DNA from: Salinispira sp.
GTDB lineage: Bacteria; Spirochaetota; Spirochaetia; DSM-27196; Salinispiraceae
Reading direction: 5' to 3'
DNA: 64,000 bases
NCBI GenBank assembly: GCA_965602015.1
Contig: OZ271918.1
Location: 3,680,001 to 3,744,000 of the forward strand
In this document: positions 1-64,000 of the stretch, piece by piece
Numbering within the stretch: the first letter of the stretch is position 1
Layout: each line of letters begins with the position of its first letter
The notes under the pieces: generated by a model
Seen by the model: only the letters and a program-made list of their open reading frames with translations
Database searches by the model: none
What the model was told of the DNA's origin: nothing
Translations under genes and position numbers: made by a program

Positions 1-2010
1 GATCCCGGAGCCCCTGTCGGACAGACCCTTGGAGAATACCTGGGGATCAAGCGCGACGTTCTCCTGGATATTGATAACAAATCGATTACCCACCGTCCGG
101 ATCTCTGGGGCCACTACGGCATGGCCAGGGAATTTGCCGCGGCATTTGGAAAGACCCTTGCCAGGCCTTTTGACCAGGCATGGGAGAAGTCCCTCAAGGA
201 GCGCTTCGACGGCGGTGAATCACCGGTCAGCGTCGAAGTGCAGGAGGGAAGCGCCTGCCTGGGATACCTGGGGCTCAGCGTTGACGGCATAACTGTCCAG
301 CCAAGTCCCCAATGGATGCAGCAACGGCTTATTTCATGCGGGCTTCGTCCTATTAATAACATCGTCGATATATCCAACTACGTGATGCTTGAGCTCGGTC
401 ATCCGAACCACATTTTTGACCGGGACACCATCCACGGGGGCAGGATTATCGTGAAGGATATGGACGGGGAGATCACCTTCGTGACCCTCGACGAGATGGA
501 GCGGACCATCGTTCCCGGCGACACCATGGTCTGCGATGCCGAAGGTCCCTCGGTAATCGGCGGCATCATGGGGGGGCTGGACAGCTCGGTCAAGGACGGC
601 ACCAGCCGGGTGTTTATTGAAGTTGCCAATTGGGTCGATGCCCGGATTCGTCACACATCCACCCGTCTCGGTCTCCGCACTGATTCGAGCCAACGATATG
701 AAAAATCCCTCGATTCGAACGGCATGGAGCGGGTGGTGCTGCGCATTCTCGAACTTATCGTGGAAAGCTGCCCCAAGGCAAAGGTCCGGGGAAAGATCGA
801 AGCCGATGGAGTAAAGTACACCCCCGAGTTGAACATCGAGCTGACTCCCCGACGGGTCAACTCGATTTTGGGAACCACCCTGGATGCCGAACAGATCAGT
901 TCCTACCTTCGGGCCCTGGACTTTTCCGTACAGAGCGGCGAGGGCGACGCCCTCACAGTGGGCGTCCCCAGTTTCCGGGCGACCAAGGACGTTGAAGTTG
1001 ATGCGGACCTGATCGAAGAGGTCGGGCGGATCCACGGCTATGACAAGCTGGAACCACTGGCGCCGCACAATGAAATTACCGCCGTGAGACTCTCTCCAGG
1101 AAAACGCCTGGAGCGAAAAATCGCAGATTTTCTGGTGTACCGGGGTCGGGCCCTGGAAGTGTACAGTTACCCGATGGTCGGCGAGAAGCTCCTCGATCAG
1201 GCTGCATGGCATGTGAAAAACCCCACATTAGTTCTGGCAAACGCAATCAGTCCGGAGACCGACAGGATGCGCCCGTCGCTGGTTCCCTCTCTTCTGGAAA
1301 AAACCGCGCTGAACCAGAAAAACTATACCCGCAGCCGGTTCTTTGAGATGGGGCGAAGCTATGTGGAAGACGATAAAAACTTCAGCGAGGACCGTCATCA
1401 GCTGGGAATCGTGTATTACGATAGAAGTTCTTCTCCATTCGTGGAGCTGCTCAATCTGCTGCAGGACTTGTTTGCCAATGTGAGCATCAACGCCCGATTC
1501 ACCGAGCCCTCGGAAAAACACCCAAATCCCTTTCATCCCCAAAACTGGCTAGGATGTCATCCCCGGGAAATGCTCGAGGTCCGGGTGATGGGAAAGACCG
1601 CGGGATTTGTCACCAGCATTCACCCCCTCATGAACCGAAATTTCAAGATTAAGGGCAATGTGGCAATGGCCCTCATCGACATGACCGATTTCATGGAACG
1701 GGAGATTCCCGATAAAACTACATACCTCCCGCTGCCCAAATACCCGGGTTCCACCTTCGATTGCACTGTGACAACAGATCACCGAACTCCGGTAGCGGAA
1801 ATCGTCGCTGCGGCTTCCAAGGCGGGCATTAATGAAATGGTGGATCTCCGCATTGTAGACGTCTATGCTCCGTCGGGTCAGCCCAAAGCCGTAACCCTCA
1901 GGGTGTGGTTTCTGGACAGGAAGAAAACCCTGAGCCCTGAGTTTATTGCTTCGGCGGAGCAGAAGCTTATCGAAACCCTGGAGAGCCGCGGTTTTCCGTT
2001 GAAGCAGTGA
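1..2010 (+). CDS. pheT: Phenylalanine--tRNA ligase beta subunit (5' end outside window)
   Basis: Frame is open from base 1 (DIDNKSITHRPDLWGHYGMARE). Contains B3/4 motifs (GLRPINNIVDISNYVMLELG), B5 motif DLIEEVGRIHGYD and a C-terminal anticodon-binding domain. Confidence 0.97.
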   Translation, partial: DPGAPVGQTLGEYLGIKRDVLLDIDNKSITHRPDLWGHYGMAREFAAAFGKTLARPFDQAWEKSLKERFDGGESPVSVEVQEGSACLGYLGLSVDGITVQPSPQWMQQRLISCGLRPINNIVDISNYVMLELGHPNHIFDRDTIHGGRIIVKDMDGEITFVTLDEMERTIVPGDTMVCDAEGPSVIGGIMGGLDSSVKDGTSRVFIEVANWVDARIRHTSTRLGLRTDSSQRYEKSLDSNGMERVVLRILELIVESCPKAKVRGKIEADGVKYTPELNIELTPRRVNSILGTTLDAEQISSYLRALDFSVQSGEGDALTVGVPSFRATKDVEVDADLIEEVGRIHGYDKLEPLAPHNEITAVRLSPGKRLERKIADFLVYRGRALEVYSYPMVGEKLLDQAAWHVKNPTLVLANAISPETDRMRPSLVPSLLEKTALNQKNYTRSRFFEMGRSYVEDDKNFSEDRHQLGIVYYDRSSSPFVELLNLLQDLFANVSINARFTEPSEKHPNPFHPQNWLGCHPREMLEVRVMGKTAGFVTSIHPLMNRNFKIKGNVAMALIDMTDFMEREIPDKTTYLPLPKYPGSTFDCTVTTDHRTPVAEIVAAASKAGINEMVDLRIVDVYAPSGQPKAVTLRVWFLDRKKTLSPEFIASAEQKLIETLESRGFPLKQ

Positions 2011-2011
2011 G

Positions 2012-3271
2012 ATGGCAGTGGTGAAAAACCGCTTTACTCCCTTCTCCATATATCGCCAGCTCGGCCGCCCGGTGTACGTCATCGTGGCGGCCACCATTAT
2101 CAATCGCTTCGGCGATTTCGTCTTTCCCTTCCTGGCTCTCTATCTTACAACCCGCCTGGGTTACCAGGAATCCGCGGCGGGATTCACCGTCATGCTGGTG
2201 GGAAGCGGCAGTTTCATCGGAGCCCTGGCCGGCGGAAGGATTGCCGACAAATACGGGCGCCGGCGGCTTTTGACCGGTGCATACGCATTGTCGGGGCTTG
2301 TTATTTTCATGGCGGGTTTTCTCGTCGAGGACCCGTCCATGCAGGCGGTTCTGTTGCCCATACTGGTGGTTAACGGGATGACAAAAGGCGCGGTGCGGCC
2401 TGCGCTCCGGTCAATCCTTACTGACCTTAGCCGTCCCGAGCGGCGAAAGGACGCGTTTTCACTTAACTATCTGGGAATTAATATCGGCGTTGCCCTCGGG
2501 CCTCTTGTAGCGGGCTTCCTGTTTGAGAATTTTCTTTCCTGGCTGTTTTGGGGCGATGCATTGACCTCGACTGTTGCAGCTATTCTCATCCTGAGCTTTG
2601 TCCCGGAATCCAGACCGGAAAATGATCATGAACTGACGGGTGACGAAGCGTTCGAGAACGATCCACCTATCCGGGCGTTTTTGCGCCGCCCCCTCGTCCT
2701 GCTCTTCACCATCGCCATGGCTTTTCAGGGACTGGTTTATGCCCAGTTCGGATTCTCCCTGCCGCTGCACATCAACACCCTGTTTGAAAACGGTCCCCGG
2801 CGATTCGCCCAGGTCATCAGCTTTAATGCGGTTTTGGTCCTGGCTTTGACGCCCCTGTTTACCCGCCTGACGGCAAAGTACCACGCGCTGGTCATGAGTG
2901 CCGTGGCGTCGGCCCTTTATGTCGTGGGATTCGGCGTCCTTGCCTTCGAACCTGTGTGGGGGATTTTCTTCGGGGTGACGGCGGTGTGGACTTCCGGGGA
3001 AATTATTGCAGTGATACACCAAATGGGGTATTTCTCGCGGCTGATCCCCGGCAATTACCGGGGTCAGTTTAACTCTTATTCTTCAATCATGATGCAGGCC
3101 GCCCATGTGGGATCTCCCGCCATCGGCGGCCTGGTCATCGCCGCGGCGGGCATTTCCGGGTTGTGGGCGGCAGTTTCATCCCTCGCGGCGCTTTCCATTG
3201 CGGGCTTCCTGCTGATGTGGCGCTATGAGGAGCGCTTGCGCTACAAACCGCCGGTGAGCAGCGCTCGGTAA
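2012..3271 (+). CDS. MFS transporter
   Basis: About 12 hydrophobic segments; motif A GRIADKYGRRR; starts 1 nt after the pheT stop. Confidence 0.92.
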   Translation: MAVVKNRFTPFSIYRQLGRPVYVIVAATIINRFGDFVFPFLALYLTTRLGYQESAAGFTVMLVGSGSFIGALAGGRIADKYGRRRLLTGAYALSGLVIFMAGFLVEDPSMQAVLLPILVVNGMTKGAVRPALRSILTDLSRPERRKDAFSLNYLGINIGVALGPLVAGFLFENFLSWLFWGDALTSTVAAILILSFVPESRPENDHELTGDEAFENDPPIRAFLRRPLVLLFTIAMAFQGLVYAQFGFSLPLHINTLFENGPRRFAQVISFNAVLVLALTPLFTRLTAKYHALVMSAVASALYVVGFGVLAFEPVWGIFFGVTAVWTSGEIIAVIHQMGYFSRLIPGNYRGQFNSYSSIMMQAAHVGSPAIGGLVIAAAGISGLWAAVSSLAALSIAGFLLMWRYEERLRYKPPVSSAR

Positions 3272-5065
3272 TCAGCGCCCGGTGATCACGGCGATATCGA
3301 AGGCTCCCGGGCCGCCATGGGCTCCCAGCACCGGGGTTATTTCGTCGATGTAATCCGGGGTCACGCCGATTTCGGCGGTGATCCTCTCCGCAATTGCCTC
3401 GGCGCGCTCCGGATCGTGGCCGTGAACGATTGCCAGATTTGTTATGGTTTTCTCCCTGTGAAGATCGGTCAGCATAGTGAGAATTTTGTCTTCGCACTGC
3501 TGCTGGCTGAATGCCTTGTCGCGGAAAAAGGCCTTGCCGTCGTCGGTGACGCCGATGATGGGTTTGATGTTTAATATGCGCCCGATGAGTCCCTTGAGAG
3601 GACTGACCCGTCCGCCCCTGACAAAATTCTTCAGGTTCCGGGCGAATACAAAGCTGTGGGTGCGCTTCCGGTTTTTATGAATGTTCTCCACCACCTCGTC
3701 ATGGCTGAGCCCGGCTTCGATATCCAGGGCGGCCCGTCGAACCAGAAGGCCCATGCCCGCCGCGGTTTCAAGGGTGTCGACGGTGGAAATCTTCGCCCCT
3801 TCGAAGGTATCCGCCGCCTGGCGGGAACTGTTGTAGGTTCCCGACAGCGCCGATGAAAGACTGACGGAAATAACCGAGGTGTAGTGGCTCGTCAAATGAT
3901 CGTACAGCTTGCTGTAGGTTTTCACATTCGGTTGACTGGTGCGGGGGAAGTCCTTCTCGCTTTCCATCATCGAATAAAACTTTTCCGGCTTGATGGTCAG
4001 CCCGTCGAGGTACTGAACATCGCCGAAGTTCAGCATTAGGGGCACCTCGTATATCTGATGTTCATCGAGGAACTCCTCGGGAAGGTCGCATGTCGAATCG
4101 ACCACCAATGCGATTTCGGATTTTCTCGCGTGTACCATCTGGTACTGGCGATGCATGTCATCGGCCTTCTGTTCCTTTATCTCCCCGAAATTTCTGAGAG
4201 TGTGGAAAACTTTATCGGGACGGTCGCTGTGAATGTGAACTCTCGCAAGTTTAGAGCTGCCGGCTACAATAAGACTGTCTCCGAACTGCTCCATGGCGCT
4301 TCGAACCGATTCGAGATCGATTTGTTCTCCGGTAATGTATCCCTCGGTGCAGTAGCGGTACGTAAGATCTTCGTCGGCCTCAATCTCTTCGTGATGCTCT
4401 GCGCTGGCGGTGAAATGAATCTCAGGTCTGACATTGTCCTGGAGATGGTCAACCTTGGCCCCCTGCTCGAGGAAATCCTGAAAACCCTCGAGGAAGGCAA
4501 CAAAACCTTTGGCGCCCGCGTCGATTACGTTGGCTTTTCTCAGGGCTTCGAGCTTGTCCTTGGTGGTGCTCAGACTGGCTCGGGCGCTTTTCATGGCCTG
4601 GCGCATCAGGGCTTTGAAATCCTCTGCGCTAATATGCTTTTCCCGGATGGTTTCGGCGAAATCCCGCATAACCGTGAGCATTGTGCCTTCCACGGGATTG
4701 CTGATTGCGCTGTATGCCGACCGGGCGGCGTGGTGGACCGCATTGGAAAACCGTTCAATGGTGATGCTCGACGCATCGCCGATTTTTTCCGCCATACCGT
4801 TCACGAATTGGGCGAACAGTATGCCCGAGTTGCCCCGGGCTCCGCTGAGCGCCGATTCCGCCAGGCTCTGCATGGTCTGGCCGGCATGGGGGAATACCGA
4901 ACTCTGTTCGATAATGCTCTTCACGGTGAACGACAGGTTTGACCCCGTATCGCCGTCCGGCACGGGGAACACGTTCATCTTATTCAGATCTTCCCGCTGG
5001 GAGATGACCGCCTGTCCCCCGGCAGCGAATGCGTAATACAGTTGTTTTCCGGAAATTTCTGTCAT
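3272..5065 (-). CDS. DAK2 (FakA-like) - DegV (FakB-like) fusion, putative fatty acid kinase
   Basis: N-terminal LNKMNVFPVPDGDTGSNL, GARGNSG and EGTMLTV (DAK2); middle YRYCTE and GDSLIVA; C-terminal DegV motifs DSTCDL, TSQP, LSSALSGTY, RGGRVS. ATG at 5065 is preceded by GGAGG. Confidence 0.92.
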   Translation of the reverse strand: MTEISGKQLYYAFAAGGQAVISQREDLNKMNVFPVPDGDTGSNLSFTVKSIIEQSSVFPHAGQTMQSLAESALSGARGNSGILFAQFVNGMAEKIGDASSITIERFSNAVHHAARSAYSAISNPVEGTMLTVMRDFAETIREKHISAEDFKALMRQAMKSARASLSTTKDKLEALRKANVIDAGAKGFVAFLEGFQDFLEQGAKVDHLQDNVRPEIHFTASAEHHEEIEADEDLTYRYCTEGYITGEQIDLESVRSAMEQFGDSLIVAGSSKLARVHIHSDRPDKVFHTLRNFGEIKEQKADDMHRQYQMVHARKSEIALVVDSTCDLPEEFLDEHQIYEVPLMLNFGDVQYLDGLTIKPEKFYSMMESEKDFPRTSQPNVKTYSKLYDHLTSHYTSVISVSLSSALSGTYNSSRQAADTFEGAKISTVDTLETAAGMGLLVRRAALDIEAGLSHDEVVENIHKNRKRTHSFVFARNLKNFVRGGRVSPLKGLIGRILNIKPIIGVTDDGKAFFRDKAFSQQQCEDKILTMLTDLHREKTITNLAIVHGHDPERAEAIAERITAEIGVTPDYIDEITPVLGAHGGPGAFDIAVITGR

Positions 5066-5260
5066 AATTCCCTCCATTGTTCTTACATAAGGTACCATGG
5101 TACCTGTGAGATGGCAATTTTGCCCCGGTTGCGCGCTGTTTCGATACACGCCGCGCAAAGTGTATAAATGAATGCGATTCAGGATTATAGGGTGACAGAA
5201 CCCTTTTCGCAAGGGTATTCTGCATGGGTCCGGCGGCAGAACGGCCGGTGAGGAGGTCGT

Positions 5261-5938
5261 ATGAACTGGCTATTGATGGCGGGGCTGACAGCCCTCGGGT
5301 ACCTGCTCGGTTCGTTTCCCACGAGCATCATTGCCGGAAGACTCGCCAAGGGCATAGATATTCGGGAGCACGGAAGCGGCAATGCCGGCGCGACCAACAC
5401 GGTCAGGGTTCTCGGCGGCCGCTGGGGCATTGCCGTCGGCCTGGTGGATCTGGCCAAAGGCTGGCTCGCGGCATTTCTTCCCATGGCATTCGGCGCCCCC
5501 CTGTTTATTCAGGTGCTTGCCGGGGTGGCCGCAGTGGCGGGCCACGCGTTTCCGCTTTTCGCCGGATTCCGCGGGGGTAAGGGTGTAGCCACCGGGGCCG
5601 GCATGCTCCTGAGCCTGTATCCCCTGGCCTTTGTCATCTGCCTGTCGGTCTTTACGGTTTTGCTGTTCCTCACCGGGATGGTCTCCGTCGGGAGCATTGC
5701 CGCGGCGCTGACCCTTCCGACGGCGGTGCTGTTCACCGGCGGGGCGTTTTCGTCTATGAGGAACGGCTCCTGGGCATTGGTCAGCCGGGGAGATCTCAGC
5801 GAGATAGGGTTCTGGCTGTTCAGTCTTCTTCTCGGACTATTCGTGATCTTCCTGCACCGCAAAAATATCGGAAGGATATTTCGGGGCGAGGAGCGCCGTT
5901 TCGAAAAGATTTGGCTTCTAAAACCGCGGAGCAAGTAA
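5261..5938 (+). CDS. plsY: Glycerol-3-phosphate acyltransferase PlsY
   Basis: Motifs YLLGSFP, DIREHGSGNAGATN, GHAFP..FRGGKGVAT and HRKNI; AGGAGG upstream. Confidence 0.96.
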   Translation: MNWLLMAGLTALGYLLGSFPTSIIAGRLAKGIDIREHGSGNAGATNTVRVLGGRWGIAVGLVDLAKGWLAAFLPMAFGAPLFIQVLAGVAAVAGHAFPLFAGFRGGKGVATGAGMLLSLYPLAFVICLSVFTVLLFLTGMVSVGSIAAALTLPTAVLFTGGAFSSMRNGSWALVSRGDLSEIGFWLFSLLLGLFVIFLHRKNIGRIFRGEERRFEKIWLLKPRSK

Positions 5939-5999
5939 GGGCCGCAGCCAGAACCGAACTTTACTGGCAATCCTCCCGGGCTGAGAGTACAATGGTGAT

Positions 6000-6983
6000 A
6001 TGACACCGGATCAGCTCGGGCTCCCCACGATCATCATTCCTTACCCCGGGCCGTCTGAAGCATGGGGAGAGCAGGACATCTTTGTATATCTCCGCCCGGA
6101 AACAAACGGCGTGCTCGTTGAGAGCACCATGCTCAAGGTTATCAAATCAGCCGAAGAATACTCCTCAGCCATGAAGCTGGTATACATGGCGAATTTCCCC
6201 GGGGAATTCATCGTAAAAAATAACATTATAGAGCAGTACTATGCCCTCAAGCTGCATTTCGCCGTCATGGGGGCCAGGGCATTTACGGCGCCGATGAAGC
6301 GGCGTTTTAGCAGGTATTTTCACCGGGATTTTGAGTCAGCGGAAATAATCGGCGCATTTCAGGCTCTGCAGCGCTTTGACATGAAGCCCGAAGAGCTTTT
6401 CGGGCTTTGGGTCTCCGACGAAGACGTGGCCACCATAGCGGGTCAGTCCGTTAAGCGGGTGCGAGGAGCCTTCGTGGTCAATTACGACATCCCCGCGCTG
6501 CTCGATAAAAACAATAAAGGCACCGACATTGCCATCATGGTCTTCCGCACCAAACTGGGGTATTCCCATGTGCGGGGTCTGGTTCGGTCCATGCATTCCG
6601 CCCTGGTGAACGGAGGCATCATCAATCCGAAGTTCGATCCTTCCCGGGCTTTTCATTACTCGAAGGGTCCCTTCGAACAGATTATGGACGGTATCGGGTA
6701 CCTCTATACTCAAAACCGTCAGAAAATACACATGAAGGACTTTACCTTCGCCCACTATCTTATGGAACAGGGCATAGACGACCGGATTATCTGCGGCTGC
6801 CTCATGAATCCCATTGTCGGCATCGAGGATGATGACGGCGGTGTCGATGAAATCAACCTTTTTCAGCACACCTCCGGAATGAACTACAGCGAAGCCTTTT
6901 CCACCCTCCAACGGGTGCGGCATCAGACCATACTCATCCACCATGGGCCGCTTCTGCAGACCATCTGTCCCTGCTTTAACTGA
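6000..6983 (+). CDS. Hypothetical protein, probable divergent nucleoside-diphosphate-kinase-like fold
   Basis: 327-aa ORF with normal codon style. FVYLRPE resembles NDK F/IxIKP, and AFHYSKGPFE resembles the NDK phospho-His motif (H-x-S...E). The fold call is inference. Confidence 0.6.
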   Translation: MTPDQLGLPTIIIPYPGPSEAWGEQDIFVYLRPETNGVLVESTMLKVIKSAEEYSSAMKLVYMANFPGEFIVKNNIIEQYYALKLHFAVMGARAFTAPMKRRFSRYFHRDFESAEIIGAFQALQRFDMKPEELFGLWVSDEDVATIAGQSVKRVRGAFVVNYDIPALLDKNNKGTDIAIMVFRTKLGYSHVRGLVRSMHSALVNGGIINPKFDPSRAFHYSKGPFEQIMDGIGYLYTQNRQKIHMKDFTFAHYLMEQGIDDRIICGCLMNPIVGIEDDDGGVDEINLFQHTSGMNYSEAFSTLQRVRHQTILIHHGPLLQTICPCFN

Positions 6984-7542
6984 CGATTTTTACTTCCGAC
7001 ATAATTGCAAGACCGCCGATCTCTATTACCGGCGCCCCCGGAAGGGATTCGGGGTTTCTGTCCTTCCGTTTGATTTCAGCGAGAATAGGCGAGACATTGC
7101 TGATGAGGGCTACCCCTTCAGGCACCCGTATTTCCACTTCCGCCATAAGGCTGTAAATCTGGATTTTTGTCTCAGGGTATAGCCGCACGTCCCGGAGGTC
7201 GCAGCTCACCGAACCCATGAGCGCCTGGATGAGCACGCTGTCTTTGCGCAGCCAGTTTCCCGTGAGATCCTGTTCGCCCATAATTGCCAGAACCCGCTGC
7301 CGGTCTCGCCCTTCGGTTATGTCGCCGCTGGGCCGGCGCTGGGGATAATTGCCCGGGGAAGGCGCCCGGGGGGACTTCTTCAAATCGGCGATGACGAGCT
7401 CCAGATCTGTACTGTTTTCCGCGGCATTCGCCCGTTCCACCCGGTGCTCGTATTCCTCGGTGGTGAGGATGTCCGACGCAAAGCATTCGGTCAGATATTG
7501 AATGATCTGTTCCCTGTGCTGTTCCATTGAATAGTCGGCCAT
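6976..7542 (-). CDS. DUF1707 (SHOCT-like) plus LiaF/DUF2154-like C-terminal domain protein
   Basis: REQIIQYLTECFASDILTTEEYEHRVERA...LELVIADL matches DUF1707; C-terminal beta repeats (ALMGSVSCDLR, MAEVEIRVPEG). AAAGGAG upstream of ATG 7542. Confidence 0.8.
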   Translation of the reverse strand: MADYSMEQHREQIIQYLTECFASDILTTEEYEHRVERANAAENSTDLELVIADLKKSPRAPSPGNYPQRRPSGDITEGRDRQRVLAIMGEQDLTGNWLRKDSVLIQALMGSVSCDLRDVRLYPETKIQIYSLMAEVEIRVPEGVALISNVSPILAEIKRKDRNPESLPGAPVIEIGGLAIMSEVKIVS

Positions 7543-7602
7543 GTCCCGCTCCTTTTTTCCGGAAAACCGCGTAGCGGCGGTATTTCCATTTATACTGATA
7601 AT

Positions 7603-9693
7603 ATGGCATCCGAAGAGTACAGTGTACATGATTTTCTCCGGGAAGTGATTCCCTTTCGCTTCCTTTCCCCTGCACAGGCAAGGCGGCTTTCCGATGCCGC
7701 AGCGGTGAAAGACTATGCGCCCGACGCAGAGCTGGCCGGTCCGCAGAGCAATCAGCATCAGGTCTGCCTGGTTCTCGCCGGCAGGCTGACCATGGAAACC
7801 GGTGCTGCCCCGGGGCAAACGGCTCATCTCGGACCGGGACAGTTCTTTGGGGAGCGGGAAACCGTGCTCGAGGGATGTCCCGTACCGTCGGTGAGGAGTA
7901 TCTCATCATGCCGGGTCGCTCATGTTCCCGGTGAATCATTTCTTTCCCTTCTCGATGGAAACTCTTCCTTCGCCCAGTCCCTCGCTGCGGGCTTTCGAGA
8001 TCGACAGGGGCTGTTTCACGCCTTCGACCGGTTCCGTGCGGAATTAATGCGCGGCGTTGCAATGGGACATTTTGAAATCGGGGACATACTCGAGCACTAT
8101 CAACATCTGGAACCCGCCCTTCACCCCCATGCCCATGATGGCGAAACGATCGATTTCGGCGGACTACTCTATGCGGTTCGCCGGTTGCCGGCAAATATCA
8201 GCCGCACCTTTGCCCTCTTGCTGAGGGATGAGCTCCCGGAAGTTTTCGACGAACCTGGCGAATACCTCCGGGACATCCCCACAATGGCCCGCCGGCGCTC
8301 GGTCTGGGAGGTCCTCCCCGGGAAGGACATGGTGCTGCTGCGAAGCGGACTCAGCGATTTGACGGACCTGATAAGCTGCCTCTGCCTGTACGCCGTCGAG
8401 GCGAGAAAGCTCAGGCGTCGGATATACGCAGGCAGGAGCTTTACCGTAATGAAAAACTGGCTTGCGGATGGCGGGAACTACGTTTCGCCGGGAGTCGAAA
8501 GTCTCCAGGTAGCGAAGACACTCTTGGACTCAATGGGATTCAGCGCCGGCGAAACCGATGAACTAGCCGCCATTTGGCCCGGTAAGACGATACAGCGTCT
8601 TCAGGAAATCGGTCTCCACCGTGAGATGTTTAGCATCGACGTGCGGCGGCATCGCAACCGTCACAACAGCAGGACGGCTGAGCTCTGGACGAGTCAGATA
8701 GCCGATGCTGTGCGCGCCCTCATCGGCGCGGATCCGGCGGATTTTGATCCGGATTTCCAGGTTCACATAGTGAGCAGCAACACCCATTCGGTACCCAATT
8801 GCCTGAACCCCTGGTATGGAGAAAACCGGGAAGTCCTGCTCACATGGGCACAGGACAGGGGCCACTCGGCCTGCCAGTTTCATTGGAATAATTCAATGGA
8901 TATGGTGTACGCCGTAGCTCGCGATTATTTTGCGGCGAATCCCTCAGCCATATCTGAGGTGAAATCCAGGGAGGCCGACCGAGGCATAGTCGCCGTCCCA
9001 AAAACCCTTGCTACGGGAATCGAAGTTCAGATCATCGATATGAAAAAGGCCTTTGCCGAAGGCATAGATGAACGAATAGACGAACGCATAAGCGCCGAAA
9101 GAAGCCCTGCCCGGGGTATCATTGTCAACATCGATTATGCATTCGGACAGCAGGCCGAAACGGTATTGCGAAGTCTTTTGCTGCTTTTTCACCGTAATGT
9201 GAAATCGGTCAATTTCCTCGGGAAGGCTGGAGCCCTTCGGGGAAGCCGCGGGGATGTGCTGGCCCCCACCTGCTTTATTCAGCAGCTTGGAGATGAGGTG
9301 CAGGAGATTATTCCGGTTCATACCGGCTCGCTTGAACGCATGCGTGTGCTTATGGGAAGCGGGCGTGTCCATAGCGGCCCCATGGTCACCGTAGAGGGAA
9401 CCCTGCTGCAGAACCGGATTATGCTGCATTATTACCGCCGGCTCTGGGGCGCCGTGGGCATCGAGATGGAGGGGGCCTATTATCATCATCAACTCTGCGA
9501 GGGAAAAAGGACGGGGATTATCCCGGAACATATCGAGCAGCGGTACTTCTATTATGTCTCTGATCTGCCGTTGGGGAACGCTCACAATCTCTCGGTGCCC
9601 ATGGCCGCCGCAGAAGGCGTGCCGCCGCTGTACGCCATAACCGCCGAGGTTTTACGGGGTATTGCCGGAGGATCAGCCGAGGATATCGGATAG
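7603..9693 (+). CDS. Cyclic-nucleotide-binding domain fused to a purine nucleosidase/phosphorylase-fold domain (DUF6909-like)
   Basis: N-terminal cNMP-like domain (PFRFLS, LVLAGRL, LGPGQFFGE); C-terminal PNP/AMP-nucleosidase-type motifs FLGKAGAL, GDVLAP, GIEMEG, YYVSDLPL; HIVSSNTHSV. Confidence 0.75.
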   Translation: MASEEYSVHDFLREVIPFRFLSPAQARRLSDAAAVKDYAPDAELAGPQSNQHQVCLVLAGRLTMETGAAPGQTAHLGPGQFFGERETVLEGCPVPSVRSISSCRVAHVPGESFLSLLDGNSSFAQSLAAGFRDRQGLFHAFDRFRAELMRGVAMGHFEIGDILEHYQHLEPALHPHAHDGETIDFGGLLYAVRRLPANISRTFALLLRDELPEVFDEPGEYLRDIPTMARRRSVWEVLPGKDMVLLRSGLSDLTDLISCLCLYAVEARKLRRRIYAGRSFTVMKNWLADGGNYVSPGVESLQVAKTLLDSMGFSAGETDELAAIWPGKTIQRLQEIGLHREMFSIDVRRHRNRHNSRTAELWTSQIADAVRALIGADPADFDPDFQVHIVSSNTHSVPNCLNPWYGENREVLLTWAQDRGHSACQFHWNNSMDMVYAVARDYFAANPSAISEVKSREADRGIVAVPKTLATGIEVQIIDMKKAFAEGIDERIDERISAERSPARGIIVNIDYAFGQQAETVLRSLLLLFHRNVKSVNFLGKAGALRGSRGDVLAPTCFIQQLGDEVQEIIPVHTGSLERMRVLMGSGRVHSGPMVTVEGTLLQNRIMLHYYRRLWGAVGIEMEGAYYHHQLCEGKRTGIIPEHIEQRYFYYVSDLPLGNAHNLSVPMAAAEGVPPLYAITAEVLRGIAGGSAEDIG

Positions 9694-11202
9694 AAGATAC
9701 AACAGGGTGGATGCTTCGACGGGACGTTCGACCAGTTCGTCGAAGGGAAGGGTGCCGGGATTCTCAGGTCCGACGAGGCTGATCTGTTCGGTTATTGCAA
9801 TAATCGCGCCCCCGTCGCCTTGAGCCCTGCGATCGCCGATTGACCGCTGTTTCATTTGCCGCACAAGTTCAGCGCCTCCCAGGTTTTCATCATCAATATC
9901 AATGATCATGGCGTCGAATACGGCGAATTCCAGGCTGCTGGCCAAATCCTCGGGGTTGTCGCTGCTAACGACGATGTGCCCCTGGTCTCCCAGGTCGTTG
10001 ATGAGCGCGCTGATATCCTCAGTGTTCGCAGCGGCCACCAGAATTCTGAGCTTCGCCAGCAGTGGGGATTCGGGCATGGGAGATATTGCCAGGGCAGCCT
10101 CGCTGCTGCGGGGCAGTGCGACGGTCAGGAAGAAACTCGTTCCCATGTTTTTCGCGGTTTCGAAATACAGCTGGGCATTTATCAGTCCGGCGAGCCTCCT
10201 GGCAATGGGCAGTCCCATGCCAAACCGCCCGAGGATATTGTCGCCGCCGAGATTCCACAGGCGCCGCTGCAGTTCGGCATCGATTCCCGGACCGGTATCG
10301 CGAACTTCGACGGTAATTTCCGCCAGGTAGTCCGACAGCAAATCTTCCCGGACGATCATATCGACCTGACCCTCTGTGGTAAACTCAATGGCGTTGGTGA
10401 GCATGGTTTCAAGAATCTGCTTGAGAACCCGCTGGTCGCCGCTGTACAATCCCGGTCTGTCCATGGTGTTCCGCAGGAAAAACCCCAAATTTTTATCGGC
10501 GGCCAGCGGCGAGTAGCGGTCGGATAGATCTTCCAGCATGGCGGGAAAGGAAAAAATGACGTTCTCTGCCGCCTTACCCCCGTTTTCAAGGGCGCTGTAT
10601 TTGCCGAGATTCTCCAGCAAGCGGCGGATTTCCGCAGCGCTTTTGCTGAGGGTTGCCGACAGATTGAGGGCCGTATCGTATTTTGATAATTCTAAAGCCT
10701 CCCGGAGCAATGTGCTCAGCTTGTACATGCTGTTTGCCGGGTTTCTCAATTCTCCAGCCAATTGGGCGATAATCCGCGACTGGCGCTCCCGTTCCCGCTG
10801 AGCTTCTTCCTGCAGCATGAGGATTTCATCCCGCTCTCTCCTCCGGCCGTCGCTCAGCGAAGCGGATATCATAAAAAAATCTTCGCCGTTCGACTCGACC
10901 CTCTGCGAAAAGAGTCTGGCAAAGTGCTCCTGGCCGTCCCGGCTCCTGACCTGGATTTCCTCAGCCTCGCCCCGGCCGCTTTGCCGAACCCGGCGAAACA
11001 GTGCATCGAGGGTCTCCCTGTGGGCTTGGGAGATGAACTCCGCGAAATCCCGAAGCTTGAGCTGTTCGCCGCTGTGAAGGCCGAGGAGCGACCGGCCGGC
11101 AGCGTTGCACTCGACGAGTCTGCCGAGATTGTCCAGGAGCATGCTGGGCAGGGGGATATCTTCTATTGATATTCTGTGCGGTTCCGAGGGTTCTGTTCCC
11201 AT
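9673..11202 (-). CDS. PAS - HisKA/HATPase - REC hybrid sensor, degenerate (pseudo-kinase)
   Basis: PAS (LLDNLGRLVECNAAG), N box (QILETMLTNAIEFT), G1 DTGPGI, G2 GMGL and a REC-like tail. The H-box reads LAGELRNP, with no His. Confidence 0.85.
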   Translation of the reverse strand: MGTEPSEPHRISIEDIPLPSMLLDNLGRLVECNAAGRSLLGLHSGEQLKLRDFAEFISQAHRETLDALFRRVRQSGRGEAEEIQVRSRDGQEHFARLFSQRVESNGEDFFMISASLSDGRRRERDEILMLQEEAQRERERQSRIIAQLAGELRNPANSMYKLSTLLREALELSKYDTALNLSATLSKSAAEIRRLLENLGKYSALENGGKAAENVIFSFPAMLEDLSDRYSPLAADKNLGFFLRNTMDRPGLYSGDQRVLKQILETMLTNAIEFTTEGQVDMIVREDLLSDYLAEITVEVRDTGPGIDAELQRRLWNLGGDNILGRFGMGLPIARRLAGLINAQLYFETAKNMGTSFFLTVALPRSSEAALAISPMPESPLLAKLRILVAAANTEDISALINDLGDQGHIVVSSDNPEDLASSLEFAVFDAMIIDIDDENLGGAELVRQMKQRSIGDRRAQGDGGAIIAITEQISLVGPENPGTLPFDELVERPVEASTLLYLLSDILG

Positions 11203-11232
11203 GGTATCACCAAGTATAGCGTATAGCCGGTA

Positions 11233-11835
11233 TCAGCGTGAAACCTCCCGGATATATTCGAGAAAGGCGGGGTATTCTGTAAATACCGGATAATCCGGTT
11301 CTTCACGGGTAATCGACTCGGGGGGGCGGAAAAACGCTCCCCTGTCTGCGGTTTTTATCATGGAGAGATCGTTGTAGGAATCGCCGGCTGCCAGAACTCT
11401 GAGGTTCATTGCTTGAAAACCAATAACTGCCCGCCGCTTGCCGTCCTCCTGCCGGAGGGTGAAATCAACAATACTGCCGTCAGCGTCTATAATGAGGTCA
11501 TTGCAGAACAGGGTGGGCCAGTTGAGCTGCTTCATAAGCGGGGCTGCGAATGGTTTGAAGGTATCCGAGAGAATTACCACCTGCCGCTCGCTACGAAGAG
11601 TGTCGAGGAACTCAACGGCGCCTTCCATCGGCGACATGCCACCGATGACGCTCTGAATGTCCGATATTCCGAGCCGGTTCCGTTTGAGGATTTCTAACCG
11701 ACCGGTCATCAGCTTCCGGTAATCCGGCTCATCCCTGGTAGTGCGGCGAAGTTCTTCGATGCCCGTGCGTTCGGCGAGATTGATCCAAATTTCCGGTACC
11801 AGGACCCCTTCCAGGTCGAGACAAATCAGATCCAT
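11233..11835 (-). CDS. thrH: Bifunctional phosphoserine phosphatase/homoserine phosphotransferase ThrH
   Basis: CLDLEGVLVPEIW, TTRDEPDY, ILSDTF, LNWPTLFC, AAGDSYND. Confidence 0.95.
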   Translation of the reverse strand: MDLICLDLEGVLVPEIWINLAERTGIEELRRTTRDEPDYRKLMTGRLEILKRNRLGISDIQSVIGGMSPMEGAVEFLDTLRSERQVVILSDTFKPFAAPLMKQLNWPTLFCNDLIIDADGSIVDFTLRQEDGKRRAVIGFQAMNLRVLAAGDSYNDLSMIKTADRGAFFRPPESITREEPDYPVFTEYPAFLEYIREVSR

Positions 11836-11839
11836 TAAT

Positions 11840-12742
11840 TCACTCTCCAATACTGGCTGCGTTTTCGTGGTGAATCATAATCATAAAGATGGTGCCCGCG
11901 GCTATCAATCCCATTGAGGGGTAAAAAATCGGGGTGGGAAGCTCGCCGTACAAAAGCCAGGCCAGAATTCCCGCCCACAGGAATTGGCTGAGCTGACCGA
12001 CCCCGACGATTTGGCTGGGAATCTGCCGCATCGCCCTATTGATTAGATTATGGCCGATGATTGTGGAAACCAGAGTGAGTCCGATAACGGGAAAAACATC
12101 AACGATTCCCCTATCGCTCCACAGCTCGGCGCCCAGGGCAAGATCCGCCGTAAACGAGGTAACTCCGCCAATGAGGTATACGCCCCAGATGTAATACCAG
12201 AACGGCAGGTCTTTATTCCGGCGGGACAGTGCGAGGTAGAAGGTGAGAAACAGCATTGAAATAAACGCGAACAGATTGCCCCGGAGGTGATCGCTTCCCA
12301 GGGAGAGGTCTCCCAGGCTCAGCAGGACCGCACCGGAAATCGCCAGCGCCGTCGCCAATGCTTCCTTGGCGCCGGGTTTTTCCCCGGTGAGGAAAAATAC
12401 CGCAAGGGGCATGACCACCGGCGTCATATTGACGAACAGGGTGGCGTTGGCGGCGATGGTCAGACGAGCTCCGGTATTCCAAAAAATGAAGTGAAGGCCC
12501 AGGAGCAAACCGGGGGCAAGACTGTGCCGAATCAGATGCACAAGCATACCGGCGCCGGTAATCCCCAAGCGCCGCGACAGTTCTGTGCTTTCCCGGTAAA
12601 AAAGGGGAAACATCAATATCGATGCGAGAAAAAGCCGGTATGCCGCCAGCATTCCCGGCGCCAACTGGGACTCCACGATAAAAAATATGGAAATCGCCGC
12701 GGCAATTTGGCCGGCGAACATAAGTACAATTTCTGCAAACAC
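11840..12742 (-). CDS. DMT/EamA family transporter
   Basis: Ten hydrophobic helices in two repeats; GLLLGLHFIFW, TIIGH, GELP. Confidence 0.88.
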   Translation of the reverse strand: MFAEIVLMFAGQIAAAISIFFIVESQLAPGMLAAYRLFLASILMFPLFYRESTELSRRLGITGAGMLVHLIRHSLAPGLLLGLHFIFWNTGARLTIAANATLFVNMTPVVMPLAVFFLTGEKPGAKEALATALAISGAVLLSLGDLSLGSDHLRGNLFAFISMLFLTFYLALSRRNKDLPFWYYIWGVYLIGGVTSFTADLALGAELWSDRGIVDVFPVIGLTLVSTIIGHNLINRAMRQIPSQIVGVGQLSQFLWAGILAWLLYGELPTPIFYPSMGLIAAGTIFMIMIHHENAASIGE

Positions 12743-12782
12743 GGCAAACTATCTCATCGCTATGGGGTCGCGGTCAATGAGC

Positions 12783-13886
12783 TTATGTATTGTCTGCACC
12801 GCTCCCGTCCAAAAGCAGCTGGAGGCTGCGGGCATTCTGAACGGCTTGGCCGCGATGATGGTTGTTGAAAGCGATAAGCAGGGTCGATGAAGAGGCGGCA
12901 AGGGGCCTTAGCTCATCGGCGAATTCTTCCAACTCCTGAGGAGCATAGAGATAGTCGTAGCGGCTGACATTGGTTCCGGTCCACCAGTTCTCCCGGTTTC
13001 TTCCGTGAAAACGGATGTATACCGGGCCTGGGTCCCGGTCTCCCTCAGCGCCTCGCTTTTGTGCACGTCTGTCCCGGTCTCCCTCGGCGCCGACGGAGGC
13101 AGGCGCATGCGCAGGGCCTCGCTTTTGTGGGCGCCTGTCCTGGTCGTCGGCTTGCCGGCCGTCGGCATCCCGGTCGGTGGCTTGCCGATCGGTGCCTTGC
13201 CGGTCGCTGCCTTGCATTTCGTCGGCCTCCCGCCCGCCTTGGGTATGCCCTGTGCTCCGACGGATCATGTCGGACAGGTGACCGGGCAGGCCCGGAAGAT
13301 CGGGGCAGTCCTGGTAGACCGGGAAGAGGGAATACTCGGCCATGGCGGAGAAGACCGAGGGGCGGATCCAGTCGCCGTTTCGGAATTCCACAAAGAGGGG
13401 GCACCCGCCCGCTATTCCGAAGTCCGAACCCGGGGACCCAAGGGTTCCCCCGGGCAGGATGTCCGAGGCGATTTTGTGAAACAGCGCGGCTGCCGATGCC
13501 AGGTAGCGGCGGTTCTCCGTTTCGTAGCGGAAGCTCCAGGGAAACTGCGCGAGGATGCCCGTGAGCTTTCCCGCCGCTGCCAGGGGCGAAATGCCCGTTA
13601 GGTATGCCTTGACCTGCTGTCCGAGCGAGGGCCCTGACGGATTGGACCGCTCATGGGTTAGGCTTTGGTGGGTTTTTATGCTGAATCGAAAGTCGTCGTG
13701 GCTGCGCTTGGCCATGGAGGCGCAGAGCCCGGGCTTGGGAAGACGGTAGTAGCTGCTATTGATTTCGGTAAATGAGAAGTGCTTTTGAAATTCCCCGAGG
13801 AAGTCCCGGCTCGGGGTGCCCGGGGGATACACGGGGCCGACCCAGTCGCCGTAGGAATAGCCGGATGTGCCGATAAGGATTCCCAT
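12783..13886 (-). CDS. DUF72 family protein with an internal low-complexity insertion
   Basis: IGTSGYSY.DWVGPVYP, TEINSSYY, LAQFPWSF, VEFRN, YIRFHGRN, YDYLY, FNNH..GQAV.NA. Confidence 0.92.
   Translation of the reverse strand: MGILIGTSGYSYGDWVGPVYPPGTPSRDFLGEFQKHFSFTEINSSYYRLPKPGLCASMAKRSHDDFRFSIKTHQSLTHERSNPSGPSLGQQVKAYLTGISPLAAAGKLTGILAQFPWSFRYETENRRYLASAAALFHKIASDILPGGTLGSPGSDFGIAGGCPLFVEFRNGDWIRPSVFSAMAEYSLFPVYQDCPDLPGLPGHLSDMIRRSTGHTQGGREADEMQGSDRQGTDRQATDRDADGRQADDQDRRPQKRGPAHAPASVGAEGDRDRRAQKRGAEGDRDPGPVYIRFHGRNRENWWTGTNVSRYDYLYAPQELEEFADELRPLAASSSTLLIAFNNHHRGQAVQNARSLQLLLDGSGADNT
13032..13225. repeat. Nested direct and tandem repeats inside the DUF72 gene
   Basis: 21-nt repeat at 13032-13052 and 13071-13091 (1 mismatch); 24-nt repeat at 13051-13074 and 13117-13140; about five degenerate 15-nt units (cttgccggtcggtgg-like) at 13151-13225. 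Confidence 0.85.
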
Positions 13887-13963
13887 ACTAGCGTTCTCTT
13901 CTCTTTGATATTGTATGCAATTGCCCCATGGAATAATTATAATTAGGCAGAGAGGAGAATGTA

Positions 13964-16300
13964 ATGGCCAGAAAGGTAATGAGCATCCGCACCCGTACAA
14001 TCGTTTTTTCCGTCCTGCTCCCCGTTGTTTTGGTTTTTCTGCTGGCCGCAGTGATATTTACCCTTCAATTTAACGAATCCCTCGAGTTGGAAAAGCAAGT
14101 ACTCCTCTGGGAAGCCCGTACAGTGGCCCGGGAAGTGCAGCTTGAAGTCGCTGAAAGCTTCGAACTGCTCCGCAATATTGCGGTCAATCCCCTGGCTGTG
14201 CGGGTAGTCGGGAGAATGGCGGAGGTTCCCAACGGTCTAGATAATGACGATTACCAGGTGCTGGAAGAGTTCGAGGAATTCCGGGAACTTATGAATCTTT
14301 CGGCAATCGGTACCAATGCCCAGCTTGTATTCGCCGCAAGCACCGGGTCAACCGGGGTCATCCTTGGCCGCGATGTACAGATCGGCGAAGGCTTCGATGT
14401 GCGCGGTCGGGATTATTTTACCGGCGCCCTGGAGCAGCAGGGCACGGCATTCATCAGCCAGCCGCGGGTTTCCGCCGAACAGTCTGCCACCCCCATTATT
14501 GTGGTGACTGCCGCCCGGGCTGTAATCGGCAGCGACTTTCGGGCCAACGGCCTCATCGCTCTGAACTATCAGTTCGATCCGATATTGGCTATTTTGCGGA
14601 ACTACATGGAGACTACTGCTCTGGAGCTCTCTCTATATGACACTGTGGGCAGGAATTTTCTCTGGTTCAGATCGCCGGACGGCGAAGTATTTTTCGACCC
14701 GGCCAACCCGGTTCCCCTGAGCCGGGTTGCCGAGGAGGCGGGCGTTGTAGAAAGCGATGTTCCCGCTTTTGTAAATAATCTGGTAGTGGAAAACGAGTTC
14801 TATTTTGATGGCGTTGATCAGCGGGGTGAAACCCTGGCCCAGACTGCCCGGGTTCCCGGGACCCGCTGGTCGATTATTGCGGCTTTGCCCCGTTCCCTAG
14901 TGGCCGGCCGGGTCATTGCTTCAGTGCTGCCGCCAATAGCTATTTTTGTCGCGGCGCTGTTGCTTATGCAATTTACGGTTTTTGTGATTTATACCCGCGG
15001 CATCGTCAAGCCCCTCACTATTATCGGCGGGAATCTCGAGGCGTTAGCCCAGGCTGATGCGGATTTGACGGTGCGGGTCGATGCGAAAAACGACGATGAA
15101 ATCGGCAAGGTTGCCATGTCGTTCAACGCGTTTATAGGAAAACTCAGGGGGCTGATGATTGAGGTGAAGGACGCCATCGAGAAGACCGATTCGGTGAAGC
15201 TCAGCGTGGCATCCTCCGCGGAAGAGACGTCCACTGCTATCGAGGAGATTTCCGCCAACCTGGATTCCATCGGCAGCCAGATTGATATTCTCGACCAGAA
15301 TATCAACGAGAACGTCTCCTCAATCGAACAGGTGACCCAGAACATCGCCTCGGTGGACGAGCAGATCATCAACCAGTCGGCCATGGTCGAGGAATCGACG
15401 GCCGCAATCACTGAAATGATCGCATCCCTGGGAAGCGTAAACAAAATCGCCCAGAATAAACGGGAAACAACCATGGCCTTGGGTGAGGTGGCGAGCGAGG
15501 GGCGGGAGCGCCTCGAGGAAACCGCAAACGCCTTCAAGACCGTTGTTTCATACATCAACCAAATTCAGGAAATGGCCCTTACCATCAGCAATATTGCTTC
15601 CCAGACCAATCTGCTTTCCATGAACGCCGCCATCGAAGCGGCCCATGCAGGGGATGCAGGGCGGGGCTTCGCCGTGGTGGCTGAAGAAATTCGCAAGCTG
15701 GCGGAAACCGCCGGCTCGTCGTCCCAGACCATCACTACGCTGATAAAGGATATCACCGACTCGGTACACCAGACCGATCAGAATGTCATGCAGACCTCCG
15801 AGGCCTTCGGGCGAATCACCAAGGAAGTGCAGGATACCATTAATGCATTTTCTGAGATCGAAAGTTCGGTTTCCGAACTTAACGTAGGGGGGCAGCAAAT
15901 CCTCGATTCGTCGAATCAGATCAACGAAGTGACGGTCAATATCCGCAACGGATCCGCTGAAATCAAGCAGGGAACCGAGAGCATGCTCCAGTCTTCGACC
16001 CGCATAAAGGAAGTCTCGGACAGGGTAACGACGGGCATGGCCGAGTCGACCACCGGAACCCGGGAAATCGTCCGTTCGATGCAGCTGCTGGTTCAGACTT
16101 CCGCCGAGCTTACCCAGATAGTCAATGACCTCAAGGACAGCTTCGGGCAGTTCAAGACCGACGACGGGGATGACGCAGAATCCGGCGGATTTTCCCGGCC
16201 GGCAGAGCGTTTGGCCGGGCAGGCAATAGACGAACTCCCATCGGCGGATTCGGTATCCGACGGGTCGGAGGATTCCGCCGGGGAAGACGTGCAGAGCTAG
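13964..16300 (+). CDS. Methyl-accepting chemotaxis protein (two TM, Cache-type sensor, HAMP)
   Basis: [66 protein letters not shown] Cache motif; GAGGAG upstream. Confidence 0.96.
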
Positions 16301-16342
16301 TAAATCGTAACAATGCAATAGGATAGATGCTCGGACTTGCCC

Positions 16343-16371
16343 TTGCCAAAACCTTTTTGAATCTATAAGAT
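16343..16371 (+). promoter_or_regulatory. Putative sigma70 promoter of fusA
   Basis: TTGCCA-17-TAAGAT. Confidence 0.55.
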
Positions 16372-16526
16372 GGGCCTCCAAGTCGCTGTTCCCCTGAATT
16401 GCGGCTTGATAACATCCTTCTAACCATCCAGCGTTATTCTGCATACATCCACTGCTTTTCCGTAATTTGAAGCGAGTGAGCGGAATGTGCGGTTAACAGT
16501 TCAGGACCAGAGAGGTATTTGTCAGA

Positions 16527-18614
16527 ATGAGTAATGATATCAAGAGCATGCGCAATATCGGAATCAGCGCGCACATCGACTCCGGTAAAACCACCCTTAC
16601 AGAGCGGATTCTCTTTTACTGCGACCGTATCCATGCCATCCACGAAGTGCGGGGCAAGGACGGAGTAGGAGCCACCATGGACTCCATGGAGCTTGAAAAG
16701 GAGCGGGGAATCACCATCGCCTCTGCGGCGACCCACGTGCAGTGGAAGGATACGCCGATTAATATAATCGATACCCCGGGTCACGTTGACTTCACCATCG
16801 AAGTTGAACGCTCGCTGCGGGTCCTCGACGGAGCCATTCTGGTTCTGTCCGGTGTGGAAGGGGTTCAGTCCCAGTCAATCACCGTAGACCGCCAGATGAA
16901 GCGCTACAACGTTCCTCGCATCGCGTTCATCAACAAACTCGACCGGACCGGTGCAAATCCCTATAAGGTAAAAGATCAGCTTATCGAAAAACTGAGCCAC
17001 AATGCGGTTCTCCTGCAGATCCCCATCGGTCTTGAAGATAAGCACGTGGGCGTGGTCGACCTCATCGAAATGAAGGCGATTTACTTCGAAGGTCCCTCGG
17101 GCAACGAATTGAAGTACACCGACATCCCAGAAGAGCTTCAGGCTGAAGCCGAATCCCGGCGGGAAGAGCTTATCGATGCCGCATCGCTTTTCGACGACGA
17201 GCTGGCTGAAGCCTTCCTGGAAGGAGAAGTCTCCAACGACATGATCCGCCGGGCGGTCCGCTCGGGAACTCTGAGCATGGACATGACTCCGGTGTTTATG
17301 GGTTCTGCTTACAAGAACAAAGGCGTCCAGCCCCTTCTCGATGCAGTTACTGCTTATCTTCCCAGCCCCCTTGATATCGAGAACAAAGCTCTGGACCTGG
17401 ACAACGACGAATCGGAAGTTGTCCTCGAGTCAGATCCGGAAAAGCCCACGGTAGCCCTGGCATTCAAACTCGAAGACGGCCAGTACGGCCAGCTCACCTA
17501 TATCCGGGTGTATCAGGGAAGCGTGCGCAAGGGCTCCGAACTCTTTAACATCAGAAACAAGAAAAAATTCAAAGTCGGCCGCCTTATCAAGATGCACTCC
17601 AATCATATGGAAGACATCGAAGAAGCCAGCTCCGGGGAAATTGCGGCGCTGTTTGGCGTTGACTGCGCATCGGGAGACACCTTCTGCCAGACTGGTATGA
17701 ACTTTTCCATGACCTCAATGTTCGTTCCGGAACCGGTAATTTCCCTGGCTGTGGAGCCCGTCGATAAAAAGGCCGCAGACAATATGGCCAAGGCTCTCAA
17801 CCGCTTCACCAAGGAAGACCCCACCTTCCGAACCTTCGTCGATCCCGAGTCAAACCAGACCATCATTCAGGGTATGGGCGAACTTCACCTCGAGGTATAC
17901 ATCGAGCGAATGAAGAGGGAGTACAAGGCAGAGGTCACTACCGGCATGCCGCAGGTTGCCTATCGAGAGGCGATTTCAGCGGCAGCGGACTTTAATTACA
18001 CCCACAAGAAGCAGACCGGTGGATCAGGTCAGTTCGGCCGTGTCGCCGGAACCATCGAACCCCTTGAAGAAGGGGATTTCGAGTTTGACAACAAAATCAA
18101 GGGTGGCGTTATTCCCAATGAATACATCCCCTCCTGTGAAAAGGGCTTCAAGAAGGGTCTCGAGAAGGGAACCCAGCTTGGATTCCCCATCGTGGGGGTA
18201 AAGGTCACCATCAACGACGGCTCCACCCACCCGGTCGACTCGTCGGACAACGCCTTCCAGGCTGCGGCCCTCGGAGCATTCCGGGAAACCTTTCCCAAAC
18301 TCAAGCCCATCATCCTGGAACCGATCATGAAAGTCGTGGTCGAAGGCCCCACTGAATTCCAGGGTAATATTTTCGGAACTATCAACCAGCGCCGGGGCGT
18401 AATTGTCGCCTCAAACGAAGACGGCGCATTCACCAGCGTGGAGGCCGAAGTGCCTCTGAGCGAAATGTTCGGTTATTCGACGGTCCTCCGCTCCTCTACC
18501 CAGGGCAAGGCGGAATTTTCCATGGAATTCCTCAAGTACGGCCGGGTGCCCCAGGGCGTGGCCGAAGAATTGAAGAAAGCCTACGAAGAAAAGAAGAAAG
18601 CCGAACAGAAGTAA
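16527..18614 (+). CDS. fusA: Elongation factor G (stand-alone, outside the str operon)
   Basis: [61 protein letters not shown]. Confidence 0.98.
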
Positions 18615-18741
18615 TTCAATTTGTGGTACACTTGAAGTGTATCGACTGAACCGCAGCGCCGGGGACGGCGCTGCGCTTTCCGCCCCGGCCCCGGCACATC
18701 CACGGGTATCCCGGGCGTGATAAACACAGGGAGCTGAACCA

Positions 18742-19437
18742 ATGGTGAAAACAGAGTTGATAAAGCGGAGTCCTCTCCGGATTTTGGAGAAATCCATCCA
18801 CGGCGGCGTCGGAGAGGGGAATATCGGCATCATAGCCTCGGATCGGGGCGTGGGAAAAACCGCCTGCCTGGTGCACATTGCCACCGACAAGTTGTTTCAG
18901 GACAAGCACGTCATCCACCTGTCCTTTTCTGCAAAGACCGACCATATAATCGACTGGTACGAAATTATTTTTAGTGAAATCGCCGAGAAGCGCGAACTCG
19001 AAGGCGTTCAGGAAGTCCATGACAGTCTGATCAAAAACCGGGTAATCATGAACTTCAGCCAGCACGGGGTAAACGCCGATCAGGTAATCAGAAGTCTCAA
19101 AGCGCTTATCGCCGACGGTCACTTCGATGCTCAGGTAATTGTGGTTGACGGGTATAACTTTGAAGAAGGCGACCCGTCCACCCTCGTCGCTCTTCGGGCT
19201 TTTGCAAAAGAGCACAAGATTTCAATCTGGGCCACCGCTGATATCGATAACAATGTGGACGAGCGCGGAATCCCCGCGGTCTTGAAGCCCTACATGGATG
19301 AGGTGAACGTCCTCATCGATCTTCAGGCCAAGGAAGATCATATCGAACTGAATTTGGTGAAAGATCACGACCGCTATGTCGATGAAGATCTCCACCTGAA
19401 ACTTGAGCCCAAGACCCTGCTTATCGTCGAAGAATAA
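18742..19437 (+). CDS. RecA/KaiC-like P-loop ATPase domain protein
   Basis: GGVGEGNIGIIASDRGVGKT (Walker A), VIVVDG (Walker B). Confidence 0.8.
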   Translation: MVKTELIKRSPLRILEKSIHGGVGEGNIGIIASDRGVGKTACLVHIATDKLFQDKHVIHLSFSAKTDHIIDWYEIIFSEIAEKRELEGVQEVHDSLIKNRVIMNFSQHGVNADQVIRSLKALIADGHFDAQVIVVDGYNFEEGDPSTLVALRAFAKEHKISIWATADIDNNVDERGIPAVLKPYMDEVNVLIDLQAKEDHIELNLVKDHDRYVDEDLHLKLEPKTLLIVEE

Positions 19438-19461
19438 GCGCAAAAATAGCGAATTGCACAT

Positions 19462-19492
19462 AAGGCTGTCTCGATGTGAGACAGCCTTTTTT
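19462..19492 (+). terminator. Rho-independent terminator
   Basis: aaggctgtctc-gatgt-gagacagcctt followed by a T run. Confidence 0.85.
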
Positions 19493-19504
19493 ATATCCTC
19501 AGGT

Positions 19505-20182
19505 TTACCCGGCAGTGCTTTCAAAATACAGGCCCTTGAGGAATACCTCCAACATGGCTTCGTACGCGGGAGCAAACTCCAGGGCAAAATGCCGCAGACG
19601 GGGGTCTTCCAAAACCTTGTTGTGGACAGCGCTGCGGCTCGCCATGGGGATGAGACCGGTGACCAGGGCAAGCTGCAGGGTGGGAAAATCCCCAAGGCGG
19701 GATTCCGGGTACCAGGAAAGCCGGTTTTTTACCACTGCGGCGATTCTATTGCTAAGTTCAGCCAGGTTGAGTTTAAACGATCGCAGCAATTCCTCGCCGG
19801 CATTGTCGTCGAGGGAAAAGGACATCAGCGGAAGCAGTCTGGGCAGCCGGGGCTGAGCGCTAAAAATCCCAACCCACCAGCGGGAGAAGTTCCGAACATC
19901 TTCCTCGGGCTCGCCGTTCGTTTCTGAAGACGATGGGTGCCCATGGGTCTCAAGAGCGCTCACCCATTCTTCCAGGTCCCCTTCGAGCAGGGCGAGGAAG
20001 ATTTCCTCCTTGCTGCGGTAATAGCGGTAGAGGTTCGGCCGTGTGAACCCGGCTTTTTGGGCTATGTGCCCCATGCCGATGCTGTGATACTCCTCGCTGA
20101 GAAAGAGCTCCCCTGCGGCTTCCTGAATTGCCCGGATTCGCTCTGCTTTCTGATCGTCGCTCCGCGCCCGCTCCCAACTCAT
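19505..20182 (-). CDS. TetR/AcrR family transcriptional regulator
   Basis: RARSDDQKAERIRAI...IAQKAGFTRPNLYRYYRSKEEIFL helix-turn-helix; overlaps the SDR stop (ATGA). Confidence 0.93.
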   Translation of the reverse strand: MSWERARSDDQKAERIRAIQEAAGELFLSEEYHSIGMGHIAQKAGFTRPNLYRYYRSKEEIFLALLEGDLEEWVSALETHGHPSSSETNGEPEEDVRNFSRWWVGIFSAQPRLPRLLPLMSFSLDDNAGEELLRSFKLNLAELSNRIAAVVKNRLSWYPESRLGDFPTLQLALVTGLIPMASRSAVHNKVLEDPRLRHFALEFAPAYEAMLEVFLKGLYFESTAG

Positions 20183-21018
20183 ATACCGTATGCTCCTCTC
20201 ACGATTGCGTCGAAGACCCTGTCAGATACCAGCCAGCGAAGGGCAAGCAGTAATCGGGCATTTCTCCCCGGGGCATAGCGGGTTTTCGGCCGGCGGCTCA
20301 GGGCGGCCAGGGCGATGGAGCGGGCAACCACCTCAGGAGCCGACGGTCTTCCCTTGGTATAGGCGTTGCGCATCGTCCGTACGGTAGCGGCGGTGTACCT
20401 CTCATAGGGGCCCTTACCTGATGTTTTTGCAGCGGAATCCGCGGCAATACCCTCCCACTCACTTTTAATCGCACCGGGCTGAATGACCGAGACATGGATG
20501 CCGAACTGTCGCGTTTCAAGGCGTAGGCAGTCCGAAAATCCTTCCACCGCATGTTTTGTGGCATGATACCAGGCACCCAGCGGCGTGTAAATTCTTCCGC
20601 CCATGCTGCTGACGTTGATAATCCTGCCGTAGCCCGTTCTTCTCATGTGCGGCAACACGAGCTGGGTTAATCGGGCGAGGCCGAAGACGTTCACATCGAA
20701 CTGCCTGCGGGCCTCCTGCGGTTGCACTTCTTCTACGGCTCCGTATGCCCCGTACCCCGCATTGTTCACCAAAATATGAAGCGATCCGGCTTCCTCGAGA
20801 ATCTGCGAAATTGCTTGCTCCATGGATTCGTTGACGGTCACATCGAGCTTGAGAAGCCTTGCGCCTTTGGATTCAATATCCGCCATTTTTTCTATTCGCC
20901 GGGCGCCCGCATATACGGTAACGCCCTTTGATAGAAGTTCCCGTACTGCGGCCTTACCGATCCCCGACGAGGCTCCGGTTACCAGGGCAACGAGTTGCTC
21001 AGGTTTTCTTTCTGACAT
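20179..21018 (-). CDS. Short-chain dehydrogenase/reductase
   Basis: TGASSGIG, NNAGYG, SS, YHATK. Confidence 0.95.
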   Translation of the reverse strand: MSERKPEQLVALVTGASSGIGKAAVRELLSKGVTVYAGARRIEKMADIESKGARLLKLDVTVNESMEQAISQILEEAGSLHILVNNAGYGAYGAVEEVQPQEARRQFDVNVFGLARLTQLVLPHMRRTGYGRIINVSSMGGRIYTPLGAWYHATKHAVEGFSDCLRLETRQFGIHVSVIQPGAIKSEWEGIAADSAAKTSGKGPYERYTAATVRTMRNAYTKGRPSAPEVVARSIALAALSRRPKTRYAPGRNARLLLALRWLVSDRVFDAIVRGAYGI

Positions 21019-21030
21019 GATTTGCTCCTT

Positions 21031-21077
21031 AAGTTACGTGCTGTCACTAAAATAAGTTACAATATGTAACTTGTCAA
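21031..21077 (-). promoter_or_regulatory. Promoter of the SDR-TetR operon with a palindromic operator
   Basis: Minus strand TTGACA(21077-21072)-17-TATTTT; perfect palindrome AAGTTACA-ata-TGTAACTT at 21054-21072; imperfect second copy at 21031-21049. Confidence 0.75.
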
Positions 21078-21095
21078 GGGTATTCATCCGGATAT

Positions 21096-21131
21096 AAAAA
21101 AAGCTGTCAGGGATTGCTCCCGGACAGCCTT
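21096..21131 (-). terminator. Rho-independent terminator after carD
   Basis: Minus strand gctgtccggga-gcaa-tccctgacagc followed by a T run. Confidence 0.75.
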
Positions 21132-21151
21132 ATTTACGGTTTGAAGATGTA

Positions 21152-21742
21152 TCAACCGTCGGTGTTGACTTCCATATCGTCTTCATCCATCCCGGCATCG
21201 AAATCATCCTCTTCTTCCTTCGCCGGCTTTTCTTCTTCTTCCTCAACCTCTGTTTCCGCTTCGAGGCGTTCGAAGATCATTTCTTCAATCGCTTCCTTGC
21301 CTTTGCCGAGGGAGATGCTGAGTTCATCGACAAGCAGTTTAATCGCCGAATCATAGAGTTTTCGCTCGAGTATGGGAAGTTCCTTGATTTTGCTGCGGTG
21401 ATACAGGGTCTGAACCACCTGGGCGATATCGGTGACGCTGCCTTTTAACAGCAATTGGCGGTTCATTTCATAGCGCATTTTCCAATCAGCAGGAGCCACC
21501 TCGTATTCGCCTTCGATAAGCTTTAGCGCTTCATTCGCCTGTTTTTTGGGCACAATCGGACGTATGCCCCGTTCATCGGCCTTGTCGACGGGAATCATAA
21601 TGGTCATATCGCTGGCTTCAATGTAGATAATGTAATACTGGGTCGGCTCGCCGTTGAACATCCGTTCGGTGATTTCCGTAACCTCGCCGACTCCATGAGT
21701 CGGGTAAACCACTTTTTGAGAAACCTTATAGGTTGTGGACAT
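21152..21742 (-). CDS. carD: CarD family transcriptional regulator with an acidic tail
   Basis: KVVYPTHGVGEV, MTIMIPV, GIRPIV, DWKMRY, ERKLYDSA..LLVDELS; upstream TTGACC-17-TACAAT promoter (21815-21787). Confidence 0.92.
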   Translation of the reverse strand: MSTTYKVSQKVVYPTHGVGEVTEITERMFNGEPTQYYIIYIEASDMTIMIPVDKADERGIRPIVPKKQANEALKLIEGEYEVAPADWKMRYEMNRQLLLKGSVTDIAQVVQTLYHRSKIKELPILERKLYDSAIKLLVDELSISLGKGKEAIEEMIFERLEAETEVEEEEEKPAKEEEDDFDAGMDEDDMEVNTDG

Positions 21743-21848
21743 GCTTATAAAACTCCTGGGGTTCTGATAATTATTTGGAATTCCTTATTGTACATAAATT
21801 TAGCCTGAAGGTCAAAGGACCGGCCCTCCCAAACCCGCAGGAAAGGAT

Positions 21849-23456
21849 CTATTGCAAGACCGCCACATTTGAAGGAGCCGTCAATGTGCGCCGGAAAAGA
21901 TATTTGAACGGATGGATATCAAGGGGGTTCGGATGCCAGCCGCCGACCGCCTCCAGGTCTATCACGTTCCAGGCCGGGCTATGGCTCACGGGGATCAGGG
22001 CGGCAGACTGCAGCAAATACTCTTCTGCTTCGGCCAGGAGCTGAAAGCGCTCGGTGCCCGCCGTGAGGTAGGATTGGTCGATGAGTTCATCGAACCGGCT
22101 GTCCGAGAAGCCCGCATTGTTCACATTGCTGCCGGTGGTCCACATCTGCAGGAAACTGAGCGGGTCGGCATAATCGGCGATCCAGGAAATGGTACCGATG
22201 GTAAAATCACCCCGGCGCATTCTGTCCTGATGGGCGTTGTATTCCAGGAACTCGGTTTCCACCCGGAGATCCAACTCGCGGGACCAGGCATTGCTCATCA
22301 GGTCGGCAATCCTCCGGGATTCGTCGCTGTCGGTGAGCACTATACGCACCACCGGAAGACCGACGCCGTTCTCATACCCCGCATCCCGCAGCAGGGCGAA
22401 GGCCTCCTCCCGGTTGCCCTCGGAAATTCCCTGAACGTCTGGGTACCCGGGAATTTGGGGGATAAGGTTCGCCGTAGGCACAAAGTAGGTATCTTCGCTG
22501 CGGATTTCACTCAACGGCAGTAACAGGGTCAGGGCCCTGCGGATGCGCTGATCGTCAAAGGGGGTCTGCTCTGCGGAAAAAAGGTAATAGCTGGTGGCGA
22601 ACTGCGGGGTAATTTGCAGGCTGTTGGGGATACGCAGTTCCGACAGTAAAAAGCCGCTGTACAGCCATTGAATGTCCCCGGCATTGAACCGGGCGGTGGC
22701 TGCCCGATTATCGTCATTGAACTCAATGATTATTCTGTCATACCGGGAGTTTTCCCTGTCCCAGTAATGAGGATTCCGCTCCATGACGATGCGGTCGTTT
22801 CGCTTCTCGGAAATCCGGTACGGGCCGTTGCCCATTGGCTGCTCAAGGGAGTTCCAGTTTCGTGTTTCGAGCTGATCCGGATGGATGGCAACAAGGCTCT
22901 GATGAGCGAGGATTGAAAGAAAATGGGCGGCGGGGTTGTACAGCTCGACCTCCAGAATTCCGTCCTCCGGGGCATTAATGCCCACGCTTGCCGGATCGGA
23001 AGTTTCACCTCTCCGGAAGGCTTCGGCCCCCCGAATCGGATCCAGAAGGAACCCGAATGGGGCGTCGTCTCCCAGGGAGAGCATTTTGAGCCATGCCTCT
23101 CTGATATCTGCAGATTTTACCGGCTGGCCGTTCCAGTAGCGAGCATCGGAGTTCAGAAAAAAGCGGTACAGCCTGCCTTCTTCCAATACCTCCCAGCGCT
23201 GGGCCACCGCCGGGAGAGGCCGCAGGTTTACCGGGTCATAACTGACCAGTCCCTCATAAATGGCTGTATACACCTGGGCCTCAAGAGATGAAATAGTATA
23301 CAGGGGATTGAGTTCCAGCCTGGACGGCCGCATGCTCATGATAAAATCCAGGGGAGGATCCGCTGGCGAACTCTGTGCGCTCAGCGGTAATACGATGAAA
23401 ATTGATAATATCAGGCCGATCATAAGACCGGCGGGAACAAATGACCGTAATTTCAA
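21849..23456 (-). CDS. Peptide ABC transporter substrate-binding protein (OppA-like, family 5)
   Basis: Signal peptide; IYEGLVSYD...PAVAQRWEV, GNGPYRI, RNPHYWD, PFDDQRIRRAL, WIADYADP; TTG start after GGAG. Confidence 0.93.
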   Translation of the reverse strand: MKLRSFVPAGLMIGLILSIFIVLPLSAQSSPADPPLDFIMSMRPSRLELNPLYTISSLEAQVYTAIYEGLVSYDPVNLRPLPAVAQRWEVLEEGRLYRFFLNSDARYWNGQPVKSADIREAWLKMLSLGDDAPFGFLLDPIRGAEAFRRGETSDPASVGINAPEDGILEVELYNPAAHFLSILAHQSLVAIHPDQLETRNWNSLEQPMGNGPYRISEKRNDRIVMERNPHYWDRENSRYDRIIIEFNDDNRAATARFNAGDIQWLYSGFLLSELRIPNSLQITPQFATSYYLFSAEQTPFDDQRIRRALTLLLPLSEIRSEDTYFVPTANLIPQIPGYPDVQGISEGNREEAFALLRDAGYENGVGLPVVRIVLTDSDESRRIADLMSNAWSRELDLRVETEFLEYNAHQDRMRRGDFTIGTISWIADYADPLSFLQMWTTGSNVNNAGFSDSRFDELIDQSYLTAGTERFQLLAEAEEYLLQSAALIPVSHSPAWNVIDLEAVGGWHPNPLDIHPFKYLFRRTLTAPSNVAVLQ

Positions 23457-23474
23457 AATAACTCCGCGTGTGGT

Positions 23475-23828
23475 TCAGGTTTTGAGATACCGTATTATTG
23501 TATCAATATATTCTTTGCCACGCAGGGGTTTAATAAAAACTTCGGAGAAGCCTGCGGCTTTTAGCATGGAAACTTCCGTATCGTCGCTGGTAATGGCGAT
23601 AAGCGGTATGTCGGGCTTGGTTTCCCTGATTTTTCTGGCGAGCTCATCACCGTTCATCCCGGGCATGTATTGATCGAGAATTATCAGCCGATAGTCATTT
23701 TTCGAGATCATTTCCCAGGCCTCGGTACCGTCAGCCGCAAGATCGCAGTGTATGTTTGCCTTGCCCAGGTGGATTTCTATGAGTCGGCGGTTGGTAAATT
23801 CATCTTCTGCGTATAAAATTTCGGCCAT
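23475..23828 (-). CDS. Single-domain response regulator (REC)
   Basis: ILYAEDE, LIILDQYMPGMNG, IAIT, FIKP; all canonical residues present. Confidence 0.93.
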   Translation of the reverse strand: MAEILYAEDEFTNRRLIEIHLGKANIHCDLAADGTEAWEMISKNDYRLIILDQYMPGMNGDELARKIRETKPDIPLIAITSDDTEVSMLKAAGFSEVFIKPLRGKEYIDTIIRYLKT

Positions 23829-23831
23829 ATC

Positions 23832-24623
23832 CTAATCCTGTTCCGTTGCGAGATACTCCCGCAGACTGTTTTTTACTTCGGCCATTTCGCGTTCTATCGC
23901 TGAATAGAGCTTCTTCGCATCTTCAGTATGATTGATTTTTAATTGCAATTCCAGCCGCCGGGCCATATGAGCCAAGCGGTGGGCCGAAACGTTCAGCGCG
24001 CTCCCTTTCAGGCTGTGAATAAGCCGATGACATTCGGTTATTTCTCCTTGATCGAATTTGGCTCTCCAATCATCAAGACGATGATCCGCCTGCTCGAGAA
24101 ACAGTTCCACCAGGGTTATCCGCATTTCCCGGTCCGGTATCTTCGCCTCAAGCTCATCCTGCTGAACCGGGGGAGCCTGCTCGTGGACCTCCACATCGGT
24201 TACGGGGATATCCATATGGAGATTGAGCATTTCCGATGTAAGTTCATGGGAAAAACCGATCTGATGCAGATACTGATCATTCAGGGTCTCCAGTGCGGCC
24301 TCCACGGCAGCGTCATCCCTTTTCTCATCAACCTGGTCAAACCGGCATGTGCGGTCACGGATAGCCGAAACGTGATAGATCAGGCGGCCAAATACCTTAT
24401 CTTCTTCCGGCAGGCGGTAATCGATCATAACCATCATCTTCGCCATTCCCAGAGAGAACAGTTGCTCTAATACCTGCTCGGTTTGCTGCGGGAGCTCGCT
24501 GAAAACCGGCAGAACGCTGATTGCCTGTTTCGAGAAATCCCAGTTGATGGCGGAGGGCCCGCAGATCGCCCGGGATTTTAAGCGTTTTTGAGCGTCGAGC
24601 AATATGTTTTCCGCGGGAAACAT
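23832..24623 (-). CDS. Hpt (histidine phosphotransfer) domain protein with an unknown N-terminal domain
   Basis: C-terminal LVELFLEQ...HRLIHSLKGSALNVSA..L...ARRLE; GGGAGG upstream. Confidence 0.85.
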   Translation of the reverse strand: MFPAENILLDAQKRLKSRAICGPSAINWDFSKQAISVLPVFSELPQQTEQVLEQLFSLGMAKMMVMIDYRLPEEDKVFGRLIYHVSAIRDRTCRFDQVDEKRDDAAVEAALETLNDQYLHQIGFSHELTSEMLNLHMDIPVTDVEVHEQAPPVQQDELEAKIPDREMRITLVELFLEQADHRLDDWRAKFDQGEITECHRLIHSLKGSALNVSAHRLAHMARRLELQLKINHTEDAKKLYSAIEREMAEVKNSLREYLATEQD

Positions 24624-24772
24624 AAGCCTCCCATAATCAATGGTTTTGGCGTGCTCTTCTACTATAGTCCATGGGCAGGCTCCTGTGGGTTTTTACCGAT
24701 GAACATTAAGTGGACGGGGAAAAGCGCCGAAAAACAAAGGAGATATCCAGCTTTTTCTGAAGCACGGGGGAA

Positions 24773-26530
24773 ATGATGAAACTCAATAGAACTTTATCGA
24801 TATTCGCAATTCTGATGGCGTTGCTCGCTGGGACAGCGTTGACGGGTCAGGAAAGCATCGTAGATTTGCGAGAGCTCGATCTGGAATCTGTCGATTTTTC
24901 CCAGGCGCGCATCAGCATTGCCGGTCCCGGATCATTTTTGATTCGTTCGGTACAGCTGGACGGGCAAAGTTACTCGGTAATATTCGAGGAAGCAGAGGGT
25001 AACTGGATCGTTTCACAGCTCATCCCCGAAGAAAGCGCTCCGGTCTTGCCTGCAAATGTTGTGCTGGATTTTGCAACCATCTCTATAACCGAGGAAGGAT
25101 TGCTCATCGACGGCATTATTATTGACGGAAAGAGCTACAGTACGACTCTCGTTCTCGGCGGCTCAGGTCTTACCCCCCCAAGCACGTTGAGCGCGGCGAA
25201 GCTGGTCGGCGCATCGCTGACCCGGGTTACCCGGGATGCGGGTCTTTTTACCGCCGATGAGGTCAACAGCCAAAGCGCACAGATTGCCAGCCTCACCGAG
25301 CGCAATACCGAACTGGTATCTCAGGTTGGAGATCTCAGCGACCAGCTGTTTAATCTGCGGGATGAAAACCAGCGGCTGAATGATCAAATGCTCCGCCTTC
25401 GCGAGGAAAAGGCGCAACTTGATACCGAGGTCGCCAGTCTCGAAGAGCAGGTTAGAATGCTCGAAGCGGCGGCCTCGGAGATTCGCGCTGCGGAAGCCGA
25501 CGAAGACAGCGCAGCAATCGAGGCCGCCGCGGTGGCCGAAGCCGGTGCAGAGAGCGGCGCCGCGGCGCAAGAACGCGTATCCGAGGTCGAGGATGGGGCA
25601 AATGAGCTGCTCCGGCAGCGAATAACCGTACTTCTGGAACGCATTGCGATTCTTGAAGACCGCATTGTCGATCTTGAGACTGAGCTGGACGGGGTGCGTC
25701 TGGCCAATGCTGAAGAAGAAGCCGCATCGGTGTTCCCGACCGCCGCGGACGGAAGCGATTCAGCGGGGGAGCCCGCCGGTGACGAATCTGCCATCGACGA
25801 GTCCGCCGCCGATGAGTATTTGCAGCGCATCAGCCGTCTTGAGGCGATTATTGAAGACCTCCGGGTTGAAAATGCCCGGCTGTCGGCGGACCGCAGCAGT
25901 ATTGAGCAGGAGGTCAGACGGAGGCTTCTCAGCGAGGGATTTATAGCCGCAATGCTGCCCGATCTGAACCGACGGCTGTACAGCGGATTCGAGGGAAGTC
26001 AGGCCCAATTAGGCAGCTGGTCAATGAACGACGGGGTAATGGCGCAGAATGACGCAAATCAGTTTTTCGCCAAACTCGCCCTGCCCCTGCCCCAGGAGAC
26101 CCGGCCGACCCTGTACCGCTTCGACGGGCGGAGTCCGGGAGCCGGATGGGTGGGTTTTGGAATACACATTTTCGCCTCCCGCTCGGAGCGCCGGGGGTAC
26201 GGTTTCGGAGAGAGCCTCCTGCTATGGTTTACCCGGGATGCCGGCGAATACGGAAATTACCGGACATATCTTGAGATCTATCGCTCCAGCGACGATATCA
26301 ACATGGCACGGGTGATGAGCGCGGCGGTGGCCGAGGATATTGGCGAATGGATGGACATCGAGCTCCTCTATGAGCCCCAAGAGGAATATATCACTGTCGC
26401 CATTGGCGGCGAGGAGAAGGTCCGTTACAAGACTTGGTTCGGCATCGAAAGCGGCGTTGATATCGCACTGCGCACCCTGGATCGGGGGGAATTCCGAAAC
26501 CTCGAAATACTGACCACCGACGGGGATTAA
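24773..26530 (+). CDS. Secreted coiled-coil protein with a C-terminal beta-sandwich domain
   Basis: Signal peptide; heptad-rich acidic coiled-coil middle; aromatic beta-rich C-terminus. Confidence 0.75.
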   Translation: MMKLNRTLSIFAILMALLAGTALTGQESIVDLRELDLESVDFSQARISIAGPGSFLIRSVQLDGQSYSVIFEEAEGNWIVSQLIPEESAPVLPANVVLDFATISITEEGLLIDGIIIDGKSYSTTLVLGGSGLTPPSTLSAAKLVGASLTRVTRDAGLFTADEVNSQSAQIASLTERNTELVSQVGDLSDQLFNLRDENQRLNDQMLRLREEKAQLDTEVASLEEQVRMLEAAASEIRAAEADEDSAAIEAAAVAEAGAESGAAAQERVSEVEDGANELLRQRITVLLERIAILEDRIVDLETELDGVRLANAEEEAASVFPTAADGSDSAGEPAGDESAIDESAADEYLQRISRLEAIIEDLRVENARLSADRSSIEQEVRRRLLSEGFIAAMLPDLNRRLYSGFEGSQAQLGSWSMNDGVMAQNDANQFFAKLALPLPQETRPTLYRFDGRSPGAGWVGFGIHIFASRSERRGYGFGESLLLWFTRDAGEYGNYRTYLEIYRSSDDINMARVMSAAVAEDIGEWMDIELLYEPQEEYITVAIGGEEKVRYKTWFGIESGVDIALRTLDRGEFRNLEILTTDGD

Positions 26531-27783
26531 CCCTTCCAGCGCAGCATGAGGAAGGTGATGTCGTCGTGAAGGGGAGTGTGCTGCCGGAACCGGTGAAAAT
26601 CCTCCAGCAGCCGCACCCGAACGGTTTTGAGATCATTGTCCCGGTTGGCCACGAGAAAATCCTTTAAGCGCTTAAGCCCAAACTCTTCTCCGTCCTTATT
26701 TTCCTGTTCAATAATTCCGTCGCTGATAAGCAGTAGAAGATCGCCGGGCTCGAGGCTGTAGTGGAAGACCTCGGGATTAACTTCCTCCATGACGCCGATG
26801 GGATAGTTGGAGTCATGGCTTTTGATTTTGAGCAGCTTGCCGTCCCGGAAAATAAAGGCGAGACCGTGACCCATGTCGGCGATGTTTATGCTTCCTTTCT
26901 CGGTGTTCAGATCGAAAAACACGCCGGTGACGTATTTCTCCAGTTCGAATGTGGTAATAAAGAAATCGTTGAGAGTTGTGATGAGAGAACCCACGCCTTT
27001 GTGGTTATCGAATACTTTGATTGTCCCCCACAAAGCCGAGGTGACCAGCGAGGCTGAGACCCCTTTGCCCGAGACATCGCAGAGAGTCATAAACCAGCGG
27101 CCTTTTGCGAAGTTCTTTATGTTGTAGAAGTCGCCCCCAACACCCTTTGCCATGGTTGACGAGGCTGCCAGTTCGAAGTGGTCGCGGTTGAGATAGGAAA
27201 ATTCTTTCACGACCCGATTCTGGATGGCTCGTGCCAATGCAATATCTTGCTGGGTCATTTCCGAAAGATAGATTAGCAAGTCCTGGGAGGAAAACAGCCC
27301 GGCGAACTCGCCGCTGCCGGATTTGAGTGGAAAGTAGTGAACCTCTCCCCGGTGATCGAATTGACTCATGCGTTCCGAGACGGTGAAGATGTTGGTATCG
27401 AGGTAGATGGGTTCTTCGCTGATGGCCACCCGTTCCACCAGTTCTCTTCTCATGACGTCCCGGCCGAAGGGCCTGCTGAGAAGGTCGAATAGATCCCGTC
27501 GGTTTATGAGGCCGATGCACAGGCCCTTGCCGTCGACAACCCCCACTGCCTGGATGTCCGGATCTTCGGTGAGGTCATCCGCCAGATCGAGCAAATTGGC
27601 GTCGTAGGCGACATACCACCGGCTCGATGCCAGTTTGATAATGGTTTCACCCTGGTCTTTGAATTCCCGCGCCAGCTTGAGGACCTTGCGCCCTTCGCTG
27701 CTGAGCTTCGGCTGGGTTTCGTTCAGGTCCTCCTGAAGCTCGTTAAGCAATGCGTCAAAATCATTGTCGTGCTCGGCTACCAT
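26527..27783 (-). CDS. CBS-pair plus PP2C/SpoIIE serine phosphatase
   Basis: VGGDFYN, CDVSGKG, ISDGIIE, HDDITFL; N-terminal CBS-like VGVVDGKGLCIGLINRRD. Confidence 0.9.
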   Translation of the reverse strand: MVAEHDNDFDALLNELQEDLNETQPKLSSEGRKVLKLAREFKDQGETIIKLASSRWYVAYDANLLDLADDLTEDPDIQAVGVVDGKGLCIGLINRRDLFDLLSRPFGRDVMRRELVERVAISEEPIYLDTNIFTVSERMSQFDHRGEVHYFPLKSGSGEFAGLFSSQDLLIYLSEMTQQDIALARAIQNRVVKEFSYLNRDHFELAASSTMAKGVGGDFYNIKNFAKGRWFMTLCDVSGKGVSASLVTSALWGTIKVFDNHKGVGSLITTLNDFFITTFELEKYVTGVFFDLNTEKGSINIADMGHGLAFIFRDGKLLKIKSHDSNYPIGVMEEVNPEVFHYSLEPGDLLLLISDGIIEQENKDGEEFGLKRLKDFLVANRDNDLKTVRVRLLEDFHRFRQHTPLHDDITFLMLRWKG

Positions 27784-27829
27784 ATCGCGTTCCTCAAAAC
27801 TAAGTTCGCATTCTATTCTACCATATTTC

Positions 27830-28378
27830 TCAACTGTCCATCAGGTCGTGGTGTTTCTTGGGAAAAATTTTCTGCGCAGCAACGCAGTTCCGGGCTTCGG
27901 TAAAGACATAGCCGCCGTTCCAGTACTCGACTGCCGCGAAAAGCGCATTGCCCCCGTCGCTTTCGTCGCTGTGTTCAGTCCGGTATGAAACATACTGGGC
28001 AAGTTCAAGATAATCGTCGGCCAACACGCATTCCATCCGGTGGCGGTTGAAATCATTCCATTCCTCAATGCCGGAAAAGCCGGGCCCCTCGTCTTCAACG
28101 ATGATTCTCGCTTCCTCAGGAGTGAATTTGTACCACACCTTGACCCTCTTGGCCGGATCGCATTTATTGCCGTGCTTTACTGCATTTTTTATGACTTCGC
28201 TTATCTGCTGCTCGAGCAGGTTGAGTTCCTTGATTTCCACCGGCGCTTTTTGCACAATCAGGAGGGTGAAGTACCGGATTTGACGAAAATCGCTGGGAAA
28301 TTCCTTGTAAAACATATCGCTGGTGTCGAACAGCGGACTGTCCCCGTCTACTTGAATAAGCTTGAGTTCGTTATCCAT
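27830..28378 (-). CDS. RsbW/SpoIIAB-like anti-sigma kinase (HATPase_c)
   Basis: SEVIKNAVKHGN, VKVWY, IIVEDEGPGF. Confidence 0.85.
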   Translation of the reverse strand: MDNELKLIQVDGDSPLFDTSDMFYKEFPSDFRQIRYFTLLIVQKAPVEIKELNLLEQQISEVIKNAVKHGNKCDPAKRVKVWYKFTPEEARIIVEDEGPGFSGIEEWNDFNRHRMECVLADDYLELAQYVSYRTEHSDESDGGNALFAAVEYWNGGYVFTEARNCVAAQKIFPKKHHDLMDS

Positions 28379-28388
28379 ACAGGACCTC

Positions 28389-28727
28389 TTATGAGTTTAT
28401 AAAGGCGACAGCGTCATCGATGGTTTCCTCGATGGGAAAAAAACCCGTGAGGCGGGTCAGATCCATAACTTTTTTTGCGGTGCTGTGCACGTTTGCAAGG
28501 CAAAACTTGATATTTTTTTGCTGAACGACGGCGTACATATTAATCAGGGTGCCGATTCCGCTGGAATCAAGATAATGAACGCCATCGAGATTTATGATTA
28601 TGCTGGCGACGCTTTTGTCCACCATCTTTGAGAATAAATCCTTGAGCTTCGATGTGTTATACAGGTCCAGCTCGCCGATGACATCGATGATGTATATGTC
28701 CTGAACCTTGCGCAATCGTAATTCCAT
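28389..28727 (-). CDS. STAS anti-sigma-factor antagonist
   Basis: IIDVIGELDLY, INLDGVHYLDSSGIG with the phosphorylatable Ser. Confidence 0.93.
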   Translation of the reverse strand: MELRLRKVQDIYIIDVIGELDLYNTSKLKDLFSKMVDKSVASIIINLDGVHYLDSSGIGTLINMYAVVQQKNIKFCLANVHSTAKKVMDLTRLTGFFPIEETIDDAVAFINS

Positions 28728-28745
28728 GTAACCCTCCGCCCTTTT

Positions 28746-30656
28746 TTAGGCGATTTTTACTACCACAAGAGAGCGGTCGTCGAATTGTTCTGCATCCTGC
28801 TGAAAACCTGAAACCTCTTCGAGAAGATAATTCCGTATTGATTCCGCATCAAGACTGTGGTGGCTGATGAGACATCTTACCAGATTTTTATATCCAAATT
28901 GAATACCCTGGCTGTTCCGGGTTTCAATAAGTCCGTCGGTGTACAGCAGTATGATATCTCCCGATTCGACGGGGACCTTTTTGCTCTCGTAGGCGCTTCG
29001 CGGGTCGATGCCGATGGGCGGGGCTTCGCTCCGTAGAGTCTGAATGATGCCCTCTTCCATTCTGTATATCACGACGGTCTGATGAGCCGCCCCTGCGTAG
29101 TCCAGCTCGCGTTTTTCTGCGTCAAAACCCAGGTAGATCAGATTGGCAAAGCGGTCGAGGCGGATTCTTCGGGTCACCGCCCGGTTAATCCAGTTGAGCA
29201 CGCTGCCGGCGTCCCGGTCGGAGCCGGCGATCAGCTGAAATGTCGCCCGAATCATGGACATTACCAGTACCGAGGGCATTCCCCGGCCGGCGACGTCGCA
29301 TAGAATAACCGCAGAGGTTCCCGCGGCACCGTTCACCGCATCGTAGTAATCGCTGTGAATCCCCTCGACTGCCTGGGTCGATGCGGAAATCTGCAGCCCT
29401 TCGGCGGACGGGATTTTTTTCGGCATCAGAAGCCGCTGCATCTCCCCCGCAAGCTCCGCTTCGCTGAGCGCCTTCCGGGTTTCGTGACTTTCGAGGAACA
29501 ACTGAATGTTTTGAATCGAGATGCTGGCAAAATCCATGAATGAACGTATCGCCTTGTAGTCCTTCGGGGAAAAGCGCCGCAGTTGACGGCTGCGGGCGAG
29601 CAGGAATATTCCGTAGACCTTTCCCGAGACCAGGATCGGACAGAGCATAAGCGAGTTGATAAGTGGATGTCCGGTAAAATCTCCGTCATGAGATCCTCCA
29701 TGACCGTCCTTTTGAACGGTCTGGCCCGAGAGAAATACATCCTTCAAGGGACCGTCGGCGATGCGGTATATATCATCAGCTTCATATACTTCCGAATTCC
29801 GCTGGCTCTTCCCTGCGACAGTAAATTCGGTTATAACCGGGAACTCCCCCCTGACGGCTTCCACCCTCATGATGAACTGCCTGGCGTCTTCAACGAGCAT
29901 AAGGGCCGAGGCGTCGGCTCCGGCGTTAATGGCTGCCGCATCGAGAATTTCCTTGTTTATCTGCCGCGCCTGGTCTCCGTCGAGGACAAGCTGTCCCAGT
30001 TTCGAGATTATTCCCTGTATGGTTTCCAAATCGAAGTTGAGCTGACTGATGTGTTCCGTATCTTCATCGCGGCGATGCTGATCGTATAGCCGCAGAAGTA
30101 AAACGGGAATCAGGACAAACAGCTGAGGAAGAAAGACTGGGGTTCGCCCAAGCCTCAAAGCGGTGAAGGCTATCAGCCCATGGATGATTAACGCGCTTAT
30201 CGTCATTGCCGCGGCGGCTTTACGGCTGATATCCTCGGCGGACGGATCGGCGGGGGAGGCGAGCCTGCTCAGGAGGCCAAAAACCGTCCAGGCTGCCGCC
30301 GGAAGCACAAGTTTGACCATAGGGGCTGTACCCGGCAATAAAAGCAGGACCAGTGATGCCCCGCCCAGACCCAGCAATGCAAAACCGCGCAGCACCGAGG
30401 ACCTCGCCTGCTTGAAATTGCCGAGCCAGTGAACAGACAGCAGGGCCATGGCACTGGGAAATACCCAGCTTATAACCGCGTTGTGATCAAAAAATGCAAT
30501 TGTCACAGATTGGGCGAAAAGGACCGCTAAGAGGGCATAGCCCGTCCTGATTCCGGGCAACCGGGAATCCCGGGAAACTGTCGAGGCATACAGGCCCAGG
30601 AGGGAGAGTAAGAGCATGTTACCGAGGAACACCGGATTCTGAAGAATTTCTCGCAT
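28746..30656 (-). CDS. Membrane GAF-PP2C (RsbU-like) phosphatase
   Basis: About seven N-terminal TM segments, GAF (SLMLCPILVSGKVYG), SDYYD, CDVAGRG, YTDGLIE, DDRSL. Start codon uncertain. Confidence 0.88.
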   Translation of the reverse strand: MREILQNPVFLGNMLLLSLLGLYASTVSRDSRLPGIRTGYALLAVLFAQSVTIAFFDHNAVISWVFPSAMALLSVHWLGNFKQARSSVLRGFALLGLGGASLVLLLLPGTAPMVKLVLPAAAWTVFGLLSRLASPADPSAEDISRKAAAAMTISALIIHGLIAFTALRLGRTPVFLPQLFVLIPVLLLRLYDQHRRDEDTEHISQLNFDLETIQGIISKLGQLVLDGDQARQINKEILDAAAINAGADASALMLVEDARQFIMRVEAVRGEFPVITEFTVAGKSQRNSEVYEADDIYRIADGPLKDVFLSGQTVQKDGHGGSHDGDFTGHPLINSLMLCPILVSGKVYGIFLLARSRQLRRFSPKDYKAIRSFMDFASISIQNIQLFLESHETRKALSEAELAGEMQRLLMPKKIPSAEGLQISASTQAVEGIHSDYYDAVNGAAGTSAVILCDVAGRGMPSVLVMSMIRATFQLIAGSDRDAGSVLNWINRAVTRRIRLDRFANLIYLGFDAEKRELDYAGAAHQTVVIYRMEEGIIQTLRSEAPPIGIDPRSAYESKKVPVESGDIILLYTDGLIETRNSQGIQFGYKNLVRCLISHHSLDAESIRNYLLEEVSGFQQDAEQFDDRSLVVVKIA

Positions 30657-30848
30657 AGTCACCACATCGTTTTTTTCCGATACTACCGGGCTGGTGTTAG
30701 GAATCAATGAATTCGGCGTTGTTTTTCCATGGCAGCCTGGGGCCCCGTGACTGGTCAAAACCGCCCTAACATGGTAGCTTCCTCAACCGCCGCAGGCAGC
30801 TTTGTCTGCGGCGTCGTATAATGTAAAAAGATATTTCAGGAGGACGGT

Positions 30849-31592
30849 ATCAACCGCATTGCATATATCGTCATCAGCGCCCTGCTGTTTGCCGGCAGCG
30901 GCATCCATTTCACCGCCAACGCGCCCCGGGGCGACCGGTACTATCAAGAGCACCGAATGAACCGGAAAAGTCAGTCCGTGGCGTTTTTTATTCCGGAGAA
31001 AGAGGATTTCAAGCGGGTCGAGGCTCCGCCGATTCTCCCTTCTTTGGATGTGTTCTTGTACTCCGATGCTCCCGCGCTTCATTTTTACCGCAATGAGCGG
31101 ACCAGGGAGGCGGTAATTGATTTTTTCGTCAGCCTCACGGGATCCGAGCAGGTTGCTCTGTCCACCATGTATTATTCCAATAAGCACGATATCCCATTCC
31201 TGCTCAGTTTTTCGCTGATGCACACCGAAAGCAGGTTTTTGCCCGACGCCGTAAACTTCAACGATCGCTCAATTGACCGGGGTATTTTCCAGCTAAACAA
31301 TTTGGCATTTCCCCATCTGAATGAAGAGGACTTTTTTAACCCCGACCTCAATGCCAGTTACGGCGTGGCCCACATCGAATGGTGCCTGGGGGTCTCCTCC
31401 AATCTCGACCAGGCCCTGGCGATTTACAATGCGGGCTACGGGAAGGTGGTGCATAACGGGATCATCCCCTTAAGTACCCTGGATTACATCCAAAAAATCC
31501 ATCGTTACCGCGAAGCGCTCAACGACGAATTCTACCGGTACCTGGTGGCGGAAATTCCCGAACGGGTGCTGAACCTGGCCGCGCTTCCCTGA
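30849..31592 (+). CDS. Lytic transglycosylase (SLT domain); true start probably ATC at 30849, first ATG at 30957
   Basis: LMHTESRF, DRGIFQLN, ALAIYNAGYG motifs. The in-frame upstream extension encodes a hydrophobic N-terminal segment and follows AGGAGG. Confidence 0.85.
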   Translation: MNRIAYIVISALLFAGSGIHFTANAPRGDRYYQEHRMNRKSQSVAFFIPEKEDFKRVEAPPILPSLDVFLYSDAPALHFYRNERTREAVIDFFVSLTGSEQVALSTMYYSNKHDIPFLLSFSLMHTESRFLPDAVNFNDRSIDRGIFQLNNLAFPHLNEEDFFNPDLNASYGVAHIEWCLGVSSNLDQALAIYNAGYGKVVHNGIIPLSTLDYIQKIHRYREALNDEFYRYLVAEIPERVLNLAALP

Positions 31593-31620
31593 GCCTGGCG
31601 GCGCGTGCTATGCTCGTGCC

Positions 31621-33594
31621 ATGGTCATCATTCTCAACCAGCACATCCGCGAGGACGAAAAAGAGCATATCCGCCGCATGCTCAGCGGTCACGGCTACAT
31701 TCTGCGGGAGATTGTCGGAAGCGAGGAGACGGTTCTTGGGGCAGTGGGTCCGGCCCGGCTCGATATCCGGGAGGTGGAAGTGCTGCCCGGCGTGGCCCGG
31801 GTCATACCCATTAGCCAACCCTTCAAACTGGCGTCCAGGGAGCTACAGGCGCGGGACAGCATTGTCCGGGTCGGGGAGGTGCCCGTTGGAAGCGGCCGGG
31901 TGGTGGTAATCGCCGGGCCCGGCGTCGTTGAGAGCCGGGAACAGATTATGGAGACCGCTGCCCAGGTACGGGAAGCAGGCGCAGTAATTCTCCGTGGCGG
32001 GGCCTACAAGCCGAGCAGCTCCCCCTACGCCTTTCACGGATTGGGCGAGCAAGGCCTGGCATGGTTGCGTGAAGCCGGCGAACGCTACGGAATGCCCCTG
32101 GTCAGCGAAATTGTATCTCCGGATCAGCTCGAGCAAATGAAGTATTACGTGAACCTGCTCGAGATTGGCGCGCGGAATATGCAGAATTTCGAATTGCTGA
32201 AGGCAGTAGGGTCTTCCTCTTTGCCGGTTATGCTCAAGAGAGGACCCGCAGCCCGAATCGAAGAGTGGCTGATGTCTGCCGAATACCTCATGGCTCACGG
32301 AAACGAATCGGTCATTCTCTGCGAACCGGGCATCCGGAGCTTCGAAACCTATACCACCAACAGCCTTGACCTGTCCTCCATACCGGTAGTCAAAAAGCTC
32401 AGCCATCTGCCGGTCATCGTGGATCCGAGCCAGGCGACGGGAATCAGGGAAAAGGTAATGCCCATGGCCATGGCTGCGGTGGCCGCCGGGGCCGACGGGC
32501 TCAGCGTTGCGGTCCACCCCGACCCGGAGAGCGCCCGCAGCGACGGCGCTCAGAGCCTCTTTCCCCCGATGTTCGAAAGACTGGTGAGGGACGTCCAGGC
32601 CCTCTGTCCGGTTCTCCACAAGGAGCTGTATCAGCTTCCCTACGGGTTCCCCGGTGCTGACGGAGGAGCAGCAGACCTGATTCGCGGCGAGGCCGGGAAG
32701 ACGAGCACGGGGAATCTTCCGGTAGGCATCGAACAGGATCGGGATACACGCGTTTCCGTTGCCTTTCAGGGCGAAGCCGGAGCCTACAGCGAAATGGCGC
32801 TCCAGCGCTACTTTGCCAGCGACGGAAGGACCGCCGAAGGCCTTCCCTGTCCTCAATTCAAGACGGTTTTCGACCGGGTGCTCAGCGCCGAGGCGGAATT
32901 CGGCATACTGCCGATAGAGAACGCCCTTACCGGATCGATTCATGAAAACTACGACTTATTGATAGAATACCCGGATCTCCACATCTGCGGTGAAACCCGC
33001 ATACGCATCCAGCACAGCCTTATCGGCTTGCCTGACGCAGACCTCGACGATATCCGAATTGTGTTTTCCCATCCCCAGGGCCTTGCCCAATGCTCAAGAT
33101 TTCTCGACAGGCATCCGCAGATTGAGCGGAGACCCTATTACGACACTGCGGGATCGGTTGCCCATATCGCCAGGGAGGGCAACAAGGGGCTGGGAGCCAT
33201 AGCCAACAGCCTGGCCGCCGGGGTGTACGGCATGAAGACCATTAAGGAAGGAATCGAAACCAATCCGGTGAACTATACCCGCTTTGTCATAATCCGGCGC
33301 GGTCCGAGCGTCCCTGAGCTTTCCCGTGATTCAGGCCCGGCCGACAAGGCCTCTATGGTGTTCAGCACACAGGACAAACCCGGCGCCCTGCTCAAATGCA
33401 TGGAACATCTGAGCAGGAGGGAGTTGAATCTCCGGAAAATTGAGTCCCGGCCCATTCACGGTAAGCCTTGGGAATACATGTTCTATCTCGATGTGGACAT
33501 CCGCGGAAAAGTTCCGGATTTTTTTGAAGCCGTCACTGCCCTGGAGGAGTTCGCCATGGATATCAGGGTTCTCGGCCTCTATGCCAGCGGATAA
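31621..33594 (+). CDS. pheA: Fusion of an ACT-like plus type I-beta DAHP-synthase-like domain (catalytically degenerate) with prephenate dehydratase-ACT
   Basis: DAHPS-like barrel (IGARNMQNFELL, LKRG, SDG.QSL); PDT motifs AFQGEAGAYSE, PIEN, SHPQGLAQC, NYTRF; ACT ESRP. Confidence 0.9.
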   Translation: MVIILNQHIREDEKEHIRRMLSGHGYILREIVGSEETVLGAVGPARLDIREVEVLPGVARVIPISQPFKLASRELQARDSIVRVGEVPVGSGRVVVIAGPGVVESREQIMETAAQVREAGAVILRGGAYKPSSSPYAFHGLGEQGLAWLREAGERYGMPLVSEIVSPDQLEQMKYYVNLLEIGARNMQNFELLKAVGSSSLPVMLKRGPAARIEEWLMSAEYLMAHGNESVILCEPGIRSFETYTTNSLDLSSIPVVKKLSHLPVIVDPSQATGIREKVMPMAMAAVAAGADGLSVAVHPDPESARSDGAQSLFPPMFERLVRDVQALCPVLHKELYQLPYGFPGADGGAADLIRGEAGKTSTGNLPVGIEQDRDTRVSVAFQGEAGAYSEMALQRYFASDGRTAEGLPCPQFKTVFDRVLSAEAEFGILPIENALTGSIHENYDLLIEYPDLHICGETRIRIQHSLIGLPDADLDDIRIVFSHPQGLAQCSRFLDRHPQIERRPYYDTAGSVAHIAREGNKGLGAIANSLAAGVYGMKTIKEGIETNPVNYTRFVIIRRGPSVPELSRDSGPADKASMVFSTQDKPGALLKCMEHLSRRELNLRKIESRPIHGKPWEYMFYLDVDIRGKVPDFFEAVTALEEFAMDIRVLGLYASG

Positions 33595-33607
33595 AAGAAC
33601 CCGGCGT

Positions 33608-35008
33608 TTATTGAATACCGAGTTTTTTTAACTGATCCCGTTCTTCTTTTTTGGCGACATACTCGTGCTTTTTCTGACTTGCGTTATGAAGATTTCCCTT
33701 GACCGCCGCCACCTCGTTTTTTACTCCCCGGATTTTATCCCTCTCATAGCGGTTCACTTCGGTTTTGAAGAATGTGTCCAGGGCATCCATTGTCCGATTG
33801 ATGTCGGAGATATCACGGGATGATTTATCGAGAAAGGAGAACAGCTGGTCTTCCGATGCCCCCATGAGCTTCTGGTAGAGGGCCGAACCCTTGGTCAGTA
33901 TTCCGTTCAGGTTCTTCGTCTTTTTTATCGACGACGTCATAAATGATTCAAAATCAATGTTTTTGGTCACGTGCATGCTTGTTGCCGGATCGATGATTTC
34001 CAGTTCGTAGACGAGCCTCTCGGTTTTTCCCGAGGTCATCGAAACGATCCATTCCTTGAACTTTTCCATGAACGACTTCGGCCGGTTTTCGATAAGCGAC
34101 GAGTTGCTGCGAATTTTGTCAAGAGCCGTATCGATATGCCGGGTGGAGTTCGCAAGAATCCTCAGCGCGTCAACCAGCATGGGTCTGAGATCCGCATCGG
34201 CCTTTTTTAAGGCGTTGGCCTGTTTTTTTACCTGGAGGGACGAGAGCACCTTGTCCTGAAGCAGGGCGCCGTCGGAGGTGAAGCTTTCCTGATAAATCTC
34301 CTCAATAAGTTCGGGATAGAACGGAATCGGCAGGCGCCGACGCTGGAATTCCTTTTTGATCGATTTGGTAAAAATTTCATGGGGCACCGAATTGCCCATA
34401 TCGATCTGATCGAGTACCTGTTCCCGGACCTGAAGCTTGTACTCCTCCCGCTTGAACTGGGAAAGCTCCTTGAGGTTTTTTTCAAGGCGTTTCATGATCT
34501 CGCCGAGCTGATTAATGCTCGACTGAATGGCCCCGGCGGCCAGCTGATCGGAGCCCTTTTTCACCTTGTCTATTACCTCAGCAAGGGCCCTGGTGGTGTT
34601 TTTTGTCGAGTTGGTGGAAAAATCCGCAAAGCGGATAAAATTGAGGGTGGCGTGCAGCTTTTTTATCTGTTTGAGATCCATGGAATCAACGCTGAACGAG
34701 CTGTAATGGTTGATGTAATCCAGCAGCGAGGTGAACTCCGAGAGGCGGACGCTGAGTTCGTCCTCCTTGTATGATTCCCCTAACGGCGCATCCTTGGGCG
34801 GGACGATTTCAGCTATCTGATGGTCTTTTTTGTAGGGATCCTCACGGAACAGTCCCTTTTTTATCAGCAGCGAATACACGGACTCGAGATTAGTCTGATA
34901 CGAACGCCAGTTCTCCTTCATCTCCGCGGTAGCGGTGGAGCTGAGCTGTTGGGCTTTGGCGGCGATGAGGCTGCGCAGTTGAAGAGTGAAATTCTCGGGC
35001 TCGGACAT
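33608..35008 (-). CDS. Hypothetical alpha-helical cytoplasmic protein
   Basis: 466-aa Lys/Glu-rich ORF with normal codon style; no family recognised. Confidence 0.8.
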   Translation of the reverse strand: MSEPENFTLQLRSLIAAKAQQLSSTATAEMKENWRSYQTNLESVYSLLIKKGLFREDPYKKDHQIAEIVPPKDAPLGESYKEDELSVRLSEFTSLLDYINHYSSFSVDSMDLKQIKKLHATLNFIRFADFSTNSTKNTTRALAEVIDKVKKGSDQLAAGAIQSSINQLGEIMKRLEKNLKELSQFKREEYKLQVREQVLDQIDMGNSVPHEIFTKSIKKEFQRRRLPIPFYPELIEEIYQESFTSDGALLQDKVLSSLQVKKQANALKKADADLRPMLVDALRILANSTRHIDTALDKIRSNSSLIENRPKSFMEKFKEWIVSMTSGKTERLVYELEIIDPATSMHVTKNIDFESFMTSSIKKTKNLNGILTKGSALYQKLMGASEDQLFSFLDKSSRDISDINRTMDALDTFFKTEVNRYERDKIRGVKNEVAAVKGNLHNASQKKHEYVAKKEERDQLKKLGIQ

Positions 35009-35080
35009 GATTATAGTATAATCAAATTTTCCGGTATTGAAAGACCGCGTCCTGCCCATGAGATTTCCCGGATTCCCCAC

Positions 35081-35106
35081 AAAAAACGCCGCCTCAAGGG
35101 GCGGCG
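35081..35106 (-). terminator. Rho-independent terminator after leuS
   Basis: Minus strand cgccgcc-ccttga-ggcggcg followed by TTTTTT. Confidence 0.8.
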
Positions 35107-35173
35107 CAGTTTACTGTGACGTTGATATTACAGGCGGAGCTTCTGCAGGATTGGCTTCTTCTTTTAGCAAGCC

Positions 35174-37744
35174 TTATTGGGCGACGATATTCACCAGCTT
35201 GTTGGGCACCGCAATAACTTTGCGGATGGTCTTTCCCTCGGTCAGTTCCCGTATGCGCTCGTTCTCCAGGGCGAGTTTCTCCAGCTCATCCTTCGGCGTG
35301 TCGGCAGGTACCGTCAGTTTGGCCCGGACCTTGCCGTTGACCTGGAGAACCAGCTCGATTTCATCGTCTTTGGTCAGCGCCTCATCGTATTCCGGCCAGC
35401 TCTCGAGAGCCGTGCTGCCGGTGCCGCCGGCCATTTCCCACAGTTCCTCGCTGAGGTGAGGCGCGTAGGGGCTCAACAGCAGGATAAACCGCTTCCATAT
35501 GTCAATATTGATGGTTTCTGCCTTGAAGGCCTCGTTGATAAAAATCATCATCTGGCTGATTGCCGTGTTGAAGTCCAGATTTTGTGTGTCCTGGCCGACT
35601 TTTTTGATGGTTTTGTGGAGGATTTTTACCAGATCCGCATTCGGTTCAGCGCTATCCATGGGTTTGTGGGCGGTTCTCCAGACCTTGTCGAGAAAACGGT
35701 GTATGCCGATGAGGCCCTGGGTCGACCAGGGTTTTGACTGCTCCAACGGTCCCATAAACATTTCGTAGAGGCGCATGGAGTCGGCGCCGAACTCCCGAAT
35801 GATGTCGTCGGGGTTCACCACGTTTTTAAGGCTCTTGGACATTTTGGCGATGACCTGCGTCACCGGCTTTCCGGTTGCTTTTTCAATGTATTTTCCCTGG
35901 GATACTTCTTCCACCTCATCAGTGGGTACCAGGGTGGAATCATCCCGCTGGTATGCATGAGAGGTAATCATTCCCTGATTCACCAGCCGGGAAAAGGGCT
36001 CCTTTGTATTGACCACTCCGATATCGTAGAGGACCTTGTGCCAAAATCGGGCGTACAGCAGATGCAAGACCGCGTGTTCGGTTCCTCCGACATAGAGATC
36101 CACCGGCATCCAGTAGCGGATTTTTTCCGGGTCGGCCAGGGCTGCGCTATTGCGGGGGTCGATGTAGCGCAGGTAGTACCAGCAGCTGCCGGCCCATTGG
36201 GGCATGGTATTGGTTTCCCGTACACCTTTCTCACCGGGTCTTCCGGGCACCTCGGCTTCAACCCAGCTACGCACATTCACCAGAGGGCTTTCGCCGGTTC
36301 CCGAGGGTTTGTAGCTTTCGACCTCAGGCAGGGTGAGGGGCAGTTCGGTTTCGGGAATGGGTATGAACTCGCCCTCGGCGTCCTGTACCAGGGGAATGGG
36401 CTCACCCCAATAGCGCTGACGGCTGAAAATCCAGTCTCTGAGCTTGTAATTTACCGCACGCTCGCCCCGGCCCTGTTTCTCGAGCCAATCGATAATGGTC
36501 GATTTGGCCTCGTCGGTCGGAAGACCGGTAATAAGCCCCGAGTTCACTGAAATGCCTTTTTCGGTGAAAACCTCGCTCATGTTCGGGTGAAAGTTGCTTA
36601 ATTCTACGGAGCTGGTGTCGCTGATATCCGCGGGATCCGCGACAACCCTGATAATCGGAAGCTGGTATTTTGTCGCGAATTCCCAGTCTCTCTCATCGTG
36701 TCCCGGCACGGCCATAATGGCGCCGGTGCCGTAACTTATGAGGATGTAGTCGGAAATCCAAATGGGTATTTTCTGATCATTCACCGGATTGACCGCATAT
36801 GCGCCGGTGAACACCCCGGTTTTGTCTTTGGCGAGATCGGTGCGCTCCAGGTCGCTTTTGAGGGATGATTTGCGGATGTACTCTTCAACGGCGCTGCGCT
36901 GATCATCGGTGGTGATTTCGTGAACCAGCGAGTGCTCGGGAGCCATCACCATGTAGGTGGCACCGAAGAGGGTATCCGGCCGGGTGGTGTACACCTCAAG
37001 GATGTCATCCCGCCCGTCCAGGGAAAATTTGACGTTTGCCCCTTCACTGCGGCCGATCCAGTTGCGCTGCATGGCCTTGAGGGATTCGGTCCAGTCGAGG
37101 TCTTCCAGGTCTGCCAAAAGCCGCTCGGCGTACTCGGTTATTTTGAGCATCCATTGGCGCAGCGGGCGCCGCTCAACGGGGTGCATCCCCCGCTCGGAGC
37201 GGGGACCGTCGGGGGTGGTTATTACCTCTTCGTTGGCGAGAACCGTGCCGAGCTTTTCGCAATACCACATGGGTATTTCATCGACGTAGGCCAGACCACG
37301 CTCGTACAGTTTGAGAAAAATCCATTGAGTCCACTTGTAATATTCTTCCGTGTGGGTGGCGATTTCCCGGTCCCAATCGTAGCTGAAGCCCAGTTGCTTG
37401 AGCTGACGGCGGAAGGTGTTGATGTTGTTTTCCGTTGAGGTTCGCGGGTGGGTTCCGGTTTGTATGGCGTAGGTCTCCGCCGCCAGACCAAAGCTGTCGA
37501 AACCCATGGGGTGGAGAACATTGTGACCCGTCATGCGCAGGTAGCGGCAGAAAATATCCGTCGCCACATATCCTTCGGGATGTCCGACGTGAAGTCCGCT
37601 TCCCGAAGGATAGGGGAACATGTCCAGAACGTATTTGCGTTTTTCCGGCGGAAAATTCGGGTCTTCGCTGACCGCGAAGGTTTTATGATCTTCCCAGTAC
37701 TTCTGCCATTTTTTTTCAATTTCCGCGAAGGGGTACTTTTTCAC
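35174..37744 (-). CDS. leuS: Leucine--tRNA ligase
   Basis: [14 protein letters not shown] (HIGH), CP1 editing domain ([22 protein letters not shown]), KMSKS; GTG start. Confidence 0.98.
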
Positions 37745-37836
37745 CGCTGATTCCTCGTACGGACCGCCGTCGGGACCGCGGTGCCGAATATCAATTAGAC
37801 GAAATATAATGAGCGGCTATAGTAGCGCAAGAGTTT

Positions 37837-38006
37837 AAAAAATAAAACCCCCGGGTAAGGAGGTGAAACCCGGGGGCGCACTGTCGTTCCGGGGCCAGGC
37901 GCCTAAGATCGCCGAAATTGCGGATGACAGAAAGAAGCATGTGATGTCAGCAAATGCCGTTTGCTCGTTGATGACATTTTTACATGGCCGCCCTATCAGG
38001 GCGGAG
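37837..38006 (-). ncRNA. Candidate small RNA with four stem-loops and an anti-SD terminator loop
   Basis: Promoter TTGACT(38039-38034)-17-TAGGTT(38016-38011); stems at 37988-38004, 37938-37986 and 37881-37930; terminator CCCCCGGG-TTTCACCTCCTTA-CCCGGGGG-TTTTATTTTTT at 37876-37837. Confidence 0.65.
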
Positions 38007-38096
38007 CAGTAACCTAAACCATCGGCGAATAATAGTCAACATGCTTGGCGAGTAAATTTCTATGTTGTGATGATTTATTTCGGCTTCTTCCCCAGA

Positions 38097-39368
38097 CTAG
38101 CGGGAGCCATTCTCCGCCTCCGGGTGGTAGGCTGCGGGCCGGTATTTCATGAGCTGAACTGCCTTGCTGCCCATTGCCTGTATGATGAAGGTGCCTATTC
38201 GCGTCTCGATTTTTTGGCCCTTCACCGGAAGCCCGGTAAGCTGTTCGAGCACGTAGCCTCCGACGGTTTCGGAGTTCCTGTCGTGTTCGATTTCCGTACC
38301 CAGCACGTCTTCGAGAATGTAAATCGGCGTATCGCCCTGGATGCTGTACCAGCCTTCCTGGCTGTTTTTGAATATCTTTGCGCCGTCGGGTTCTTCATCT
38401 TCATCGTAAATTTCTCCGATGATTTCCTCCACCAGATCTTCCATGGTTACGATGCCCGCCAGGCCTCCGTACTCGTCGAGGATAATTGCCAGGTTGAGCC
38501 GTTCCTCCTTGAGTCGGCGAAAGACCCGGTAGACCTTCCAGGTTTCCGGGAAATATACCGGCGGGAGCATGACGTCCGCCAGGCAGCCCTCGGTTTCGCC
38601 CCGGGCGGCCATGCGGGTCAGATCCTTTTCGAGAACCACACCGACGATATTTTCCGGATCATCCTGGTACACCGGAACCCTCGAGTGCCCCTGGTCCGCA
38701 ATAAGCGGCAGGGCTTCGTCGATCTGGGTTTTCTGTTCGAGGCTAAAAACGTCCTTCCGGTGGGTCATGATTGCGTGGACCGTCACATCACTGAAGCGGA
38801 ATACCGATTTAACCATGCGGGATTTGTAGTTCTCCAGAATGCCTATGTTCTCGGCGTGTTTTACCATGTGGAGGATTCCGTCCAGGGTGAAATAGTCCCG
38901 GGCCTTGGAGCGTCCGAAGCGGCTGATAAGCCGGGAGAAGGCATTGATGAACACGATGACCGGAAAAAACAGGAAGGACAGGCTCTTGATAATGCCTGCG
39001 GTCTGCAGGCAAATCCACTCGTTGTTGCGGATTGCGAACTGCTTGGGGAGCACTTCGCCGAATATCAGAATAGCCATGGTGAGGACGCCGGTGACAATGG
39101 CAAGGGGTATGTTGCCGAAGAGTCTGATGGATAGTTCCGACGTAATAACCGATATTGCCACGTTTACCAGGTTGTTTCCGATCAGAATGGTGGTCAGCAG
39201 CTTGTCGGGGTGCTTGTGCAGGTTCTCTACTATTTTGCCTCGGCGGGGATAGTGAACCTTGGTATGTTCTATCTGCATTAATGAGAGACTGGTAAATGCG
39301 GTTTCGCTTGAACTGAAAAAAGCGGAGAGAAAAAGCAGGAAAATCAGACCGGCCAGGCTGGCGATCAT
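38097..39368 (-). CDS. CNNM/CBS/CorC (hemolysin-family) transporter-associated protein
   Basis: SAFFSSSETAFTS, TILIGNNLVN, IFGEVLPK, GHSRVPVY, DEYGGLAGIVTMEDLVEEIIGEIYDE. Confidence 0.94.
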   Translation of the reverse strand: MIASLAGLIFLLFLSAFFSSSETAFTSLSLMQIEHTKVHYPRRGKIVENLHKHPDKLLTTILIGNNLVNVAISVITSELSIRLFGNIPLAIVTGVLTMAILIFGEVLPKQFAIRNNEWICLQTAGIIKSLSFLFFPVIVFINAFSRLISRFGRSKARDYFTLDGILHMVKHAENIGILENYKSRMVKSVFRFSDVTVHAIMTHRKDVFSLEQKTQIDEALPLIADQGHSRVPVYQDDPENIVGVVLEKDLTRMAARGETEGCLADVMLPPVYFPETWKVYRVFRRLKEERLNLAIILDEYGGLAGIVTMEDLVEEIIGEIYDEDEEPDGAKIFKNSQEGWYSIQGDTPIYILEDVLGTEIEHDRNSETVGGYVLEQLTGLPVKGQKIETRIGTFIIQAMGSKAVQLMKYRPAAYHPEAENGSR

Positions 39369-39452
39369 GCGCCGGCCTCCGGTCCGCGGACCAGGGCCGA
39401 GCCCTGTGGAAATACAGGATGCTCGGAGACCCCGGGACCGGATTGTTGTTCG

Positions 39453-39815
39453 CTATTCAACGTCGAGAACGTCCTTCATGGCCTTCAGCAGGGTTTCCTT
39501 GGGCAGGGCCCCGGCGGCCATTTGAGGTTTGTCACCGGTGGGAATAAAGAGGAGTGAAGGGATGCTCTGAATGCCGAAGGCAGCGGACAGCTCCTGTTCC
39601 TCATCGGTGTTGACCTTGTAGATATACATTTTGCCGTCAAACTCTTCCGAGAGTTCGTCGAGCACCGGCGCCACCATCTTGCAGGGACCGCACCAGTCGG
39701 CCCAGAAATCGATGATGGCGGGCTTGTCGCCTTCGTATTTCCACTCTTTATTTTCTTCGTAGTTGAAGACTTTCTCAAGGAAGCTTTCCTTGGTCAGATT
39801 AATTGTTTTGCTCAT
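39453..39815 (-). CDS. trxA: Thioredoxin
   Basis: DFWADWCGPCK, IQSIPSLL. Confidence 0.95.
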   Translation of the reverse strand: MSKTINLTKESFLEKVFNYEENKEWKYEGDKPAIIDFWADWCGPCKMVAPVLDELSEEFDGKMYIYKVNTDEEQELSAAFGIQSIPSLLFIPTGDKPQMAAGALPKETLLKAMKDVLDVE

Positions 39816-39890
39816 GTTACACATCCTTATATATTGATAATCATATATATAACGGTTTTTACATCAAAAGTAAAGCGATACCACAGGTGT

Positions 39891-40652
39891 TCACTGCATA
39901 CTATCGAATTCCACGGGAATATTCACCGCCTGAGACAGAAAAGTTGAGAAAAATGCCGAAAGGGAACGTCGGGCCTCTTCCCGGGCTTCGCGTATTTCCG
40001 GAACGCCCTCGACGTAGTCCCGTACGAAACCGGCAATGCGCCTCCAGTTTGCCTGATCCAGTGCGAGATCCGGGTAGGGGTAATTGCTGCTGTCCGGGTC
40101 TTCTATGCGAATATTCAGGATTTGAGCCGGCGGCAGTTCGACCCGCAGGCCTTCCCCGTTACCGTCCTGGCTGGTAATACGGATATCGTCAGCCAGTTGC
40201 GCCACGTCGTAGCCCAGTTCCACATGTGCGCTGATGACCAGGAAGTCGAAGGATCCGCTGAGGGGCTGGAGCCCAGCGTCCCTCGCGAGAAAATATGCCC
40301 GGTAGTGGCGGTACTCCTCGGGGCTCAGGGCTTCCTGAACGGTGGACCCGCCGCTGCGGCTGCGCAGCAGCAGCTCTTCGAGACTCAGGTCCCTGACAAA
40401 AAAATCCTGGGGGAACACCAGCTTGTAGATAAACTCCACGGTTTGCAGCTCACTGAGGTCGCGCATTTCTTCCAGCACCGCCTGGTGGGAAGCGTTGATT
40501 TCACTGCTGGTAAGCCTAAGTGACAAAAGGTCGATGTACGGTCCCCCGAAAATCGGCGTAAAAAGCACCGCGGCGGCGGAGGCCAGGATCAGAATGAGCA
40601 CCAGGATGAGTAGTATCCGGTTGGCCAGAGGATGGCGTTTGGGCCTGCTCAT
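39891..40652 (-). CDS. DUF4230-like membrane-anchored protein
   Basis: N-terminal TM; LEEMRDLSELQTVEF, AHVELGYD, VELPPAQIL. Confidence 0.7.
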   Translation of the reverse strand: MSRPKRHPLANRILLILVLILILASAAAVLFTPIFGGPYIDLLSLRLTSSEINASHQAVLEEMRDLSELQTVEFIYKLVFPQDFFVRDLSLEELLLRSRSGGSTVQEALSPEEYRHYRAYFLARDAGLQPLSGSFDFLVISAHVELGYDVAQLADDIRITSQDGNGEGLRVELPPAQILNIRIEDPDSSNYPYPDLALDQANWRRIAGFVRDYVEGVPEIREAREEARRSLSAFFSTFLSQAVNIPVEFDSMQ

Positions 40653-41257
40653 GATTCGCCTCCGTCCCTCGGAGCGGTCCGCCGTATCTCCACATCCATG
40701 GGGTAGTCCTCCAGCAGCTCCCGTATAATCCGTTCGGCCTGACGGTCCGCCCTGGACAGTATGCCTCGTGCGACGGCGTCCTCCACAATGTCGTTTTTGG
40801 CGTTGGCGATAACATCCTGAACTTCAATAAAGCTTATCTCCCGGCCGCTTTGCCTCAGGAAGTATTGGAAAATGGTGTCTTCCATGGCGTCTGAATACAG
40901 CACTTCGGCGGGGGGAAGGGTAATTCGGAGGGTCCTGGGGCCCGTGGTCTCGACGGCGAATCCCCGTTGAAGATTGACTCCGGCCCGCACTGCAATGTTT
41001 ACGGAAAACAGTATTTCCCTGCTCCCCGCCGGAATAAAACCCAGGAACTGACTCTGTTCTCCGAAGTAAATAACATCCCGGTATATGTACTCGGCGGTAT
41101 GAAGGGTGAGTACCGAGGTGATGCGCTGTTCCACGCCCCCTCTGATGGCTTCGATTCGCGCGGCCCCTCGGCAGCCTGCGCTAATAAGCGACGCGATGAC
41201 AAGAAACAGTCCACAGAGTACAATTGATGCAGATGTCGCCGGCGATTTGATCTTCAT
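40649..41257 (-). CDS. DUF4230 family protein, possible lipoprotein
   Basis: LHTAEYIYRDVI, VRAGVNL, ITLPPAEVL, AVARGILSRA; hydrophobic leader ending ISAGC. Confidence 0.78.
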   Translation of the reverse strand: MKIKSPATSASIVLCGLFLVIASLISAGCRGAARIEAIRGGVEQRITSVLTLHTAEYIYRDVIYFGEQSQFLGFIPAGSREILFSVNIAVRAGVNLQRGFAVETTGPRTLRITLPPAEVLYSDAMEDTIFQYFLRQSGREISFIEVQDVIANAKNDIVEDAVARGILSRADRQAERIIRELLEDYPMDVEIRRTAPRDGGES

Positions 41258-41311
41258 GCTCGTCTTCCGAGTATAGCATACCGGCACGGGGGTTGCCATG
41301 CGGCCCCGGGG

Positions 41312-42697
41312 ATGGTGGCAATGCAGAATCACATGATAGATGCTCAAAATTTACAGCAGCCCGACGGGGCCTCCGAGAGTTTTGACACCAAGCAGGTCGA
41401 ACTCATCAGGGAAGTCTTTCGTTACGCCCGCCGCTTTGTGGGCAAGCGCTTCGTCTTTCAATTGTCATCCACAGTCATCAACGGCGATGGTTTTCCCGGA
41501 TTGGTCAAGGACCTGGCCATCCTGCACCATGCGGGGATTCACGTCATTCTGATTCCCGGAGCCGGAGAGCGGATCGACCAGCTTCTCGCCCAGTTCGGAC
41601 GCGAGCGGGAATTCGCCCGGGGAATCCGGGTCTCCCACGAGGACAGCATCCCCATTATCAAAATGGCAGCATTCGATTCTGCGAATCATATAATGACCGA
41701 GCTCTCGAGCCACCAGGTGAGCAGCGTTATCGGCAACTGGGTGCGCGCCAGGGCGCTGGGGGTGGTGGACGGTATCGATTATCAAATGACCGGATCCGTA
41801 GAGAAAATCGCCTTTGCCCAAATTGAGCGCATTTTAGCCGACGGGCTTATTCCCATCCTCCCCTGCATCGGGTGGAACTCCGTCGGGCGCGCATATAACA
41901 TTTCCACCAATGAGCTGGCATCCCGGCTGGCCATCGGGCTCGGGGCGGAAAAACTCTTTTTTATCAGCACGGATTTTGAGCTCAAGGCCCGGGATTACTC
42001 CCTGGACATAGAAAATCCCATAGTCGACTCAGGCCGGATTACCCGCTTCGGCATTCAGGACGCCCGACGGTTCATGAAAATAAATGCCGATACCCTTCCC
42101 GGCCTCTGGCATGACATGATTCTCCAGGCCACCGATGCGGCGGAAAAGGGCGTGGACCGGGTCCATATTCTGGACGGCACTATCAACGGAGTGGTGCTGC
42201 GGGAAATATTCAGCACCAGGGGCAGCGGCACCCTGATCCACGTCGACCCCTTCGAGTCGATCCGGCCGATGGAGAATGAGGACATCGGTGATGTGCTGCG
42301 CCTCATGGCCCCGGGCATCGCCTCGGGTAACCTCATACCCCGGAGCCGCGAAGATCTGCAGGCGAGCCGCCGGTACTTCGCGGTGTTCGAGACTGACGGC
42401 TCGATCCGCGGTTGCGGAGCCCTGTTTCCCTGGCAGGATAATCGCGGTGAAATTGCCGGAATGGCCGTTGATCCCGAGGCGGGACACCTGGGAATTGGAA
42501 ATAAAATTCTGCGCTACTTCATCGAACAGGCCAGGGAAACCGGGCTCGACGGACTTTTCGCCCTCACCACTCAGGCCTCGGACTGGTTTCAAAACATGGG
42601 CTTCGAGAGGGGTAGATTGTCCGATCTGCCGGAAGAAAAGCGCAGCACCTATAATGAGGACAGAAACAGCAGAATTTATATCCTGCGGCTGGGCTAA
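41312..42697 (+). CDS. argA: Amino-acid N-acetyltransferase (N-acetylglutamate synthase); start may be 41321 or 41333
   Basis: AAK-like N-domain (LVKDLAILH, GVVDGIDYQMTG, GVDRVHILDG, EIFS..GSGT) plus GNAT domain (RGCGAL, GEIA, LFALTTQASDWF, YN..RNSRI). Confidence 0.93.
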   Translation: MVAMQNHMIDAQNLQQPDGASESFDTKQVELIREVFRYARRFVGKRFVFQLSSTVINGDGFPGLVKDLAILHHAGIHVILIPGAGERIDQLLAQFGREREFARGIRVSHEDSIPIIKMAAFDSANHIMTELSSHQVSSVIGNWVRARALGVVDGIDYQMTGSVEKIAFAQIERILADGLIPILPCIGWNSVGRAYNISTNELASRLAIGLGAEKLFFISTDFELKARDYSLDIENPIVDSGRITRFGIQDARRFMKINADTLPGLWHDMILQATDAAEKGVDRVHILDGTINGVVLREIFSTRGSGTLIHVDPFESIRPMENEDIGDVLRLMAPGIASGNLIPRSREDLQASRRYFAVFETDGSIRGCGALFPWQDNRGEIAGMAVDPEAGHLGIGNKILRYFIEQARETGLDGLFALTTQASDWFQNMGFERGRLSDLPEEKRSTYNEDRNSRIYILRLG

Positions 42698-42742
42698 GGC
42701 GAAGGCATTGCCCCGCGGCCTGGTAATCAGCGGAGGTAGCGA

Positions 42743-43984
42743 ATGTTTGGAAAAAAACGATCAGCCAAGGAACCGACCACTTCGGAACACGCTCCGGATA
42801 CAGCGCCAGCCGAGGCTCAGGAAAAGCTCAGCGCGCCCCAGCAGGAAATCTCCAGCGAGTCGGGGAAGCGGAGCGCCAAGGACATCCAGCGCTGGAATTT
42901 CGCAGTTCATCTGTTCAAGCGCTTTCGCGACGGCGAACGGGGCTTTCTCGGCAACGGTATTCAGGGAATTCGGGATGAGTACCGGGAATACCGGGAATTA
43001 AAAGACCAGACGGCGCAAAAATACGAAACCTATGACACGGTTTTAGCCAACGCCACCGACACCAGCGAGTATTATGTGCTTCTGGTACTGTCCTGCCTAA
43101 TCGCCACCTTTGGGCTGCTCGCCGATTCCGCCGCCATAATAATCGGGGCGATGATTGTGGCTCCCCTGATGGGGCCGATATTGGGATTCAGCGCCGCAGT
43201 GCTCTGGGGAAAGGGCCGGGATCTCTGGGAAACCATTACCACCCTGATCAAGGGCGCGGTGCTGGTGCTGGCCATTACCTCGGGGCTGACCTTTATACTG
43301 CCCTATGTGCCCATCGGCGAGCAGATCCTGCTGAGAACCCAGCCCGGACTCATCGATATCGGGGTGGCCATCGCCAGCGGATTGGTGGGGGCGTACGCCT
43401 ATGCAAACCGGAAGATCAGCACCAGCCTAACGGGTGTGGCGATTTCCGTGGCCTTAATGCCGCCGCTGTGCACCGTGGGCATCGGGATAGGAACTCTCAA
43501 CTGGCAGATGGCCGGAGGGGCGGGCCTCCTGTTCGCAATAAACATGCTGGGCATTTCGTTCGCCGCCCTGGTGGTGTTTTTCCTGATCCGCCTGCATCCC
43601 CAGGTCACCATGGACGAGGGAGAGAAAAGCCGTTTTGTCCGCAGGGCCCTGGGTCAGGCCCTGTTTTCACTTATTCTGCTGCTGGCGATTGCGGTTCCCA
43701 TGGTTTTTCTCTCCTACCAGGCTATTGAGATCAACAGCCAGCGCTCGCAGATTTCCGAGCATATCGAACGGCGAATCCTCGAGCAGTTCCCCGGAGCGGA
43801 ATTCGATCTGAGCGTTGAGTACGGCGAGGGCGGCTGGTCTGTGCGCACCCTCATTTACGCATCCGGCGGGGCGGAACTGACAGGTGCACCCGGGGCTTTG
43901 TCCGACAGCTTGTCCAGGGAGTTAACCGAGACCGTTACCGACCAACCGGTGGATCTGGGACTTTTCCTGTTTGATCGTCTATAG
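42743..43984 (+). CDS. DUF389/TIGR00341-like membrane protein
   Basis: IATFGLLADSAAIIIGAMIVAPLMGPI, RTQP...D..IA..SG, GVAISVALMPPL. Confidence 0.9.
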   Translation: MFGKKRSAKEPTTSEHAPDTAPAEAQEKLSAPQQEISSESGKRSAKDIQRWNFAVHLFKRFRDGERGFLGNGIQGIRDEYREYRELKDQTAQKYETYDTVLANATDTSEYYVLLVLSCLIATFGLLADSAAIIIGAMIVAPLMGPILGFSAAVLWGKGRDLWETITTLIKGAVLVLAITSGLTFILPYVPIGEQILLRTQPGLIDIGVAIASGLVGAYAYANRKISTSLTGVAISVALMPPLCTVGIGIGTLNWQMAGGAGLLFAINMLGISFAALVVFFLIRLHPQVTMDEGEKSRFVRRALGQALFSLILLLAIAVPMVFLSYQAIEINSQRSQISEHIERRILEQFPGAEFDLSVEYGEGGWSVRTLIYASGGAELTGAPGALSDSLSRELTETVTDQPVDLGLFLFDRL

Positions 43985-45113
43985 CTCCAAGGGCTGAGCT
44001 ACCCCGGCAGGTCAAAATGCGTTTGCCCGACGCCCGTTCATTCATCAGTTCTTCGTGGGCCCGCCCGGCTTCCGTCAGGGGGTATTCCCGGGTGATAACC
44101 GGATTGATGTCTCCGGTGGCTGCGGCTTTTTCCAGCTCCCGGTGAATTAGCAGGTTTTCCCCGTCGCTGTTTCGAAACAGCACAACGCCCCGTACATCCG
44201 CTTCAATGCCCATGGTTTTCCGGGGTGTGACGGTGGTTTCTCCCCGGCTTCCCACTACCATTACCCGGCCTCCCGGGGCAAGCATGCTCAAATCCGCCTC
44301 AAGATTACGATCCGCCCGCATTTCGACAATGACGTCGAATCCGCCGATGCCCCCGGCCAGGGCCGCAAGCTCCCCGGGCCTGCGGTGATCCGCCGCTTCC
44401 CGGGCTCCCCAGCGGCGAACCAGCTCGAGTCCCGCCTCAGACCCGGCGCTTCCCCAAACCGGGTTTCCCAGGTAGCCGCACCACTGCAGACATGCCAGCC
44501 CGACCCCGCCGCTGGCCCCGTGGACCAGCACCTTTTCGCGGGGAACGAGACCGCCCCGGAGAACCAGGGCGCGGTAGGCGGTGAAATAGTTGACGAAAAG
44601 GCCGGCGGCCTTGTTCATGCTCATGCCCAGCGGGACGGGAAAAACCTGGGAGCTTTTTGCCAGGCACCACTGGCCGTATGTCCCGCTGATGGTCCATCCA
44701 GCATAGACCCGGTCGCCGGGCTTGAAGTCAAAAAGCGAGTCTGCGGTGCCCGCGGCGGTAGCTGTGCCCGCGCCGGTAGCTGCTAAATCGGCCGCTGCGC
44801 CAGCCGCCGTGCCCGCGCCGCCTGATGCGCCGGGTCCGCCGGCGGGGTTCCGGACCGGGTCTGTGGCCTGAGTCTCCCGGGCAGCCGACGGGGGTCCCAC
44901 AGCCAGGATTTCACCGGCTCCCTCGAAGCCCGGGCAGAACGGCAGGTCCGGAGTATAGCCCTGGCTGCCCTGGCGCCGGTATACGTCCACGGGGTTTATA
45001 CCCGCGGCGTGAAGCCCGATGAGTATTTCCCCGGGGCCCGGCCGTGGAGCTTCGCTGTCCTGGAGCTCCAGGGCTTCCGGTCCGCCGTAGCGTTCAACAA
45101 GTATTCGTTTCAT
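43935..45113 (-). CDS. NADPH:quinone reductase (zeta-crystallin/MDR family) with an Ala/Gly insertion
   Basis: YGGPEAL, AAGINPVD, PGFEGAG, VLVHGASGGVG, VVGSRG, GKRIL. Confidence 0.9.
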   Translation of the reverse strand: MKRILVERYGGPEALELQDSEAPRPGPGEILIGLHAAGINPVDVYRRQGSQGYTPDLPFCPGFEGAGEILAVGPPSAARETQATDPVRNPAGGPGASGGAGTAAGAAADLAATGAGTATAAGTADSLFDFKPGDRVYAGWTISGTYGQWCLAKSSQVFPVPLGMSMNKAAGLFVNYFTAYRALVLRGGLVPREKVLVHGASGGVGLACLQWCGYLGNPVWGSAGSEAGLELVRRWGAREAADHRRPGELAALAGGIGGFDVIVEMRADRNLEADLSMLAPGGRVMVVGSRGETTVTPRKTMGIEADVRGVVLFRNSDGENLLIHRELEKAAATGDINPVITREYPLTEAGRAHEELMNERASGKRILTCRGSSALGAIDDQTGKVPDPPVGR

Positions 45114-45217
45114 CGGGTCCTCCTCTGTGCCGGCTGCACGTTCACAGCCGCCTGCTTTGTCCAGTTTACCCTATTTCCCGCTGTTTTTTTTGCCGGGCTG
45201 AGGATACTATGCAGGGT

Positions 45218-47617
45218 ATGCGAACAGTTGTGCCAATAAATGATAAGTGGAAGTACGTCCCGGATTTTTCCGAGGGCTTTACCGCCCGGGGGTTTGATGA
45301 TTCCGCCTGGGATGACATTACTCTCCCTCACAGCAACATCGAGCTGCCCTATAACGGCTTTGATGAGGCCGATTATCAGTTTGTCAGCTGCTACCGGCGA
45401 ATCCTGCAGGTTCCCCCGGAGGCCGCGGGAAAGCGGATCGCTCTCCACTTCGAGGGGGTCATGCTGAGCTGTACGCTGTGGGTCAACGGACGCGAGGCCG
45501 GCTCCCATTACGGGGGATATACCCCGTTTACCATCGACATAAGCGCTTTGGTGAATCCCGGCGAAGACGCCGCTCTTTGCCTCATGGTCGACTCCCGGGA
45601 GCAGGCGGATATTCCCCCTTTCGGCAAGGTAGTGGATTTCCTGACCTACGGGGGCGTCTACCGTGAAGTTCAGATGATAATTTCCGGGGAGAAGTACATC
45701 GAGTCGGCGAGACTGGCGGAATTCATGCGGAGCGCCGAGGGCAGCTACCGGGGGCGATACCGGGTTGAGCTGGGAGGTACCACCGGGGAGGATTGCCTGG
45801 TGCGTTTTCGCCTGAGCAGGGAAGGTCGGGAGCTGCTATCGGTAAATGCTCCGGCCTCCGAGGGAAGGGCGGAGGTAAGCGCCGATCTCTACGGCATCGA
45901 ACTGTGGGACATTGATGCCCCTACGCTCTATGACGCGAGCTTCGAACTGCTCGTGAATGGAGAACTCAATGACTGCCTGGAGATGCGGACGGGCTTTCGT
46001 TTCGCCGAGTTCCGGGATGACGGATTCTACCTCAATAACCGCAAGCTTTCCCTGGTGGGCCTTAATCGGCACCAGAGCTACCCTTACGCGGGATATGCCA
46101 TGCCGGAACGGAACCAAAAAGACGACGCGGACATCCTCAAGTTCCGGCTGGGAGTTAACATGGTCCGCACCAGCCATTATCCCCAATCGAGGCACTTCCT
46201 GGACCGCTGTGACGAGATCGGCCTTGTGGTTATGGAAGAAATTCCCGGCTGGCAGCACATCGGGGAGGGCGTGTGGCTGGATCGGAGCGTGGATGAAACC
46301 CGGGATATGGTGATCCGCGATGCCCACCATCCGTCGATTGTGCTCTGGGGCGTGCGGATAAACGAGAGTCCCGACCACCGCGAACTGTTCAGCCGCACCA
46401 ACGCCGCTGCCCGCCGGCTCGATCCGCTGCGGCAAACAGGGGGCGTGCGCAACTTTGCCGGCAGTGAAGTGCTGGAAGACGTGTACACCTTTAACGACTT
46501 CACCCATGACGGCAGCGCCGGCCCCGTCAGGAGCCGTAAGCAGGTGGCCGGGCGGTCCATGCCCTACCTGATAACCGAGCACAACGGCCACATGTATCCC
46601 ACCAAACGCTTCGATCAGGAACAGCGTCTGACCGAACACGCCCTGCGCCACGGCCGGGTTATCGCCGCGGCGCGCCGGGCGGGAGACGTGGCCGGCGCCA
46701 TCGGCTGGTGCGCCTTCGACTACAACACCCACCGGGAGTTCGGCTCGGGCGACCGGATTTGCTATCACGGGGTTATGGACATGTTCCGCATCCCGAAGTA
46801 CGCCGCCGCCCTCTATGCCAGCCAGATTGATCCGGCTCGGCGCATAGTTATGAAACCCGCCAGCGTGTTCGCCATGGGCGAGAGAAATGAGGCGAAGAAC
46901 CTGCCGGTGTACGTGTTCACCAATTGCGACTACATCAAGGTATTTCGGAACGGCGAGGAGCTGGGAACCTACCGGCGTAATTCCGCTGAGCTGAAAGGTC
47001 TGGCGTACCCCCCCATTGTGATAGACCAGATGGTGGGAAGCAGATTGGAGCGCCATGGTTTCTCAAAAAAAGAGATGGACAGTCTCAAGTCAATTCTCAG
47101 CCTGATATACCGAAGCGGGACTTCGGCTCTTTCGCCGCTGAGGTGGCTTCGCCTGGGTCTGATATTTCTGCGCCATGGCATATCCTTTACCGAAGGCGAG
47201 CGAATTCTCCAAAATGCCAGTACCGGCTGGGGCGACGGCGAACAGCGCTACAAAATAGAGGGCTGGTTCGACGGGCAGTGCCGCAGCGTCCGGGAGTACG
47301 GTTCGTCGGTTGCCGCTCGCCTCAGTGCCCGGGCTGACCATAGCTCTCTTGTGTCCTGCGTTGGGGGCAGGGCATGGGATGCCACCCGGGTTGAGTTCCG
47401 CCTTGAAGATCAGTTCGGCAACCTTATGCCCTTTGTCAACGAGTATCTCGAACTCGAGCTCCAGGGACCTGGCCGAATTATCGGGCCGGAGAAAACCGCC
47501 CTGACCGGAGGGGTTATGGCCGCCTGGGTGAGGGCAGGCAGTCTGCCCGGCACCCTGGTTCTGCGGGCCCGCTGCGGTCGCTTCGCCGCGGAGCCGGTGC
47601 GAATTACCGTAGAATAG
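45218..47617 (+). CDS. Glycoside hydrolase family 2 (beta-galactosidase-like)
   Basis: LHFEGV, HYGGYTPF, YGGVYREV, GLNRHQSYPY.G.AM, RTSHYP, WGVRINES (acid/base), ITEH (nucleophile). Confidence 0.93.
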   Translation: MRTVVPINDKWKYVPDFSEGFTARGFDDSAWDDITLPHSNIELPYNGFDEADYQFVSCYRRILQVPPEAAGKRIALHFEGVMLSCTLWVNGREAGSHYGGYTPFTIDISALVNPGEDAALCLMVDSREQADIPPFGKVVDFLTYGGVYREVQMIISGEKYIESARLAEFMRSAEGSYRGRYRVELGGTTGEDCLVRFRLSREGRELLSVNAPASEGRAEVSADLYGIELWDIDAPTLYDASFELLVNGELNDCLEMRTGFRFAEFRDDGFYLNNRKLSLVGLNRHQSYPYAGYAMPERNQKDDADILKFRLGVNMVRTSHYPQSRHFLDRCDEIGLVVMEEIPGWQHIGEGVWLDRSVDETRDMVIRDAHHPSIVLWGVRINESPDHRELFSRTNAAARRLDPLRQTGGVRNFAGSEVLEDVYTFNDFTHDGSAGPVRSRKQVAGRSMPYLITEHNGHMYPTKRFDQEQRLTEHALRHGRVIAAARRAGDVAGAIGWCAFDYNTHREFGSGDRICYHGVMDMFRIPKYAAALYASQIDPARRIVMKPASVFAMGERNEAKNLPVYVFTNCDYIKVFRNGEELGTYRRNSAELKGLAYPPIVIDQMVGSRLERHGFSKKEMDSLKSILSLIYRSGTSALSPLRWLRLGLIFLRHGISFTEGERILQNASTGWGDGEQRYKIEGWFDGQCRSVREYGSSVAARLSARADHSSLVSCVGGRAWDATRVEFRLEDQFGNLMPFVNEYLELELQGPGRIIGPEKTALTGGVMAAWVRAGSLPGTLVLRARCGRFAAEPVRITVE

Positions 47618-47873
47618 CGTGTGCCCTCAGACCGCGGGGAGGCCCGCCGCCGACCCGAACACAGTCAGGCAGCCTATGGTCTTCCGGCGGACTATCTCGC
47701 TTTGTATCGTATTTCCGACGATTTTCCATTTGGCACGAATCACTCATTTTGGTATATTCTACCCGCCGCGGCGATGATGGGCTTCTGTGTTATCATCTGC
47801 GGTCCGCTCGACGCTCGGCAGGTACCGGCGCAACTTATTACCATACAAAACAAAAACGAAAAGGAGATTCACG

Positions 47874-49769
47874 ATGGCAACCCATCAGTTTCAGACCGAA
47901 GTAGGTCAGCTTCTTCACCTCATTACCCACTCCCTGTATTCTCACAAGGAAATTTTCATCCGCGAGCTGGTTTCCAATAGCTCGGATGCCCTGGACAAAC
48001 TCAAGTACCTCACCATCACCGACGATGCCATGAAAGAACTGTCCTTCGATCCCAAAATTCATCTGGAGTTTACCGAAGGAGAGAATCCCAGTCTCACAGT
48101 CACCGACAACGGCATCGGAATGAACGAATCCGAGCTCGGTGAGAACCTGGGAACCATCGCCAAAAGCGGCACCAAGGCCTTCCTGGGCCAACTCACCGGC
48201 GACAGCAAGAAAGACAGCAACCTGATCGGTCAGTTCGGTGTGGGATTTTACTCGGCATTTATGGTCGCCGACCGCATTGACGTGTACTCCCGCAAGGCCG
48301 GAGAGGAAACAATCTGGAAATGGACCAGCGACGGCCAGGGCGAGTTCAGCGTGGAAGAGGCCGGCGGAGATGACGCCGAAGCCGCGAAGCTCGAAGCCCA
48401 GGGCACCCGCATCGTCTGTCATTTGAATGACGAGGGCAAGGAGTATGCAAGCCGCTGGAAGGTTCAGGATGTCATCAAGAAATACTCCAACCACATCGCC
48501 TTCCCCATCTTCATGACGTACGAGAAGACCAATTACGACGACAAGGGAAAGGAAACCGGGAAAGAGACCGTAACCGACCAGGTAAACTCAGCCAATGCCC
48601 TGTGGAAGCGCAGCAAGTCGGAAATCAGCGACGAGGATTACAAGGAATTCTACAAGACCATCGGTCATGATCAGGAAGACCCGCTGTTTTGGCTTCACAC
48701 CCAGGCCGAAGGCACCATGGAGTACACCACCCTGTTCTATGTCCCCAAAACCGCACCCATGGACATGAATTATGCCGACTACAAGCCCGGGGTCAAACTT
48801 TATGTGCGCCGGGTATTTATCACCGACGACGAGAAAGAGCTGATGCCCACCTACCTGCGCTTCCTGAGGGGGATTATCGACAGCGAAGATCTGCCCCTGA
48901 ACGTGAGCCGGGAAATCCTGCAGCAAAACCGGGTAATGGCCAATATCAAGAGCGCCTCGGTTAAAAAAGTGCTTTCGGAGCTCAAGCGCATCGCCCTTGA
49001 AGACGGGGACGCCTACAAAGCCTTTATTGAGCAGTACAACCGCCCGCTCAAGGAGGGTCTCTACACCGATTTCGGCCATCGGGAAGATTTGATGGAGCTG
49101 GTCCGGTTCAAGTCTACAAAGGCCGACGGATTTGTCAGTCTGGCGGAATACAAGGACCGTATGCTGCCCGATCAGAAGGCCATCTACTATATCACCGGCG
49201 ATAAGGAATCAACCCTGCGCAATTCGCCGCTCTTGGAAGCGTACAAGAAAAAGGACATCGAAGTTCTGGTGATGGATGACGACATCGATGAAATCGTTGT
49301 TCCCGGGCTGATGAAGTACAAGGAAATCGATCTGAAGGCGGTGAACCGTTCTGATGCCGGCGAAGATCTCAATGAGAAGGCCGATAAAAAGAAGGAAAAG
49401 GAAACCAAGCCGGTGGTCGAAAAGGTCAAAAAGGCCCTTGGCGACCGGGTGAAGGATGTGAAGGTTTCCGTTCGACTTGCCGACAGCCCCAGCTGCATCG
49501 TTGTCGATGAAAACGACCCCACATTCCAGATGCAGTCAATGATGAAGGCCATGGGCCAGGGCGGCGAGGTTCCGGACATCACTCCCATTCTGGAGATCAA
49601 TCCGGATCATGAAATCGTTACCAAGCTCAAAAATATCGAAGACGAGGACAGAATTGCCGACGTAGCCAGCCTGCTTCTCGACCAGGCTCTTCTGGTAGAA
49701 GGGGTTCAGCTCAAGGATCCGGCGGACTTCGTGAAGCGATTGAACCGGGTTATGGGTAACTCGCTGTAA
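47874..49769 (+). CDS. htpG: Molecular chaperone HtpG (Hsp90)
   Basis: LYSHKEIFIRELVSNSSDA, DNGIGM, GTIAKSGT, IGQFGVGFYS, DSEDLPLNVSRE; AAGGAG upstream. Confidence 0.98.
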   Translation: MATHQFQTEVGQLLHLITHSLYSHKEIFIRELVSNSSDALDKLKYLTITDDAMKELSFDPKIHLEFTEGENPSLTVTDNGIGMNESELGENLGTIAKSGTKAFLGQLTGDSKKDSNLIGQFGVGFYSAFMVADRIDVYSRKAGEETIWKWTSDGQGEFSVEEAGGDDAEAAKLEAQGTRIVCHLNDEGKEYASRWKVQDVIKKYSNHIAFPIFMTYEKTNYDDKGKETGKETVTDQVNSANALWKRSKSEISDEDYKEFYKTIGHDQEDPLFWLHTQAEGTMEYTTLFYVPKTAPMDMNYADYKPGVKLYVRRVFITDDEKELMPTYLRFLRGIIDSEDLPLNVSREILQQNRVMANIKSASVKKVLSELKRIALEDGDAYKAFIEQYNRPLKEGLYTDFGHREDLMELVRFKSTKADGFVSLAEYKDRMLPDQKAIYYITGDKESTLRNSPLLEAYKKKDIEVLVMDDDIDEIVVPGLMKYKEIDLKAVNRSDAGEDLNEKADKKKEKETKPVVEKVKKALGDRVKDVKVSVRLADSPSCIVVDENDPTFQMQSMMKAMGQGGEVPDITPILEINPDHEIVTKLKNIEDEDRIADVASLLLDQALLVEGVQLKDPADFVKRLNRVMGNSL

Positions 49770-49813
49770 TTCGGAGCGCCATGGGCCTCGCCGAAATGAG
49801 GCCGTCCGATTCT

Positions 49814-49841
49814 ACGCCGCGCCTTGTGTGCGGCGTTTTTT
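49814..49841 (+). terminator. Rho-independent terminator after htpG
   Basis: acgccgc...gcggcgt followed by a T run. Confidence 0.8.
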
Positions 49842-49888
49842 GTGCCTAAAACTTGCCGCAGCCGCGCTCTTTGCCGTAGAATCAGCCC

Positions 49889-50857
49889 ATGAAACGGATA
49901 TCTTCCCTGCTGCTCCTGCTTATTCTTTTCCCCGCGCTGTTAAGCGGGCAGGATAATCCTTCCTCCTCGGACAGGTTTATCAACACCCTTCTGCCCGGCT
50001 GGTACCAGATTCAGGACGGAAGAACCCTGGAGGGCGCCCTGTATATGAGCGGGTTGCCCATGCTCATCGGCGGGCAGCTACTCGCTGTGCTGTGGGCAGA
50101 AGAATTAAACGCCGACGTCGAGTTCTTCAAGGAAGTGGATGGCCGCCACTATTTTATGTATTCGGAAAGTTTCCGGTCCGGCGGGAACGATCTGCTTTTT
50201 TTTGCGGCGAACGCCGCTACTCTCTGGGGAACATTGCTGTACAGCTACAGCCAGTACGATGTGGCGGTGCGGGAATCCTCAGGCGTCGCGGAATCTCATA
50301 CCCAGCTCGGATTGGGCGAAATTCTGCTTGCTCCATGGCAGCCAAAAAACGTGTTTAATCCCCAGGTGCTGCCGGTGCTGGTCCTGACGAATCTCGTTCC
50401 GCTGTACAGTATTGTTATGGATGGTGAGGCTGAAGCGTTTTTTACCCGGGAGACCGTCCCCTTCCTGGGGCGCCAGGTCAGCCCCGCTTTGGCCTTCGGG
50501 GGCGCCCTGGCGGGCAGTCTTTTCCTTGTGAGCGCCAACGCAGGTTGGGAGGAAATCGTGTTTCGCGGACCCGTTCTCCAACGGCGGGGTCTGACCGCCT
50601 CGTCCCTGCAATTCGGCCTGGTTCATGCGCCTAATGCCCTTGGAACAAATGTGGCAGTGGAAGATACCGCCGGTCAGGTACTGTTCGCCACAGCCTTCGG
50701 ATTTTACGCGGGATACCTGACCGAAGCCAACGGATATGATTTCAGGAGAGCGATGGCTCTCCACTTTTGGCACAATGTTGTTGCCTTCCTTGCGGACTAC
50801 ATCAGCAATCCTGACGAATCACTGATGTTCCGGATAGAACTTAATCTCCGGCGCTGA
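49889..50857 (+). CDS. CPBP (CAAX/Rce1-like) intramembrane glutamic endopeptidase
   Basis: WEEIVFRG, QFGLVH, ALHFWHN motifs; signal peptide. Confidence 0.87.
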   Translation: MKRISSLLLLLILFPALLSGQDNPSSSDRFINTLLPGWYQIQDGRTLEGALYMSGLPMLIGGQLLAVLWAEELNADVEFFKEVDGRHYFMYSESFRSGGNDLLFFAANAATLWGTLLYSYSQYDVAVRESSGVAESHTQLGLGEILLAPWQPKNVFNPQVLPVLVLTNLVPLYSIVMDGEAEAFFTRETVPFLGRQVSPALAFGGALAGSLFLVSANAGWEEIVFRGPVLQRRGLTASSLQFGLVHAPNALGTNVAVEDTAGQVLFATAFGFYAGYLTEANGYDFRRAMALHFWHNVVAFLADYISNPDESLMFRIELNLRR

Positions 50858-51791
50858 CAAGCGCTGACTGGGAGAGAGCAGACACCGGTGACCGGCGGGC
50901 AGCTAGTTTCCGGTGGAGAAAGATTCCCGCAGGATAGAAAATTCCCGCGTACAGAATCCCCGCAGGAATATCCACAAAATAATGGTACCCGCAGTATACC
51001 GCCGCGACAAAAACCAGCAGGCCATTTACCACCACCAGTGAGCGCAGGGGAATTTTGCAGCGCAACGCCGTTATTATCAGCGCCATGGACAGGGCCGCGT
51101 GGGTACTGGGGAAGGCCGCCCCGAAGTGGGGCGTTCGCCGATACAGTTCAGCCATCAGCCTGGTAAAGGAACCGTGCCTGAAGGTTTCGGTGATCGCCAT
51201 AATTTCCGGATCGAAGCGCCCGCCGGCAACCGGAAGCACCAGATAGGTAACGGCGGAAGCGTAAAACACCGTGACCATAGCAAAAATAGATTCGTTGAGC
51301 TTCTCCCGTTTCGCGAAAAACAGATAAAACGGAACCAGTCCGAGAGCGAAGTAATACAGGAAGTATGCTGCGTGAAGGATTTCGGAAATCCAGAAAGAAT
51401 CATAGCGCTCCATCCAGACCCGTGCCGGCTGATACCCGAATAAGAACTGATCAGCGGCGGCGAATGCCGGATCCAGCAATTCGGGAAAAAACAGATTATC
51501 GTAACGGTATATCACCACGTAGAAAAAGAGCATGGTCATTAAGGGGTACCCCAGGCGGAACACGTCGAACACGCTCCGGGCGATACATGCCGGGCCGGTC
51601 AATTTTTCCGATTTCGGGAAGTATGCGTCCCCCCGGGCGAAGACAGGAATCGCCGCCAGGAAGGCCAGCGAGGGTAATAATAGTGACCATAAGTCATTTA
51701 TGGATTCCGCACTGAGAAGTATCGCCGCTATGTTTAGGGCGAAGAACGCCGCGCTGATAAAATCTACCGGTAGAAAATTGAATTTGGGCAT
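50841..51791 (-). CDS. PAP2 family membrane phosphoesterase
   Basis: AAFPSTH and GYHYFVD motifs; multiple TM segments. Confidence 0.88.
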   Translation of the reverse strand: MPKFNFLPVDFISAAFFALNIAAILLSAESINDLWSLLLPSLAFLAAIPVFARGDAYFPKSEKLTGPACIARSVFDVFRLGYPLMTMLFFYVVIYRYDNLFFPELLDPAFAAADQFLFGYQPARVWMERYDSFWISEILHAAYFLYYFALGLVPFYLFFAKREKLNESIFAMVTVFYASAVTYLVLPVAGGRFDPEIMAITETFRHGSFTRLMAELYRRTPHFGAAFPSTHAALSMALIITALRCKIPLRSLVVVNGLLVFVAAVYCGYHYFVDIPAGILYAGIFYPAGIFLHRKLAARRSPVSALSQSALVSAGD

Positions 51792-51846
51792 GGGCGATTC
51801 TATCAGCGTTCATCCTGCAGGAGAATGGCTTAATTAACGAAATTCC

Positions 51847-52338
51847 CTATGCCGGCGTTTTTTTATTCATGTAATATCCGTGAGCGTAGGTGCCGACCAG
51901 GAAGCCGAATATGGTGAACAGGCTGCCAAGTTTGCCTTCGCCCAGCATCGCCAGGGCGGTTCCCGGACATGCGCCAGCAAGTCCCCAGCCGATGCCGAAA
52001 ATCAGGGAGCCGGGCACCAGGCCTTTTTTCCAGGGCTTTCCGGGGTAGCGGGCGGGCTTGAAGCTGATGAGGGTCTTTGCCTTGACCGCCTTGAGTATGA
52101 GATTTCCCGCAAGGCCGACCCCTGCGGCCACCGCGATGACCCACAAAAGCTGCAGGTCCTGAAAGAGGAACAGTTTCGGGTAGAAATCATAGGTGGTGGC
52201 CCCCGCCCGGCTGAGCAGGAAGCCGAATAACGCGCCGAGGGCAATAAAAAGGATGCGCCCGGTCAGGGACTTGCCCGCTACGATGCGCGCCCTGCTGTCT
52301 TCGCCTGCGTTGGCGGCGTTGTGGGTTATGTCGGACAT
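51847..52338 (-). CDS. YeeE/YedE-type sulfur transport membrane protein (second half)
   Basis: GALFGFLL, GSLIFGIGWGLAGACPGTA. Confidence 0.87.
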   Translation of the reverse strand: MSDITHNAANAGEDSRARIVAGKSLTGRILFIALGALFGFLLSRAGATTYDFYPKLFLFQDLQLLWVIAVAAGVGLAGNLILKAVKAKTLISFKPARYPGKPWKKGLVPGSLIFGIGWGLAGACPGTALAMLGEGKLGSLFTIFGFLVGTYAHGYYMNKKTPA

Positions 52339-52339
52339 A

Positions 52340-52864
52340 TCAGCCTCCTATTCCCAGAGCCGGGAGAATATTGAACAAGAACTGGACGATAATTATCCCT
52401 CCGGCAAAGAAGCCCGCCGATGCGACTATGCTGGGAGGATTAAGCAGGGCCAGGCCGCTGATTGAATGACCCGATGTACAGCCTCCGGCCATCCGACTTC
52501 CCAAGCCGATAAGGACACCGCCTGCGCTCAGCACCAGGGCTCTGAGGGGAAGGGCGGCGGGAAGAACCGAATCGTACAGCTCTCCCAGTGAAAAACTCGG
52601 CACAATGGGCCCCGGACTGGTCAGCGCGGCAATGAGTCCTCCCAGGGGAATTCCAATGATGAACCACAGACGCCAGTTGAAATTATCCTCAAAACTTCCG
52701 CGGTGGAAAAACGGCAGCCGGGAAAACATGCCGCACACATTGCCGAAGGCGGTGCTGACGCCCAGCGGATGTCCGCTGATAATGAGTTGGAACAGCAAGT
52801 ATGAACCGATGGCGATGCCGCCGACCCAGCCCTGCCAGAATATTACGGTGGTGATTTCACTCAT
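52340..52864 (-). CDS. YeeE/YedE-type sulfur transport membrane protein (first half)
   Basis: LGVS, GGVLIGLGSRMAGGCTSGHSISGL; AGGAGG upstream. Confidence 0.9.
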   Translation of the reverse strand: MSEITTVIFWQGWVGGIAIGSYLLFQLIISGHPLGVSTAFGNVCGMFSRLPFFHRGSFEDNFNWRLWFIIGIPLGGLIAALTSPGPIVPSFSLGELYDSVLPAALPLRALVLSAGGVLIGLGSRMAGGCTSGHSISGLALLNPPSIVASAGFFAGGIIIVQFLFNILPALGIGG

Positions 52865-52991
52865 AATCCCTCCTGAGCATATATTGTGACCTGTTTCTAA
52901 TATTCTTAGAATACAGTATGAATATAATAAACCCGGAATATATACTCAAGTATATAAATAGGGTAAGTCGACAATATGCGGGGAGGACTGG

Positions 52992-54122
52992 GTGATCCAG
53001 GCTTTTTTGCGATTAATAGGATTCACTCTCCTGGGCTACCTGATTTTCTCCCCACGCAGCCTGCGCGAACGGCTCCTGCCGGCCCTCACTTTTGCGGTAG
53101 TGAATGTTCTCTTTCCCCTGTACTCCATAACCCGATACGGCATGAACTGGGATTCCGCTGTGCGCGCCGGAGGGTCCTGGCTTGTGTGGTTTTTTTTCAT
53201 CGGCATTGGGACCCTTTTTATCCAGTACGTTTTGGGAAGGTGCCTGCTCCTGCGGCCCGGGGTTTTTCCCGCGCTGCGGGACGCGCATCGACGGGAGTTC
53301 CTACTGCTGTTCTCGATTCACAATGCGGGATACATTCCCCTGCCCATCCTCCAGGCAATAGCTCCGCCGGAGGTGACGGTGTACATGTTTTCCTATGTTC
53401 TGGCATTTCAACTGGTCTTCTGGAGCCTCGCCGTCAGCATCTTTGTCGGCGGGGGCCGTACCGACGGTGGCGGACAGACCGACGGCGGGGGCTGTACCGA
53501 CGGTGGCGAACAGACCGCCGACCACGGCGCAGGCCTGGAATCCGGCGGGAGGGCATCGCTTGTGAATGAGCCGCACAGGCAGGCCGATGCCCGGCAAAGC
53601 CCCCGGATTCGGTTCAAACTCACCATGCCCCTGGCTGGACTGGCGGCGGGCCTGATTCTCGCATCAAGCGGGGTGTATCAATTGATGCCGCGGGCGCTTC
53701 TCCGGCCGTTGGAAATAATAAGCGGATATGCCATGGATGGGGTTCTTGTGGTCCTGGGCGGCATCCTGGCGGGCATACCGCACCAGCGCCTAGGCGAGCA
53801 TCGCGAGTTTGTTTCGTTTATTTACATCAGGCAGCTCGCCTTTCCGGCGGCGGTGCTGGGATTAATGCTGGTGCTCCGGCTGATATTCGCTCCCGCCGGC
53901 CTGGCTTCGGGCAGGCCGATAGGTATCGGCGATACCTGGCGCTGGCTCCAACTGGTTCTGGTGCTGGAAGCGGCGGTTCCCCCGGCGACAAACCTGGCCA
54001 TTGCCGCCCGAGCCTACGGCAGCCGGGAACAGCTTGAGTACACCGGAACCGGACTCATCCTCAGTTACCTGGCAAGCGCCGCGGGAATCCCGCTGTTCGT
54101 GGTGCTCGCCATGCTACTTTAA
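52992..54122 (+). CDS. AEC (auxin efflux carrier-like) family transporter
   Basis: Ten TM segments in 5+5 arrangement; HNAGYIPLPIL and LEAAVPPATN motifs; GTG start after GGAGG. Confidence 0.85.
   Translation: MIQAFLRLIGFTLLGYLIFSPRSLRERLLPALTFAVVNVLFPLYSITRYGMNWDSAVRAGGSWLVWFFFIGIGTLFIQYVLGRCLLLRPGVFPALRDAHRREFLLLFSIHNAGYIPLPILQAIAPPEVTVYMFSYVLAFQLVFWSLAVSIFVGGGRTDGGGQTDGGGCTDGGEQTADHGAGLESGGRASLVNEPHRQADARQSPRIRFKLTMPLAGLAAGLILASSGVYQLMPRALLRPLEIISGYAMDGVLVVLGGILAGIPHQRLGEHREFVSFIYIRQLAFPAAVLGLMLVLRLIFAPAGLASGRPIGIGDTWRWLQLVLVLEAAVPPATNLAIAARAYGSREQLEYTGTGLILSYLASAAGIPLFVVLAMLL
53448..53519 (+). repeat. 4 x 18-nt (2 x 36-nt) tandem repeat in the AEC cytoplasmic loop
   Basis: ggcgggggccgtaccgac / ggtggcggacagaccgac / ggcgggggctgtaccgac / ggtggcgaacagaccgcc, encoding GGGRTD GGGQTD GGGCTD GGEQTA. 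Confidence 0.9.
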
Positions 54123-54821
54123 GCTGATGATGTCCCAGTCGCCCTTTTTGGCGTGACGGCGGAGCACCGGGTCGGGATTTGTGGCGACGGGATAGCCGAC
54201 CTTAACCATCATTCCCAGGTCGATTACGCTGTCGCTGTAAAATGCCGTCTCTTCCAGAGGAATATGCCGCTCCCGAAGCAGCTCGTTGGTCCGCCGAAGT
54301 TTCTCGAGTCCGTAACAGGGGCGGCCGTCTACTTCCCCGGTGCAAATTCCGTCCCGGTATTCCATTTCGGTGGTGACCACATGGCTGGATGGAATCTTAA
54401 GGAACTCCGCAAGCGGGCGGATAATAAAATCCAGGCTGGCTGTGGCTAAAATAATGAGGCAGCCCCGGGCCTGGTGCTGCCTGATGAGGGCGATGCCGTC
54501 GGGGTATATCGACTTGATGATGAAGCGTAGAAATACCTCATCCGCCAGGTCATCGAGAAGACTCCGGGGAAGGTCGCTGAGAAACGGCAGGCTTCGGGGA
54601 AGATTTGCCGTGGAGGCAATGCCGTATTTAACCTGAAAGTGGAGCCACGCCGAGCGCAGCAGCATCCGAGGGGGAATCAGGCGGTGCTTCAAGGCCACCC
54701 GGGCGAAGGCGATGGTGCTGGAGCGCTGCAACAATGTGTAGTCCACATCGAATACCGCTGCCCTGGCCTGCATTGCCCTGATGTGTTGGAAAGAGTTGGA
54801 GGGGTATTCGCTAGTCTTCAA
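54114..54821 (-). CDS. HAD-IB family phosphatase (start may be ATG 54773)
   Basis: FDVDYTL, LATAS, GLEK, FYSDSVIDL, NPD..LRRHA...W. Confidence 0.9.
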   Translation of the reverse strand: MKTSEYPSNSFQHIRAMQARAAVFDVDYTLLQRSSTIAFARVALKHRLIPPRMLLRSAWLHFQVKYGIASTANLPRSLPFLSDLPRSLLDDLADEVFLRFIIKSIYPDGIALIRQHQARGCLIILATASLDFIIRPLAEFLKIPSSHVVTTEMEYRDGICTGEVDGRPCYGLEKLRRTNELLRERHIPLEETAFYSDSVIDLGMMVKVGYPVATNPDPVLRRHAKKGDWDIISLK

Positions 54822-56157
54822 GGATGGCCGCGTCCTCCTGCTGCGTCGAGCCGTCGGCAGCGCTATTGAGCAGATCGAAGAATCCCGGAAAGGTTACCGC
54901 CGCCGCCTCGGCGTCGGTGACCCTCATTTCACCGTCGCTTGCCAGACCGGCAATGGAGCAGGCCATAACGATGCGGTGGTCGCCGTGTCCCTCCACCAGT
55001 GCGCCGCGGACCGGGCCGCCCTTAATGACCATGCCGTCGGACAACTCCCGGCAGTCCACAGTCATTTTTTTGAGTTCTCCGGTCATACAGGCAATGCGGT
55101 CGGTCTCCTTTAGTCGGGCCTGAGGGACATTTACCAGCCATGTCTCGCCCCGGGCAAAAGCGGCGGTGACCGCCAGGGCCGGAAGGCTGTCGGGAATGTC
55201 GTTGAGATCGAAGGTCCCGCCCTTCAGCGACCCCGCCGGTGGTCCTTCCACCACAATGCCGTCGCCCTCCGATTCGATGCCGCATCCCATTTTTTTCAGG
55301 ATGTCGAGCACCGCCTTGTCTCCCTGGCTGTCGTTGAGGTCCAGGCCGCGGAGCACCAAGCGGCTGCCGGTGACCGCAGCGGCGCAAGCGAAAAATGTCG
55401 CCGAGGAGAAATCCCCGGGAACCGCCTTTTCAAATGCCCGGTACCGTTGGCCTCCGGGGATGATGAGGGTTTTCCAGTCCCGGTTCTCGTACTCGATGCC
55501 CTGCTCATCGAGCCACGCTGCGGTGAGTTCCGCATAGGGTTTTTCCATCAGCAGCGGCACATCTATCTGAGCCAGGCTGCCCTTGCTCATCAAGGGGCAG
55601 GCTAGCATCAGGCTCGAGAGAAACTGGCTCGTGGGGCATTCGATGCTGGTCCGGCCTCCCTTCAAGGGGCCCCGGACCACGAAGGGCGCGGCGTCGACTT
55701 CACCCCGTGTGGTGTAGGCTTCGGCTCCCAAATCCTCAAGGGCCGCAAGGAGCCGGCGAATGGGGCGCGAACGGATCTGTTCGTCGCCTGTAAAAACGCT
55801 GTAGCCCGGCGACAGGGCCGCAAGGCCTGCGGAAAGATACAATGTGGTTCCCGAGTTTCCCGTATCGATTACATCATCGGGAGCTTGATGAAGTATTCCG
55901 CCCTTTTGTCCTCCGACCCCCCGTATTCTCAGGGCGTTGGGAAAACCCAGGGCGCCGCCGGGTATCTCCTCCACCTCAGCGCCGAAAAGCCTCACCGTAT
56001 GAATGCAGGACCGGGTGTCCCGGCTGTCCAGGGGGTTGGCGACAACGCTCTCGCCGTCGGCCATTGATGCGATCAAGAGGGCGCGAATGGTGTGGGATTT
56101 GGACGCGGGAATAAGAACGCTTCCGTCCAGCTTTGATTGTGAGATGCGGGCGAACAT
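54811..56157 (-). CDS. aroA: 3-phosphoshikimate 1-carboxyvinyltransferase (EPSP synthase)
   Basis: PASKSHTIRAL, GNSGTT, RP, TSQFLS, PGDFSSA, RLKETDRI, DHRIVM. Confidence 0.97.
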   Translation of the reverse strand: MFARISQSKLDGSVLIPASKSHTIRALLIASMADGESVVANPLDSRDTRSCIHTVRLFGAEVEEIPGGALGFPNALRIRGVGGQKGGILHQAPDDVIDTGNSGTTLYLSAGLAALSPGYSVFTGDEQIRSRPIRRLLAALEDLGAEAYTTRGEVDAAPFVVRGPLKGGRTSIECPTSQFLSSLMLACPLMSKGSLAQIDVPLLMEKPYAELTAAWLDEQGIEYENRDWKTLIIPGGQRYRAFEKAVPGDFSSATFFACAAAVTGSRLVLRGLDLNDSQGDKAVLDILKKMGCGIESEGDGIVVEGPPAGSLKGGTFDLNDIPDSLPALAVTAAFARGETWLVNVPQARLKETDRIACMTGELKKMTVDCRELSDGMVIKGGPVRGALVEGHGDHRIVMACSIAGLASDGEMRVTDAEAAAVTFPGFFDLLNSAADGSTQQEDAAILED

Positions 56158-56178
56158 GACTGTTGTCCTTTGCTTCTT

Positions 56179-56568
56179 CTAAATATAGCCCCGATACCCC
56201 ATGTCGGTTTCCCGGATGTGATGGAGTATCCAGTCTTTTAAAAAGTTCAGGGTTTCAAGGGTGAGAAACTTTCCGCCGTCTTCGAAGCGTTCTTTAAGCT
56301 CAAAAACGTCTATCATGAGCTTTTTATGTTCCCTGGCATGGGCGTCTTTCTCGGGATAGTCGGTGAGATTAAACAGCATTTCTTCGGTGCGGAAATGCAT
56401 TTCCACGTATTCCGTCAGGGAGGTAAAAACATGGGAGAGGGCCTGTTGACCCTTTCCGCTGTTCATCGCTTCGTGAAGTTCATTTATCAGATCGAGGAGT
56501 CCCCGGTGCTGGGCATCGATGGCGGGGTTTCCGACGCTGTATTCATCGCTCCAGACTAAGAACGCCAT
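56179..56568 (-). CDS. Bacteriohemerythrin
   Basis: WSDEYSVG...IDAQH, HFRTEE, HAREH, WILHHIRETD; AGGAGG upstream. Confidence 0.94.
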   Translation of the reverse strand: MAFLVWSDEYSVGNPAIDAQHRGLLDLINELHEAMNSGKGQQALSHVFTSLTEYVEMHFRTEEMLFNLTDYPEKDAHAREHKKLMIDVFELKERFEDGGKFLTLETLNFLKDWILHHIRETDMGYRGYI

Positions 56569-56652
56569 GATAAACCTCCTCCGGCTGTGTATGGGGTGCA
56601 AATAGGGCCCATAGGTCCTATGATCTTTTTATTATATTCCGATAATAAAGCC

Positions 56653-57897
56653 ATGGAAAAGACGATGCGCAGATTTTTTGTCCTGATTCTGATATTGATA
56701 ATGACGGCTTCCGCGGCCCTGTCCGCCGGGGACGTGTACAGTGAAGATTTTTTCTGGGCCCTGAATCTTACAGAGACCTGGGTGCTCCTCGATTACGATG
56801 GGGAGAACGGCATTGTGTCCTTTTCCGACCGGGAGGGCCACGCGATAATGCAGGTAATGGTGCGCAATCCCGATGTGACCGATGATGCCTCCCAGCTGCT
56901 CGACACGGTGGTCCAGGGCCTCGGCGCCCAGGGCGACATTGCTCCCTTTGCTTTTTCCGGGCACGGAGCATCACTGGCCGACGCCAGCTGGAACGCCGGC
57001 TCGGTTCCCGTGCGGGGCTACCTGGTGGCCATCGACGACAAGCCGCTGGATTCCGGCGCCGTCCAATATCCCTACGATTACATCATTATGGTGTTCGCCC
57101 TGGAGGGCGAATACGACGTGTATCACGATTTCCTCTTGAGCAACCTGGACGGATTTGCGCCGCTGGAGCGGGAATACCACATGCCCGGTGCGGTGAGCCA
57201 ATTCATCCGCTCCACCGGGGGAAGCCCGGTATCGGTCTTTGATCCCCAGCCCCCGGCTGAACCGCCGCTCTCACTGTCGCCCGAGCGCTTTAGTCCCATG
57301 GCGGCCCTGCCCATCGGCGGCGGTACCCAGGCCGACGTGGAAGCCGCCTGGGCCACCATAGAGCGCGAGGGCCGTATTCTGCAGCAGTTCGCCAATGCGC
57401 CGCCTGAAATCCGCACCATGGCCTGGCGGCGCTACTACCAAATGCTGTACACCGATGCCTACTACGATATGAGGGCGCCGGCCGAGGTAATCTCCGGCAG
57501 ACTGGAAGCCCATGGGGTCATCCACAGCGAACTTCCGGCTGAAATCCTCAACTGGCTGCAGGGCTTCGGCTACCAGAGATCCGGGGGAATAAGCGATGTG
57601 GAACCCGCCTGGGTCTGCATCGCCAATGAGTCGGGAGACTGCGACTCATTGGGTCTGATGTACATGGCCCTGCTGCAGCACCTGGGCATTGATTCGGTGC
57701 TGATGATAAGCGAGGTCCACGCCCACGCCATTGTCGGGGTAGACACCCCGGGGCCTGGCGCCCGTTTCCCCTTCCTGGAAAAGCAATGGCTGGTGGCCGA
57801 GCTCACCGCCGAGGTGCCTATCGGTATGATCGCCCCCGACCAGGCCGACCCCGTGGACTGGATGGGCTTCGATCTGGATTTCCACCCAGAGTGGTAG
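56653..57897 (+). CDS. Secreted protein with a C-terminal transglutaminase-like (Cys-His-acid) domain
   Basis: Signal peptide; SGDCDSLG, HAHAIVGV, WLVAELT. Start at 56653 or 56665. Confidence 0.75.
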   Translation: MEKTMRRFFVLILILIMTASAALSAGDVYSEDFFWALNLTETWVLLDYDGENGIVSFSDREGHAIMQVMVRNPDVTDDASQLLDTVVQGLGAQGDIAPFAFSGHGASLADASWNAGSVPVRGYLVAIDDKPLDSGAVQYPYDYIIMVFALEGEYDVYHDFLLSNLDGFAPLEREYHMPGAVSQFIRSTGGSPVSVFDPQPPAEPPLSLSPERFSPMAALPIGGGTQADVEAAWATIEREGRILQQFANAPPEIRTMAWRRYYQMLYTDAYYDMRAPAEVISGRLEAHGVIHSELPAEILNWLQGFGYQRSGGISDVEPAWVCIANESGDCDSLGLMYMALLQHLGIDSVLMISEVHAHAIVGVDTPGPGARFPFLEKQWLVAELTAEVPIGMIAPDQADPVDWMGFDLDFHPEW

Positions 57898-57930
57898 GCT
57901 ATGAATCGCGCATAGACGGTTCGAAATGCA
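57856..57930 (+). repeat. 75-bp direct repeat, copy 1 (last codons and stop of the transglutaminase-like gene)
   Basis: gactggatgggcttcgatctggatttccacccagagtggtaggctatgaatcgcgcatagacggttcgaaatgca; 4 mismatches to copy 2. Confidence 0.95.
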
Positions 57931-58115
57931 ATGGGCCCGGAAATTTCATCCTAATTTTCTTTTTCAATATTTGCCAATTTCTAAAGTGATAGTGTTAAAT
58001 TTTTTTTTACTATTACAGCCATAACATGAAAAAAATAGTATATAATCCTATCGGTCAGTAATAATTGCAATGGAAATTGTACTATTCAGTTTTTGATATC
58101 CTGATAGGAGAAGCT

Positions 58116-60095
58116 ATGAGATTAAATGTAACTAACTGCGTTATCGGAATATTGGCGTTAATAATGCTGCTAATTATAGGCTGTGATTTCGGTCCGACGA
58201 ATCCCCTAAATGAAACCGGTTCAGTAAAAATCAACATAACCGAGCGAGTATCCAGGAGCATCCTGCCTGATATCTCTATGGATCCGACCAGCTATCGCAT
58301 TAAACTTACCGGACCAGATGGGCTTTTGGAAGAGCAAATAGTCAATATCGGAGAGGCCCTCTTCGAAGATCTTCGGTTCGGCGCTTGGGAAGTTCAGGTG
58401 GTCGCCTATAATTCAGCCGATATTTCAATCGGACATGGGGAGCAAACCGTTGAGGTTTACCCCAATGAAACTTCTCAGGTGCAAATCTCAGTTATTCCCT
58501 ATGAAGGATTCGGAAGTTTGGATTTGGAAATCTTATGGGAAGCGGATGAGGTGAGCCACCCCGAAATCTCAGCAAACCTTACCCCTTCAAGCGGCACTGC
58601 ACGCGAACTAGAATTCACCTTGGGATCAGCGAATGCGCATTATTTTGCCGACGATGTTCCCACAGGATATCATACGCTTATAATTCAGCTTTTGGATAAT
58701 GGCTTCCTCGTTTCAGGAGCGGTTGAAGTCGTCCGGATTATCGACCAGCAAACCAGCGCAGCCAGCCTTGAGTTTTATGACATCAATCAGGCAACCGGCG
58801 TACTGGACATCAGCATAAATACCGATCTGCAGAATCCCCTTGAAGTTAGCATCAGTGGTGCTGGAGAAACCAAATTAATAAATGAATCCATGGAACTCAC
58901 TGCGTCCGTTGAGGACTATTCGGAAAATATTGTCTATGTATGGTATATAAACGGCGAAGCAGTCGGAGCTGGTATAGATTTCACGCTCGGGGACGCTTTA
59001 CCGATTGGGTATTATAACGTGGATGTGACAGCATTTTCTATCGACGGTAAACAGGCGGGAAGTGCGAATGCAAAAATTCAGATTGTCGATAGTATCAACC
59101 TCGATTTTAATGACGCGTCGAACTATACCTTTTTACCATCATCCTACGGAAGATATTTAAAATTTTGGGAAGACTATGCATTTGTTGTGGACCATAATCA
59201 AAACAATGCTTTGTTGGTTTTCGATATCAGTAATCCTGATTCGCCGCAACTTCTTCAGACACACAGCAGGATTCCCGGCGTCGCCTGGCACAATATCTGC
59301 ATAATTGATGGCTACATCTATGCTGCGAATTCTAAACCTCAAGGGACTGCTGAATATTCAACGGTATCGGTGTATCGTTTAGAATCGAATGGTGAGCTAC
59401 AACATGTAGACTCATTAATATTCACTGCAAGAGATTCCGGATCAAAATACTGGTCATATATCTTTGAGGATAATGGGTTTCTCTATGTCTTTGACAGAAA
59501 TGCCGCCGACGCATTGATGAAGTACTCGATTGATCAGTCTGGCAGCCTATCTTTTGAATCTGAGATACCCATACCCAATTTGAGGACTCCTGATGAGTTT
59601 CAAGCTATTAGGGTTGGGGCAGGGAATTTTTCGCTATCATGGCGTTTTCTGAGTGGGCAGACGTATGTTTATCGGACTTCATTTTATAGCTTGGCTGGAA
59701 ATATAATTGAATATCTTTCTACCTTGGATAATGTTAGCAAAGCCATGCCTGTGCTTGATGGCTACTTCCTGCTCTCAGCTAATTATGATTTATATGATCC
59801 CTATACTGATACGCGGATTCCCCAAGATATAAGCTCCTATGATTCGGAAATTTACGCAAATCTACGATTTGGAGGGCACCCCGAGGATTCAAGGATGCGA
59901 GGAATTGATGAATTACTCTTCCGCGGCTTTAGAAATCCAGAAACCAACTCCCTGCAATTTCTCGTGCGGAAAATTAGTGAGAATGGTGTTGTCACAGTAA
60001 TTGCTGATGAAGCGGAGGTCCCGGGGAATCATTACTCAATTGTTACTGCGAAGGTATACCGAGGTCGGGTCTATTTTACTTCGGGGAGCACATAA
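58116..60095 (+). CDS. AT-rich lipoprotein with Ig-like N-terminal domains and a beta-propeller/LVIVD-like C-terminus
   Basis: AGGAG before ATG 58116; lipobox LIIG-C; YAFVVD...LLVFDISNPDSPQLL and IIDGYIYAA repeats. Confidence 0.8.
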   Translation: MRLNVTNCVIGILALIMLLIIGCDFGPTNPLNETGSVKINITERVSRSILPDISMDPTSYRIKLTGPDGLLEEQIVNIGEALFEDLRFGAWEVQVVAYNSADISIGHGEQTVEVYPNETSQVQISVIPYEGFGSLDLEILWEADEVSHPEISANLTPSSGTARELEFTLGSANAHYFADDVPTGYHTLIIQLLDNGFLVSGAVEVVRIIDQQTSAASLEFYDINQATGVLDISINTDLQNPLEVSISGAGETKLINESMELTASVEDYSENIVYVWYINGEAVGAGIDFTLGDALPIGYYNVDVTAFSIDGKQAGSANAKIQIVDSINLDFNDASNYTFLPSSYGRYLKFWEDYAFVVDHNQNNALLVFDISNPDSPQLLQTHSRIPGVAWHNICIIDGYIYAANSKPQGTAEYSTVSVYRLESNGELQHVDSLIFTARDSGSKYWSYIFEDNGFLYVFDRNAADALMKYSIDQSGSLSFESEIPIPNLRTPDEFQAIRVGAGNFSLSWRFLSGQTYVYRTSFYSLAGNIIEYLSTLDNVSKAMPVLDGYFLLSANYDLYDPYTDTRIPQDISSYDSEIYANLRFGGHPEDSRMRGIDELLFRGFRNPETNSLQFLVRKISENGVVTVIADEAEVPGNHYSIVTAKVYRGRVYFTSGST

Positions 60096-60286
60096 TAAAT
60101 ACTGCGAACTAATGAAATCTCTGATATCTCTAATATTTGTATTAGGAACAATTTACTAACAACTCGCTGGTTTGTATCGAAACGTTTTGTAGTTTGATGA
60201 TCTCCTTAGGGAGAGCCACAAAGATTCATGAGATTTGCAGAGAGCATTGCAAGCAACGATGGTACATGTGACATATCCGACCTGCC

Positions 60287-60361
60287 GACTGGATAGGCTT
60301 CGATCTGGATTTCCACCCCGAATGGTAGGCTATGAATCCCGCATAGACGGTTCGAAATGCA
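60287..60361 (+). repeat. 75-bp direct repeat, copy 2, followed by a hairpin at 60366-60390
   Basis: gactggataggcttcgatctggatttccaccccgaatggtaggctatgaatcccgcatagacggttcgaaatgca; still reads DWIGFDLDFHPEW-stop. Confidence 0.95.
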
Positions 60362-60486
60362 TAATAGCCCCGGAATATCCGTCCGGGGCTGCAAATGATA
60401 AATCCTCGATATTGGAATGTTTTTTTCCTCGTTATATAGTTATAGAGACAAGTTCCGCACAGCTCAGGTCTCATTAAGGAGTACTC

Positions 60487-63400
60487 GTGCCCAGCGCTCA
60501 CAGTACCGGCAAAACCCCTTTCTCCACTGTTTTTCTCCTGCTATCGGTCGTTCTCGCCATATTGGCCCCCGGAGCTTTGTGGGGGCAAAGTGCCATCCCC
60601 AATGATGCGAACAACTATCTTGCGGTTACGGGAGCTACTGCAAACGGAGATCCTGACGGTCTGCAGGTTGTGTTTTTTCGCATTCCACGTACTGAAAACA
60701 GCAGATTGTATTTTGCAGCCTATGACCCAGACCTAAATGATGCCGATACAGCAAATAACGAGCAACTAAATCCCCCGGATTTTGATGATGGTGGTGGCGC
60801 CCCGGTTTCTACGACTTTCTATTTGGTAGGCGGCGAAGGGGCATATACCAATCCACTCTCCAGGCAAACGGATTTCAGCCTTGGCAATGGTCTGGCCGAT
60901 GCCCTCATTGGCAGCGGTCAACTCGGTTCCACGGCATACACCCGGAACACCTTTCCACAGCAATGGCAATACTTCGCATCAGCACTCCCAGCTGACGGGG
61001 AAGAGGTCGGCGATTATATATATTTCAAGGTCGTCGTCTCCGCGGATGCAAATGTCCAAAAGAACGGATTCAGGCTGGATGTCTCGCTATCAGATGCAGA
61101 CAACTCAGCAATCGTTCCGGTTCCCGGTGCCCAAAGCTTTGCCTATAGTTGGAATCTGTCCCTCGTTCAAGAAACGCGAACATACAATCTTTATCCCTTT
61201 ATTCCCGAAAACACCACCGGCAATATCGTCGCATTCAATTTTGACGCGGATGCTCAGGCAGGAGGAATCGCCTCTCTTACCTTGTTTGACGGAAGTGAAA
61301 GTACAAATGCTGCGATTCCAGCCTCAAACTCAGACGTCGCCCAATCAGGACCACTCGCTATTTCAGGACCAGCCGAGACTAATCGGACCTGGCGATATGA
61401 GATTGTTGAACCAGCCGGTGCGGTGTATGTGAATCCCGCAGAATTTTGGGTTGAAAATCAGGCTGGAGACCCTCTTGCAATTTTCTCTTCGGGATTTGTA
61501 GAAACAAGATTTCCGGACCATGTTGAATCGAGTCCTGCAGCAGTACAAACCGCAACCGGTGACGTGCAGAGGATTACGCACCGGGTGGTAAGCGAAACTG
61601 GTGAAGTGTTGCCGTATATTCGCACATTCAGGGTGACTTCTGATGTTGGAAACGCCATAGTTGCCGACAGCAGTGGGTGGACGGGAACAGCGACATTTCG
61701 CGACGTATCATCCGACGGTGCAGGGCTGGCCTGGGTGGAAGTCAGCAGAGGAACAGCTGGGGATGTAAATCTGAGTATCAGCGATGTGGATCCATTTCCG
61801 GAAATAGTTGCTCATTCGGGCTCGACTATTACCTTTAATGACAATCCGCCTCCGGTGCTCACTGGTCAGAACCTGCTGTTTGTAGAAAATCAGGCGATGC
61901 CGGTTCCCCCTTATCTCACGCTGACAATAACGGACAGCGGAATCAATGATCTCGTAGCGGGAAACACCTTAGAGATAAGCCTACCGGGTTCGCTCAGCGG
62001 TCTGCAGTTTGACACCTTGCACACACCTGTCGCGAGTGTACAGGGCGGGCCTACCGGTGTCGTCGGCGCAGCAGTCTGGAACGGTACAACCCTCGAAATT
62101 CCCATTACCTTCAGTCTCGATATCGCCGGCGGAGAGTTTATTCAAATAGCCGATGTTCGCTTTCTGGATAATCCGACGCCGGCGGGCTCAGGCAATCTTG
62201 TATTAAATGAAGCTGCACCTCCCGCATTCCCCACGGTAAACGATGTTCGCACAATGACCGTCGCATCGCCCAGTTCAGTTTGGGACGGAGATACAGACAA
62301 CGATTGGGAAACCGCGACAAACTGGGTCGGTGATGTTCTGCCGGGTGACGGATTTGATGTTCTGATTCCCGACACAAGCGCGGGTAGCGGGAGGTATCCA
62401 GTTCTCACTGCGACGCCAGCCAATAGCGTCAGGAATTTACGCGTGGTGGCGAACGCCCGGCTTACCCTCGGTGGATTCACCATTACAAACACGGGAACCC
62501 TCGTTAATGAAGGACTAATTTTTTCCGATGGAACTGGTCCAGGTCTCGATTTTGATACCAACACTGGTACGGTGCGGTATACCGGGGGCGCAACGTTAAA
62601 CGTCACTACCGGCGGGGCGCAGTCTTATGGGAATCTGGAGATTCAAGGGGGTGTTTTTACTACGCCTGGAACCCTCTCATCCACCGGGGATTTCACTCTT
62701 TCCGGCAGCTCAAGCCTGACACTAGGCGCTGATATGTCAGTTAGCGGAGATACGACCTTATCGGACGCCGACTTGAATCTTGACGGTTTCGATTTTACCC
62801 AGGACGGTGGGACCCTGATTCAAAATAACAACCTGGGGTCAGTTACTTCCGCAGGTGGCTCACTGATTCTCGACGGGACGGTTTCTATTGATATGGATGA
62901 CGGCGGGGCTGTAGAAGCTCTCCCGAATTTGGTGATAACTGGGGCGGTGACATTAGCCAGCGATATTGCACTCACCGGTCTTCTCTCTATAACTGCGGGC
63001 GGTTCCCTTGATGTTTCCCCCGCGAATCACGGTATCGAATTACAGGGCAACTGGAATGTGGACGCTGCGGCTACCTTCACATCAAGAAGCGGAACCGTGA
63101 CTTTTAGCGGCGCGAACGTCCAGAATGTCGCCACCGGCGGCAGCGACGCGGCCCACGATTTTACAACCATAGCATTTGACAAGGCCGGGGGATCAGTAAG
63201 CTTTACCGAAGCGCTTGCTGTTACCTCCCTGAGTTTTCCCGGGGCGCTCGCATTTGACCTGTCTATGATCGGCGGTGCTTCCATAACTAATGCGGTGACT
63301 TTTTCTAACACCGGAACGCTGACTATCGGTGATGCAGCAGGTGATACATCGACGTTTACCAGCGGCCTGACGGCCACCGCGCCAGGTTCCAAGAGCCTGG

Positions 63401-64000
63401 CGGGCACAATATCTTCGACCGATCAGGATCTCAATTTCGGTGGTAATGCCGTCACCTTGGGCGATGATACAACTATAAATAGTGGCACAGGGACCGTCTC
63501 GCTGGCGGACGCCAACGGCGCCTTTATTCTGGAACTCATTAGTTCGGCGTCACCGTCAGTGGGCATCGTAAACGTCAACTCATTCGATATCGATCAGATA
63601 ACGGCGAACTTCTCCACGGCGTCCAGCCTGACCGCCGGTACGCTGAGCGTGAACAACGGGGCGGTTGACCTGAGTTTCACCGGCGGCATGAGCATCACAA
63701 ATGCTGTGACCTTCCCTAACAGCGGAACACTGACCATCGGTGACGGGGCAGGGGACAGTTCAACCTTCACGGGCGGTTTGATCGCCACCGATCCCAGCGG
63801 AAAGAGCATCGCCGGAAACATAGAGGCTGCGGGAACCGGAGTCATCAATTTGGGGGGCGCTGCCACCAGTGTTACCGCCAATGCACTCCTGGGAGATACC
63901 TCCACCGGGCAGATTACCCTTGCAGCTGTCACCCTGGCCGACGGCGTCACATTGACCCTGGGCGCCGGGGCTGCAACGCCGATTACCACCGGGGCTATCG
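60487..64000 (+). CDS. Giant secreted surface/adhesin-like beta-rich protein (3' end outside window, more than 1170 aa)
   Basis: TAAGGAG then GTG at 60487; signal peptide (FLLLSVVLAILAPGALWG-Q); frame open to the window end; WDGDTDNDWETATNW motif; Gly/Thr-rich beta-helix-type repeats. Missing from the ORF track because it has no stop in the window. Confidence 0.88.
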   Translation, partial: MPSAHSTGKTPFSTVFLLLSVVLAILAPGALWGQSAIPNDANNYLAVTGATANGDPDGLQVVFFRIPRTENSRLYFAAYDPDLNDADTANNEQLNPPDFDDGGGAPVSTTFYLVGGEGAYTNPLSRQTDFSLGNGLADALIGSGQLGSTAYTRNTFPQQWQYFASALPADGEEVGDYIYFKVVVSADANVQKNGFRLDVSLSDADNSAIVPVPGAQSFAYSWNLSLVQETRTYNLYPFIPENTTGNIVAFNFDADAQAGGIASLTLFDGSESTNAAIPASNSDVAQSGPLAISGPAETNRTWRYEIVEPAGAVYVNPAEFWVENQAGDPLAIFSSGFVETRFPDHVESSPAAVQTATGDVQRITHRVVSETGEVLPYIRTFRVTSDVGNAIVADSSGWTGTATFRDVSSDGAGLAWVEVSRGTAGDVNLSISDVDPFPEIVAHSGSTITFNDNPPPVLTGQNLLFVENQAMPVPPYLTLTITDSGINDLVAGNTLEISLPGSLSGLQFDTLHTPVASVQGGPTGVVGAAVWNGTTLEIPITFSLDIAGGEFIQIADVRFLDNPTPAGSGNLVLNEAAPPAFPTVNDVRTMTVASPSSVWDGDTDNDWETATNWVGDVLPGDGFDVLIPDTSAGSGRYPVLTATPANSVRNLRVVANARLTLGGFTITNTGTLVNEGLIFSDGTGPGLDFDTNTGTVRYTGGATLNVTTGGAQSYGNLEIQGGVFTTPGTLSSTGDFTLSGSSSLTLGADMSVSGDTTLSDADLNLDGFDFTQDGGTLIQNNNLGSVTSAGGSLILDGTVSIDMDDGGAVEALPNLVITGAVTLASDIALTGLLSITAGGSLDVSPANHGIELQGNWNVDAAATFTSRSGTVTFSGANVQNVATGGSDAAHDFTTIAFDKAGGSVSFTEALAVTSLSFPGALAFDLSMIGGASITNAVTFSNTGTLTIGDAAGDTSTFTSGLTATAPGSKSLAGTISSTDQDLNFGGNAVTLGDDTTINSGTGTVSLADANGAFILELISSASPSVGIVNVNSFDIDQITANFSTASSLTAGTLSVNNGAVDLSFTGGMSITNAVTFPNSGTLTIGDGAGDSSTFTGGLIATDPSGKSIAGNIEAAGTGVINLGGAATSVTANALLGDTSTGQITLAAVTLADGVTLTLGAGAATPITTGAI

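Follow-up and report, generated by a model that had tools for sequence, protein, structure and literature searches.

The minus strand upstream of leuS in a Salinispira genome (G000) carries a predicted small RNA of about 171 nt which, judged from sequence, is one member of a real, uncatalogued and widely conserved sRNA family that would act like the known C-rich-loop sRNAs. The family mark, a predicted terminator with a ACCUCCUU loop, is near order-wide and patchy in other spirochaetes, and the predicted family is multi-copy, with most copies under an ECF-type promoter motif. Present in nearly all genomes of the order, with a fixed putative seed, exchangeable bodies and a readable tie to a class-wide ECF sigma factor, the family offers a direct handle on post-transcriptional control in a phylum where this genome (99.7% complete) has no detectable Hfq, and it poses the question of how a generic anti-Shine-Dalgarno (anti-SD) tail would choose its targets, or whether there is any choice at all.

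The RNA upstream of leuS

Positions without a contig name refer to the window, the whole stretch of 64,000 nt (64 kb) that was analysed. The predicted RNA occupies 37837..38007 of the minus strand, its start site deduced from the -10 element, and these predicted ends agree with the length of about 170 nt claimed originally. A sigma-70-type promoter was found where it had been proposed, with the -35 element TTGACT (38034..38039, minus) and the -10 element TAGGTT (38011..38016, minus) separated by 17 nt; at the same place the same-genus relatives G005 and G006 have TTGACA and TAAATT, and TTGACT and TAATTT, respectively, so that the -35 element, a TAnnnT -10 element and the 17-nt spacer are all kept. 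This promoter was not among the results of a simple promoter scan. The RNA folds in four parts, all on the minus strand: a 5' hairpin P1 of 7 bp (CCGCCCT-GAT-AGGGCGG, 37988..38004), an imperfect stem P2 (37938..37986), a nested stem P3 (37881..37930), and a terminator hairpin (37848..37876) whose arms, 37876-37869 and 37855-37848, form 8 G-C pairs around a 13-nt loop, UUUCACCUCCUUA (37856..37868), followed by a U-rich tract (37837..37847). The 5' hairpin, the two longer stems and the GC stem with its loop and U tract had all been described in the original prediction and were confirmed. The fold had a z-score of -3.07, and 1 of 200 shuffles folded equally well.

According to the fold computation, the inner 11 bases of the terminator loop are unpaired (p >= 0.99), while the outer U and A pair. 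The 16S 3' tail of this genome is UCACCUCCUUU, and with both of its 16S genes ending in ...GAUCACCUCCUUUCU, 10 nt of the loop agree with the genome's own 16S; the claim of a perfect copy of the 16S tail thus stood for 10 nt and not for 11, the final A being that of the E. coli 16S tail. Among 233 intergenic terminator-like hairpins of G000, in which the commonest loop length was 4, two bore a ACCUCCUU loop, and both are members of the RNA family. A scan of the window with Rfam 15 gave 0 matches at or above the gathering cut-off, and the best score near the locus (E 0.5) covered the terminator portion only and was far under the cut-off; the Infernal/Rfam check proposed with the original prediction thus left the RNA uncatalogued, without a match to any Rfam family.

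The downstream neighbour, leuS (35174..37744, minus; TIGR00396, 1130.9 bits, over cut-off), lies outside the RNA, and the upstream neighbour (38097..39368, minus) encodes a CorC/GldE-like CBS-domain membrane protein whose best matches, TIGR03520 and PRK11573, are both under cut-off; a TP0584 family match, a spirochaete mark, was found among the neighbouring genes. The letters of the leuS promoter first proposed, TTGCGC-16-TATATT, are present and are not kept in G005 or G006. What is kept is a TACTAT/TAGTAT -10 element at 37824-37819 (TACTAT here, 37819..37824, minus), downstream of the RNA terminator. With its own promoter and terminator, a separate leuS -10 element downstream and no conserved short ORF, the RNA appears free-standing, as had been proposed. 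The motif AUGUAAAAA (37977..37985, minus), an AUG-UAA start-stop with no SD ahead, was found in G000, G005, G006 and G003.

In both G005 and G006 the element lies at the equivalent position, with a TTGACw-17-TAnnnT promoter and an identical terminator and U-tract. Folded separately, each yielded a 5' hairpin (of other sequence), a second stem at the equivalent place, a nested third stem and the terminator; the z-score was -4.27 for G005 and -1.41 for G006, the latter not significant alone and obtained on a stretch that ended inside the terminator. P3 retains the same three helices with changed letters in these relatives: CUGUC/GACAG, UCCG/CGGA and GGCG/CGCC in G000 correspond to GUAUC/GAUAC, UCAU/AUGA and GAGUG/CACUU in G005, around a P3 loop (AUCUUAGG, 37909-37902, minus) in which UCUUAGG is kept in both and which is a candidate second seed. 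A metagenome search for close homologues returned three matches, two repeating a known family member and one lying in coding DNA, and therefore the covariation of the body stays based on three sequences (G000, G005 and G006). Elsewhere in the taxonomic family, which comprises 8 genomes, the body of G003, G004 and G007 is another one and includes a second ACCUCCUUU, and a copy is found elsewhere in G002.

A terminator module across the order

The pattern GGTT-N1/5-ACCTCCTTWCC was found in 89 of the 99 genomes of the order, with 1-4 copies each, and the reversed pattern, used as control, gave 5 matches in 4 genomes, so the conservation of the loop in relatives, on which the original prediction had been staked beforehand, was borne out. 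Most matches were inspected in their surrounding DNA, and 108 of 116 distinct ones lie within perfect stems of at least 6 bp, of whose pairs the pattern itself fixes only two. Among 114 hairpins, that is, all loci collected at that point with stems of at least 8 bp, 102 have a U-tract 3' of the stem, on the same strand as in the leuS-side RNA, and 1 has an A-tract 5' of it; this one-sidedness indicates that the anti-SD strand is the terminating strand. From these 114 we drew 52 hairpins to span the genera, pre-selected for good stems and including kin that are not independent, and in their alignment pairing holds in 95.7% of cells, and both sides change in 93. None of 500 shuffles reached either value, and slid controls reached at most 73.9% and 30; the covariation that the original prediction had called for is thus present in the terminator stem.

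Of 57 genomes with a completeness of at least 90%, 55 matched a covariance model built from the 52 hairpins, the two without a match being G001, of the same taxonomic family as G000, and G074. Loops of the family are typically ACCUCCUUU and begin with a variable U/C filler. Among the hits found by the model only, 20 of the higher-scoring ones were inspected, and all 20 keep CCUCCUU; 14 of them keep ACCUCCUUU, 3 are without the A and 3 read CUCCUCCUUCC, an invariance that is partly built into the search pattern and the model. The 5' bodies are exchangeable and lineage-specific, ranging from about 20 to more than 300 nt. Beyond the order, the model matched in 17 of 150 other genomes of a phylum sample, and in 9 of 21 within the same class; of 20 such places inspected, one (L383, weak and outside the class) held a plain terminator that lacks the loop motif. 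When 185,579 named genomes were scanned, 94 of 120 pattern loci fell in spirochaete records, including Alkalispirochaeta, Spirochaeta, Marispirochaeta and Thalassospirochaeta, and perfect stems of at least 6 bp were present at 82 of these 94 loci as against 0 of the 26 others. Treponema, Borrelia and Leptospira titles were absent among these loci, which holds for that exact pattern only.

Several variant arrangements were also observed. In one group of genomes (f11; L033, L045, L056 and L155-L163) the leuS-side copy measures 220-330 nt, stands under tandem sigma-70 and ECF-type promoters and contains the conserved blocks GUUGACAU, CUGCGUUGCAG and GAUARGAUAG, as a larger structured RNA. In 5 of 5 genomes of the AT-rich genus g27, from another order, the version is about 80 nt long, AUACCUCCUUU occurs internally and the loop of the terminator carries CUCCUCC (L374-L378), and in genus g28 a tandem pair of anti-SD hairpins immediately precedes leuS (L366-L367).

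No description of the family was found in the full-text literature, a search outside which most subscription papers fall, nor in the main text of PMC5737381, PMC11109978, PMC7160235 and PMC4987935, whose motif and sRNA lists sit in supplements; PMC4987935 gives a map of start sites for Spirochaeta aurantia, with 34 sRNAs called. A conserved regulatory sRNA family for free-living spirochaetes was likewise not found in the literature searched.

Promoters and an ECF sigma factor

Within 420 nt upstream, the motif GTWAC-N15/17-GTT occurs in 73 of the 106 copies with enough upstream DNA, compared with a mean of 3.3 and a maximum of 8 in shuffles, 9 on the reverse strand and 0 downstream; it was also found in 15 of the 20 model-only hits. 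A sigma-70 pattern is present in 25 of the 33 copies without the GTWAC motif (shuffles: mean 6.4, maximum 13) and both patterns occur together in 23 copies, with some promoter pattern in 98 of the 106. The same GTWAC motif stands directly upstream of a gene of the order encoding a 176-aa ECF sigma factor (TIGR02937, over cut-off) in 29 of 30 loci, the thirtieth having no upstream DNA, and upstream of the gene in 18 of 19 loci elsewhere in the class; comparison gave the promoter consensus TGTWAC-N14/15-GTKGTT. The sigma gene is present in 39 of 41 relatives and, beyond these, in 19 of 21 genomes of the class, and in G000 the gene (C1:2522833-2523363) and its motif lie behind cysS (together C1:2522833-2523392, minus; L302). 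ECF sigma factors commonly regulate their own genes, and for this reason we infer that the conserved ECF sigma factor reads the motif. The leuS-side copy of G000 and both of its same-genus orthologues are without the GTWAC motif and have a sigma-70-type promoter instead, so this copy would not follow the ECF sigma factor directly; as an ECF-sigma-dependent sRNA it was rejected, the promoter motif common with the sigma gene being absent. A weight-matrix scan for the ECF motif gave 9 sites in G000 and 37 in the reversed genome; its spacer was fixed, neither the second RNA copy nor the site of the sigma gene itself, which is one base longer, was recovered, and nothing was drawn from the counts.

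That second copy (C1:2438965-2439084, minus; L010) is about 85 nt long, has an ECF-type promoter and an extra single-stranded UUCUCCUUUU, and has counterparts in G005 and G006 (L164 and L165). A third candidate sRNA of G000 (C1:1013447-1013570, plus; L456) combines an ECF-type promoter with a single-stranded CCCUCC and a terminator-like hairpin with a pyrimidine loop; its downstream gene is presumably aconitase-like, and G006 shares its promoter and 5' part but lacks the U-tract. In many copies (L063, L068-L079 and L123-L132) the palindromic box TGCAAACGATTACA or its reverse, which we take to resemble a LacI-family operator, overlaps the sigma-70-type promoter.

Targets, rival readings and related systems

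The exposed and conserved anti-SD loop argues that the RNA is probably a trans-acting, Hfq-independent sRNA that represses translation through pairing between loop and SD. The sigma-70-type promoter would drive an RNA of about 170 nt, with transcription ending at the U-tract; the G-C-rich loop would seed, chaperone-free, on the SD sites of other mRNAs and repress their translation, and the choice of target would fall to single-stranded stretches of the body that are particular to each lineage, in this copy the UCUUAGG loop or a U-rich linker. Of the trans-acting sRNA or 16S-tail mimic first proposed, the uncatalogued RNA with its exposed, conserved anti-SD loop held good, while a conserved target was not found by ranking of loop duplexes, by complements of body motifs or by perfect 9-mer SD sites in 10 genomes. 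The loop by itself is generic: our own rough gene calls in G000 gave 3185 genes, with a choice of starts that favours SD sites, and 169 of 3170 could pair perfectly with the loop over at least 7 nt, while at least 6 nt were available at 11 of the 48 genes called in the window. The full AAAGGAGGU site stands ahead of 7 called genes, 6 of which are copies of one repeated gene. The six near-identical copies of this 124-aa gene, presumably GxxExxY-like, lie at C1:1924932, 1930324, 1935521, 3343987, 3346993 and 3793238. Ahead of an ATG the family 9-mer has few perfect complements, 1-11 in each of 10 genomes and in most of them close to the number in the reversed control, and the 44 perfect 9-mer sites in these genomes other than G000 led to unrelated proteins (33 scanned). 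The trxA leader, the one attractive site among the body-motif targets, was rejected, as 4 of 4 relatives do not keep it.

A doubtful but possible alternative is that the RNA damps translation broadly, its loop binding SDs according to their strength and competing with the ribosome, so that leaderless mRNAs, including that of the ECF sigma factor, escape. What is conserved is no more than the 16S tail, which leaves little room for specificity, and no conserved target emerged. In addition, the gap between motif and ATG of the ECF sigma gene is 0-7 nt in 29 of 29 order loci (2 nt in this taxonomic family, 4-7 nt in most others), leuS looks leaderless in 26 of the 30 order loci (L027-L056), with a -10 element just ahead of its start, and G000 has a leaderless class, the distance from the end of TANNNT to the start being 6 nt in 151 genes, as against about 45 at other spacings. 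With repeated genes removed, signal-peptide-like proteins, called by a crude rule, are enriched among strong complements (33 of 155 versus 167 of 1245, p = 0.011), which fits an envelope role, yet is also expected from strong SDs alone, since strong SDs on exported proteins require no sRNA. A broad damper would, however, require RNA amounts near ribosome levels; in G000 longer leaders separate two other GTWAC sites from lipoprotein-like genes, the sigma leader measures 16 nt in one genus of another order, the leuS-side copy is without the ECF motif, and leuS of this genus, like that of G001, has a leader. The conserved body motifs are moreover lineage-specific, which suggests specific targets. 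Tentatively, the family might form a brake tunable by SD strength, in which the ECF sigma factor induces most copies, exported proteins are damped first and leaderless mRNAs pass, the leuS-side copy being a basal sigma-70 member. If broad damping were true, it would provide a toxin-free route to the leaderless bias that has been proposed for MazF stress ribosomes (PMC5001579). That the loop is instead a decoy for a protein binding the 16S 3' tail or a pyrimidine-rich loop, and not for mRNA, seems unlikely to us: the loop is fully single-stranded, and the A and UUU flanking CCUCC are kept family-wide as in the genome's own 16S tail, but the 5' part of that tail, GAUC, is not kept, the loop starting instead with the variable filler, and 6 of the 20 model-only hits are A-less variants. 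The KH domain of Era requires GAUCA.

The remaining alternatives turn on the neighbouring genes. A reading in which the RNA belongs to the 3' UTR of the upstream mRNA and pairs with the ribosome-binding site of that same message, for which icaR is the precedent, would suit the many copies downstream of a same-strand gene; no terminator was seen between the stop of the corC-like gene (38097) and the RNA promoter, so that read-through would end at the hairpin of the RNA. We nevertheless hold it to be quite improbable in view of the promoter patterns that most copies have of their own (98 of 106), the divergent upstream gene in 3 of 3 inspected copies of genus g14, and upstream genes that, by eye, differ among copies. 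Proximity to leuS could point to a leuS attenuator or T-box-like leader: among 64 of 92 tabulated genomes with hairpin and leuS on a shared contig and strand, the distance is at most 300 nt in 32, 301-1000 nt in 11 and more than 1 kb in 21, and two genomes of another order also have the hairpin near leuS. The attenuator, already named as an alternative in the original prediction, is very unlikely given those 21 distant hairpins, the downstream leuS -10 element in the 26 of 30 loci, among them 17 of the 18 that have no hairpin close by, a cost of 19.5 kcal/mol for forcing open the 3' arm of the terminator with no rival antiterminator helix, and the failure to find a conserved leader peptide. 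For the T-box family, RF00230 gave nothing at this locus, its sole site in the genome being a T-box-like element elsewhere (C1:118328-118645, plus) at 84.4 bits, under cut-off. The association of hairpin and leuS looks like old gene order rather than control. An antisense RNA, or antitoxin, against a plus-strand transcript starting from TATAAT (37805-37810) had been suggested too, and the plus strand does carry TATAAT, with a perfect SD exposed where the hairpin loop is mirrored. This we regard as hardly credible, for TATAAT is absent from G005 and replaced in G006 by a TATACT that overlaps the leuS -10 element, the plus-strand SD has no start codon at usable spacing in three genomes, and the polarity of the terminator is one-way. 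As a type I antitoxin the RNA was rejected, an overlapping toxin ORF with promoter on the opposite strand not being found. What probability the trans-acting sRNA and these alternatives leave over falls to a hairpin without regulatory role.

Taking the trans-acting sRNA as the preferred reading, we compared it with known systems. It is not 6S RNA, as RF00013 had no match anywhere in the complete G000 genome and the fold consists of four separate hairpins, not a long rod with a central bubble; tmRNA, an RNase P-like and an SRP-like motif were located elsewhere in the genome. Termite-leu (RF01730) was rejected as well, with three weak matches elsewhere in the genome, none over cut-off and none at the locus. 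MicA and RybB are sigma-E-dependent sRNAs that depend on Hfq and carry 5' seeds; the likeness, as the sRNA arm of an ECF-sigma regulon, applies to the 73 of 106 copies and not to the leuS-side copy, and the putative seed of the spirochaete RNA differs in being the terminator loop. Like Termite-leu, TD-1 and TD-2 are structured spirochaete RNA motifs, with 28 and 36 representatives, found in T. denticola only (PMC1950547), and these two were compared by description only.

The closest parallels lie in sRNAs with C-rich loops, and at sequence level the RNA has their features, namely a conserved unpaired motif complementary to SDs and its own promoter and terminator, with no conserved ORF. Cuckoo/CcsR (RSs0680) of alphaproteobacteria carries CCUCCUCCC in each of its 2-4 adjacent hairpins, has a terminator-like hairpin apart from these and binds Hfq (PMC4615179). 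It shares with the spirochaete family the anti-SD-like hairpin loops, variable stems, several copies per genome and a stress-sigma promoter, whereas the spirochaete RNA has one ACCUCCUU loop in the terminator itself (two in some relatives) in a genome where Hfq was not found; membership was rejected, as the loop is UUUCACCUCCUUA, in the family ACCUCCUUU, and not CCUCCUCCC, and there is one motif loop rather than 2-4 adjacent ones. RsaE and other UCCC RNAs of Staphylococcus aureus, whose expression is Hfq-independent, likewise pair with SDs through an unpaired C-rich motif (PMC2790875), but their UCCC lies in internal unpaired regions, they belong to another phylum, and no Rfam match occurs here. 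The 6C sRNA of Mycobacterium tuberculosis binds many mRNAs through C-rich loops without a chaperone (PMC6486639) and differs in being actinobacterial, with poly-C loops rather than a copy of the 16S tail in the terminator. RepG of Helicobacter pylori pairs through the C/U-rich loop of its terminator with a G-repeat in the tlpB leader (PMC8295292), and it resembles the RNA in using such a loop as pairing site and in its two-part build of 5' body and terminator; the spirochaete loop differs in being the 16S anti-SD tail, the family is multi-copy and mostly ECF-sigma linked, and no sequence relationship was found. Tests of membership came out negative for cuckoo, T-box, 6S, Termite-leu and Rfam families, and it is through the design of its C-rich loop that the RNA would work like RepG, RsaE, cuckoo and 6C.
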